From Octopus bimaculoides (lineage: Eukaryota), in assembly GCF_001194135.2 (NCBI RefSeq), contig NC_068983.1, positions 59,602,508-59,666,507 of the forward strand: a DNA stretch of 64,000 nt, given 5' to 3'. This document shows, one piece after another, positions 1-64,000 of this stretch (within the stretch, counting starts at the first letter, position 1; each line of letters begins with the position of its first letter). The notes beneath the pieces are model-generated. The model did not search any database. It saw only the letters and a list, made by a program, of their open reading frames with translations, and was not told the origin of the DNA. Position numbers and translations under genes: made by a program.

Positions 1-428
1 AGGACTCTGCACCATGCCACACAAGCAGGAGAACCCAGTCATGACTGTCAGACAATTTCTACGACCACATCACCCCTAACATCTGGCCACCTAACTCCCC
101 ATACTGCAACCTCCATATTATTATGTGTGGAATGCAGTTGAGCGAGAGACCAACAAAACTCCTTGGTAACACCAAAGATGAACTGAAAGCAAGGATTATG
201 GCAGTATTGACCAACTTAAACAAGATGACTGTCCAGAAGAGTTGCAAGAGATTCTAAAGTCATCTGGAAGCTATGGTTGAAGCCAATGGCGATTTTATTG
301 AATGAATTTACTCTTTAATATTTCAAGATATTTTAAAGTAATTTTGGCAAATATATCCGTTTAAATGAGATGTCAGTGTTATTTTCGTTTTAGCCTAATT
401 TAGACGACAGTTTATTAACTGCACCCAG
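1..428 (+). mobile_element. 3' part of a decayed Tc1/mariner DD37D (maT-like) transposon with right TIR and TA target
   Basis: Translation from nt 3 gives DSAPCHTSRRTQS*LSDNFYDHITPNIWPPNSPYCN, then after frameshifts YYVWNAVERETNK...KDELKARIMAVLTNLNKMTVQKSCKRF*SHLEAMVEANGDFIE* (stop near 305). Motif spacing fits DD37D. Ends ...TTAACTGCACCCAG followed by TA at 429-430. Confidence 0.85.
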
Positions 429-459
<31 letters not shown>

Positions 460-543
460 NNNNNNNNNNNNNNNNNNNNNNNNNNNNNNNNNNNNNNNNN
501 NNNNNNNNNNNNNNNNNNNNNNNNNNNNNNNNNNNNNNNNNNN

Positions 544-586
<43 letters not shown>

Positions 587-597
587 TATCTTTAATC

Positions 598-990
598 TTT
601 TACCTGTTTCAGCCATTAGACTGTTGCCATGCTGGGGCACCACCTTGAAGAATTTTTAATCAAATAAATCAACTGCAGTACTTGTTTTTATTTTTAATCC
701 TGGTACTAATTCTATCAAACTCCTTTGCCAAACTGCTAAGTTATGGGGAGGTAAATATACCAATGCCAGTTGTCAAGTGATAGTAAAGGACTGACACAAA
801 TAGACACACACACACATATGTATATATATAACAGGCTTCTTTCAGTTTATGTCTACCAAATTTGCACAAAAGGTTCTGGTTGACTTGAGGCTATAGTAGA
901 ATACAATACTTGCCCAAAGTGCCACACAATGGCACTGAACCCAGAACCATTTGGTTAGGAAGCAAATGTCTTACCACACAGCCACCTGCA
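598..990 (-). mobile_element. tRNA-derived CORE-type SINE (family A), near full length
   Basis: Matches the many other copies in this window: tRNA-like head, CCTTGGGCAAGTG core, central CA/TA tract, 3' end ...ATGGCTGAAACAGGTAAAAG. Confidence 0.85.
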
Positions 991-1019
991 AATTTAAATA
1001 TATGGCACGAAAGCAGTAC

Positions 1020-1245
1020 TATTTTTGGAAAATGCAGTCAATGAATTACAGCTGGTCACCTCATGAAAAATCTGGCCTATTGACCATCTGGACAATAGGT
1101 CGAAGATATCAATTATCTAATATAGCAGAAAGCAGGTCTTGTAGAAATACAATGTCCTGATGTTGGTAGAGAAATGCAGTACAGTCAACAAGTACCTTCA
1201 TCTTTTGTCATCCTGCTGAATTCCAAGTTGCCATTAATAAGCTTA
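1020..1245 (-). mobile_element. Possible highly decayed LINE apurinic-endonuclease N-terminus
   Basis: Minus-strand translation LLMATWNSAG*QKMKVLVDCTAFLYQHQDIVFLQD resembles the (I/M)ATWNV...DI..LQE start of APE domains. Contains stops. Confidence 0.3.
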
Positions 1246-2183
1246 AGTAAAGAATAAAAAAATAAAGGAAAATATATTTCCTGTAAGATGGAACCTTTCT
1301 TTTGAAATCAAAGGTCAGTCAGTCAAATATCAATGGTTATAACAATAAAATGTTAAATCATTGATAACACTGTATCACATACATTTGTAAGACATATCTT
1401 AATATAAGTGATAAAATATTGTTATAAGTATCTGGGCATTCCTCATACAATAAAAAATTAGATTATATATATAGCATATAACATAGAATACATACAGAAT
1501 CTAAAGTAGTACATATGTACATATAATCCTTAGCCTTAATCATTTTCACACAATCCAAATAAGAAAGATCTAAAATTTAGATATTAAGGTATCAATTTTT
1601 TTTTATCAATCAATCACTTGGTATGTCAGAGCCTTTTTGTCAATGGCATACTTTCATTTATGCCACTTCTTTTCATGACAATTGAATGATAATGATAAAT
1701 AAGAAGGGAAACAAGATCCTTACAATATTCAATAATAATGCAAGTTTCAATTTTGAAAAAAGTCATCAAAATCATAGTTCATTCAGTTGATATGTAAGTA
1801 GTCAGTTAATTCAACAACAAGGTGTGACCCACAGAACAGTAGCACTGGATAGTGTCATACCTCTTCAGACTATTTTTGCATGTCTGTTCAATCTGATGGT
1901 AGTCACAAGATGTGGGTATAGTAAATTCATTCTAAACAGGAGAACTGTTTCTGATGCATCTCTGTATTTGTCTTCTGGGTCGTGCAACCAAGTATGGTGT
2001 GTTTATAGTGTTATTAATTTGTATGTAGTTTTTCTTCATTGTTTTTGTGAATTGATTAGGAGGGATTTCTTAAAAATACTAACCAAATCTCCCTCAAACT
2101 TCACCTTGCTGCTTAAAATATCAATGAATTTACTGGATATATGTGTATGTGTGTGCTCATGCACATGCATGTGTGTGTGGAAT

Positions 2184-2218
<35 letters not shown>

Positions 2219-4170
2219 ATGTATATATATCTTTTCTTTCAGTTCTTTTATTTGTTTCAGTCATTAGACTGAGACAATACCTTGAAGAACATTTAGTCAA
2301 ATGAATACTTATTTTTTTTAAGCTTGGTACTTACTCTATCAGTTTCTTTTGCCAAACTGCTATGTTATAATGGTGTAAACATACCAACACTGGTTGTCAA
2401 GTGGTGGTGAGGGACAAACATGGACACAAAGACACATGTACATCTTAGAGCAGATTAAGATATATTAGTCAAAGAATCCTAGATACTCCCTCCCACCACC
2501 AGAGAAAAGCATGGGGTAGTTACAGCTAGAATGCCTTTGATCACAGTTCTGCTTGACCAGGGTTGATCTGGAATGAAACAACACAGTGTTAATATAGTGG
2601 CCTCTTTGTTTTACAAAGGATGGATGAAGAGTATTCTACAGCATAGGGTGAAGTTTAAAATAAAGTAAAACAAACCATAAACTAAATTAGTATAATTTGG
2701 ACCTTTTTCAATGAAACAGGGACACGTCGGTGAAGAAATATAACTACTATAATCCAATATAAAAGAACTATCAAGCCTCTTTTGTCATTAAATATTGGAG
2801 TTATGTCACTGAGAACTTTCTAATTTGTTTCTACAATTTTTAGCTGAAAAATTCATTAATGAATTTTCTATCAAACAATCATCACATTCATTGATATTTC
2901 TTCTGCTTTCTTTTTTAGATTTTTTTCTATGCAATTAATTCCATCGAAATTATCTAGGAAAAAAAGAACAAAAGTAAAAACCTGAAACCTAGTGAGCAAA
3001 AATGGTCATTATATTAATGAATAATGGTATTTATAGTTCAGTAGGTCAAATTATGCTTGTCAGAGTGTAAATGGAATCTAATGAAATGATGTATATTTTC
3101 TTTTTTAGGTTCATGAAAGCAAATAAATATTTTCAATAATCTTTAAACTAATATTGAACAAGTGATTGATTAAAAACCTATCAGCGCATTGTTTTCCCCA
3201 CACAGTTTATCGCCAACTAGTTCACAGTAAACTGGAATTCAAAGTAATTTTATAGCATAATCCTTTAGCTAATAATCAGAAGTAAAGGCAGTCATATGAA
3301 ATATAACAGGTTACTCAAATTAGAAGTTATTGAAAGCGGGAGAAAACTTAATTATTTCAAGCACAAGGCTTAAAGACAATTTAATTATTTTCAGTATAAA
3401 GCTACTACTTATTTTAATTGTAAATTATATTGTTCCTGTGTGTGTGTATAAGCACATACATACTTATATATATACACACACACACATACATACACACACA
3501 TCATCTTGATAAATAAAAGAATGTGTTAAAGAAGTGTAAGAGAAAAGAGAGAATATGTATGGATAGCTGAAGAGAGAGAAAGAGTGAGAAACATAGTTAA
3601 AGAGACAAAGAGAAGCTGACAATAATATATGTTGTTGTTCACAGAGAGAAGCAGAAAGAAAGAACAAACATTACTGCCAACAGAGAGAGAGAGAGAAAGA
3701 GAGAGAACAGATGCTGATGCCAATAAACAGAGGAGACACGATAATACTATCACTTGGCCAAACGATAAAGCAGTAAACATTAACACTTGACCAAATAGAC
3801 AAGAGAAGAATAACAGTTTTGTGTTTCTCTGCTACTTAATGTTTTTACGATTTGTCATAATTGTTATATCATTCTATGTTGGTTACACATTAAGGAAATT
3901 GAAGATAAAAAGAAATAAAATGGTGTTGATTTATCGTTAACTTTTTATAAATCTAAAATGCCTATATGAGCACAGGTATGTCAGTGGGATGAAGAAGCTC
4001 ACTTCACATAGTTCCAGTGTGATCTCTCTATGTGACACCTTGGACAAGTTTCTGCTACTGTAGCCATGAGTTTAACAATACTTTATGAGTGGAATTTGGT
4101 AGGCACACACTGTTCAGTAGCCTGAGATACACACACAAACACACACACGCATGCATGCATGCACACATGC

Positions 4171-4210
<40 letters not shown>

Positions 4211-6059
4211 AGGCATAGCAATACTAACCTGGTGTGTCAAGAATAGGGCAGTAATAAGAAATTGAATAATTGACAAAGGAATAAGTAATTATGTAATGAA
4301 CTTCATTACCATACAACTATTTCTGCTATAAGATGCATTGCATCTTATTACTGAAACTCAAAAGAATAAAAGTGTTTTATGTGCAAGTGTAAATTAACTA
4401 GTATGTTTAATAATGCACATTTCCTTAATTCATATATACATTCATCTGAAGTATTTGTCACATGGAATCTACTAAAACCATTTTTTGTTCGTTATTAACC
4501 TGGTCTAACTGAGACCCTTGTCCACCTTGAGCTCAGTTGGTTTATTTTAGATATAACAACATTGTGTGATTAATTCATCCCCCAAAATAACAAATTTCTT
4601 TTATCCCGCTGAAGCTGAGGAGTATTGACTTCTGTTAACTAATATTTGATTTGCAGTCATGCATTCTTTCAAGCTGTTTTGCTCAGTTATGATCTTTGTT
4701 TACAACTTGTTTGCAATTTTGGCTTAACAATGTGAATTGAATTCAATTTCTAGAAACTTCCAAATTCAGCATTTTGATTTGAATATTGTGATGACTGCCT
4801 CAAAACCTTATAAAGAGGTGTAGGCTGACATAAATCTTGGTGTCAGTTACTGAAATTCTAAACTGTTAAAGTACACAATAAAGTAAATGAGATTCTACAT
4901 CTCTACATTATTTTTCAGTCTGCTTGAAATAGCAGCCAAATCTCTCTCAAATCTTTTTCAACCATAAACAAAAGATAAAGGCACATTGGATAAAGTAGCT
5001 CTTATAGTAGCGTAGATATACTTTGCTTAAAAATGAGATGGAGTATTGATGGAGGGAAAGCTTCTGACCATAGATTATTTGACCAGTGTTGACCTGGGGC
5101 TACACAGTGACAACTAAAATATATTTGTCCATATTTTAGATCTTCTTAAGAATATTTCATGAGATTTGCTCCTGGAATTCCCTAACACTTAATGCTCATG
5201 AGTAAATTTCAAGGTTTAGTGGTATTATATTCTTTTGGTGTAAATTTCTTGATGTTTTCACATTGAAAATATTAACACTCCCAGGGAACGTACGCATTAA
5301 TATAAATGTTTTGTTTATAATCTCATGTATAGGTTCTACTACAAATATTTATTGGCTCTACAACAGTTAATCTCTCCATGCCTCAGCAACTCCTCTCTGT
5401 TATATATACATGTCTTTTTTCTCCTCTTTTCATATTCATTAACTGCATAACATTCACTATTTCATAGCAATATTTTTATGTCCTGGCAACCAAATTTTAC
5501 AATTTGTTCCAATCATTTTTTAGCATCAACCATTTGTGAATCCATTTTAATCTAGTTACTTTCCTAGTAAATTTTATATCAAACTTCCAGAATGATTTCT
5601 AGATATTTTCTTTTCTTCAACTCACTTTTCTCTGTGTTGTTTTTTTTTTACCTTATCATTAGCATTTTGAATGATTCTCAATTTTTCGACTTCTGTTGCT
5701 TTCTACTATTGAAGTTTGTATCTTGTATCTTTCCATAGATTCTCTTTTTATATAGAAACAATCAGCTGTCTTTTATGTTCTCAGTCAGAGATCCACTTAC
5801 CCTGTTCATAAACATTTTCCAATGTTGCATAAAAAAAAAAAAAAACTCCTAGATTTGATCTGATGTTTCTCAATAATAAACAAGAAAGATTTTCTTCTCA
5901 TCATTATTGGTCTCATTCAAGTAAGGCTGTCTGACTGATAGGAAACATTCACTCAATAGCTACTGGTACATAGATGTATTTTTGCCCCATTTCTTTTGAA
6001 ACACAGTTCCTTTTAAACTAAAGAATTGACTCAACTTCAGTGTATCACTGATACATATT

Positions 6060-6256
6060 ACGTGCCGCCGGAATGTAAAAAGGTACCCAGTACACTCTAT
6101 AAAGTGGTTGGCATTGAGAAGGGCATCCAACTATAGAAACTATGCCAAAACAGACAATTGGAACTTGGTGCAGCTCTCTAGCTGACAAGCTCCTGTCAAA
6201 CTGTCCAACCCATGCCAGCATGGAAAACGGATGTTAAACACTGATGATGATGATGA
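6060..6256 (+). mobile_element. Short retroposon sharing the RTE-LINE 3' tail (family C)
   Basis: GTGGTTGGCATTGAGAAGGGCATCC...CCATGCCAGCATGGAAAACGGATGTTAAAC followed by a (GAT)n tail, as in the RTE copies at 8975 and 55845. Confidence 0.8.
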
Positions 6257-6320
6257 CCTTTTTACATATATACTATATTCTACTAGAACTGCCCAATGAT
6301 ATTCAACAGAAACAACAGCA

Positions 6321-6851
6321 ATAAAAATGGATGACTATAAAAGATAACTATATAAGACAGAAGAAGATGTCATTAAGTAAAAAGAAGTAGGCTATGAGAT
6401 GGAAGGAGGTATGTGAAGATATAATAGATATTTAAGTCCTATGCTGATGTGTCAACTGTCGAACAATTTACTGTAGAATGCAGTGAGGTTATTTTGCCAT
6501 TTGTTTAGAATAGAAAAATAATGCCACCATTAGCTAATCAGAAAGCTGGGAAAGAGAGGTTATACGAATGCCAACTAAATTGTGCACCTCTGGGCACTGA
6601 TTTCTCTACTTAATATTTTTGTCACAAAAATTTTGTTGAAATACACTGTTTGTTTCAATTTCAAAAATAATGAAGAATTTAGTAAAATCACTATCAACAG
6701 TTGACTCATCTGCATGGAGCTTAAATATCTACTATGTCTTAGCATTCTCTACACTTAATGATATCCTCTACTGTCTTATATAGTCACCTTTTATGGTCAT
6801 CCATTATTATCACTGCTACTTTTGTAGTGGAATTCAGTAAAATCACTATCA
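6321..6851. repeat. Inverted duplication (6321-6459 vs 6697-6810); the second copy is flanked by a 22-bp direct repeat (6675-6696, 6830-6851)
   Basis: Manual alignment: roughly 80% identity with one ~25-bp indel. Direct repeat GAATT(T/C)AGTAAAATCACTATCA. Confidence 0.85.
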
Positions 6852-8666
6852 TTATTATTAAGCTGATGCTTGGAACATAATTTAACATGAAATTTTGATG
6901 AAAGGTTTTAATTTAGATCGCTTAAAACAAGAGGTTTGTATCGTAGAGCCAGTAGCAGTCTTGAGTGGGTTGGCATCAATATAGTTCAACTCAACTACTG
7001 AACTATTTTTTCTTTTCTGTGTATTAAGAAAGCTATTTGCAGAATGTAGCTGAATGTAACTGAATACTTTTGCCAACACAAATTTCTTTAACATTGCGAA
7101 ATCAATATTTGTTTATCGTTTATGTAATGAGGTAAATCGAGTAATGTGTCCTGTCCAAAAACATCTTAGAAGTTTATCAGGTCAGAATTGGGGCCATTAA
7201 GTATGGACCAAGAATTCTACTTATCAGTTACTTGACTATTATGTCATTTAGACTTAATATATTTTGTCTCTGTATGGATTTTCTCAACAACGGTTTTATG
7301 GTATGACAGTAACAAGTTCATTAACTCCAACATAAAGAACTTATGAAGCAAAAAGAAAAAAAGAATTTGTCTGATCATATTTGTTCAGTTTCTTCTATAA
7401 AATCCCAATAATATTTATTTTTGTACACTAAAAGAGAAAATAGGAAGAAATTGAAGTATAAAATTAATCTTTGATTATACAAGCTTCATACTGGTCAGTA
7501 TTGGTAGAGAGCCAAGTAACCTACTTGTGATGAGATTGTAATTTTGTTATATATATATTTTCAGTGATTATTCATGGCTGATTACGATTGGGACTTTCAC
7601 TAAGAATAATAATATTATTCTATTCAAAATGCTAATGTTATCTTGGCTTTGATCTATTTTCAACCTGTGATTGCCAAATTTATGAATAGATAATACAATT
7701 GAAATGATATACTAGTTGTTCTTATAAAGTTAAAAGTCCCTTGTAAAGGAAATGTGTTAGACAAAAATCAAAGCTATGTTTAGCCAATTTGAATCAGTTT
7801 AGAAAATAATAGAAATTCTAAATTAAAGTGATGTCAGATAGCGATAATTTAAATGTAAACCAATTAATGGTAGTGATGCAGAAAATGTCTGTCTAATGAA
7901 GTCAGCTTTTAAGTTTGATGTTTGCCACGGAAAAAAAAAAAAGATTTGTTTAATTTCAAGAAAAGTTTTGGTAATTAAATACTCAAAACAAAAAGAAAAT
8001 CTTTTAAAGAAGCTCTGGAAAAAGTTGGTGCAGGCAATCAAATTTTAGTTACTTAGAGAAAGGGAGAATATTGTATTGGTATGGCAAAATGGCTATAAGG
8101 TTAATGTGGTGGAATACTGACCACAAGTTCAAACCTTACAGCTACAGGCAATGTGTTGCAGCCTTAAGTAAGGCACATAATTGTGTTTTCTTCAGTTTGT
8201 CTCACCGCCATTACTGTTTCCAGTCTTACTTCATGGTTGAGTGCTTAGAGACAGGAGAGTTAACCAACTGTAAAAATAATTGCTCCAAGTACTATCATAC
8301 TCAGGAAAGTATCATAAATTCAATGTAAAACAGAGAAAGAGGTAAAAAAAAGAAGACAAATATATAGACAGAATTTTAGTGAAATACGTTTAAGACTTAG
8401 AGGTGTTTTCGTGAATGCCAAAGAATAGGTGTAAGTTGCTAGCATTTTAATGATTTGTTGAGGCGTTTTATTTCATTTATATCATTAAGGTCCTTAAGAA
8501 AGGTATGGCCACAACATCCCATTCCTCTTACATGTTTAAAGACCCCTTTGTTCATGCAAGAAGTCAATTATAAAAGCCCATGTCTTTCAGTTATTGTTTA
8601 ACATCATGTTAGCTCTGATTGAGCAGAGCTATGATGAAATCTGTTTCAGTTATGACCATCTTGTTT

Positions 8667-8743
<77 letters not shown>

Positions 8744-8796
8744 TGAGTGGACAAACGAAAGAAGGGCATTCAACAAATTTATTTCAAGTTACATGT

Positions 8797-8958
8797 ATGG
8801 ATCAAAACAGTTTAATACAGATTTGTTGGTACTCTTGCATTTCAAGCATCATGCTAGTCATCAGACATTTTGAATTCAAATTCAAAATGGCTGACAACTA
8901 GCATCATGCTTGAAACTCAAGAGTACCAATGAATTTTAATCAAACTGTTTTGATCCAT
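8797..8958. repeat. ~162-bp imperfect palindrome (arms 8797-8874 and 8881-8958)
   Basis: ATGGATCAAAACAGTTT...GGTACTCTTG..TTTCAAGCAT.ATGCTAGT...CATTTTGAA is mirrored by its reverse complement across a 6-nt loop. Confidence 0.9.
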
Positions 8959-8974
8959 GTATTTTTTTATATAT

Positions 8975-9995
8975 CTGGGCAATGTTCAGAAAGCTTCTAC
9001 CCCTACTGGTGACAAAAGGTCTCTTGCTCAGAGTGAAAGGTAGATTGTATGATGCATGTGTGGGAACTGCTATGCTTCATGGCAGTGAAACATGGGCTGT
9101 GATTGTGGAAGACATGCGTAGGCTCGAAAGAAATGAAGCTAGCATGATCTGCTGGATGTGTAATGTCAGTAAGCACACACGACAGAGTGTAAACAAACAC
9201 CCTTAGAGAAATGTTAGACATAAGAAGCATTGGATGTGGAGTGCAAGAGAGATATTTGCATTGGTATGGTCATGTACGAGGAGAGCTGTGTGAAGAAGTG
9301 CCTCACCTAAACAGTGGAAAGAATCAGGAGTAGAGGGAGACCCAGGAAGACATGGGACGAGGTGGTGAAACATGACCTTCGAACATTAAGCCTCATAGAA
9401 GCAATGACAAAAGACTCAGAGCTCTGGAGGTATGCTGTAACTGAGAAGACCCAGCAAATAAAGTGAGTTCACAGCTGTAACCTACACTAGCGTCGCAAAA
9501 GTACCTTGGATTGTAGGGTGACATGCTGTGTTTGAGGAGACCTATTGAGTCAAGTACATCAACATCAACAGCAATATCAAAATCAAATTAAATGGAAATT
9601 GTAGTTGTGAGCCCTGTGCCGGTAGCATGTAAAAAGCATCATCCGAACATGGCTGATGTCAGTGCCGCTTTGACTGGCTTCCATGCCTGTGGCATGTAAA
9701 AAGCACCATTTGAGCATGATCATTACAAGCGTCACCATACTGGCACTTGTGCCGGTGGCACGTGAACAAAACATTCAAGCAAGGTCATTGCCAGTACTGC
9801 TGGAATGACTCCTGTGCAGGTGGCACGTAAAAAACACCATTTGAGCATGGCTGTTGCCAGTACCGCCAGACTGGCCCTCGTGCCGGTGGCATGTAAAAGC
9901 ACCCACTATTCTCTCGGAGTGGTTGGCATTAGGAAGGGCATCCACCTGTAGAAACTCTGCCAGATCAGATTGGAGCCTGGTTCAACCATCTGGAG
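8975..9995 (+). mobile_element. 5'-truncated RTE-clade LINE (RT C-terminus plus 3' tail with ~68-bp tandem units)
   Basis: WAMFRKLLPLLVTKGLLLRVKGRLYDACVGTAMLHGSETWAV...RLERNEASM, later GRPRKTWDEVVKHDLR (frameshifted). 3' UTR with five TGCCGGTGGCACGTAAAAAGCACC-like units. Confidence 0.92.
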
Positions 9996-10559
9996 GGGTT
10001 TTGCCAGGGCATGCTTACATGATTTGAGGAGGATTGCTGGGAAACCATCAGGACCAGCAGTTGAGTTTGCGTCCACTTCATCTATGGCTAGTAGTATATC
10101 TTCTTTGCTAATATCGATGTATTCCATTGTAACTGCCTCACTGGTTATAGATGAGGCGGCAAAGAAGCCCACTGGTTCGTTCACTTGTCTGTGTTCCAAC
10201 AGGGTGGTAAAGACACTTTTGAACTGGTCATTCAGTACCTCACTGATCCTAGTTGGACTGTCTGTGCGGAAGAGGGGTTCTATCTTGCAGCGTACTGAGG
10301 TTGTTTCTTTCGCGTAATGAAAGAAGGCCTTTGGGTTTGACTTAACATTTTTTATAACCCAAGCATCTTTGTCTGCTTTCTCCCTCACATAGGATTGTTG
10401 CAGCCTTTTTTCAATCTCCATCAGTGTTGTTTTTAGGCAGGACCTATCACTACTTTTGGGATGTTGGTTGAGTTGATTTGCAGCCTTCGTCCATCATCTC
10501 ATGAAGATCTTCCTCTCCCTTGGAATCTTGTTCCTATTTGTTTTGGCCTTGTGCTCTGG
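9985..10559 (-). mobile_element. CR1/Jockey-type LINE ORF2 fragment (linker between endonuclease and RT)
   Basis: ORF 9906-10421 contains NPKAFFHY, LNDQFKSVFT and GPDGFPAILLKSCKHALAKPLQ, typical of the pre-RT region of CR1-like elements. Confidence 0.85.
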
Positions 10560-12899
10560 GATATATATATATATATATANNNNNNNNNNNNNNNNNNNNN
10601 NNNNNNNNNNNNNNNNNNNNNNNNNNNNNNNNNNNNNNNNNNNNNNNNNNNNNNNNNNNNNNNNNNNNNNNNNNNNNNNNNNNNNNNNNNNNNNNNNNNN
10701 NNNNNNNNNNNNNNNNNNNATATACATATATATATGATACACACACACACACACACAAACATGCACATATGTATGAATACATTGTTTTCTTCATTAATAG
10801 GTGACTGAATTATGCAATTAAAAGGAGAATTTGGTTGCTATTTCATTCCAGATAAGCTGTTATTAATGGTTCCTTTGTATGTCTCTCAGGAGTATGATAC
10901 TGTTGCATAATTAACAAACTAATTAAAACCTTTTATTTTCTTCAGAAAATAACATTGGCTGATAGACACACACACATGCACACACACATATAGCATGTTC
11001 TGGTGACAATACCTGAACTGAAAGTTACAACCAGCTTACCTGTATTCAATTCTGCTCACCCAAACACTTCTAAATATTAAACTTCTTTCACTTGAATTCT
11101 ACCTAAATCACATGCACACATGCACACACGCACACACACACACACGCACACACAATGTTTATGTAGATGTGAACAATGATGCATCCTAGATGTCAACCAA
11201 CACTATATTATGAGCACTTTGTGTTGTGCTGACATCGATGACTGAATTGGAGTGAGAAGCAAACAAGGGAGCTGAATTGACAGGGTAAATTACTATTCTA
11301 TTGAATGAACAGTGATTGTAACCTTTGAATGAACTGAATTGAAAGATTAAGGGTTCTACTTGTAAAGTTATAAAAGGTGAAACTATTGTAATGCAATTAG
11401 AAAGTATTGTAAGTTTTACTTATTGGAGAGTACTGTATAAGGTTGTGCCAGCTTGCCCAAGAATATGATGAAATGCTTTTTAATTATTATTTATTTATTT
11501 ATTTATTTATCATATTGTATTTTAGGAGGGAGTTGAATGTATATACTCTTTTATAGTTCAATAGTTGGTTGCTAAAAAACTAGCTGAAGAATTTTAAAAG
11601 TCAGACTAGGAAAGTTTGTAACAGCTGGCATCTAAGATAATATAGGTAAAACTTCTTAAAGCAAATTAAGTTGTATTAAATTAATTAATCGATATCATAT
11701 TTTAGAAAGGAGATGAATTAGTATGTTGTTTTCAATAATTGATTTGTGCAATGCTAGTTCTAAAGTCTGATTACAGGAAGTTTTTAGCAATGGTTTCTAA
11801 GATAACATTGGTAAAACTTAAAACAAACTGATACAGTTTGTATCAAGTTGGTTCAAAGTGCCTTAACCTGTTTTAAGATTGTAGTTCTAATGGAAAACAT
11901 TGTCTATGTCACTGCTAAGTTTGAAAATAAGAATTTGGAAGGATATCCTAAAGTCAGAGGGAATCTTGGGTAGATTAGTATAAAAAGACTTAGCAGCTCT
12001 CCTTGGTAGTAGCTTTAAGATATTTAGCTGATCTGGTTGGCTAAGATAATCTGATACTAACTACTGAAGGATATGCTCTTGTACTTATAGTATATGAAAA
12101 TGTGTGTAACATTCCAAAAGCTAAGCTTTTCTTTGAGTACTATAGCCCTAAACATATATAATTTTTTTTATAAGACATGAGTATTACATATTACAATATG
12201 GTTCAATATGTTTGGAATTATGCAGAAATTCTAGAAAAAATATTTTATAATGGTCCTTTAAGGAGAAGACAAAGTATTATTCATCAATGTTAACTTCTAC
12301 TATTGCACTAATATGCTGTGTCTTTCTTCCCTCTGACTGTTTTACCATTACCACAATAGTTTCTGTTCTTCTGAACTGGCAACATGTTAGCTCAATACAT
12401 TAGTACATCACTGTTACCCACTCACAATTTCATCTGTCCTTCCCTAGTCCTATATTAACCAGTTTCTTTACTAAACATTCCTTCCTTGACCTTCAGCCTT
12501 CTAAATAACTTCTGCACATTTTCATTGCAAGCTTCTTAAAATGATAAAATGAATAACAATCTACTAAGCAGTTCCCTTTCTTTTATAATTATATGCATAA
12601 ACATCAATTCATGTTTAAACCTACCACATCAGACTGGCATGCAGATTTCTTTTCTCTTGTCTCTAATGTATATGCCATATTCTTCATTCTAACTTATTTA
12701 TGAAAGTTGGCATTTTTGCCATCCTGAAATTCAGTAATAATGAGACATTGGAGTAAAATGTGATCCTCTTCCCCATTAAATCCTGTTGAGCAGTCCTACT
12801 CATGACAGCATGGAAAACACTACCGAGCGCAGCTCTGTGTGCCTTGGGTATGTGCTGTGGTTTGCTGTGATGCTCTTAAAACCACAGCACATACCCATA

Positions 12900-12932
12900 T
12901 TATTACTATTATCATCATCATCATCATCATCA

Positions 12933-13017
<85 letters not shown>

Positions 13018-13020
13018 CAT
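12900..13020. repeat. (ATC)n/(ATT)n trinucleotide microsatellite
   Basis: Direct reading. Source of the poly-L, poly-I and poly-N ORFs in the track. Confidence 0.98.
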
Positions 13021-13021
13021 T

Positions 13022-13235
13022 AAGGTGATGAGCTGGCAGAATCATTAGCATGCCAGGCAAAATACTCAGCGGCATTTCATGTTTTTATGTTTTGAGCTCA
13101 AATTCTACAGAGGTTGATTTTGTCTTTCATCTTTTCAGGGTCAAGAAAATAAGTACCAGTTGAATACTAGTGTTGATGTAATCGATTTACCCCTCCCACA
13201 AAACATTGGCCTTGTGCCAATATTTGAAATCTATA
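13022..13235 (+). mobile_element. SINE family B (GAGCTGGCAGAATC head)
   Basis: Same sequence family as the minus-strand copies at 38431, 50018 and 58316. Confidence 0.82.
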
Positions 13236-15349
13236 TTTAAAGGTATCAATATGTAAAAGTTTGAACCGAACATAGCTGAATTGAGCACACTGGCTAGGAA
13301 AGGCTATGGTACTGTCTTCTCTTCCTCATACTAAGTAATAAATGTATATATAGAATTTGTATGGGTATTTATGTATGTGTTTCTGTATGAGATTGATTTA
13401 TATTTCTTAGAATTTGAAATCCAAATAATGTTTATTGTAATATAAAGTTAATTACTTTAATTACTTTATCAAATCAGAAAAGTATATATATATGACTATA
13501 AAACACCTGCCTCAAGGTATTTTAAGTCTATTTGAAGTTCTACACCCAGCTATACCAGAGTGTATGAGAAAAGAACCAGATGTAAAATAGGAAAATTCAA
13601 TTTATATTTCATGAATCAAAAATTAATCAATAAAGTTATACTTTTAAAAGGATTGTCACAATTTGCAAATATCAACAATAATTAAAAATAATTTTGGTAA
13701 TTTATATTCCAAGGAGTAGGTGTCCAAGGAGTGTCAGTCATACATAATTAACTGTTAACCTCTAAGTGACTGACCTTAGCAACTCACATTGTACCATAGA
13801 ACATAATAATATTTTAATTTTGGTTTCTGTTTTATTAGTGTAGATTATATAAAAGTTCCAAGTGTAAACTAATACAAACTCTATTTTAAATCAGCCAGTA
13901 TGTAAGGATATTTCATTTATGAATGCCCTCATTAGTTGCCCTATTCACGTTTTCACATCCATTTTCTTATGTGAGTTCAACATCATCATGCATGCAGGCA
14001 TGCATTAGATGGGATTTGTTGATGTAGATTTTCTATGGCCTGTTGCTATTCCTGTTATCAACTTTCATTGCATCTGTTTCCAAATAAGGTAATACTTTCT
14101 TCTTAACCACATATGGTTTCACAGAAAACTGGAAACAAATAACACTTCTGTGACACTCATGCTGTGAAGACAAGGTGAAACAAGCTTACTCACACACACA
14201 CACACTAACACATATATAATAGGCTTCTTTTAGTTCCTGTCTACCAAATCCACCCACAAGATTTTGGTTGGCTCAGGGCTACAGTATATGACACCTGCCC
14301 AAATTGCTATGCAATGGGACTGAACTCAAAACCATATGGTTGACAAGCAAACTTCCCAATCATGGAGTTTTTTTTATTTCTTAGATTGTATTATAGAATT
14401 CTTTCTGCCTCTCCTCAAGTATCAAGTATTCCTTTTCTTAATAAGTAACCTTACTTGCTCTCATCTTAATGCTTTCTGACCAAGCATCTTTTTCTGTCTT
14501 CTTCTCTCCTCCTATCATTATCATTATTCTTTCTATGCCCCTACTACACAATAAATCTTTGTAACACCTTTCTGATACCTGTAATTTCATCCGTCATCTC
14601 TAGTTTACTTGCAGTTGCCACTGAAGTGACATTTCTACCTATTCAACAGTGATTTCTTATCTGTTTTCTGTTTTACGATTATAAATATACAGTCTCACAT
14701 ACATGACTTATGTCATAATACAATCATCGTATTATAAGGAGAAAGAAATCTTTAACCTCAGCTGTCCATCCATATATTTCCTTCCACTCTTCTTTTTTAC
14801 TTTTTCTTTTCCTTTTTCCTATAGTCATTTTATTTGTTCTTGTGAACAGCATTTATTGACTTCATGAACATTTCACAAGTCTTTCACACTTTTTATCACT
14901 CTTAAAAACCTTCTGCATGATAGTTTCCTGTTCACTAAATGGTATGTATTGTCTCTTCTCTTTAAGTCAATTGTTGTACTTCTTTTTTCTGCTACTTGTC
15001 CATTCTTTCTGTTTTTTCCTGTGTGTGTATGTGTGTGTTTTCCATCACTGTTTTTTTTTTAAACGTATTTTAGGAGACACGGTGAGAAAGAGAGTGAGAG
15101 AGAGCAAGAATTGTTCATCAGTCTTAAGAAAACAAGATGCTAAACTATATCTGTTATCCCTCAGCTGAACAGTCTTATTTTCCTTTCTTGAGATTTTTAT
15201 CATAATTCAACACATTTTGATGTTGTTTAAACATGTTTGGAAATACATCAACTAATTACTCATTCATTATTACCCTATAGAATTTAATTATTTCATTATT
15301 CTTTTTCTTTCTTGGTCTGGTTACAAGTTACAAATACTTTGATTTCATT

Positions 15350-15412
15350 ATATACATACATACATACATACATATATACATACATACATACATACATACA
15401 TACATACATACA

Positions 15413-15445
<33 letters not shown>
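15350..15445. repeat. (TACA)n microsatellite
   Basis: Direct reading. Confidence 0.97.
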
Positions 15446-15447
<2 letters not shown>

Positions 15448-15666
15448 TCATATATTTATATTGCTATCTTTTCACATTATTCTTCATTGTAAACGTTATG
15501 TTTATCATTATATTTTGTTATTTTGCTGTATGTCAGTATTGGATTAATTAGAACTTAATAGTATTAACTAATCTTTGTACTTTAAACAAATTGACAGTAC
15601 ATACTGGAAATATATTAGAAGAAATACATTTAGTATATATCATAATAATGATAAAATATATTTATC

Positions 15667-15669
<3 letters not shown>

Positions 15670-15734
<65 letters not shown>

Positions 15735-15775
15735 TAGATAGATAAATAAATAGATAGATAGATAGATAGATATAG
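15670..15775. repeat. Compound (TA)n(GA)n(GATA)n microsatellite
   Basis: Direct reading. Confidence 0.97.
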
Positions 15776-16001
15776 AGGTACTACTGTATTAAATGAATAT
15801 GAAAAAGACAGGAGATAAAGTACGATTTATTCGTGATCAGAGTTGTGCAAAAACCGATGTTCGACTGTATATAAATATGTGTGTGTGTGTGTGCATGTGT
15901 GTGTGTGTGCATGTGTGTGTGTGTGTGTGTATGTGTGTGCATGTGTGTGTGTGTGGGGTATTTGAGAGCGAGTCTGTGTTACAGTTTGAAGATGCCAAAT
16001 C

Positions 16002-16030
16002 ATATACTGCAAATATGATTTGCAGTATAT
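16002..16030. promoter_or_regulatory. Perfect 13-bp inverted repeat with 3-nt spacer inside a CpG-retaining patch
   Basis: ATATACTGCAAAT-ATG-ATTTGCAGTATAT. Octamer-like CTGCAAAT half-sites. ATTGG (reverse CCAAT) near 16073. Confidence 0.4.
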
Positions 16031-16717
16031 TCATTACAATCGCAAGATGTGAAGTGAAGAGCTGTTATATACATTGGCTGAGATTAACAATCCTGCTGAA
16101 AATTTCTTTTCTTTTCTTTCTTTTGTCTGTTTGTTATTATCGGTAGTTTTTAATTAGTCCTATGGGAAATAAGAATTCCTAGACACTTCAATTATTCTGA
16201 TCGAATATGATATTCTAATGAGATACTTGAATTTGATTTTGTCTTCTATTCACAAAAGTCTGTTGCTCACTTCTCTTAGAAATTGATTTTATTTAATACA
16301 ATTTTTAATGTTTTTTTTCTGTTTATTCAAATAAGAGGGAAATGATTGTAAAACTAGCATATCTATAAAATTATTTACAAAGGAAAATGATTCGGAAGTC
16401 AGACATACAAAGAAGCTAATTTAGTTTGAATATATTTTACAAACATAAATTATACTTATATAATTTATATTTGTAAAGTGTATCATGATTGATACACTTT
16501 CATTGGGTACATTAAAACGCAGGAAATTTCTATTGCAAAAGTGTTTCAGAATCTTCAGAATTAATCTGAGCGCTGAAGGATTAGGGAAGAGCTGTAGTAT
16601 AAGGCATATATTTTGTTTTTTGGTTTTATTATTTTTTTTTACATATATCTAATCCAAACTAAGCATGTCACCTGAAGAACACAAAAAAAACCACAATGAT
16701 AATCAGTATTTTTTTTT

Positions 16718-17122
16718 CTTTTACTTATTTCAATCATTAAATTGTGGCCATGCTGGGATAACTCCTTGAAGAATTTTTAGTCAAATGAATCTCGACCCCA
16801 GGACTTTTTTTTTAAGCCTGGTACTTAATCTATCAGCCACTTTTACTGAACTGCTAAGATACTGAGACACAAACACACCATCAGTCGTCAAACAATATTG
16901 GGGGCCAAACATAGATACACACATGTGCACGCACACACACACACACACGCACACATATATATGACAGGCTTCTCTCAGTTTCTGTCTATCAAATACAGCC
17001 ACAAGATCTTGGCTGGCCCAAGGCTATATTAGAAGACACTTGCCCAAAGTTTCACACAATTTTGGGACTGAACCCAAAACCATGTGGTTTGGAAGCAAAC
17101 TTCTTCCCACACCACCACTGCA
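16718..17122 (-). mobile_element. SINE family A, full length
   Basis: Head, core, central CA tract and 3' tail all present. Confidence 0.85.
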
Positions 17123-17142
17123 AATAGAAGTACTATCTAGTA

Positions 17143-17189
<47 letters not shown>

Positions 17190-17389
17190 CAGATGGGTGC
17201 AAAAGTAGGTATACAGTAAGCATCACATCAATGTTTTAATACTTAATTCGTTAAAATTATTTGCACATTAAATTAGCCTCATTTATCATAACTATACATT
17301 TATCATAACTATAATAATACTTTTACCATAACTTAAATAAATGAGTATTTTCTTTTCTCATAACTGTATACCTACTTTTATACCCTGTT
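17190..17389. mobile_element. ~200-bp Tc1/mariner-type MITE
   Basis: TIR core GGGT..AAAAGTAGGTATACAGT at both ends (inverted). Flanked by TA at 17188-17189 and 17390-17391. No coding capacity. Confidence 0.75.
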
Positions 17390-18599
17390 TATAAACTATA
17401 TAGTAAACTGTAGACAAGCTACAGTGGTTGCAATATTTCATTCAGTTGGACTTAAAACAAACTGACACTTCGACTGAATTTATTATAGAGGATTAACTGT
17501 TAGTGGCTTTACCTCTGAGCCACAAGTTATAAACTGTTGCAATTGTTCATCTGAAATGATAGACAATTCTGGGGGTTCTTTTTTTTTTTGATTTTTTTCC
17601 CTGCTTAATACATACATTCAGCCAGGAAAACAATTTTTCTTTTACTAGACAATAGATTCATAACCACCTGTGAAGAAAGTAGATTTTTTATGTTTTATAA
17701 GCAAATTGATGCAGAATAGTAAGTAATATTAGAGTGTTTTTTTGTGAAATGGGCAGTAGATAATTTCAGGATGCTTAATGTAAATTTTTGCAACAGGCAT
17801 AGGTATGGCTGCGTGGTTAAGGTGTTTGCTTCATAAATGTATAGTTTCAAGTTCAATCCTACTGTGTAGCAGCTTGGCACAACCAAAGCCTTGTGAGTGG
17901 ACTTGGTAGATAAAAACTGAAAGAAGCTCATCATATACTTGTGTGCACATGTATGTATGTGTATGTGAATATATATACATACATATATATATATATGTAT
18001 ATNNNNNNNNNNNNNNNNNNNNNNNNNNNNNNNNNNNNNNNNNNNNNNNNNNNNNNNNNNNNNNNNNNNNNNNNNNNNNNNNNNNNNNNNNNNNNNNNNN
18101 NNNNNNNNNNNNNNNNNNNNNNNNNNNNNNNNNNNNNNNNNNNNNNNNNNNNNNNNNNNNNNNNNNNNNNNNNNNNNNNNNNNNNNNNNNNNNNNNNNNN
18201 NNTATATATAAAAGCATTTTGGCTGTTATTTCCAGCAGGTAGACATACTTAGTATATCCTTTGATTAATTTTATTCCTTCAGCTATTTAATGCTCTTTTT
18301 TGGGCCTGCAATCACTTATATTATTGATTCTGTTATTATCATTTTTAAATTGTTACACTAGATAATAACAGAGTCAATGGTATCTTTGCAAATTATTTTT
18401 CATGCATTATTTTTTCTCGTGAATTATTTGCTCCATATTGATATATATTTATTTATTTATTTAGGGAATATGAGAGTGTGATGAAGTGGTTTATCCATTA
18501 CTATGAGATTAATTCATTATTATATTTCTATTCATTAAGTTATTATAGAGAAGATGATGTATTTTAACCATTGATATGTAGAACAAAATTAAGTAACAT

Positions 18600-18632
<33 letters not shown>

Positions 18633-18664
18633 ATACTGATGATGATGATAATGATAATATAATT

Positions 18665-18925
18665 TGGAGCAGGTAAACAGTAAAGGCTGTGCCTATAATA
18701 ATTGAGGTGTTGGAAACTGTAAGCAAAGAAATAGACAAATGGCTGGAGAAGATTGGAATAGAATGCCCTGTAGAGCTCCTGCAAAAAGTTTGTCTCTTAC
18801 AAACAACAAGGATTATCAGGAGGATTCTAAGCACTTGAAAGACAGCTGAAAACTTGTGGATACCTAAGGTTAGAAGTACCCACTGCCCACATAAATCTTA
18901 CCAGGAATAAGACCAAACCAAAATA
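18665..18925 (+). mobile_element. R4/Dong-clade RLE non-LTR retrotransposon 3' fragment
   Basis: W...KAVPIIIEVLETVSKEIDKWLEKIGIECPVELLQKVCLLQTTRIIRRILST* (stop 18836-18838), the typical R4-clade C-terminus. Lies between a TAG/TGA/TAA tract and AATAATAAT. Confidence 0.8.
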
Positions 18926-19363
18926 ATAATAGGCACCTTAGGGATGATAGCAAAAGGGAATGATTGTTCATTATCTCAGATACTAGGAAATCCAAAATTG
19001 GAAGAAATTCAAAAAAATGCTCATGGGAACTGCTCATTTCCTAAGAATAATATTGTCTATGTGATTCCAAAAACGTTTCAATCTGTGAACATTATCAAAA
19101 GTACTTTTAACTATACATAATAGCAAACACCTTTTGCTGTCATCTTAAGATCACACGATCATCTTTCCATCAAATTACCTTTAAAACAAACTTTTAATTT
19201 TCTTATGTTTTAACAGACACTCTCATGAACAATACTATATGCAAAACCAAAACTATGGTACCCTAGTCATTATACCGACTTAAACTTCTAACTTGTTTGT
19301 CTCTTAAGGTTTCTTGATGAGACCTGGAGTCAACTTGTACAAATACAAAGCAAAAGCCAAACA

Positions 19364-19413
<50 letters not shown>

Positions 19414-19414
<1 letters not shown>

Positions 19415-19640
19415 TTGGAAACAATATCAGAAGGCATCAAGGGGAATATAAAGGAAATTGGAATAGAGTGCCCAGTAGAACTGTTACAAAAGGTTTGCCT
19501 CCTTGGCATGGCCAGAATAATCAGGAAAGTATTTGATAGCTGAAAAGAATGGATAGCATGGTATCCTAGGCTGCAAGTAGTAAGCTCGCTATGCATGTAG
19601 GACTCCAGGAGCTCCAACAAAACCTGGGATAAAGATAAAC
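19414..19640 (+). mobile_element. Second R4/Dong-clade 3' fragment embedded in (TAA)n
   Basis: LETISEGIKGNIKEIGIECPVELLQKVCLLGMARIIRKVFDS* (stop 19541-19543). (TAA)n on both flanks. Confidence 0.82.
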
Positions 19641-19674
<34 letters not shown>

Positions 19675-20593
19675 TATAACATGAGTCTCATATTATATAC
19701 AAAATGCATTTCTTTTTCTGATACACTTCTAATATCCAATATCAATTAGTTTAGTTGAAGTACTCATTATCATCATCATTTAACATCCATCTTCCATGCT
19801 AGCATGTGTTAGACAGTTTGATAGGAGCTGACATGCCAAAGGATTGCACCAAGCTCCACTGTCTATTTTGGCATGGTTCTCATGGTTAGCTACCCTCCCT
19901 AATGTCAACCATTTTGCAGAGTAAATTTGTTACTTTTCATGCTATCAAATTCTGTTTAATCTTATCCTAACATGTAACAATATAAGTTGAACAAGTTTTA
20001 GAAATGATAAGTTCTTTCTGCTGATGACTAGTAAATTGAATAATTTTCATATTAGAATTTATAAATATCAGTTATTTGGGTGTTCTCTGACTTGGCACTT
20101 AATGTTATTTACTATTTTATTGTTAAAATAGTGCTCACCTTTTAATATAGGTTCTGATCAACAAATTAATACAGCTTGTGATATTGAAAATATATCAGAT
20201 ATTAAATAAAATAAGTTATACATGAGTGGTAAATTCTACTTTTGGAAAATACACTTTATTTTTAGTTGGATGTGTTTTTCCACAAAATGTTTAATAATAA
20301 GAATTGATGTACAAATAGTTTCTCTATAAACAAAGATATTAAATTTCCACAAGAGAAAAAAGAAACACGGGAAGATTATTATTTTGGTATTATTTTTATT
20401 TTGCTTTTGTTATAACAATATTGTCTATATCTTCATTGTCTGAATATGTTTAAGTGTATTGAGAAATATATTCATTCAGTCTGTCGAACTACACACTTCT
20501 CATTTTCAAATCAATGGAACATGTGTGGATTTGAAAAGAAAAACGTCATATTGCACTTTTAACCTTCATGTTTATGAAATTACATATATATAA

Positions 20594-20641
<48 letters not shown>

Positions 20642-20784
20642 TTATACATCTTTATGTTTGACTATAAGTAAATTTACATAGACATTCACACACACACACA
20701 CACACATTGTGTTGAGCCTCATGGAAGGAATGACAAAGGTCCAAGATGATTAGCAATTTGCTGTGCCAGAGAAAGCCTCTACCT

Positions 20785-20816
<32 letters not shown>

Positions 20817-21384
20817 ACATACTCTCATATGTGCACACACACACACACACCTGTATTCATGTATGCTGTTATATAAATTTACAAATACTTTAGCTTGTAA
20901 TAATATGTATGTAAATATAATTAAGTCCATATACATGCACCATTCTATTAAGCTGAAATTTTCTTTTAGTTGCTTTCAAAATCTCATTTTCTTATTTTTC
21001 AACTGAAGATTGTTCCTAATTAAGTTCACATGCCAAAGTCTACAGCTAAATTGTGTTTAAACTATATCCTAGCATAGCAGTATCTGCATCAAGTCTAACT
21101 ATACACGAATTTTAGTGTTCTTGAATATGTCTGTTAATGACATTTATATATTTCTTGTGTATCATTATATATTTAATGTGGACATCTACAATTTTTACGA
21201 TGATGGAAATATATAGGATTGCCAGCATCATGTTCATAATCAGTGAGAAATAGGATTGTTACCCAACACTTGTAGGTTAATATTTACATTCATTAACCTT
21301 ACCAAATACAAATCTATCAGATCTATCAAAAATATCAACATTACATTGGTATACATAACACCTGATTTAGCCATACAAGACACT

Positions 21385-22045
21385 CTTTTACTCTTTTACT
21401 CTTTGACTGTGGCCATGCTGGAGCACCGCTTTTAGTCGAGCAAATCGACTCCAGGACTTATTCTTTAGAAGCCTAGTACTTATTCTATCGATCTCTTTTG
21501 CCGAACCGCTAAGTTACGGGGACATAAACACACCAGCATCGGTTGTCAAGCGATGTTGAGGGGACAAACACACACATACATATATATATATACATATATA
21601 CGACGGGCTTCTTTCAGTTTCCGTCTACCAAATCCACTCACAAGGCTTTGGTCGGCCCGAGGCTATAGTAGAAGACACTTGCCCAAGATGCCACCCAGTG
21701 GGACTGAACCCNNNNNNNNNNNNNNNNNNNNNNNNNNNNNNNNNNNNNNNNNNNNNNNNNNNNNNNNNNNNNNNNNNNNNNNNNNNNNNNNNNNNNNNNN
21801 NNNNNNNNNNNNNNNNNNNNNNNNNNNNNNNNNNNNNNNNNNNNNNNNNNNNNNNNNNNNNNNNNNNNNNNNNNNNNNNNNNNNNNNNNNNNNNNNNNNN
21901 NNNNNNNNNNNNNNNNNNNNNNNNNNNAATGACTATCATTATTATACAGTCTTCTAGCACACTTGCCCAAGATGCCACGCAGTGGGACTGAACCCGGGAC
22001 CATGTGGTTGGTAAGCTAGCTACTTACCTCACAGCCACTCCTACG
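21385..22045 (-). mobile_element. Young SINE family A copy split by an assembly gap
   Basis: CpG-rich, little-decayed copy at 21385-21711. Head repeated at 21960-22045 after N gap 21712-21927. Confidence 0.85.
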
Positions 22046-22079
22046 CTTGTACGCCTCTGAACGTACAAAATAAATTATG

Positions 22080-22126
<47 letters not shown>

Positions 22127-23581
22127 ATACATGTAAAAGGTGTAACATGTATACAAATATAGAAATAACATGAAAATGTATAATATATTGTGTAGTCATA
22201 TAGGAAAACTAATGTGGTCAAGTATAATGACTATCATTATTATACAGTCTTCTAGCATAGATTCCTACAGCAAGTTCCTTAGTCATACGTATTACTTTTG
22301 TATTGTGGCCAGACAAGGCAGCTGCTATGACTATAGATATTTTTATAGAATGATGGTATATTTTAGTATGGTCATGTGGTGTTGATAAAGGGTTACTAGC
22401 AGCCCTTTATGAACATGATAGACCACACCACCATGTTTTGCTTATTGTAGTGTCTTACATGTCTGCAAGGAGTAAAAAGATACTAGAAACCATCTTCATT
22501 GAAAATAAGCATAATTTCCATATTTCAAGAGATGCCTGATTGGACAATTACACACTCTGATTGTCTTCTAGCTTCTCTATTCACATTTTTTTAAGACTTT
22601 TTTGTTTTATTTTGGTTTCTAATTTTAATTTTTATTATGATAGCAACTCAAATATTCTAGCGTTTCAAATGAAAAATAGTTATTTGATTTTTATTTATTT
22701 TCAACAACAGAAACCATAGTAGAGGAAAGTTTGATTAGAAATAAAACAAAAAAAGCTGTAGAAAAAAAATTCAATTTTTAAATATTTTGCTTTCTTTATA
22801 TGATATTTCTCAAAACTGCAATTTTTCTCTTTCACTCTTAATTTTTAAAAGATGAATAATTCTATAGTTTTGGGCTAAATTCCGTGGCAATTAAATTGTT
22901 TTAACTTTTTATAAAAGCGTTTCTCTCTCCTTAATCAATTTCAAAACAACTATATCAATAAATCATGGCTCTTGCATTGAAACAATAGAAAAACAACAAC
23001 TTATCAAGAATAGTGTGTTGGTAAAACATTTCCTTAGAGCACTTGTTATTGAATTTCATCTTAGAATATGAATACTGACTACAGAAGAAAAAGTAAACAC
23101 AATAATCACATTTTTACTTTTGTGTTTGTATTTTTTAACATAAAAATTTGAATGCAACCCAGTGTCATAGAATTCACACTATTTGATGCATTTAACAATC
23201 AAGAAGAGAGAAATCATGTATTTCTATAACAAATATTGTTCACTTGTCTTATTGGCAAGATTTTTTTTTTTATTGCTAAGTTATAATTTTTACTGAAATT
23301 ATAAATGCTAGCATCAATACTACTGCCTGAAAGAGGTTGATACAGAGTATATTATTATATGGCATGAATGAATTACACCTCTAGAATTTTTAACCTCTAA
23401 TACTTGAAACTAAAACAAAAAAACAAAAAACCAAGTTCCAATTATTGTTTCACATTTCACTCTTTATTTCCTTATTTCATACTGCCATTGGTGAACAAAA
23501 GTATTGTTAGTTATAGGTTTCCAATGAATGAATCATTGGTTCATTGCATTGCCAAGAGTAAGAAACTCTGTAAATCGAAAC

Positions 23582-23642
23582 AGAACAACTGGACAAGTGA
23601 TGCCTTCAGCTTTGTTTAGAGGCATCACTTGTCCAGTTTTCT
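23582..23642. ncRNA. Candidate pre-miRNA-sized hairpin
   Basis: Perfect 19-bp stem AACTGGACAAGTGATGCCT (23587-23605) / AGGCATCACTTGTCCAGTT (23620-23638), 14-nt loop, bulged basal extension. No expression evidence. Confidence 0.3.
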
Positions 23643-23819
23643 TTATAATATTCACATTTTTCAACATTATATATTGTCAGAAGTTACCTACGTACAAACA
23701 CACAATATATATATATGGACAAATATACTTGTATGTGTGTGTATGGACATGTATTGATATACATATATATCTGCATATATATATGTAAACATGTTTATGC
23801 ATGTATGTATGTATGTATG

Positions 23820-23858
<39 letters not shown>

Positions 23859-23868
23859 NNNNNNNNNN

Positions 23869-24070
23869 CAATCTGGTCAGGCAGAGTTTCTACAGCTGGA
23901 TGCCCCTCCTAACACCAACCACTCCAAGAGTGTAGTGGGTGCTTTTTACATGCCACCAGCACAGGAGCCAGTCAAGGGTTATTACTGGTATCGGTCATGA
24001 TTGGTTGGTGCTTTTTATGTGCCACTGGCACACGAGCCAGTCAAGTGAACCTGGCATTGACCACATTCGG
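23869..24070 (-). mobile_element. Family C retroposon fragment
   Basis: GCAGAGTTTCTACAGCTGGATGCCC...GTGCTTTTTACATGCCACCAGCAC units. Confidence 0.8.
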
Positions 24071-24157
24071 AATAATTACTGTGAAACATTGTGTAGAATA
24101 TATTGTATAAAGCATCATGAGTAAGGACAAAACAATGCGAAGTAAATGCAAGGCAAA

Positions 24158-24309
24158 TCACAAGAAAACTAATATGTGAATTAATGTAGACTTACCTTGT
24201 ATTCAATATTTCAGGATTATGACTCCATTTTCAAGAAAATGAGCTCATAACATCGAAATATTGAATACAAGGTAAGTCTACATTAATTCACATATTTGCT
24301 TTCTTGTGA
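24158..24309. repeat. ~152-bp near-perfect palindrome
   Basis: Outer arms 24158-24212 and 24255-24309 differ at 2 of 55 positions. Inner TTATGA..CATTTTC-AA-GAAAATG..TCATAA also pairs. Confidence 0.92.
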
Positions 24310-24560
24310 ATTAATTGTCTGGTTACTTGGGAGAAGCTCATAGTACAGAATTCTTTTCCAATCCCACCAGACACAAAGCAAGACCTTTTTAGGGTGAAGA
24401 TCCGCTTTTGGGGTGGCTAAGGGTGACTCATGTCGCTTACTCCAGGATCGCTTTCTCTGAACATTTCGGTAGATAATCCATTTCTCATTACCTGTCACAA
24501 TTTGCATTAAAAAAGGAGCGTTTTCATTCTGTTTATAAAGTGAATCCCAGATGGAAATGC
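24310..24560 (-). mobile_element. Internal fragment of a DD34D mariner (same family as 40833-42113)
   Basis: QIVTGNEKWIIYRNVQRKRSWSKRHESPLATPKADLHPKKVLLCVWWDWKRILYYELLPSNQTINS. Aligns by eye to about 41300-41545. Confidence 0.9.
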
Positions 24561-25164
24561 GATGATGATGATGATGTATATAATTGTTACTAAATGTGAC
24601 CAGTTTGTTAGAACACCCAAAACACTGGTCAAGTATACAGTCCCTGTCAGTACATATGCATGCAATTAGGTGCTTTAACTATAGCATTAGAGCTTTTTAG
24701 CTCGTATTTCTAGCAATGTAGGTATTCTAACACCCTAGTCACATTTAATGACAATTATAGTTTTCCTTTTTGGTAAAACATTGCTCACTGCTGTCTATAT
24801 TAAATTATTATGTAGTAATAACTTAAGTGGTTTGTAGTCCATCTGGCATCTATTTCTTGTGTTCAAATGTTGTCAATTTAGTGTCCTTTATCATAATTAT
24901 ATTTTATAATTATACTTAGAAATAAATTAACCAATATGGTCCTGTTAGTATGTTGGCCACTGATAAATCATTAAATAATGACTTTATCCTAATTATGTAT
25001 AAATATATATATATATATTTGAAAAACCTACACGACTAGGTGAAAAGCGTTTCATTTAATATGTGACATTAATAAAAATCTGTAAATGTACAAACATCCA
25101 GGTTTCTGAGTACCTTAATTAAAATTTTTTTCTATATAATTTCTGTACATCACCTCCAAACCTT

Positions 25165-25204
<40 letters not shown>

Positions 25205-25214
25205 CATCCTCATC

Positions 25215-25842
25215 ATCATCATCATCATCATCATCATCGGTTAATGTCCGCTTTCCATGCTAGCATGGGTTGGACGATATGACTGAGGACTGGTGAAAAC
25301 CAGATGGTTAAACCAGGCTCCAATATGATTTGGCAGAGTTTCTACAGCTGGATGCCCTTCTTAACGCCAACCACCCAAAGAGTGTAGTGGGTGCTTTTAC
25401 GTGCCACCGGCACGAAGGCCAGTCAAAGAGTACTGGCAACGGCCATGCTCGAAATGGTGTTTTTTAAATGCCATCTGCACAGGAGCAAGTCCAGTGGGAC
25501 TGGCAACGAACTCACTCGAATGTCTTTTCACGTGCCACTGGCACAAGTGCCAGGAAGGCGACGTTGGTAACGGTCACCCTCAAATGGTACTATTTACAGT
25601 CCACCAGCATGAAGCCAGGCAGCTGGTGCTCTGGCAACGATCACGCTCGGACAGTGCTCTTAGTGAGTTACTGGTACTGGTGCCATCACGATTTCACTTT
25701 CGCTTGCCCCAACAGGTCTTCGCAAGCCGAGTTTAGTGTTCAATGAAGACGTTGGCATGGGTGCCAGTCTACAAATTTAGTTTGATTTCGATTTCGATTT
25801 CACTTGCCTCAACAGGTCTTTGCAAGCGGAGTTTAGTATCCA
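25215..25842 (-). mobile_element. Family C retroposon / RTE 3' tail with several internal tandem units
   Basis: (CAT)n tail, CCATGCTAGCATGGGTTGGACG, repeated GTGCTTTTACGTGCCACCGGCAC-like units. Runs into N gap. Confidence 0.85.
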
Positions 25843-27198
25843 NNNNNNNNNNNNNNNNNNNNNNNNNNNNNNNNNNNNNNNNNNNNNNNNNNNNNNNNNN
25901 NNNNNNNNNNNNNNNNNNNNNNNNNNNNNNNNNNNNNNNNNNNNNNNNNNNNNNNNNNNNNNNNNNNNNNNNNNNNNNNNNNNNNNNNNNNNNNNNNNNN
26001 NNNNNNNNNNNNNNNNNNNNNNNNNNNNNNNNNNNNNNNNNNNNNNNNNNNNNNNNNNNNNNNNNNNNNNNNNNNNNNNNNNNNNNNNNNNNNNNNNNNN
26101 NNNNNNNNNNNNNNNNATATATATATATATATATATATATACATGGCAACCCTCAGTGCAATTTCTGTGCCCCTAATTCAAGCAATGGTAGAAAAAAAGA
26201 AAAACCATGATCAAGATGTCACACACTTTGATCAAACCACATGGTTGTAAATCAAACTAAACTTCTTAATCATGATGCGATGATGCCTGCATTGGAAAAG
26301 CAGCAACAGCAAAGCTATAAAATACGAGTTCACAGTGTAGCATTAATACATAATTATAGCTATCAATCCACTTCCTCTTCTGTCATGCATTACTATTCAT
26401 GAAATAATTTTATATCAAACAAGCTGCATCATACCTTTAATGACTCCACAGAAAAGTTATTTATGCTTCATAATCAAGAATAACTTTTAGCATTAACTCT
26501 AAGCCTTTAGATATAACTCTTTACTCAATGATTAACAAGAAAATTTTCAATCACTGTTACTAAACACTTTAGAGAATCAAAGTAGAATTTGAAACTATTC
26601 TGGAATCTAAATACCCACCATCTATAATCCATTAAACCAATGTAGGAGTGATGTATTTAATGTCTTGTTCTCCCCCAACTCCCTCTCTTTCTTCCTGTAT
26701 GTTTCTCTCTCATAGAATTCTATTTCTGTTTAATAGACACTTATCATTTCTGTGTTTAATTTTGCAAAAAACAACATTAAATAACAGTGTCATATCCTCA
26801 AATATCACACTGAAATTGCAAAAAAATATCTTTTCTGTAAAATTTCATAATTATTTCTCAAATATGGTCAATATATTTTTAGAACTAAGTACGGTTAAAA
26901 GAGAGGAGCATACTAAGAAATAATGCATAAAGCATCTGCTTAGTGTATTCAACCAACTTCATCATTATCATCATTGTTTTTACAACGACTTTTTCGTGTT
27001 TGTATGGATCAGATGTAATTTATTGAAACATTTTCTGTGCTTTGATGCCCTTCCTTTGCTTGTTTCCAAGCAAGTTGATATTTCCCACTGGCTATACATG
27101 TGTCCACAGGATATAAGAAATGAATGCCACCACTTGATGATAGTGACATTCATTCACAACTATCCCACAATGTCAAGGCAAGGAGACACAAGCATACA

Positions 27199-27244
<46 letters not shown>

Positions 27245-27245
<1 letters not shown>

Positions 27246-27408
27246 GAGATGTATTTATTTCAGTTTCAGTCCACCTAGTCCACCACTCACAAGGCTTTGG
27301 TCAACCCAAGGCTATAATAGAAGACACTTGCCCAAGGTGCCACATGGTGAGACTGAGCCAAGAACCATATGGTTGAGAAGCAAACTTCTTAACCACCTAG
27401 CCATGACA
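27245..27408 (-). mobile_element. SINE family A 5' half
   Basis: CCACTCACAAGGCTTTGGTC...GACACTTGCCCAAGGTGCCAC...AAGCAAACTTCTT. Confidence 0.8.
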
Positions 27409-27871
27409 ACCATAAAGATAAATTACAGAAATATCTCTTAGAGGCTAAATTAAGACATTTATAAGAAAATAAAAAATTGAATTTGTCATTCATTTCAATG
27501 TTCAATGTATTATTCAGTCACATCACTTAAATTGTTATTTTCTTACTGTATATACAATCATAAATTATTGCTTTATAATACACCAAACACCTAACATCTA
27601 AGATATGAATTAATAGCTGACTGCAGCTATTAAATAATATCAAAAAAATAAGCAGCATTTAATTTTACTTGCTCAGGAGTGTCACATCTAAGGGTCTCAT
27701 ATAGAGAAATGTATTTTATATATAATGCTTCATGCTAATATAATGGAAATAAAATGGTCAAGTACAAGAAACCACACCCTTTCAGCTTTATTCATTGTCT
27801 GTTATAGAATCATTAAATTTTATTATTTTGCTTTAATAAACTCTTTAAATTCTTTTTCTAAATTCTTATTG

Positions 27872-27965
27872 CTAATAATTTCTTTCTTTTTTTCTTTTTG
27901 CAGGTAAGTGTACCATTTTACTTTAAATTGAATTGCTATGAGCACGTATCTAAATTCAGGTAAGA
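27872..27965 (+). other. Candidate recursive splice site (3'ss immediately regenerating a 5'ss) with 56-nt RS-exon
   Basis: Branch motif CTAAT 27872-27876, pyrimidine run 27879-27899, CAG 27901-27903, GTAAGT 27904-27909, second donor CAG|GTAAGA with GT at 27960. No AG between 27808 and 27901. Confidence 0.6.
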
Positions 27966-28799
27966 TATGCATGCACTAACAGAAAACATTTTGTACCAAT
28001 AGCATAACACTGAGATACCTAAATCTAGCATTCTGTCCTTTTTCTTATTTTATCATTTATTCTAGATGGCATCAGATACTTTATACATCTTTGACTTATG
28101 GTATAGCCCTTAGACTCTTGATGGTGATGATTATCATAATTTAATGTTTAGCTTCCAAGCTGGTATGGGTGGATAATTTGACAGGATGTGACAAGCTGGG
28201 GGACTGTGTCTACTTTGACATGGCTTCTACAGCTGGATGCCTTTCCTAACACTAGTCACTTTACTGAGTGTACAGAGTGCTCTTACTTAATTGTAATGGC
28301 TTAAGTAATTCTAAATCTGAACTCAAGTGCCATCTAAGCAAATGATTTTCAAACAATTTTCCTGTTAATAATGAAAGTATTTTTGCCATTCAATTTCATA
28401 AATTTACTGACAATAATGTACAAGTACATTATTTTGCTAACATATTTTTCTTGATTTTCGACACTTTTGCTCCATCTGTGTACAAGCTTTTTAATTCCAA
28501 TGAAGCCATAACTGTTTATGAGCTATGTATGCACTGCTTCCTTCGTACTTAGACTGTGGATATTTTCAAAATGTTTTCTAGTTGTATTCAGGTGTTGTAA
28601 TTTAATTTCTGAATCATTATATACATTTCAGTTTTTAAGCCCTCCATTTTCTATAGCAATACATATATTTTTGTTCGGTTCATATGTGAGGCGAAATTAT
28701 TCAAGAACTACCTTCAATATATTGTATGCAGTGTATGTGAACAAAGATTGCTTTGTTAATTCAAGTCGACTGAAATAAGAAATAACAGAGGAAATTCAG

Positions 28800-28960
28800 A
28801 GATGATGACTAACAGCATCACAAAGAAACTGTTGGATGTAGCAGTTAATTTCAGTTATCTTTTTGACAGAATTAGTTCTGAAAGTGAAGTTTGTGAAAGC
28901 ATACTGTCTAGGATACAAAATATCCACAAGAAATTTAGGAAACTGACCACCTGTTTTTAA
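28800..28960 (+). mobile_element. Decayed RTE LINE RT fragment
   Basis: KKLLDVAVNFSYLFDRISSESEVCESILSRIQNIHKKFRKLTTCF resembles the LEVVDSF.YLGD.VSS....AW.KFR.L region seen in the other RTE copies. Confidence 0.6.
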
Positions 28961-30401
28961 CAAAAGGACTATCTCTCTCCCCATCTCCCATACTCTTGTT
29001 CTCTCATTCTCTCTCTAGCTGATTTATTCATTCATACACACACACGCAAAGAAATTATCCATTTGTCATAATTGCAATGCTGCATAGCAGTAATACTTGA
29101 GCAATAAAGGCAGGGAACATGCAATGATTGAAGAGGAATGAGTTTAGTATGATTTATTAGGTTTTCAATATGAATTTGTTTGACAGATTGAATTAATATG
29201 AGTGAGACAGCTTTTGGTTATCAAAAGTGTTGGTTAATGTATTCAAAAGTGAAGATGAGATTCTTCTATCATAGTATGGAATATGAAAGTAGACCTGTTC
29301 CACATTAGCTGTTCTGGAAAATTTGATGCTAAATCTTTGTTGATGATCATTATATGATTATAGCAACATTGTGATAGCAATAAAAATTCTTTCTAATTAT
29401 GGCACAAGACCAGCAAATATAGTTGGAGGGGTGTAGTCAATTACATCAACCCCAGTACTTGACTGGTACTTTATTTAGCACTATCTATTATATTTATCTA
29501 TGAAAGGTGAGGGGGGTTGTATAATAATTTGATTCATTTGAAAACAGGAATCCTAAAACAAGAAAATTACAAATTTACCCTTGACATGACAATAAAGAAA
29601 ATTAATTGTGATTTTTTTTTCATGTAAAAATGCAAAAAATTTAGTTTGGAATAGTAATATTTTGTTTGTTAGAATTATATGACTAGAAGTTTCTGTTTTA
29701 CTTTTCTTCCAAGAAATGTTTTCACTTATATTTATACGTTTTTCAATTTGTATTCTTTTGAATTTTCCTCCTGACAGATGTATACCATACCTCAAGGTTG
29801 AGTGAAGCCTTGCAAGTAAAATTGGGTGAACAGAAACACTGTGAAAGCCCAGATGATGAATTGTATTTGCTTTTCAATTAATCATTTGATTTAGTACTAC
29901 CATCTGCCTCACTAGGGTACCTTTAGTAGAGTCCACTCTGTTGCAAGTATATTGGACAGGCCTCTTACTTTCAGATAATTTGATACCTTGATGCACTTCT
30001 TCATAATGTAGCTGCTCATAATTGATGCTCTCTTTCTCCCTCCCCACCCCTACCAGACTCAGAGATCTTACAAAGTTCAAAGCTACATTTCTTGCTTCCT
30101 CTGATTAAACTTTATAAAAGAAAATTGGATCTATTAAATGCTACATATTCAGTAAGGATTCAAATCTGTTTTTACTTTTCACCAAATTTTTATTCCAATG
30201 GTATTTCTTTTTCTGGTTTTGTTTTTCACTTACTGTTTAAAGCTGTTATTAACATCACATGGTCAGCTTCATTGATTATTTATAATCTCTACTGTGGCTT
30301 CCTGTCACTTACAAAAACTTAATCAATGACAGAAGAATAGATATGAAAAATAATGTTTTGTTGTTCTTGTAGTTTTGTGCTCGTTATTTTTTTTTATAAA
30401 G

Positions 30402-30419
30402 AAGAAATTATTGAAAACT
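30402..30419 (+). other. Candidate 18-nt (or 15-nt via NAGNAG) microexon
   Basis: U-tract plus AAG|AAG acceptor pair, exon AAGAAATTATTGAAAACT, donor GTGAGT at 30420-30425, TGC upstream of the tract. Confidence 0.3.
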
Positions 30420-32324
30420 GTGAGTGCTCAGGATCAGCCTGGATGAACTCATGCATTTATGGCATGAGATATTTGCCAAATACCATTAATGTAGACATTT
30501 TCCCACAAGTAGTATTTCCTTTCTCTATACATTTTTTAAAAAATTTACTATTCTAAGAACTAGAGCAATTATAGGCTTATTTATAACAAAATGAAAGCTA
30601 TATTGATCTTCAGTGTTGCAAAATTTCTGTCTCAGTGAAAAAAAGGACATGTCTGTTTGGATTTATTTATAATAGTAATAAATGAAATCAGACAGAAGGT
30701 TTTGTGACTGAACAGTTTTTCATTTTCTGTTAATATTCTCATGTTTCCACGAAGCAAAAAGTGAAATATCTGTGAAAAAAAGTGCACAAGTAGTTTGCTG
30801 AACACATGACAAATAGAGATGTTCATGGTTTTTCAAACTCACTTAGAATGTGTGTTGCTATTTTTATTGCAGTTAGTTCTGGGTCAACTCAGATACAGTA
30901 GACCTATGATCGAATATACTTGCAGTTCTTTACTAGTTGGGCCATGTGGGCACTTGTACATCAACCCTTGTATTCTGTCATGATTTAGTGATGGGAAAGA
31001 GCCATAATGTTTTCAGGGAGACACTAGATATCAGTGAAAATCAACTGAATAATCTATTCTTGAGTCTTTTCAACCTGTAGACTATAGACACTCTCAAGAA
31101 ATCCCCCCCAAACCCAGTTGTGTTATTATGGTGCATTGCTGAACTTTACAAACATGACAGTCCTATCAACCTGGACTAACCATGATGCCTTCTTGACAAT
31201 ACTGTTCTGTATGTAATCATTCTGTGTCTCAGTATTACTGGTTTCTAGAGTTTGTCAAACATTCATTGCCATGCAGAATACATCAAGCTATCAGCCAAAT
31301 TCATCATGAAGATTATCTAGATAAAAATCATGAACTTCAGACATCTTCAAATAAACATAACATTTTACAGAAAAGAGCTTTTGACCCAATTCTATTTTTC
31401 TTTTTTTAAAGATTGGAAACTTCAGCTTCTTTCAGAAACAATCAACTTCAATGACAGATCTCGACCTTCAATTTTACTTATTCCCACCCTAGTGTATCTT
31501 GCTACCTTCCTTTGACTATAAAGGTCAGTAGTCTTTCTTTGCCTTGTGGCTACAGCAAAAAAAGATAATATAGCAGACAATATCGAAGGGATTGAAAACA
31601 AGCACTTTCTTCTTCAACAAAGCCGGCATCAGTCTCCGTTGGTTCTACTGATGCTTTCCTGTGAATTTACTGAAAGAGGGCAAGAATAGCCTGCAGTAAA
31701 TGGGCCTACTCTTATGATGTGCCTGTGGGCTGAAGAATGCAGCTGGGAGAGGAGACTTACCCTTGGTTAGTCAGGGTAACTCTGGATCTGTGAGATTCTT
31801 TGATTGATCTCTAATGGTTGTCTCCCAAATGAGACATTTGCTTTCTCTCTTTTTGTACATAACTGTTTCAAAGCCTGTTTCCACCCCACCCCACTACTGT
31901 TTTTTTCTATTTCATAATCAGTTCTGCAAAACCTCCTAAAGCCTTTTGTTATTTGTCCTCGGTTTGACTTTGTGGCAAATAAAAAAACTATTGTTGTTGT
32001 TGTTGGTGCTGCTGTTAGCACCTGCATTATATCGTTATTCATGTTAAGATCCCCATTACCTTTATGATTACCATTAATCGATATCAGCTCTGCTTTCATC
32101 CTATTACTCATGGTCTCTTCCACCTTAATTACTCCCATAACACTACTTCTGAACATTGCTTTATATAAGTATAAATATTAGTTTTATTACTGTTGTAATG
32201 CAACTAGTGCTGATAGTCCCTCCTCTAAGCTTTTGTATCATTATGCCCAGGCCACATTTATAAATATCAATCAAACTAGAAAGATTAGCTTGCACACTCA
32301 TAATATGAGCATACTATACATATG

Positions 32325-32378
<54 letters not shown>

Positions 32379-32648
32379 TGTGTGCATGTGCGTATGTGTG
32401 TGTGTGTGACATACTCAATTGCTCATGCTAATTCAACGAGCAAGTTATTTAGTTGATTGAACAACTTTATACTCATGGTTGGAAATTCTGAGAGCCACCT
32501 CTTTTATATATACATACCTACATGCATTTATAAATCTATGCAGAAGTGTGCTTATATAATATCCATCAACCCATCCATACAAACATACATACATATATGC
32601 ATACATACATACATACATACATACATACATACATACATACATACATAC

Positions 32649-33293
32649 AGGGCCCTAGGATATGTAACACACTGCCTAAATATCAATCTTGAGAAATTAG
32701 GCTTCTCCATACCAGAAAGAAGAAAGTTAATTCGAAGACTACAGATCCAATCCATCATTGCAACTGTAAGAATCTGTAAAACTTTCCAGAAGTTTATCAT
32801 TTAAATATATATGAGCATGTCTAGATATGCAATTATGTGCATGAGAATACATACATAAAACATACAAATCTGCACATACATACAAAAATACCTTGTTGTT
32901 GATGTTGAAATTCCAGTGAAGGAGCCTTGGATCTAGGTTAGAAACCTGTTCTTTCTCTATTGGCAAGAAATCTTGAAATAAACTGAATAGTGACATACAT
33001 ACATTAGGCTTCTCAAAACCAGAAATGAAAAAGTTAATTTGAAGACTACAGATCCAATCCAGCACTGGAACTGTAAGAACCTGTAAAACTTTCCAGAAGT
33101 TTATCATTTAAACATATATGAGCATGTCTAGATATGTAACTATATGCATGAGAATACATACATAAAACATAGATACATACAAACAAAAACACCCTGTTGT
33201 TGATGTTGTAATTCCAGTGGAGGAACCTTTGATCTAGGCTAGAAACCAGTTCTTTCTCTATTGGCAAGAAATCTTGAAATGAACTGAATAATG
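32649..33293 (+). mobile_element. Two head-to-tail 5'-truncated RLE-type (R4-like) retrotransposon 3' ends within (CATA)n
   Basis: Unit 1 (32649-32993) encodes ALGYVTHCLNINLEKLGFSIPERRKLIRRLQIQSIIATVRICKTFQKFII*. Unit 2 (33005-33293) starts at LGFS. Both share the 3' UTR and end in GACATACAT. Confidence 0.78.
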
Positions 33294-34747
33294 ACATACA
33301 TACATGCATGCATACATTATTACATGCATGCATACGTTATTACATGGATGCATACATATGTACGTAAATTATATATAATTATGTATAAACATAATTTAAC
33401 ATGAAACTGAAACATTACTCCATAGTTTTCAGTTGAGTACATGTCTATTATATTTTTACAAGGGAAAGGTCAACTGTAATTTCAAAGTTTCAGTTTGTTT
33501 GCCTTCATCAGATTGTTACATAAATTTGTGTCTATGTATGTGTGTGTGTGTGTGTGCATTGAGCGTGTGTGTGTGTGTGTGTGTGTGTTTGTGTGTGTGT
33601 GCATGTGTGTGTGTTTCTATGTTTGCATGCATAAACAGTGGTTGCAGTGAGAATTAGTAGACCACATTGATTCCAATACATATTTAACTTCAGCACATAT
33701 TAATCAATCTCTATTTGTCAAACTGCTAAATTACAGTAGATAGAAGAACTTGACATAAACAATGTCTTTGCCTTCGTTGTTTTTATCCTTTTTAATATTT
33801 CATTGGAGTTTTTGTTTTGCAATGTTGATTTAATTGTTGTGTTCTGAAGTAAACTAAAAACCTTAAGATCAGATTTTGGTTGTTTTATGTCTTTCTAAAA
33901 GCTAAGCTTCACAATTGTTTAAACATTGAAGTACTTCAATCATGCAATTGATTTTTCTGTAAGTTGTTGAACTTCAGGTTATAACCTAATTGAGCAGGTG
34001 TTTCAGACGTGACTACCCCATCTCTTTTTAACATACAAAGTCTGGGATTGCATAATCCAGTATTTCTTTACTTTATAGACTTTAAAGGTTCTTTACTTTA
34101 TAGGTTCAATATGAGAGATTATCAAATATGTCTTTTGTATTGAGATAATGTAGTTTGAGGAAGATTTGGCTGTTATTTCTAACAGGTCTCACAGTTATGT
34201 AGAGACTCATAACGTTGGAAGTATTTAAAACAACTTTCTATATTTAATTAACATTGATCTTTCCAGCATTTAGTACTATTATTCTTACAAAACAATATAT
34301 TTACTGTTGTTTAACTCAGTTACACCTGCCAAACTACACCCTCTTATGTAATTTATATATTTTTTCCTATTATATTTACTAAATTTCTCAAAAACAAGTT
34401 TTCCTGTTTTCATTTGTTTTGTTTTTCTTCCTAATCTAATTCTGTATGGAAGCTTTTACATTTTCAAGCTTTTGCTTTCATCTTGGCGTAAATAAAAACA
34501 ATAGTCAATAACATGTAAAAATTAATTGAGATAATTTGAAAGCATTTTGTTTTAGAACCAGTTCAATGTATCTTTTACTCAGCAAGTAAAGGGAAGAACT
34601 TGAAACAAATAATTGAGTACAAATGTTTTAAAATGTCACATATTATTACTACTGCACTAACCCTATTAATCTATTAATGATGAGAAATTTTTCATACACA
34701 TAAATAAGAGGTAAAAGACACATACATGCACACACACACACACACGC

Positions 34748-34791
<44 letters not shown>

Positions 34792-35397
34792 ACTCACACA
34801 CAACATAAAAATATAAAGCAGACACAGAAAGCAAAATGACTTTAGCGTCAATTTAGACAATTACATTGATTATAACTTATTTGATTTCTTAATTAATCAT
34901 TGCTTGAAATCATACAATTAACACACTTGATGAATGTTTTTATGCCATTACTATTATATATATCTTTTTATAAAATCTGTTTAATATGCATCATAGCATC
35001 CTAAAGACATTACCAAACCAAACAATCAACAAACAATTCATATCAACAATATCATTATGGTAATTTACTGAGAAAAGTTTTGCCAGACTTAAAGTTTCTG
35101 TGAGTTTCAGAAATTTCTGAAGAAATACCAATACTGCTCATGTTTTAATTGTATACAGAGAAGAGAAAAGGACTTCAATATCAGTAATTTTGCTCTTACT
35201 TGTTTCGGTCATTGGAGTGTAATCATGCTGGAGCATTGCTTTAAAGGGTTTAGTTAGTCATACAAATCAACTTCAGTACTTGTTATTTAGTGCTTACTGT
35301 GTTAGTTTCTTTTTTGCCTACAAGAATGTAAACAAAGCAACAGTTGTTGTCAAACAGTGAAGCGACAAACAGAGACACACATAGTCACATACATACT

Positions 35398-35445
<48 letters not shown>

Positions 35446-35469
35446 AGCCAAGTGAGACCTAAATCCAAG

Positions 35470-35990
35470 GCCTCTGCCAGGATGTGTACCTTCCTACGTT
35501 GGACAATAAACTCCGCTTGCGAAGACCTGTTGAGGCACGTGAAATCGAACTAATTTCGACGGATGGCACCCATGCCAACGTCGTCTCCTTCATTGGAAAC
35601 AGAAACTCGGGTTGCAAAGACCTGTTGAGGCAAGCGAAAGTGGAATTGTGATGGCACCGGTGCCCTGGCACTTGTGCCAGTGGCACGTGTAAGGACATTC
35701 GAGCAAGATCGTTGCCAGTGCCGCTGGACTGGCTCCCATGCAGGTGGCATGTAAAAGACACCATTTTGAGTGTGGCTGTTGCCAGTACCACCTAACTGGC
35801 TCTTGTGCTGGTGGCACATAAAGCACCCACTACACTCTCGAAGTGGTTGGCATTAGGAAGGGCATCCAGCTGTAGAAACTCTGCCAAATCAAATTGGAGC
35901 CTGGTGTAACCACCTGGTTCATCAGTCCTCAGTCAAATCGTCCAATCCATGCTAGCATGGAAAGCAGATGTTAAACGATGATGATGATGA
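35470..35990 (+). mobile_element. Family C retroposon / RTE 3' tail with three internal units
   Basis: GCAAGCGAAAGTG...GTGGCACGTGTAAGG...GGAAAGCAGATGTTAAAC(GAT)n. Confidence 0.87.
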
Positions 35991-36002
35991 CATGCATATA
36001 TA

Positions 36003-36155
36003 TCATCATCATCATCATCATCATCGTTTAACGTCCGCTTTCCATGCTAGCATGGGTTGGACGATTTGACTGAGGACTGGTGAAACCGGATGGCAACACC
36101 AGGCTCCAATCTAATTTGGCAGAGTTTCTACAGCTGGATGCCCTTCCTAACGCCA
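36003..36155 (-). mobile_element. Family C retroposon in tail-to-tail inverted orientation to the previous copy
   Basis: Reverse complement of 35848-35990, separated by a 12-nt spacer. Confidence 0.9.
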
Positions 36156-36678
36156 GAGATGGTATCAAAAAGTTTCTGGACTAGTTTTGTAGCATGCCAT
36201 CAGATGGCAGCACACAGTTGAGTGCACTGTAAAAGCTAGCAGTGACCATCATGAGGTAGTGTGCAGAGTGACATCACTGTGTTTACCTAGCAAATTTCTA
36301 TGGTCATGTGTTTGCTGTAGTCAGCGATTTTGTCATAGACAGGAAGTTGGAACGAAGGGCCAGTGCAAAAATTTTGCATTAAACTTCGGAAGTCTGCTAC
36401 AGAGATATTGAGTATTCTTTGGCAAGCTTACAGCAACAAAGCAATGAGTTGTATGCAATGTTTCAAGTAGCACAGGTGCTCCAAAAGCAGAAGAACACCC
36501 CTGGAAGACAATAAGCGATCTGAAAGATCTACTACATGCGTCCCCCCACCCCAAAATGTGGAGAAAATTCATCAGCTTGTGCATGAGGATCGGAGGAGGA
36601 CAATCAATGACATTGATAATGTTGTTGGTCTGTTGTATGGGTCCATGCAAACAATCCTAACCCTAACTGAACATGCAG
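36156..36678 (+). mobile_element. 5' part of a second-lineage mariner-type transposon (TIR plus HTH region)
   Basis: Starts GAGATGGTATCAAAAAGTTTCTGGAC. Translation DRKLERRASAK/FCIKLRKSATE...LEDNKRSERSTT...ENV-like NVEKIHQLVHEDRRRTINDIDNVVGLLYGSMQTILT, with a stop and frameshift. Confidence 0.82.
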
Positions 36679-36807
36679 CATGTATATATATATATATATA
36701 TGTATGTATATAAATATATATATATATATATATATCATATAAAAATATATAAATATATATCATATATAAATATATATATCATATATATATATATTCTCTT
36801 TTACTAT

Positions 36808-36965
36808 CTCCTCTCTTCACTCCTACTCACCTTCTCCCTTCATTGTTACCCCCTCCATCCACAACCTACCCTTACACATCCCAACCCTACCATCCCAATG
36901 CATCCCTATCCCACTGCCCCACCCCACCCTTACACCTCACTCCCACATGCCCCACCCCACCCCAT
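36808..36965 (-). other. G-run cluster (G-quadruplex potential on minus strand, C-rich on plus)
   Basis: Minus strand contains GGGTGGGGTGGGGCATGTGGG, GGGTGGGGTGGGGCAGTGGGATAGGG and GGGATGGTAGGGTTGGGATGTGTAAGGG. Confidence 0.55.
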
Positions 36966-37234
36966 CATGCCACACTGCACCACACATGTACATGTACATA
37001 TGTTTATGTATATGTGTTTGAATGTGTGTGTGTGTATATGTGTAAAACAGTCTTCCACACAGTTTCTATCTGCCAAATTCACTCACAAGGTATTGGTCAA
37101 TCCAGGGTTTTTGTAGAAGACATTTGCCCTAGGTGCTGCAGAATAGAATTGTACTTGAAGCCACATGGTTGCAAAAGCAATCTTTTCAATCATACTACCA
37201 TGCCTGCACCAATACACACACACATACACATGCA

Positions 37235-37279
<45 letters not shown>

Positions 37280-38134
37280 TTATGAGTGGTTTTACTTCCT
37301 GGAATACTTTGGCTGAATTAATCCACACCCTACTGTGATTTTCACAAAGAAGATAATTGCTCATTCCGTGCTTTGCGCTGTTAAGTCTCATTATGTCATC
37401 TGAAATGCTCATCTCTCTCTAAGATCAATAATACTGGTTACCTTTAATCACGCTCAAATCCAATTACTGGAAAGGAGAAATACAGTGAATTGAATCAACT
37501 TTGGTATGTACAGTATTATTTTATCAATCTCAGTAGAGAGAAATGCAAAGTTGCTCTGTCATTTGAACTAAAAACATTGATAAAACTAAATATTCTCAAG
37601 CATGTTTTGTGTTCTATTATCCCTACTCACTCATTAGTTTTTGTTGGTTGAAAATATCAGGAGTGTCAATACATTAAAGAAATCATTTGAAACTGACCAA
37701 CCTGGAAAAAGTACTTATCTATGAGCCATGTATTTTTCACTTTATCTTTTCTGGTATATACAGAAACTAAACTTAACCAGTCATACATAGAGATCAGATA
37801 AAATGAACTAAAGAAATTACACAAACCTATGAAACTAAGTTGCATAGAGCCAAATCAAACTGTTATCAAATGAATATTATATGTAACTGTCACCAAATGT
37901 GTGGAGTACTACTTTCTTTCATTTGTCCACTCATTTCATCATCATCATTTAACGTTTGTTGTCCATGCTGGCATGGGTTAGACAGTTTGACTAGGGCTTG
38001 TAAGCTAAGGGGCTGCACCAGACTCCATTCTGATTTGGCATGGTTTCTGCAGCTGGATGCTCTTTCTAACACCAACCACTCCAAAAGTGTAAGGTGTAAA
38101 ACCACTTTGAAAGTTTATATAAATATATGTATGT

Positions 38135-38243
38135 CGTTGTTCAGTTTTATTTCAAGATTTCTCACCAATAGAGAAAGAGCTGGTTTCTAACCTAGATCCA
38201 AGGCTCTTTCATTGGAATTTCAACATGAACAACAGGGTATTTT
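38135..38243 (-). mobile_element. Third 3' end of the (CATA)n-associated RLE element
   Basis: Reverse complement of the 3' UTR at 32890-32993. The 3' junction again abuts ACATACAT. Confidence 0.8.
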
Positions 38244-38430
38244 TGTATGTATGTATGTATGTATTCATGTGTGTATGTATGTATAGATATACACACATGT
38301 GCACATAGACATGTGTATGTATGTTTGCATGTGTATACATAATACATACATATGTCTGTATGTGTATTGGAATTTATTGATTTTCTAATTTATTACTGAA
38401 AGTGCATATAACATATGATGAACATATAAT

Positions 38431-38644
38431 CCTTTCTTTTATAGGCACAAAGCCTGGAATTTGTGGGGAGGTGGATAGTTAACCACATCAACCCCAGTCC
38501 TTGACTGATACTTAATTTATTGACCCTGAAAGGATGAAAGGCAAAGACAACCTTGGTCAAATTTGAACTCAGAACATAGCAATGGGTGAAATACTGCTAA
38601 GCATTTCATTCAATGTACTAAAGATTCTGCCAGCTCTCCACCTT
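38431..38644 (-). mobile_element. SINE family B with 18-bp TSD
   Basis: ATATGATGAACATATAAT at 38413-38430 and 38645-38662. Confidence 0.92.
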
Positions 38645-39712
38645 ATATGATGAACATATAATATTTTGTCTTAAGAGTATTGCTGTGCTTTGTATACAAA
38701 TATTCTGACATGATCAAAAACATTTACTAGTGCTTAGGCTGCCCAAGATTTCCTTGAAATCTTATTTAGACTTATTTCACATGGCAGATCATGGGTACAA
38801 GACACATTTTATAGTATCATAGGCCTTGAAATGTTACTATATAATTTACTGGTATCATGTAGTACTAAATATTGGCATATTCTGACTTGCAACATTAAGA
38901 AACATTAATTTAGAATTTGCAACAATATTTTATAGGATTTAATCTAGTCATATCCAACCAAAATATCCTACTTGTTTTATGTTCAAACCAGACAGATCAG
39001 ACCTCTCACAATTACCATACAATGTCAATTTAAGAATAAGCAATCACATTATATTAATCTTGAAGCTACAAGATAAAATATGATTAATTCAAAGCATTAC
39101 ATTTGACAGAGTAATCTGAATGCTAAATAGTTAAATGATAAATATGTATGTTTGCAAAATTTTAACATTTAGCAACTTTAAGCATTTATTCTGAGCCATA
39201 AAATAACAATGAATTATAGTAGCTTAAATCATGTTGACTTTTATATAGGGCCAGTGCTGAAGATTTTAAAAATCTAGTGGTATTAGAAAAGGAAAAATAT
39301 ATAGCAAATATCTTTTTTCATCATGGTATCCATATCTGTCAACAAAGAATTGCTGTAAACTGTTTGAACTACATTTAGAAAGAAGTAAAAATTGAATCCT
39401 CATATTTACTCTGTATTACCACCTACTGCTTTTGCACTACTATTTTGGGCTGATTATATTCTAAGTTTATAGTGGTACCAAGTTGTAATGGTACTTGACT
39501 TCCACTTGGATAGCAGAGATACAGAGAGACTAACTGAATGACCAAGCATGTGCAATGGCTTCAGTGTAGAGCTAGCCTAGTGCAATGAATTGAGTACCAA
39601 CTCTTATTTTTATATGATAAAACTTGATATGATACAGAATATTAGGGGATTAAATAATTTAAATGATTCAAAGTCCATTTGGTGTTATTGGAATGAAAAT
39701 AGATGAAGATAT

Positions 39713-39839
39713 AGGTGCAGGCATGGCTCTGGGTTCAGTTCCACTGCATGGAACATTGAATAAATATCTTCTTCTATAGTCCTGGGCTGATCAAAGCCTT
39801 GAGAGCAGATTTGGTTAATGGAACCTGAAAGAAGCCCAT

Positions 39840-39881
<42 letters not shown>

Positions 39882-40100
39882 CAATGCATGTGTATGTTTG
39901 TGTGTGTCCTTCACAACCACTTAACAGCCAGTGTTGGTTTGTTTACATCCCTGTAATTTAGTGGGTTGGTAAAAAAGAGGCTGATAGGTTAAGCATCAGG
40001 CTGAAGAAAAAAGATAAGTACTGGAGTCGATTTGTTCAAGTAAATCCTTCAAGGCAGTGTCCCAGTATGTCTGCAATCTAAGAAAAATAAAAGAATAAAA
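39713..40100 (+). mobile_element. SINE family A, full length, decayed
   Basis: Head GGTGCAGGCATGGC, core, (GT)n, 3' part. Confidence 0.82.
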
Positions 40101-40674
40101 AATTTAAAAAATAAAAGACTGGGAAAATATAAGAATAATAGAAAAATGTTTCTCAGTAAAACTTATGATGTTTGACCTGAGTAGTAATTTATTGCCATAA
40201 ATATGCACTGATATGTTGGTCTCTAGAATCTACTAGTTATGGGCAACAGCAATTTACTAACTTGAAATATTCACTTCATTAAGATATTTCTAGATTTATA
40301 GGAAGATCAGTTAATGTTTGCTTTCATGAGGTGACTTGCTAGCAAGTGAACATATCCCAAATCCATATTCTTCTACATAGATCTGGTAAATGCACATGAT
40401 GGCTTGCTAATGTCTAAATACAGGTCATCGTATCACCTTTTGAAATATACCATTCAAGGAATCTCGAGAATGTAAAGTAATTTTGTATTTTGAATTCAAG
40501 GATTGATTACTTCTTGGACAGTATGTAACCAACCCTTACATTTGAGAATCTGAAGTGATGCAAAATGTCAACTGTACACAGGTCAAATAGACACACCTAA
40601 TGAAAATTGCACAGGATAAATGATATACATAAACACACATATATATCACATATCCATATGTGTGTGGTTGTGTG

Positions 40675-40708
<34 letters not shown>

Positions 40709-40832
40709 CGTATGTATGTATAGATATATATATATATATATATATATACGTATATAAACACACACACATATATGCATACACATATATACATATGTATACA
40801 CATGCACACGCATATATATATCATAGTTTATA

Positions 40833-42113
40833 TTGCGTTGTCTGGAAAGTTCGTGCCAATTTTTAAAGGAAAGAAAAAGGTCAATAAATACTTGCCATTA
40901 CATTTTTAATCAACCAAATATGAACCATTTTATTGCACAATGTGTCTCCATCTTTCCTTTAACTCGAAAATACCCTCTTCCCAGAATTGAGGTGGTTTCA
41001 TGGCAAAGAATTCATCAAGGTATCTTTTTACGTCATCCAAGGAATTGAAATTTTTACCATTAAGGCTTTTCTACAGAGACCTGAATAAGTGGAAATCTGA
41101 AGGAGCAATATCTGGTGAATATGGAGCGTGGGGTAACACATCCCAGCCGAGCTGTAGCAATTTTTGTCTAGTTTCCAAAGAAACGTGCGGTCTTGCATTA
41201 TCATGTTGGAAAACAACATCCTTCCAGTTGGCCAATTCTGGACGTTTGTCTTGAATTGCTGCTTTTAACTCGTCCAGTTTTGTGCAGTATTTCTCAGAAT
41301 GAATTGTCTGTTACTTGGGAGAAGCTCATAGTACAGAATTCCTTTCCATCCCACCAGACACAAAGCAAGACTTTTTTAGGGTGAAGACCTGCTTTTGGGG
41401 TGGCTAAGGGTGGCTCATGTCGCTTACTCCAGAATCGCTTTCTCTGAACATTTCAGTAGATAATCCATTTCTTATCACCTGTTACAATTTGCTTTAAAAA
41501 GGCGCATTTTAATTCCGTTTATAAAGTGAATTACAGATGGAAATGCGATCCAAAAGGTTCTTCTCACTTAACTCATGTGGCACCCAAACATCGTAGCTAT
41601 TTGTGTACCCAAGCTTTACCAGGTGCTCATAAAAGATGGATTTTGATAGGTTGAGGCTTTCTGCCAATTCTCGGGTTGTGCAATGTGGGTTATTCTCAAT
41701 TAATGACTTGATTTGGTCATCATCTGTAGTGGATGGTCTGCCTGATCGCTCTTTATCAATAAGTCTACAATCTCCAGCTCAGAACCTTGCAAACCACTTC
41801 TGTACAGTTCTTTCGAATAAAGAAACATCACTGTAAACTGCATATATTTCTTTGGTTGCTTGTGAAGCATTTTTCCCTTTAAAGAAAAAGAAAAGCATCA
41901 AGTGCCGAAAATGAACTTTCTTATCTTCCATTTTAAAGGGTTACAGAATTAATACAGGTTATAGGAACATAAACCTTCTTCCACGAAAAGATAGCTTAAA
42001 CTGTGCTCTAAATGGGGGTGTAGTCAAGTCCTATTTTATGGACTCAACCATGTTTTAAAATAAGTTGAAAGATAAGCTACTATAAATCGGCACGAACTAT
42101 CCGGACAATCCAA
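40833..42113 (-). mobile_element. Full-length (~1.28 kb) DD34D mariner with ~30-bp TIRs
   Basis: TTGCGTTGTCTGGAAAGTTCGTGCCAATTT vs the reverse complement of the right end, TTGGATTGTCCGGATAGTTCGTGCCGATTT. TA-type flanks. Confidence 0.95.
40906..41931 (-). pseudogene. Mariner transposase pseudogene
   Basis: MEDKKVHFRHLML... WVPHEL, TGD-region, HDNARPH and YSPDIAPSDFHLF (34 residues between the last two catalytic Asp). At least three in-frame stops and frameshifts. Confidence 0.93.
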
Positions 42114-42769
42114 TGTAATACATTACTCATGGCATACATAGCTACTATATTACAGGGTATATTAATATTACAGGGTTTTCCATATTACTAGTGAGACTCT
42201 GCATCTGTGCCTAGAAAGTTTCCCTCCAATGTGCAGGCCAATGGACAATGCTTCTTCTTATGGAAGGTTGATTAGCTGTTGCCCATAGGGGAAAGTTTCC
42301 TATCTCTATGCCATGATGCTGTCTAGGAGAAGGCAAGAGCCAGTAATGTTTGGGACCAGTATTGTTGCAGGCAAAGCGGTGGAACAGATACCATAAGGCA
42401 TCATGCTTATTGTTCTATTTGTTCTGATAATTTATCATTTTGGTTTGGCACTTTATTTATTGGCCCAGAAGGGTGAAAGGCAAAGTTGACCTCAGCAAAT
42501 TTTTTAACTCAGAGCATTGTCATCATCATCATCATCCTCATTTTAATATTTATTTTATCATACTTGCATGGGTCTGAAAGAAATTGTTGAGGTAGATCTT
42601 ATACAGCTGGATGCCATTTCTGTTGCTAATCCTTACCTGTTTCCAAGACTGGACATGTTTTCATGGAATATTGGAAACAAATAATATTGCTTCTTTGATG
42701 TTAAAACTAGTTTGTAAATATTATGTGTTGTTAAAACAAAAATACATGAACACACACACATAGACACAT

Positions 42770-42824
<55 letters not shown>

Positions 42825-43044
42825 ACAGGCTTCTTTTAATTTCCATTCACTAAACTCACCCATGAGGCTTTGTAGAAGAGATACATCAAGATGTTCTATC
42901 CAGCAATCTTATGATTCTGCCAATTCAGTTAGCATAGTTCCATATTTAATCTAGATCTGACTATTTTTAAACATTGTCTATATTCAGAAAATTTGAATAA
43001 ATGGTTATTTCATGATATTTCTGTCAAGTGCAGTTCCCTTTAAA

Positions 43045-43258
43045 TTTGCTTTTACCAAATAGAATTGTTAAGGTTCCATTAACATTTTCTGAGGTTATGG
43101 ACTATTTATGTAACACAATGTTCTATACAACTTGTATAAGATATTCAGAAAGATTTTGCTTTTACTAAGTACAGTTGTTTCATTAACATTTTCTGATGTT
43201 ACGAACCATTTACATAAAACATTGTTCTTCACAACTTATATAAGATATTGAGGAAGTG
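43045..43258. repeat. Diverged tandem duplication, period about 104 bp
   Basis: CATTAACATTTTCTGA at 43077 and 43181. TAAGATATT at the end of both units. Confidence 0.8.
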
Positions 43259-45792
43259 AGTGAGGATTGCAAGTTATTGATATAGTGTGATTATGTTTTG
43301 AAAATGTTACTGTTGTGGTATGATTCCATTTTAGAACATAGTTTCTTGAGTCTAGCAGCATTGTCAAACACATAAATGAAGTTATCTAATAGTTCCTGAG
43401 TAGAGAGAGAACAGGTTAACCAGGAAGCATTATCTTTTTTGGCTTGTCACAGTTGTTATTTGAAATATGAGTTTTCTTATCATTTATATTCATGATTTTG
43501 TAGCAGAGCACTATATATATATATATATATATACTGCATGTGCGACTGTGTTTGTTTCTGTATGTTCCCTCATTTGTCCATTCACCAGAAATATGATTTG
43601 TGCTGTAATTTCTCTTTTCTGTGTTTAAAAGAATTTTAAAGTTAATAATTTGCATTAAACTAAATTCTCAATATCAATGAATTCAAAGACGTTTGATAAC
43701 TTATATTCATAACACTGTGCAATAGGATTTTTGTCCTTGGTGGCAACTGTTATTTCTTATTTGCTTACCTCTACAAAGTATGAAAAATAGCTAATATTCC
43801 CTTCAAACTTTGCTTTTGTTACATCTATTCAAGCCCCAAAGAATCCCTTTCAACACAGGGCTGTGATGCTCTCCCCACTACTCTTGCACATGATCAGAGA
43901 TGCACATATTGTCAGCCACTAAGGGACATGCTCAAGTGGCTAAGGTCAAGCAACTGACAAGCAAACCTGTGGTATTGAGCAGAAAATTTGCTGATATTTC
44001 TGCTTCAGTTACCCATATTTATCTGTGTAATTTACTAAGAATATCATTTGCATGAACCTCCTTAACAAAGGAGGTTCATTCATTTTGTATGTCTTCTAAT
44101 TTCTTACTACACTTAGTATATCTTTTGATACATTGCAATGGTCCACAAATAATAAATGATGTCAAAGAAGTGAAAGGAAAGGTTCCACAGACTTTAGGTA
44201 GGTGCCAACATTTTCAACTTGGCTACAAGTATCCTGTCCAGTATGAGAGGAACTGTAGGATCAGTGCAATGGTTTGCATGCTCACTTGATAGAGCAGTGG
44301 TGCCTGGCTGCTTCTGAGTGATAACAGCTGAATGCCTCTAAGCTGGAACCATAGCTGGACTTGAGTTATTTTCCAAAACCTTCTCAACCTCAAGGTGTAG
44401 CCTTAGCTCAACAAGTGCCATTTAGATCCTGTAATAAAAGCAGCATCACATCATGATGCACATTTGGTAAGTGTCGAATATACTGTAAGTTCAATGAATA
44501 ACTCACAAGAAAGTGGTTTGAATAAACTGACAGAAGCTCTTTCTGTAGATATATCATGGCCATGAAGATGTTGGAGTGATGGTGGCGATAATAATTAGTG
44601 TCATTTCTATGAATGAACAGCTGGCCATTTAATTTGATTCCAATTAGTATATCATAAACTGTATCTCGATTTATTATCAATTTATCAGCTCCTGCCACAT
44701 TGTCTTTTTAAACTTAGTTCTAGACAACATCGTATTTGTTTTCATCTATACAAAATGATATTTGATTATGAAATTACCATTCTTCTAGGCAGTTAATCTT
44801 TGGTATGTGAGTAGGAGTCAGAGAAGCTATTTATGGACTTAAAAAGTTATTGACATAAAAATTAAGAAATAGCATTGTTTATAGCTATGAATGGGATTGA
44901 GATTAAAAAAAAAAGATAATTTCAAGTTGAAATATAATAATGATAAAATATTGCAGATTGCATAAATATAATACAATAAATATAGAGCATAAATATATCT
45001 ATAAAAATTAATCTTTGTTTCATATTAATTTTTAGTTTGGTATGGTATGTGGGCAAATGAGATGTATGTATGTTTCCATAAGGCTCTTTGTTCATTATCA
45101 GTACATGCTATTTTTAGAGAACATATTTGTTTACTATTATGGTTAACAAAATATCTGCTGCAATACTATATTAAGAAGCTTTTATGGAACCTAGATATAG
45201 AATGAATGCACAAAAATGTTTGTTTTTTTCTTCTTTAGAAGATTATTTTTTACTGGTAAGAATTCTGTTTCTAACTAGTTTGTAATTTTCTTTCTCAGCT
45301 TTTCTGCAATCAATACCAATATACTTAAAACTAATTTTCAATGCTAAATGTCTATTTAATATATGTTCTTTAACTGTATATATTCTGTTTATGATTATTA
45401 TCCCTATTGAATTTCTTACATAGTAATTCAATGATTCCTGTGATCTGATTTCAGTTCTATTCTATGACAGCTCTTATTCAATATCTTTGTCATTAGCAAA
45501 GAATCTAATTTTCTCTAGAACCAAATCCATTTATATGTATGTGTATCTACACACACACACATGTATGTATGCATGTATGTATGGGTTTGATGATGATGAT
45601 AATAATAATGATAATAATAAAAACAATGATATAATAATACAATATTATATATCATAATAATCAAATTACTAATTGGTTTTATACAAGAGGCTGAGAACCA
45701 AATTTGGCAATCATCAGAAATGGAAGAAAGGAATACCCTAGCATGGGCTCTTCAGCACTGGAGGCTTGAAAGTGTCACATTCAGTTTTTGGG

Positions 45793-45842
<50 letters not shown>

Positions 45843-46539
45843 GCATGCATATGTGTATATAGGCACATATTGTGTGTGCGTACATACATACTTATATATG
45901 TGAGCCTGTGTATTAATATATATGTTTGAAATTCAGTCACATACAGCTGTAACTAATAGATAAACATTATATGTTAATAAAGAATAAAGACCAAAGAATA
46001 ACTAATTTAAAACTGAATGCCTTATTTCTTTTTCTTTTTATGTTGTTATGCTTCTCATTTCCCAAATCACTTTTTGGGTAAATTTGTACTTAAAACCACA
46101 AATTTTTAACTTTAATACCTATTTTATTATGGATTGACTTTTTGGTTCATATAAATATATTTACATTGGTACAAAAACTCGTTTATGCAGAAAAAAAAAA
46201 AAAAAAGAAGAATGTAACAGAAAAGAAAAAGGAAAAGGAATAATTTTTCTGAAATGAAAACTCTGATATAGTTGCAAATAAATGTTAGAAACAGTTTGTT
46301 TTTGCTAAAATCTTAAGGTGAAAAGTACTATGAATAAAGGATGGTTTATAAGAAAATTCTGCATGATGAAACAACACTAAGCCTCTACTCACAAGTGAAT
46401 ATGACCTGGTAGCTTGTTAATTGTTTTGAGTGCCTAAGTAGTTACAAGTGGACATACACACTTACTCATTCTCTTGGTTGTCCAGTCTTTGATCCTAAGG
46501 GGACACCAAGGACGTGGCAGCTGGAGGAGAAAGGGCTGC

Positions 46540-46700
46540 ACTTGCAGTATTAGGCTGGTACTCATTCTCAACTGAGTAGACTGGAGCAAGACAAAATGAT
46601 TTGACTTCCCCAAGAATACCAATGCACTGCTAAGTCCAGGAATTGAACCTACAATCTTATGATTGTGAGTCCAACATCCTGACCATGTGACTATGCACTT
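46540..46700 (-). mobile_element. Decayed tRNA-derived SINE (different family)
   Basis: GCTGGTACTCATTCTCAACTGAGTAGACTGGAGC...GGAATTGAACC (B-box-like on minus strand). Confidence 0.55.
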
Positions 46701-46856
46701 TGAATATAAAAAATAATTCAACAAGGTCTTAACCTTTTCATTACCATATGTCTGTTGAAGTACACTAATTTTGTTTAAAATAGTTTTGGAAATAATTAAG
46801 AATTTGGTAAAACAACTTTGTCATTATTAAGCAGGTGCATGGAATATAGATTAACA

Positions 46857-47497
46857 TAGGTGCAGGCATGGCTGTAGGGTAAGAAGTTTGCATCCCAATC
46901 ACATTGCTCCAGATTCAGTCCCACTGCATAGCACCTTGGGCAAGTGTCTTCTACTACAAGCTTGGGCCAATAAAAGTCTTGTGAATGGATTTGGTAGATG
47001 GAAACTGAAAGAAGTCCATCACACACACACATATATGTGTGAGTGTATGTGTGTGCATACATATATATGTATGTATGTATGTATGTGTATATATGCATGT
47101 ATGTATATGTATGTATGCATGTATGCAATGGCAGACTGACCAGGTTGCCAGCTTGCTTAATGGCAAGTGAGCCCCTGTGCCATTAGAATCCATATATGGG
47201 GGCCCATGTTAGTATATAATGGGCCTATACCCTCAGGTTTGAGAATTTTTTTATTCATTCCTGGAAGAATGCATTAATTATTTCAGCCTGGCTGTGCTTG
47301 TAGACAGTTGGAAAGAATACTTTTAACAAAAAAATAAATAAATAAATGATAGCATTGTAGTTGTGGGTGGGGCCCCCTTAGTCCCCTGGCAACCAATAAT
47401 TTTTTCACCCAGTCTGCCACCGAATATATGTATATATATGTATGTATGTATATATACATATATGTATATATATATATATATATATATNNNNNNNNNN

Positions 47498-47542
<45 letters not shown>

Positions 47543-47923
47543 TGTGTGTGTGGGTGTGTGTGTGTGTGTGTATGTATATGTATATATATGTATGTATGTA
47601 TAAGATCCAGGGATCAAGGTGTAGGAAGCAAGTTAGGTTCGAGCAATCTGTAGTAAATATGAAAAAACTAAAAACTACTTTCAGGGACAATAATGGTTTA
47701 TTAAGACAGATAGTTATGAATTTTTTTCACAAACTGAAAAAAGCTCCTTTTATATTTCACAGTAAACTTTCGGCAATGTAAACTTGTGGTGATGTAAACC
47801 TTCATTTAATCAAGATATTCTTGGCCTAAAAAGTAATGTACAGTATACACCACTTCTGAGGTTCCACTTGCTATGAAACATATGTAGCCCAGATCTTATC
47901 TACTCCATTCCATATCTCTTGTA

Positions 47924-47973
<50 letters not shown>

Positions 47974-48190
47974 TTTGCATTTGTGCTTGTCCCCCACCAC
48001 TGCTTGACAACCGACGTTGGTGTATTTGCATCTCTGCAACTTAGCAATTCACCAAAAGAGACCAATAGAATAAGTACCAGGCTTTACAAAAAGTTATAAA
48101 TACTGGAATTGATTTGTTTGACTAAAATTCTTCAAGGCAGCGCCCCAGCATGGTCGGAGTCTAATGACAAACAAGTAAAAGATAAAAGAT
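46857..48190 (+). mobile_element. SINE family A halves (46857-47030 and 47962-48190) separated by ~900 bp of nested insertions in the central microsatellite
   Basis: 5' and 3' halves are collinear on the same strand. A single-element origin is inferred. Confidence 0.6.
47126..47422. mobile_element. hAT-like MITE
   Basis: Termini CAATGGCAGACTG...GGTTGCCAG and CTGGCAACC...CAGTCTGCCACCG. Flanking 8-mers CATGTATG / AATATATG (6 of 8 match). Confidence 0.65.
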
Positions 48191-49163
48191 TTTAGTTTAG
48201 ACCAGTCTAAAACAGGAAATTTGTATCATAGAACCAGAAGCAGTCTTAGGTGGGTTGGTATCAAAAGGATTAAACATGATCTCTGCCACTAATTCAAAAA
48301 TGAAATAATGATTTGCACTTGATATCTAAAACATTTAATGTCATTGCACACACAGTGTAATAGCCTAAAGCTGCCTAACTAACTCGAGTTTATTGCACAA
48401 ACAAATTCAATCAATTTCCATTCATTTTATTGTTGTTAACTGTAGCAGATGTTGTGGTATATCAACGTTTATGAGAACCAACTTCTTCACATATTGCAGA
48501 CACTTTCCATATGTTACTAATAATGTTCTTCATATAACAACTCACAACTTCTTTCTTCTTCCTTCTCTCTCTCTTTCTCTCTCTCTCTCCCTCTCTCCCT
48601 CTCTCTCTCTAATACACTCACTGATGAAATAAAGCAATGAATTTGTATCAGAATCAGTGGAGCTGCACTGCATCTTTGTGCTGTAGACTGAAACTTTTCA
48701 GTCATAATTTACCTATAAAAGTTAAGATGGTGGTGGTGGTAGCAGTGGCGGCGGTGGTGGTGGCAGCAGCAATACTTATTGTCACTGCAAATATTGTTGT
48801 TTAACCCCTGGTTAGCTCTGATCAAGCATACCTCTTATCAAGGGTTATCCAGCCATGCCCATTCTGTCTGTCTTACTGACATTGTGTATCTCAGCTTGCA
48901 TGATCCAATATACCCATATTATGCTGACTTATCTTATTATACCAAATATGTCATTGAAAGATTTGGCTGCTATTTCTTGTACGTTAAGCGTCCACATAAA
49001 AGATTTCTTATTGGTTTCATACAAAATGTTTAATGTGTGTGCGTGTATGTGTGTTTATTCTTAAACAAGAATGTTGTTGACTGTTACTTCAAAGTTTCAG
49101 CCAGTTAAGTTATCATCGGACTGCACTGCATTAGAATTCATTTTAGCTTAACTCAACAAATGC

Positions 49164-49210
49164 TATATAAAGCGAAGATTAACTCTAATACATCACAGTC
49201 CAAAGATGGC
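49164..49210 (+). promoter_or_regulatory. Candidate core promoter: TATA box, Inr-like site, YY1 motif
   Basis: GC-flanked TATATAAA 49164-49171, TCACAGTC 49193-49200, AAGATGGC 49203-49210. Confidence 0.3.
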
Positions 49211-49362
49211 TTAACAGGCCAAAACTTCGAAGTCCCTGTCAACAACATTCTTATTTAAGAATAAACTTTTACCCTACAGAGGTGTAGAGTAACCCCTCGG
49301 TGTAATGTAAAATTGTTTGTATTATAACTGAAAATAAAAACATAAAAACAAACATATATATA

Positions 49363-49428
<66 letters not shown>

Positions 49429-49454
49429 CATACATACATTTTATAAACTCTTCC

Positions 49455-49760
49455 ATCTTTCAGTGAGTGGATTTGGTAGACAGAAACCAAGAGAAGCCTG
49501 TCATATATATGTGTATGTGTGTGTATATATATATGTATGTATGTATGTGTATATGTTTGTGTGTCTGTGTTTGTCCCCCCGAACATCGCTTGACAACTGA
49601 TGCTGGTGTGTTTACATTGCCGTAACTTAGCGGTTCGGCAAAAGAGACCCATAGAATAAGTACTAGGTTTACAAAGAATAACTCCTGGGGTCGATTTGCT
49701 CGACTAAAGGTGGTGCTTTAGCATGGCCGCAGTCAAATGACTGAAACAAGTAAAAGAGAG
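49455..49760 (+). mobile_element. SINE family A (3' two-thirds), young
   Basis: GTGAGTGGATTTGGTAGACAG...CGTAACTTAGCGGTTCGGCAAAAGAGACC...TGACTGAAACAAGTAAAAGAG. Confidence 0.88.
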
Positions 49761-50254
49761 ATGTTTTGTTTATAGTGATCAAATATTTGTGTTCACATAT
49801 ACACGTTCCCGCCATCAGCTTGACACTGCTTGTACAGGTGCAGATGTGTGCTATACATCAGATATTGAATTGATTGGAAAAGCAATGTGAACTGAAGTGT
49901 TTTGCTCAAGAATACAATGCACCACCCAGCCTGGGAATCAAAACCATGATCTCATAACTGTGAATTCCATACCTAAAGCCATCAGCCTATGCACTTTCAT
50001 ACACACACACACACATCATTGGTTCCAAATTTTGGCACAAGGTCAGCAATTTTTGGGGTAGGGGTAAGTTGATTACATCAACCTCAGTGCTCTACTGGTA
50101 CTTATTTTATCAACCCTAAAAGGGATGAAAACCAAGTCAACCTTGGCAGAATTTGAACTCACAATGTGAAGACGGACAAAATGCAGCTAAGCATCTTTCT
50201 GGCTCACTGACTTATACATATATATATATCATTAACAATTAATTCTTTTATTCT

Positions 50255-50554
50255 TTTACTTGTTTCAGTCATTTGACTGTGGCCATGCTGGAGCACCACC
50301 TTAAAGGGTGTTAGTCAAAGAAATCGACCTCAGAACTTATTCTTTGTTAGCCTAGTACTTATTCTATCAGTCATTTTTGCTGAACCGCTAAGTTACGGAG
50401 ATGCAGACACACCAACATCAGTTGTCAACTGATGGTGGCAGGGACAAACACACACACACACACACACACAAACACACATATATACATATTGACTTCTTTC
50501 TTTTTCCACCTGCCAAATCCACTCACAAGGTCATTCCAAAACATTTTCATGGAA

Positions 50555-50636
<82 letters not shown>

Positions 50637-50785
50637 GATGAGCTTCTTTCAATTAACATCTACCAAATTCATTTATAAGGCCAGGGTTATAGTAGCAAAC
50701 ACTTACCCAAGGTGCCACGCAGTGGGACTGAACTCGGAACCATGTGGTTGGGAAGCATGCTTCTTACCACACAGCCATGCTAGCA
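50255..50785 (-). mobile_element. SINE family A with expanded central (CA)/(TA) tract
   Basis: All modules present. Confidence 0.82.
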
Positions 50786-52925
50786 CCTATATACATCATT
50801 GACAAGCTTGATATTGGTCAGCACCAGTCAGCTTGTAGTAAAGAGGCAGCTGATTGAACAATTTAAATGGCTACCATATCTTTATTATAGGCATAATCAT
50901 GAAAACCACTTCCCCACCATATGGTTTAAGGTTTAGTTCCACAGTGTGTCACCTTTGGCAAGTGTTTGCTACTATAACCCTGGCCTTATAAATGAATTTA
51001 GTAAATGTTAATTGAAAGAAGCTTATCTTGTATACATATATATGTGTGTGTATGCTTATTTGTTCTTGTCTTGGCAGACTCCAATGATAGATGTGTGCAT
51101 TACCATCATGCAAGTTGTGTCATTCATTTCCATGAAAGTATGTTCAACCAAGAGGAAGCAGTACCTTGCTTGGAAACAGGTGGGATTGGCAACAAAACAG
51201 GAAATGCAATGGGCCATAGAACATCTCTTTCAAAGAATTTCATCTCATCAATGCAAGCATGGAATAGTTGGCTTTAAGTACTTAATATATGTAGCTTCTA
51301 TTTTAAATGTAATTTTCTGATAGCAGTTTTTTTTTTGTTTTTTTTTTCACCTATACCCAGTTGGGGTTTGAATAATCAATCTTTAATAAGCAGAGAAGAT
51401 TTGTATCCAGTATATCATTCCAGTGTAGATTTACTTCAGTTAATACATATATGGTTCAATATGAAGCAATACTAGCACTCAAAACAAATCATGAAATTTA
51501 TGTCATTAATATTTCATGAAATTAGAATAAAATCTTGTTTGTTTCATTTGATAAGAAATTTTTGAAAATTGTTCATAATATATGCCATTAACTAATTTTT
51601 GCAAATTACAAAATTTCCATTCAACAGTTTTAATGCTTTTTGTGATTATCTGCATTTTCTCACTATAATCTCTGTAAATATATTAAAAATAAATGAAGTA
51701 ATATATATGTCTGATATAGCACCACCTGATGGAATCTATTAAATCAAGCTTTCTGGTATCATAACCCAATAAAGCAGGGAGTTGTTATTGATGAAGATAT
51801 ATCCAGATAAAGATGGTTTGTCTGGTATCCCTTGAAGAAATGTATCCTGATATAGATGTAGAAACACATGCACACACACACTCACACACACATACACATG
51901 CACAAGCACACACTCACACATATACACACATATCTTTCATCTAAAAATCTGTCTTAGTACTTTTCAAGAAAAAATTTAAACCAGAAACATCATGATTAAT
52001 ATTAGTCACATATAAGTTATATATGTGCAACAGTATTAGGACAGTAAGCAATATTCCAAACTAAAAACACACAGACAGACACACATAAATAGGTACATTT
52101 ATTCCTTTACATAGAGATTAAAAAAATTGAAACATTAATGCAAAGAAACATAAATCGTAACTGAAATACACACATAGATATACCATTAAAAGCATCAGCA
52201 TTTGCAGGTGGAGGAGGGAAAGAAAAAAGCAACTCCTCCCATAACATTTTTCTCTTGAAAACATTTATATTCTCAATGAATGAAACATGTGTAAGCACTC
52301 AGTCATGCATACACATAGCAAATATACACATAAGAAGTGCCATCTAAGTATATCAGGTGATAATATTCAGATACACAAATATAGGAATACAAAAAATACA
52401 AATATACATTGCCACAAACAGCTCTTTGGTTCATACACCTATTTATGCACCACACGTATAGATATCGCAGGGTAATAAATAGTCAACTTAACACACATAA
52501 AATACAAACATTATTTTCTCATAAAAAATATGTACTCAAACTTAGACTTGTTTGATATTACGCATAGTCACACACATATATTACCACAGGCATCGATATA
52601 GGCAGATTTAGACATTTAGACACTAACATTGAATATACTATCATATGGAAAAAATCATCTATGCAGTCGATACTTTATATAAATACCTAAATACGTGTAC
52701 GTGTATACATAGAAATGTTTCTGAACTTATATCATAAATATGTTTGTCCATGAAACAAAACATAAACGTTCATTTGAATGTGATTGCACACTCATACATT
52801 AGTTTACGTGAGCACATTATTACATTCAAGCAACACATACACATGGTGCATGCCCATATGCACAAATAAAACACGAAATTCGTTGACAAACAACATTCTT
52901 GTATAAACTCTCATGCACACACATA

Positions 52926-52960
<35 letters not shown>

Positions 52961-53926
52961 AATACATTCACACATGCATAATCTCACAAAAGTTCACTTG
53001 AATAAAAATACATGCTCATAAAAAAAAAACCACATTTCACATATACATACATTTGTTAAAACACGTGAATATTGAAATGTAAGACAAGGTTAGACATCTA
53101 ATTATATACAGGAACACAGATATATTTAGACAAAAATCAGAGGTTGGTTTGTTTATTTAATCCCCCAAAATTTTATAGAAGTAATTGACATAAGAATTCG
53201 TTTTCATTCTATAATGTTAACTTTCACTTAGCACAGAATTCTTTCTTTGATGATGAGTTATTTTGCAGAAAATATTAATGTCTTTTGATGTCGTTACAGT
53301 TGCATCGTATGCCAGCAAGAGAATTCTAGAGTCATAACTAAATTAATTTTCATTTTGCTATTCAATGTTATTCCATTTATTAAAATTTTCTCTGCTTTAT
53401 TTTTTTTAAATACTGAACATTTATACAAAGCTCTTTACAATTTCTACGAAATTATGCAGCTACATCCTTTCTTCTCCTTCTCTCAGTTACTCTTATCAGA
53501 TGCATATACATATATGAAATTATTTTTGAGAGAGAGAGAGAGAGAGCAAAAAAGAGAAACAAAAGACAGAAAGAAAAAGAGATAGATAGATATAGAGAGA
53601 GAGAATGAGTATGTTTGTGTGTCTATGAGTGTGTGTGTGTATGCATGCTTATGTGGGTACATAATTATTTGAAGCACTAGATAGTATGATACCTGAATAA
53701 GTTCTCTGTATAAAATCATATGTGATATTGAAAACAACATACAAATAATGAAAATATATTTCATTTTCCTGTAGAATAATTTTGAGGTTATAACCCCAAG
53801 TATTTCCGGCAAATCATGTACATAATTAGATATGTATGTACATTTGTATGTATGCATACATCTATTTCTGCATGCGCATATATATATATATATATATATA
53901 TANNNNNNNNNNNNNNNNNNNNNNNN

Positions 53927-53985
<59 letters not shown>

Positions 53986-54559
53986 ATGTATGTATGTATG
54001 AGTGCATGTTTGTATACATAGGGGTGTGTGTGTGGATAGATAAATCTATTTGCATGTATATGTATGTGTAAATGTGTGTGCATTAATAAGTGAATGACAG
54101 AAGAACAGATGTTGTATAATCACTTTCATTAGCTTACAGCTGTTACTACTATAAGGAACTGTTTACCCAGAGTCATGTACCAACTTATAGCTTCCTCAGA
54201 GCCATTTCAATAAAGTGTTTCTTTGTTTGGGAAACGATTTAGATATATAGATGGTCACATATTGACACACAAATACAATAGACACCTATGTAATATAGAC
54301 ATAGATGTAATATAATAAACTTTGGTAGATGTAAAGATAAATTACTGAAAAGTTATTCTTCTATCGTTTTGGTAATTTATATGCTGTGTATATTCTGTAA
54401 AGTGTTTGACAATTGAAAGGGTACCCAGCTATAGAAACAAAACAAATGAACACAGGTACCAGTCTATGGGAACAGTGGCTCTCAATAGTAAATAACTCAG
54501 AAAAGGTTGACCTATCCAACCCATGCCAGCATGAAAACAAATTACATATGGTCTGTAAA

Positions 54560-55180
54560 CATAACACAAGATTGAACAGTGTTGGGAAGCAATAAATTTG
54601 GGGAGGTGAAGGAGCACATATACTTAGAACAGATAGTAAATATATGCAGAGACATGAAAACTGAAATGGCATGTAAATTAAAAGGAGAATGGAAAGGGTT
54701 TGCCTCATTTAAACAGGTGCATGTAGCAAAACTGAACATGACCTTGAATTCCAGTCTCTACAATAATACCATTCTTCCTGTGCAGGTTAGATGTGGACTG
54801 CTTCAAAGATGGAAGATCAATGATTAGGTATGATCAAGTGGGCCACAGAATGGTCCATGCTAGGAATGTCAGTGTGTATGTGTGGGGGATTATATCTGAA
54901 ATGAGATAATTTAAGAATAGAGTGGAGTAAATTCTGTGATGGTTGAATACTGGAAGCATGTTTCACTGAGTTGGACATGTTGCAAGATTCACAGATAATA
55001 GGTGCGATTGTTGAAAGGCTTCCAAGAGGTTTGAGAGATAAAAAAAACACTCAGCAAATGTACCAAAAAAATGTGGAGACAACAATATGATTCAAACAAT
55101 ATGAGTTAAAACAGAAGAAAAATATACAATCAAGAAGAGAATGAAGGTGCATAATGGTTAGAAATGTTTAGGGACATCTG
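54560..55180 (+). mobile_element. Decayed RTE-clade LINE (RTE-1/BovB-like, distinct family) RT C-terminus
   Basis: EVKEHIYLEQIVNICRDMKTE...W...F...NTILP, then the remnants of W.GHVARFTDNR and RLPRGL-type motifs across frameshifts. Confidence 0.7.
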
Positions 55181-55210
55181 ATAATCTGGTTGAGGAAGAG
55201 ATAGTTTGGT

Positions 55211-55263
<53 letters not shown>

Positions 55264-55741
55264 NNNNNNNNNNNNNNNNNNNNNNNNNNNNNNNNNNNNN
55301 NNNNNNNNNNNNNNNNNNNNNNNNNNNNNNNNNNNNNNNNNNNNNNNNNNNNNNNNNNNNNNNNNNNNNNNNNNNNNNNNNNNNNNNNNNNNNNNNNNNN
55401 NNNNNNNNNNNNNNNNNNNNNNNNNNNNNNNNNNNNNNNNNNNNNNNNNNNNNNNNNNNNNNNNNNNNNNNNNNNNNNNNNNNNNNNNNNNNNNNNNNNN
55501 NNNNNNNNNNNNNNNNNNNNNNNNNNNNNNNNNNNNNNNNNNNNNNNNNNNNNNNNNNNNNNNNNNNNNNNNNNNNNNNNNNNNNNNNNNNNNNNNNNNN
55601 NNNNNNNNNNNNNNNNNNNNNNNNNNNNNNNNNNNNNNNNNNNNNNNNNNNNNNNNNNNNNNNNNNNNNNNNNNNNNNNNNNNNNNNNNNNNNNNNNNNN
55701 NNNNNNNNNNNNNNNNNNNNNNNNNNNNNNNNNNNNNNNNN

Positions 55742-55779
<38 letters not shown>

Positions 55780-55844
55780 CTTGTTGAAGCAACACACAAA
55801 TTTACATAATCTTGCAAACCAAATGCAAAAATGAAGTGTCATCA

Positions 55845-56860
55845 TCGTTTAAATGTCTGCTTTCCATGCTGGCATGGGTTATATGATTTGACTGAGGACT
55901 CGCAAGCCAGGAAGTTGTACCAGGCTCCAATCTGATCTGGCAAGGTTTCTACTGCTGGATGCCTTACACCAACCACTTCAAGAGTGCAGTGGATGTTTTT
56001 TACATGCTACTGGCATGGGTGCTAATCAGGCAGTACTGGCATCAGCCACGACAATGATTTCATTTGATTCAACAGGTCTTCTCAAGCACAGTATATTGCC
56101 CAGTGATTGAAGGGTGCTCTTAAATGTGCTGGTTATGCGACACTGGCATAAACCATGGTTATGGTCTCACTTTGCATATCTTCAATGATCTCGGTTGCTT
56201 GTCATTGCCTCCATGAGGCCCAATGTTCGAAGGTCATGCTTCACCACCTCATCCCATGTCTTCCTGGGTCTACCTCTTCCACAGGTTTCCTCCACTGTTA
56301 GGATGTGACACTTTTTCATACAACTGTCTTCATCCATATGCAACACATGACCATACCAGCACAGTTGTTTCTCTTGCACACCACATCTGATGCTTCTTAT
56401 GTCCAATTTTTCTCTCAGGGTGCTTACACTCTGCTGTGTATGTACACTGACATTACACGTCCAGCGGAGCATACTAGCTTCATTTCTTGCAATCATACAC
56501 ACGTCCTCAGCAGTTACAGCCCATGTTTCACTACCATGTAGCATGGCTGTTCGCACACATGCGTCATGCTGTCTACCTTTTACTCTGAGCGAGAGGCCCT
56601 TTGTTACCAGCAGAGATAGGAGCTCTCTGAACTTTGCCCTGACTATTCTTATTTAGCAGCTGCACTCTTATTCTATTCTTATTCTAACAGCTATGCTCTT
56701 GGTCACCTAGGTAATGGAAACTGTCATCTACTTCTAGTTTTTCCCCATGGCATGTGATGGAAGCTGTTCTCTGCACATTTTCAGTGTTTATTGCCCCTGT
56801 GCATCTGGCACACACAAAAACTATCTTTCCACGAAGATATATGATATGATATGATAGGTT
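55845..56860 (-). mobile_element. 5'-truncated RTE LINE with 3' tail
   Basis: ORF 56182-56556: RTAMLHGSETWAV...WYGHVL...GRGRPRKTWDEVVKHDLR. Upstream EKLEVDDSFHYLGDQ. Tail ends in (GAT)n. Confidence 0.92.
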
Positions 56861-58315
56861 TGATAATACAAACAGGAAACTAGAACTCACTAGATGAGTA
56901 TATATGTATATGTTTAACTTCTGCTGGCTAAGAAAAAGAAATATATTACACAATGTGTGTGTATAATATATTTGTATATAATGTGTGTGTGTGTGTGTGT
57001 GTATAAAGAGAGAGAGAGAGAAAAACAGACAGGTAGACAGACAGAGTGGGAGAGAGAAAGAGAGGTGGACCATGAAAGAGTTAGTGAGAAGTAAGCATGC
57101 ACACACACACAAGCATAGATGTATATAAATGTCACACTAAGTATTTTATGGTCTACCTCTATTTGGCTGTTTTTCACTTTTAACTGATGACATTTTTCTA
57201 CCCATCCTGGTTTTGTCTTTCTCATTTCAAACCAGTTTGTTTTGTCCTTGTATCAAAATATAATGAGAAATGTCCATTTCAGTTCCAGTTCAATAATCTT
57301 GTCTTGCTTACTTCAGCAAATAAATTGATGTTTAACTGCTTGCACAATTCACTGTTACTGAAAGTATACACACACACACTCATGTGTGTGTGTGCTTATT
57401 TGTTGAGGGTCTTTTGGGGGGTTTTTTGTACAAAGTCTATGACTGAATTATAATTTTTTCCCTCAGCAGGGCAGCTTGATTGTCCATCATTAAAATTGAA
57501 ATAGTTAATTACATTACACACAGTCTAGTTTTCGAAAGAGGTGAGAAAAATATTATTAATTATTTCTAGTTCAGTTTCATCACATATATAAAAATTAGTT
57601 TTTAATGACATGTTGGGGCCCTCGATAATACAGATTATAACCACAATGGTTGAATACATCTGCTGCTGCTGTTGGTAGGAATGCTACAATTCAGTTTAAT
57701 TTTAGATTGTTTTTAAGAAAGATGAGAATTTTCTTCAATTTTTCTTCACTTAAGTTCATATGCATATTTTGACAATCAAAAAATGAGATTAGATGCTCTG
57801 AAAGCTTTCTGATCAAAAACAGAAAAGGTTGAAAAAAGTTCTCCTAGGACTACATGTTCAGACAGAATGCTGGTGGATAACTGGAAATGGAAGCAACAGC
57901 AGATCATTGGTGCAAATATGTGTGCATGTATGTACCTGATGTGTGAGTGCAAGTATCTGGTGCATGTATGTATTGGCTACACATTTGTGCATGTATGTGT
58001 GCACCAGCCAGTCTCATTTATGTAAATGCAGAGCTGTTTGTTCTCAGTAACCTCTTTTATATATTTTCTAAAGTACAATTCTTCATTGCTATAAAAGCTT
58101 AACTTCCATTTTTTTGGTATACCTTTGAGATTTGTTCTTGTTTATTTTTCCTGTCATATTTCCTGATATTAACCATGATGACAAAGTATACTTCCAAAGT
58201 TACCATCAAACGATGGTAACACTTTAGTATTATTACATTTTTCTACTTATTTAAAAGAATTCACAACAAATTTGATATAACTTCACCTTATCCCCCATCC
58301 CTGGTAGAAAATATT

Positions 58316-58521
58316 GGTTTCAAATTTTGGCACAATTTCAGGAAGGAGATCAGTTGATTACATCGACTCCAGTGCTCAATTGGTACTTATTTTATCAAGC
58401 CCGAAAGGATGAAAGGCAAAAATGACCTTGGTGGAATTTGAGACAGAGTGTAAAGACAGACAAAATGCTGCTAAGCATTTTTGTCTGGTGTGCTGGTTTT
58501 GCCAGCTCACTACCTTAAAGT
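58316..58521 (-). mobile_element. SINE family B with 15-bp TSD
   Basis: CTGGTAG(A/G)AAATATT at 58301-58315 and 58522-58536. Confidence 0.88.
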
Positions 58522-58557
58522 CTGGTAGGAAATATTAATCTTATGGGCTTGTCTCTT

Positions 58558-58865
58558 ATCATCATCATCATCATCATCATCATTTAAACATCCACTTTTC
58601 ATGCTGACATGGGTTGGACAGTTTGACTGAGGACTGGCAAGCCGAGAGGATGCACCAGGCTGAAATCTGATCTGGCAAGGTTTCTACAGCTGGATGCCCT
58701 TCCTAATGCCAACCACTCTGAGAGTGAAGTGAGTGCTTTTTACACGCCACTGGCACAGGAGCTAGTTACGCAGCACTGGTGCTTTTTATGTACCACCAGC
58801 ATGGGTGCCAGTCAGGTGGCACTGGCATCAGTCACACTTGAATGGCGCTTTTTATATGCCACCAG
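58558..58865 (-). mobile_element. Family C retroposon
   Basis: (CAT)n tail, CATGCTGACATGGGTTGGACAG, GTGCTTTT.A.GCCAC units. Confidence 0.82.
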
Positions 58866-60699
58866 CACAATTTGTTTACATTGCAGTAACCTAGTAGTTC
58901 AGCAAAAGAGACCAATAGAAGTACCAAACTTTAAAAAACAAGTCCTTTAAAAAAAAATTTCAAAATTTCTATTATATACTAGAAATTTCTATTAGTTTTT
59001 AATTTGTGATTAATTCTATTTTAAAATGCTTATAAATCTATCTCTACCTGTTATTTTTTTATCTTTTACTTGTTTCAGTCAACTGCCTAATGAAATGATG
59101 ACTTAATGGAATAAATTGCTTTTTAATGTTGCCAGCATTAATTTTGTAAATATGCAAGAGAGATTAATTCATAACCTACTATGCCTGAAGTACAGAGATA
59201 ATGTGTTTTGCTGTATAATTTCCTTCTCAATATATTGGAGTGGTATCAGGATATTCAATGCCTAAGGCCAGTCCTACACGTAATGTGTACTCCTCTCTCC
59301 CAGCATAAAATATGTATCCCTTTTGTCAGCTCTATTATGTATACCCACTTCTAACCCTGTAAGTTTCATCTCCTCTGATCCCTACAGTGGGCCCTCTTTT
59401 CTTCCATCCCTTCAATGTGTACCCCCTTCTTTCAGCTCAAAAATGTTTTTCTCTCTTCTCCCAGGCTTTTGACTGGGGACTGGTGAACCGGATGATCATT
59501 CTAAAAACAAACAATCAAATCATTGAAGTCTAGAAGCTATAATATAATACAAGATTAATTCAAAATGATGTGAATAAATAAGCATTATATTTGGAAGAGT
59601 AATCTGCCTGTTAAAGGGTTAAAATAAGTCTAACCAAGATAAGCTTTTCCTTATACAGATTTCGTAAAAAGGGGAAGTTTCACTTTGATTTAAGTTTCCA
59701 AAAATGACTTTTTTTTTTTTTTTTTTGGGAAAGAAATTCCTAGAGGAAATAACATTATTTATTTCAATTTATTTGTTCAGTTAATTATTTCATTACTTCA
59801 TTAATATTCTTATTGTACTTGTAAATTGGTTATGTGAAGCATAAGAAGTGACCCTTGTAAGGGATATGAGGATGTTAGCTGTCTTATTCATTAACTTGAT
59901 GCCATTTAGTTGAGAAGTTTTCTTCACAATTTTGATTTCCCAGGTCCATATCCATTGAAGGGCATCTTGAGCAAGTGTCTTTTAACATAGCCTTAAGTCA
60001 ACTAAAGTCTTATGATTGAAACTGTGTGTGTACCTAAAAAGTTTACTTCCAAACCACCTGATTTGGAGTTCAGTCCTACTGTATAGCATCATAGGCAAGT
60101 GTCCTCTACTTTGGGCCAGTCAAAATCTGGTGAATGGATTTGGTAGACAGAAAGTGAAGGAAGCCTGTTGTGTATATGATCATCATATCATCATCATTTA
60201 ATGTTTTTTTCCCATGCTAATATGTGTTATTGTCTCCTTGACTTGACATCATATAGTTGTGAACAAGCATTACCAACATAAATGTTTTCAATCTTCCATG
60301 AAAAACATGTCTGTCCATGGGGAAATATTAACTTACTTGGGAACATTTAAAACGGGTGAAAACAGGGAACAGCTGAGGACAGACAGGAAGGACATCTCCC
60401 CATAAAACATTTGCCTCAATGAGTCTTTTTCTGGTCCAAACAAACATGGAAAAGTAGACATTAAAACAATGATGAAGATGATGAATAAAAAGATTGGTAT
60501 TAAAGCAGAGGACTTTAGTAAACATTTTGAGGTATTAATTTGAAAAATAAAAATGAATGCATAGGTAAAGTAATTTATGAAAGAAATTAATGGAAGATAT
60601 ACTATTAAGATGGGAAACCTCTTTACACGACATATTGTCTGTCCAATTCTATTAGAAAACTGAATTCTCAACTCTAGTATTGTCTAATCTTAAACAATA

Positions 60700-61010
60700 T
60701 AACCATTTTCATCACACGTGCCATTCCTCTATTCTACTTTCCTAAAACATAGCTTCTCAATTAGCTGTCATCAAATTAGCTAATTCTCGTCGTGACTTAA
60801 TTCTCGATATTATAACTGGATCAATCACATCAACTTAACCAATCTCATCATTTTAGATAATTCACATATTTTTAATCGCTTGAGACATCACATCAAATGA
60901 TTAGTTCTCAATCTGCTTACTGATTAATTCCTATCGCAAAAGTCTAATTGATATCATTTTCGTTAATTTTTGTCAATTTTGCTTGCCATGTTCATGTAAT
61001 TTCAGCTGTC
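60700..61010. promoter_or_regulatory. Enhancer-like unique sequence (CpG-retaining, homeodomain and E-box motif cluster)
   Basis: Seven CpGs in 60717-60962, CACGTG 60715-60720, many TAAT/ATTA cores. Not recognisable as a repeat. Confidence 0.3.
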
Positions 61011-62269
61011 TATTTCACATCTCTTTGAATAACTAAGTGATTTTTTTTTAAATTTTATTTTTAGTTTTTGAAATAATGTTGTCCATTTTAAGATAGCTGA
61101 CTAATTTGCATCATTTTAACTGTTTACTTTTCATGTAATTAACATATATTAACTTTTTTTTAGTTTGTACAGTTTCAATTGCCTAACCATGCAATACTTT
61201 AGTAGTCTCGCCATCTATTTTCCTCTCTACCCTTTCCTGTCTACAATGTGCTAAGATGAAGCCTAAGCATGAAATTATTCTTGCAGAAGAAAAGTTTCAG
61301 AATCAATATTTTTCTATTTTTCTTTCTTTTTTCTTTATTCTTGAAACCCATCTCATCATGGTTAACGTGCTACTGTCTATGTAATCAGCTGTAATGTACT
61401 TAGTGAAAATAACACTGTAGTTTTGATTAATTTTCTCCCAACATCTTTCATTCTTTGGAAATAAAATACTTTAAATCTTATAGTTTTTGAAAATGTCATT
61501 ATCAAATTCTTATGTACATCTTCAAGAATTACACAATATTATTTTTATTGTGGCATATTGAAGAGTATATAAAAATAATTAAAGCTCAAGTTTTTAATTT
61601 AAGAATATATATATACTTTCCATTTTATTATTTTATGACATGTTTTAAGAGAATATATTATCAAAATTAAATCAATACATTATTTGACTATTATCATAAC
61701 CATAAGTATAAAGAAAGGTATAATTTTGTTTTCATTCTGTATTTCGTATAAAAAAATCTTACTTCATAATTTATACAAAACTAAAACAACTTCAAAGCAA
61801 AGCAGTTTTCAACTTTAAATGAGGAAATGTAATAGTGTTCTTGTAGCTATTTTATGCCAAAAGTAGCTGAGACTGCTCACACTTCATTTACATATTAAAC
61901 AGGTGTTTGTGTTCTATTCATTTTGTTCAATTAAAATGACGTCTGCAAAATTTCTGCTGGAAGCAACGTTTTGTCTAAACAAAAAATGTGGTAATGATAC
62001 TAACAGAAGTTAGGTTGTGAATACTCCAGATTTCATAACTTTAGGTACTGTAGTGAATCCATGATTAAGATGATAAAGACAAAGCTAACAGGTGCTATAA
62101 CATGACCTTAAGCAAGACTCTTTCTTTTCTTTTCACAAAAATTAAGGTATTATTGAAGAATAACAACAACCAAGTTTAATAGATGATCCCTTTCTTAGAT
62201 TAGTAAAAAAATTTTAATAAAACTCAAAAATGGTTTGTTCTCAAAATTAATATCAGTACAATATGGGTG

Positions 62270-62410
62270 TGAGGGTTAGCAGTTTACTTCCCAACCATAT
62301 GGCTTTATGTTCAGTCTTTCTGCATAACACTTTGGACAAGTGTCTTCAACTACAGCCCCAAGCCAACCAAATAGGACTTGGTAGATGGAAACTGGAAATA
62401 CTTCCCGTGT
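62270..62410 (+). mobile_element. SINE family A 5' half, decayed
   Basis: Head plus ACTTTGGACAAGTGTCTT core. Confidence 0.7.
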
Positions 62411-63569
62411 GTGTGTGTGTGTGTGTGTATGTGTTAGATTATCTTGGCATCACATGATAGATGTGAAAATTAGTGCCATTGTCATTACAAGCAGTGTCAT
62501 TCATTTCCAGTATTCTTCAAAAGCATGTCTGACCAAGGGGAAATATTAATTTGCTTGGAAACAGTTGAGGATTGGCGACAGGAAGAGCATCTGGCTGTAG
62601 AAAATCAACCTTGGTGAATTCTATCTGATCCATGCAAACATGAAAAAGTAGATGTTATAATGACAATGACAACAACATTGACAATGATGCTGATGTTCAT
62701 TTATTTTTGTTATTATTTTCAAGTGTTTTATATTCACATTTACTGAAAATTAAAATTTTTTTTAATTTATAGCATAGTTATTGAATAAAATATATTTCCT
62801 GTAAATTTCTCCTTCACATTATACACATTACATTGGTATATATGAAGAGAGAAACATATGTTTGAAGTCAATTATAAAGGAAGTGCTGTCCAAAAATACT
62901 ATTTTTAAATATTGCATTTTTAAAAACAGTAATAAACACATCTGCGAATGTTACACAATTCTAACCTTGAAGTATCTATTTGTCTATACAAGCACAGATT
63001 GAGAAACAAAACAAATTTGATATTTGTTATTTCTTTTGACAATTTACTTTACTTCTAAACACTATTCATTCTACTATAGGTAGATCCTATTTTTAACAAG
63101 AGTGACTGTAAGAAGAAATGCAATGTTACTCGATTAGAAGTACAATGTAATAGCCATGAAGTCGATTCAATTCAGCTGTCTAAACTGCTATTTAATAGAA
63201 ACAATGAAGAAATTTACTTTTTATTCCTCAAATCTTATGTTTATTCTTTTTATAAAGTGCAACTTAATTATTTATATTAAATGTAACTTTATATTGAACT
63301 TAAAGAAATAATAAAGATAGCAATAATATTACATACTTTTCTTGTGATGGCATTTCTGTATCCTTGAGTGCTATGATTTAAACCGTCATAACTATGGAAG
63401 AAAATCAAAGACATAAATGAAATCTTTAATATAATGAAACAAATTCATGTTATGTTTTAAACAAATTTAACTATAGAATGTAATCAAAGAAATAGTCAAA
63501 AAAATTTTTGACATACTACAATGGTGTTATAATAATAATAATAAGAAGAAGAAGAAGAAGAAGAAGAAG

Positions 63570-64000
63570 AAACTTATTGTATACAGTGCTCAGGTGCATT
63601 ACAACTCATCAGAAAAGTAACCAAAACTGCATGAACAGTACATAGAATATGCACAGGAAGCAAACAGTCTACACAAAAAAGAAAAAAATACATTTAGGCA
63701 TCAGGTGGATAATCTTGTGGGTATCTACAAAGTCAGTTGCCAGATGTCAGAGATTTAATGTGTCCATGCCAAGGGAAGCAAGATGTTCATAGTATGGTAG
63801 ATACCCAATGGCAAGTATTCACTGGACACATTTCTGAACAGTTTCCAGGGGATTGATATGCTGAAGAAGACAGGGGTTCCAGACTGGTGATGCAAACTCT
63901 AAGTATGGACATACCATAGTCATATACAGCTTTAAATAGATAGCTAGAGAGCGACTGATAAAAGTCTTACAAAGTGATGCTAAAACATCTTCAGCCTTCT
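63570..64000 (-). mobile_element. 3' end of a CR1/L2-type LINE, continuing beyond the window
   Basis: Minus-strand LYMTMVCPYLEFASPVWNP...LETVQK...LPYYEHLASLGMDTL...THKII, followed by a (CTT)n/(ATT)n tail. Confidence 0.85.

What the first reader, a model, noticed from the sequence alone, without database searches (positions are those of the whole stretch)
27808..27965. Recursive splice site with RS-exon architecture in a cephalopod-like long intron
Seen: no AG for 94 nt (27808-27901), CTAAT branch motif with its A 28 nt upstream, a 21-nt pure pyrimidine run, then CAG directly followed by the perfect donor GTAAGT. A second strong donor, CAG|GTAAGA, lies 56 nt downstream. No coding exon is apparent for tens of kb either side. 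Established: this juxtaposed 3'ss/5'ss plus short cryptic exon is the signature of Drosophila ratchet points and vertebrate RS-exons in very long, often neural, introns. The 56-nt exon would shift frame if included, and two of its three frames contain stops. Inference: the plus-strand host intron is removed stepwise. I am not aware of recursive splicing having been described in molluscs.
Basis: partly seen in the sequence, partly recalled or inferred. Interest (0 to 1): 0.85.

Follow-up and report, generated by a model that had tools for sequence, protein, structure and literature searches.

The report
Candidate recursive splice site in octopus
A non-coding stretch of octopus DNA carries a textbook 'ratchet point' (an intron-end signal fused to an intron-start signal, followed by a 56-base decoy exon) that is far too good to be chance; if RNA data confirm it is used, it would be the first stepwise (recursive) intron removal reported in a mollusc.

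Summary
The motif is not a chance match. I scored it with a weight matrix built from 85 experimentally supported Drosophila ratchet points. The site (27879-27915, + strand) scores 37.9 bits, above all 85 fly sites (13.9-36.1). The next best of 367 AGGT sites in the window scores 6.9. Null models expect about 1e-5 to 1e-9 such sites per 64-kb window. A second donor, CAG|GTAAGA, lies 56 nt downstream and is weaker than the regenerated donor, which matches the cryptic RS-exon model. The window is octopod: its transposon remnants are closest to Octopus vulgaris and O. bimaculoides. It is rich in repeats and has no detectable coding exon. The site sits in a 725-nt block that is single-copy within the window. 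Three things could not be tested here: plus-strand transcription, the identity of the host gene, and conservation or use of the site. No cephalopod genome browser, orthologous locus or RNA-seq was reachable. My verdict is a very strong sequence-level candidate for a recursive splice site (confidence about 0.55). It would be a new member of a known kind, in a phylum where the held literature reports none. Its function remains an inference.

The parts
27808..27901 (+). AG-exclusion zone of 94 nt upstream of the acceptor. It is T-rich and G-poor; the wider span 27808-27903, which adds the acceptor AG, is 16.7% GC.
27865..27876 (+). Two candidate branch points of the yTnAy type: CTTAT (A at 27868, -35) and CTAAT (A at 27875, -28).
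   Evidence: Fly recursive lariats have branch points peaking near -30.
27879..27899 (+). Polypyrimidine tract of 21 consecutive pyrimidines, with T at -5 and -6.
   Evidence: TT at -5/-6 is found in 100% of the 85 fly ratchet points scored here and in 99.5% of those in Duff et al..
27900..27909 (+). Ratchet-point core GCAG|GTAAGT, a 3' splice site abutting a consensus 5' splice site, with the junction at 27903|27904.
   Evidence: The 37-mer 27879-27915 scores 37.9 bits with the fly ratchet-point matrix.
27904..27959 (+). Putative cryptic RS-exon. It is 56 nt (not a multiple of 3) and 30.4% GC, has stops in 2 of 3 frames, and has no protein homologue.
27957..27965 (+). Donor of the RS-exon, CAG|GTAAGA. 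Its intronic part scores 6.4 bits, against 11.4 bits for the regenerated donor.
27406..28130 (.). Block that is single-copy within the window and holds the site. SINE-like repeats flank it at 27300-27405 and 28130-28286.

Best explanation
The segment 27865-27965 on the + strand is a ratchet-point-type recursive splice site with a 56-nt cryptic RS-exon. It would sit inside a long intron of an unidentified plus-strand octopus gene.

Proposed mechanism, every step inferred from the fly and vertebrate model:
1. U2AF and U2 bind the branch point and the 21-nt pyrimidine tract, while U1 binds the donor at 27960. Together they define the 56-nt exon.
2. The upstream exon is ligated to 27904, which removes the first intron segment as a lariat.
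3. The ligation regenerates a donor, NNN|GTAAGT, at the new junction.
4. That donor is stronger than CAG|GTAAGA, so it is used in the second step. The 56-nt exon and the downstream intron segment are then removed, and no trace is left in the mRNA.

Shown here: the sequence anatomy, its extreme improbability by chance, and its quantitative fit to validated fly sites. Inferred: transcription, strand, and actual use.
For: - The anatomy was verified.
- The fly ratchet-point matrix (85 high-confidence sites from Pai et al. 2018, S1 Table) gives 37.9 bits. Fly sites scored leave-one-out give 13.9-36.1, with a median of 26.9. The next best AGGT in the window scores 6.9.
- Under an iid background, the expectation is 9e-10 per window and 4e-5 per 2.7-Gb genome. 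The maximum in 99 Mb of Markov-5 sequence was 25.8 bits.
- The empirical product of the two halves is 2.4e-5 per window.
- A consensus-count simulation found no site with at least 19/20 pyrimidines in 799 window-equivalents.
- A downstream strong donor at +56 has p of about 0.01.
- RS-exon properties match the published description: about 50 nt, out of frame, poorly coding, and an RP donor stronger than the exon donor.
- The site is not in a window repeat.
- No coding exon was detected in the window, which is consistent with a long intron.
Against: - There is no evidence of transcription, of strand, or of a host gene. The window could be intergenic or antisense to a gene.
- Conservation could not be tested because no orthologous locus was reachable.
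- Strand proxies are uninformative.
- The matrix comes from flies, not from cephalopod splice sites.
- Real genomes hold more low-complexity T tracts than Markov models do, so the null expectations are optimistic.
- In flies, only 6% of introns longer than the smallest recursive intron (11.3 kb) are recursively spliced.
- Recursive splicing has not been shown in any lophotrochozoan.
Confidence: 0.55

Rival explanations
1. The motif is non-functional. It arose by chance in T-rich, low-complexity, untranscribed or antisense DNA and is never used by the spliceosome.
For: - Looser versions of the motif do occur by chance. The expectation is 0.12-0.18 per window for at least 15/20 pyrimidines plus YAG|GTRAG.
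- A weaker example sits on the minus strand at 9307, inside a retrotransposon remnant.
- No transcription evidence is available.
- Most of a 2.7-Gb genome is not sense-strand intron.
Against: - At the observed quality, the expectation is about 1 per genome from empirical half-site rates, and far less from the iid and Markov nulls.
- Requiring the downstream donor multiplies that by 0.01-0.16.
- The site outscores all 85 validated fly sites.
Confidence: 0.2
2. 27904-27959 is a conventional expressed exon that merely happens to begin with GTAAGT. It could be a cassette, poison, UTR or lncRNA exon, and it may or may not be recursively spliced (an 'expressed RS-exon').
For: - It has a strong acceptor, a strong donor and a plausible exon length.
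- Frame 0 is open.
- Annotated RS-exons number in the hundreds to thousands in vertebrates.
Against: - It is 30.4% GC, no higher than the surrounding non-coding DNA at 33.4%.
- It has stops in 2 of 3 frames and a length that shifts the frame.
- No homologue was found for ORFs spanning it.
- A random exon start scores at least 11.4 bits as a donor at only about 2e-5 per position.
Confidence: 0.15
3. 27903 is simply the donor of an ordinary upstream exon, for example 27808-27903 (96 nt) with its acceptor at tgttatag|A (27807). 27959 would then be an alternative donor.
For: - An AG at 27806-27807 is preceded by a moderately pyrimidine-rich stretch.
- The 96-nt interval is a multiple of 3 and is open in one frame.
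Against: - The interval is 16.7% GC and ends in a 21-nt pure pyrimidine run with a branch-point motif. That is the anatomy of an intron's 3' end, not of an exon.
- The ORF 27692-27904 has no homologue.
- The acceptor at 27807 is mediocre, and a competing AG lies 21 nt upstream of it.
Confidence: 0.05

Closest known systems
Drosophila intronic ratchet points (Ubx, kuz, Bx, luna; Hatton 1998, Burnette 2005, Duff 2015, Joseph 2018/2021, Pai 2018)
   Same: - A 3' splice site juxtaposed to a 5' splice site around AG|GT.
- A very strong pyrimidine tract with TT at -5/-6.
- Frequent G at -4 and C at -3, with GTAAGT or GTGAGT after the junction.
- A branch point near -30.
- A short cryptic exon of about 50 nt that is out of frame and poorly coding, with a downstream donor weaker than the regenerated one.
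- No annotated exon nearby.

The motif score is above the whole fly range.
   Different: - The phylum is different (Mollusca).
- The site has not been shown to lie in a long sense-strand intron.
- There is no saw-tooth, junction, lariat or conservation evidence, and those are what define fly sites experimentally.
Vertebrate RS-exons in very long neuronal introns (CADM1/2, ANK3, etc.; Sibley 2015, Blazquez 2018)
   Same: - An exon-definition architecture in which a short exon starts with a partial donor.
- Competition between the regenerated donor and the exon's own donor.
- Inclusion of the exon would shift the frame or introduce a premature stop.
   Different: - The vertebrate cases lie in very long introns of known neuronal genes and are modulated by the exon junction complex. 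Neither the host gene nor the intron length is known here.
- The motif here is closer to the fly consensus, with its extreme T-tract.
Poison, decoy or pseudo-exons in long introns
   Same: A short non-coding exon-like unit flanked by good splice sites deep in non-coding DNA.
   Different: Such exons do not need a consensus donor as their first six bases. That feature is the improbable one here.

Membership tests
Drosophila-type intronic ratchet point | A 3' splice site juxtaposed to a 5' splice site around AG|GT | tested here: met
   gCAG|GTAAGT at 27900-27909
Drosophila-type intronic ratchet point | A prominent pyrimidine tract with TT at -5/-6, and an overall motif strength within the range of validated sites | tested here: met
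   The tract is a 21-nt pyrimidine run with TT at -5/-6. The site scores 37.9 bits, against 13.9-36.1 for 85 fly sites.
Drosophila-type intronic ratchet point | A short cryptic RS-exon (about 50 nt, usually out of frame) whose downstream donor is weaker than the regenerated donor | tested here: met
   The exon is 56 nt with stops in 2 of 3 frames. Its donor GTAAGA scores 6.4 bits, against 11.4 bits for GTAAGT. The exonic half of the regenerated donor is unknown.
Drosophila-type intronic ratchet point | Located on the sense strand inside a long intron (over about 11 kb) of an expressed gene | not testable with these tools
   No annotation or host gene was reachable. The absence of detectable coding exons in 64 kb is consistent with this feature but does not prove it. 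Strand proxies are uninformative.
Drosophila-type intronic ratchet point | A sharp conservation peak on the AG|GT core across related species | not testable with these tools
   No orthologous cephalopod locus could be fetched.
Drosophila-type intronic ratchet point | RNA evidence: saw-tooth read density, junction reads from the upstream exon into the site, and recursive lariats | not testable with these tools
   No RNA-seq access.
Vertebrate RS-exon | An exon that starts with a partial 5' splice site and reconstitutes a strong donor after ligation to the preceding exon | tested here: inconclusive
   The intronic half, GTAAGT, is perfect. The preceding exon, and so the last three bases of the reconstituted donor, are unknown.
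Vertebrate RS-exon | Lies in a very long intron of a (mostly neuronal) gene, and its inclusion triggers a frameshift or premature stop | tested here: inconclusive
   A length of 56 nt shifts the frame, and 2 of 3 frames carry stops. Intron length, host gene and reading phase are unknown.
Ordinary coding exon | An open reading frame with a protein homologue and coding-like composition | tested here: not met
   No homologue was found for ORFs covering 27692-28141. GC is 30.4%, against a window mean of 33.4%.
Transposon-borne repeat | Other copies in the window or in related DNA | tested here: not met
   27406-28130 is single-copy in the window and absent from 22 kb of other cephalopod-like DNA that shares many other repeats with the window. 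The power of this test is low, because no genome-wide repeat library was available.

The most novel reading that the evidence does not exclude
This is a working ratchet point in an octopus. It would be the first recursive splice site in Lophotrochozoa. It would show that the fly-type grammar (long T-tract, TT at -5/-6, GCAG|GTAAGT, and a cryptic exon of about 50 nt) is shared across protostomes. It would also suggest that recursive splicing is an ancestral bilaterian way of handling very long introns, and it could be abundant in the intron-rich, neurally complex cephalopod genomes.
Probability: 0.5. Interest if true: 0.7.

Novelty: new member of a known kind. Interest (0 to 1): 0.55.

Why it matters
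In the literature I could reach, recursive splicing has been demonstrated in Drosophila and in vertebrates. The one evolutionary survey I could read sampled no lophotrochozoan. Cephalopod genomes are large and rich in repeats. A validated site here would extend the phylogenetic range of the mechanism. It would argue for deep conservation of the ratchet-point grammar. It would also give a concrete seed motif for a genome-wide search, using enrichment on the sense strand of long introns over the antisense strand as the test. In practical terms, a constitutively recognised out-of-frame cryptic exon is also a hazard for gene annotation.

Tried and rejected
1. **Host gene or exons.** I surveyed the six-frame ORFs and the GC islands. 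I ran Pfam on 10 ORFs, which found only mariner Transposase_1 and HTH remnants. Two chimeric protein searches covered 14 ORFs around the site and the 66 longest non-repeat ORFs, and neither found a homologue. An 18.5-kaa query exceeded the 5000-aa limit. ORFs shorter than 58 aa outside 26.2-30.6 kb therefore remain unsearched.
2. **Orthologous loci and conservation.** Exact-protein look-ups of three window ORFs found nothing. O. vulgaris DNA is reachable only through annotated proteins, and the one locus I fetched is a different transposon copy. A metagenome scan for a 28-mer across the site found nothing.
3. **Intronic ncRNA as a strand marker.** There were no Rfam hits and no tRNAs.
4. **Strand proxies.** By my reading, SINE copies are about 8 antisense to 4 sense and other transposon fragments about 5 to 5. 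AATAAA occurs 80 times on + and 83 on -, and GTRAGT 25 and 33. None of these is informative.
5. **Repeat origin.** The site block is single-copy in the window and absent from L001 and L002.
6. **First Markov simulation.** It timed out and was redone in vectorised form.
7. **Rejected readings.** A coding exon, and a donor of an upstream 96-nt exon; see the rival explanations.

Full report
**Observation.**
- On the + strand, the last AG before the site is at 27806-27807, and 27808-27901 is AG-free.
- Two yTnAy motifs lie at -35 (CTTAT, A at 27868) and -28 (CTAAT, A at 27875).
- 27879-27899 is a run of 21 pyrimidines.
- The core reads GCAG|GTAAGT, with the junction at 27903|27904.
- A second donor, CAG|GTAAGA, has its junction at 27959|27960, which leaves a 56-nt interval.
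- That interval is open in frame 0 and has stops in the other two frames.

**Context.**
- The window is 33% GC, has nine N gaps, and is full of microsatellites and dispersed repeats.
- It holds mariner transposase remnants (Pfam Transposase_1) at 24286-24678 and 41074-41310 on the minus strand.
- It also holds several retrotransposon tail fragments. The closest named relatives of the fragment at 56185-56652 are uncharacterised proteins of Octopus vulgaris (80% identity) and O. bimaculoides (73-84%).
- Window repeats align to an O. vulgaris chromosome segment at up to 86% identity. The organism is therefore an octopod; the species is not determined.
- The site lies in a 725-nt block (27406-28130) that is single-copy within the window. 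SINE-like repeats flank the block, and it has no match in the other cephalopod-like DNA I could fetch.
- No Rfam family and no tRNA is present.
- No coding exon could be detected. 80 non-repeat ORFs, including all of 58 aa or more, gave no hit against 5.8 billion proteins, a set that includes Octopus annotations.

**Is it more than chance?** I ran three independent checks.

1. *Consensus counting.* The window has 20 acceptor-like sites with at least 17/20 pyrimidines, and only this one is followed by a donor.
   - The expectation per window is 0.17 for a loose definition and 0.0005 at the observed stringency.
   - A 100-Mb Markov simulation agrees.
2. *A weight matrix built from 85 high-confidence Drosophila ratchet points* (37-mers copied from S1 Table of Pai et al. 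2018).
   - The octopus site scores 37.9 bits.
   - The fly sites scored leave-one-out span 13.9-36.1 bits, with a median of 26.9.
   - The other 366 AGGT sites of the window peak at 6.9 bits.
   - The exact iid tail gives 7e-15 per position.
   - 99 Mb of order-5 Markov sequence never exceeded 25.8 bits.
3. *Real-sequence half-site ranks.*
   - The acceptor half (26.5 bits) is the best of 6,953 AG sites, and the next best is 18.7.
   - The donor half (11.4 bits) is among the top 3 of 7,177 GT sites.
   - The product is 2.4e-5 per window, or about one per 2.7-Gb genome.
   - Requiring a strong donor 25-150 nt downstream multiplies this by 0.01-0.16.

The composite is therefore very unlikely to be a random occurrence. 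One caveat applies: real genomes contain more T-rich low-complexity sequence than these models assume.

**Fit to the known mechanism.** Published descriptions define a ratchet point by these features:
- a tandem acceptor|donor pair with an unusually strong pyrimidine tract;
- TT at -5/-6, seen in 99.5% of sites;
- branch points peaking near -30;
- a regenerated donor that outcompetes the cryptic exon's donor.

The octopus site has every one of these sequence features:
- TT at -5/-6, and G at -4 and C at -3, as in 51% and 91% of the fly sites;
- GTAAGT at the junction;
- branch candidates at -28 and -35;
- a 56-nt, 30%-GC exon that shifts the frame;
- a downstream donor (6.4 bits) weaker than the regenerated one (11.4 bits).

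**Most likely mechanism (inferred).**
1. Exon definition across 27904-27959.
2. Ligation of the upstream exon to 27904, with release of the first lariat.
3. Regeneration of NNN|GTAAGT at the new junction.
4. Use of that donor in a second step that discards the 56-nt exon together with the downstream intron segment.

**What is missing.** The experimentally defining features could not be examined with the tools available:
- location in a long sense-strand intron;
- saw-tooth coverage;
- junction and lariat reads;
- a conservation peak.

Attempts to reach an orthologous locus or a host gene failed. Strand proxies (transposon orientation, poly(A) signals, donor-like hexamers) show no bias.

**Rivals.**
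- *Chance motif in untranscribed DNA (about 0.2).* It is disfavoured by the statistics but cannot be excluded without RNA data.
- *Ordinary expressed exon that happens to start with GTAAGT (about 0.15).* It is disfavoured by composition, stops, frame shift, the lack of a homologue, and the rarity of such a start.
- *27903 as the donor of an upstream 96-nt exon (about 0.05).* That interval is 16.7% GC and ends in a branch point plus pyrimidine tract, so it looks like the 3' end of an intron.

I put the recursive-site reading at about 0.55. Part of the basis is the fly precedent: from the numbers, 91 of 160 motif-plus-conservation predictions were later confirmed.

**Novelty.**
- Full-text searches of the held library found no paper connecting recursive splicing with cephalopods, octopus or molluscs. 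The single co-occurrence is two unrelated entries in one reference list.
- The cross-species survey in Blazquez et al. 2018 sampled no lophotrochozoan.
- If validated, this would be a new member of a known kind in a new phylum. It is not a new mechanism.

Noticed in passing
window 24155-24312: A near-perfect palindrome with two 78-nt arms, 87% complementary and 2 nt apart. Each arm contains ...gaaatattgaatacaagGTAAGTCT. It lies directly beside a mariner transposase remnant (24286-24678, minus strand). It may be back-to-back terminal inverted repeats or a MITE-like hairpin. It accounts for two of the four AGGTAAGT matches in the window.
   Followed up: partly
window 9611-9898; also 25224-25748, 35463-35990, 58559-58947: A GC-rich (up to 55-57%) repeat family with an internal 66-bp tandem unit. 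It recurs four or more times in the window and is shared with an O. vulgaris chromosome segment (L001) at 75-79% identity. It creates long spurious ORFs.
   Followed up: partly
window 41031-41940 (minus strand): A larger mariner-like element remnant split over several frames. It has an HTH region and a partial DDE domain with QHDNARPH...PYSPDIAPSDFHLF. It is degraded by frameshifts.
   Followed up: partly
window 9307 (minus strand): A weaker ratchet-like motif, ctgattctttccactgtttag|GTGAGG (6.6 bits), on the antisense strand of a retrotransposon remnant. It is a useful example of what chance produces.
   Followed up: yes
window 32742-33336 and 38123-38305: A locally duplicated element encoding ...SLFS.FQDFLPIEKE.VS.LD.R.LHWN.N.NN.VFL... 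in adjacent and inverted copies. The family is unknown and has no homologue.
   Followed up: no
window 31770-32177 (minus strand): The longest non-repeat ORF in the window (136 aa stop-to-stop, 129 aa from its ATG). It lies in a local GC island (up to 47%). It has no Pfam hit and no homologue, so it is probably spurious, but this is not explained.
   Followed up: partly
L002 (ENA assembly ERZ22665968, contig k127_13032110): A 1.6-kb contig in an ENA metagenome assembly that carries a cephalopod-type retrotransposon fragment. It is 79% identical over 661 nt to window 56174-56831. This suggests host (mollusc or cephalopod) DNA in that metagenome.
   Followed up: no
window N runs at 460-543, 10580-10719, 18003-18202, 21712-21927, 25843-26116, 47488-47497, 53903-53926, 55264-55741: These assembly gaps sit inside or next to (TA)n, (TG)n or (CA)n microsatellites. 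The variable gap lengths suggest a short-read scaffolded assembly.
   Followed up: no
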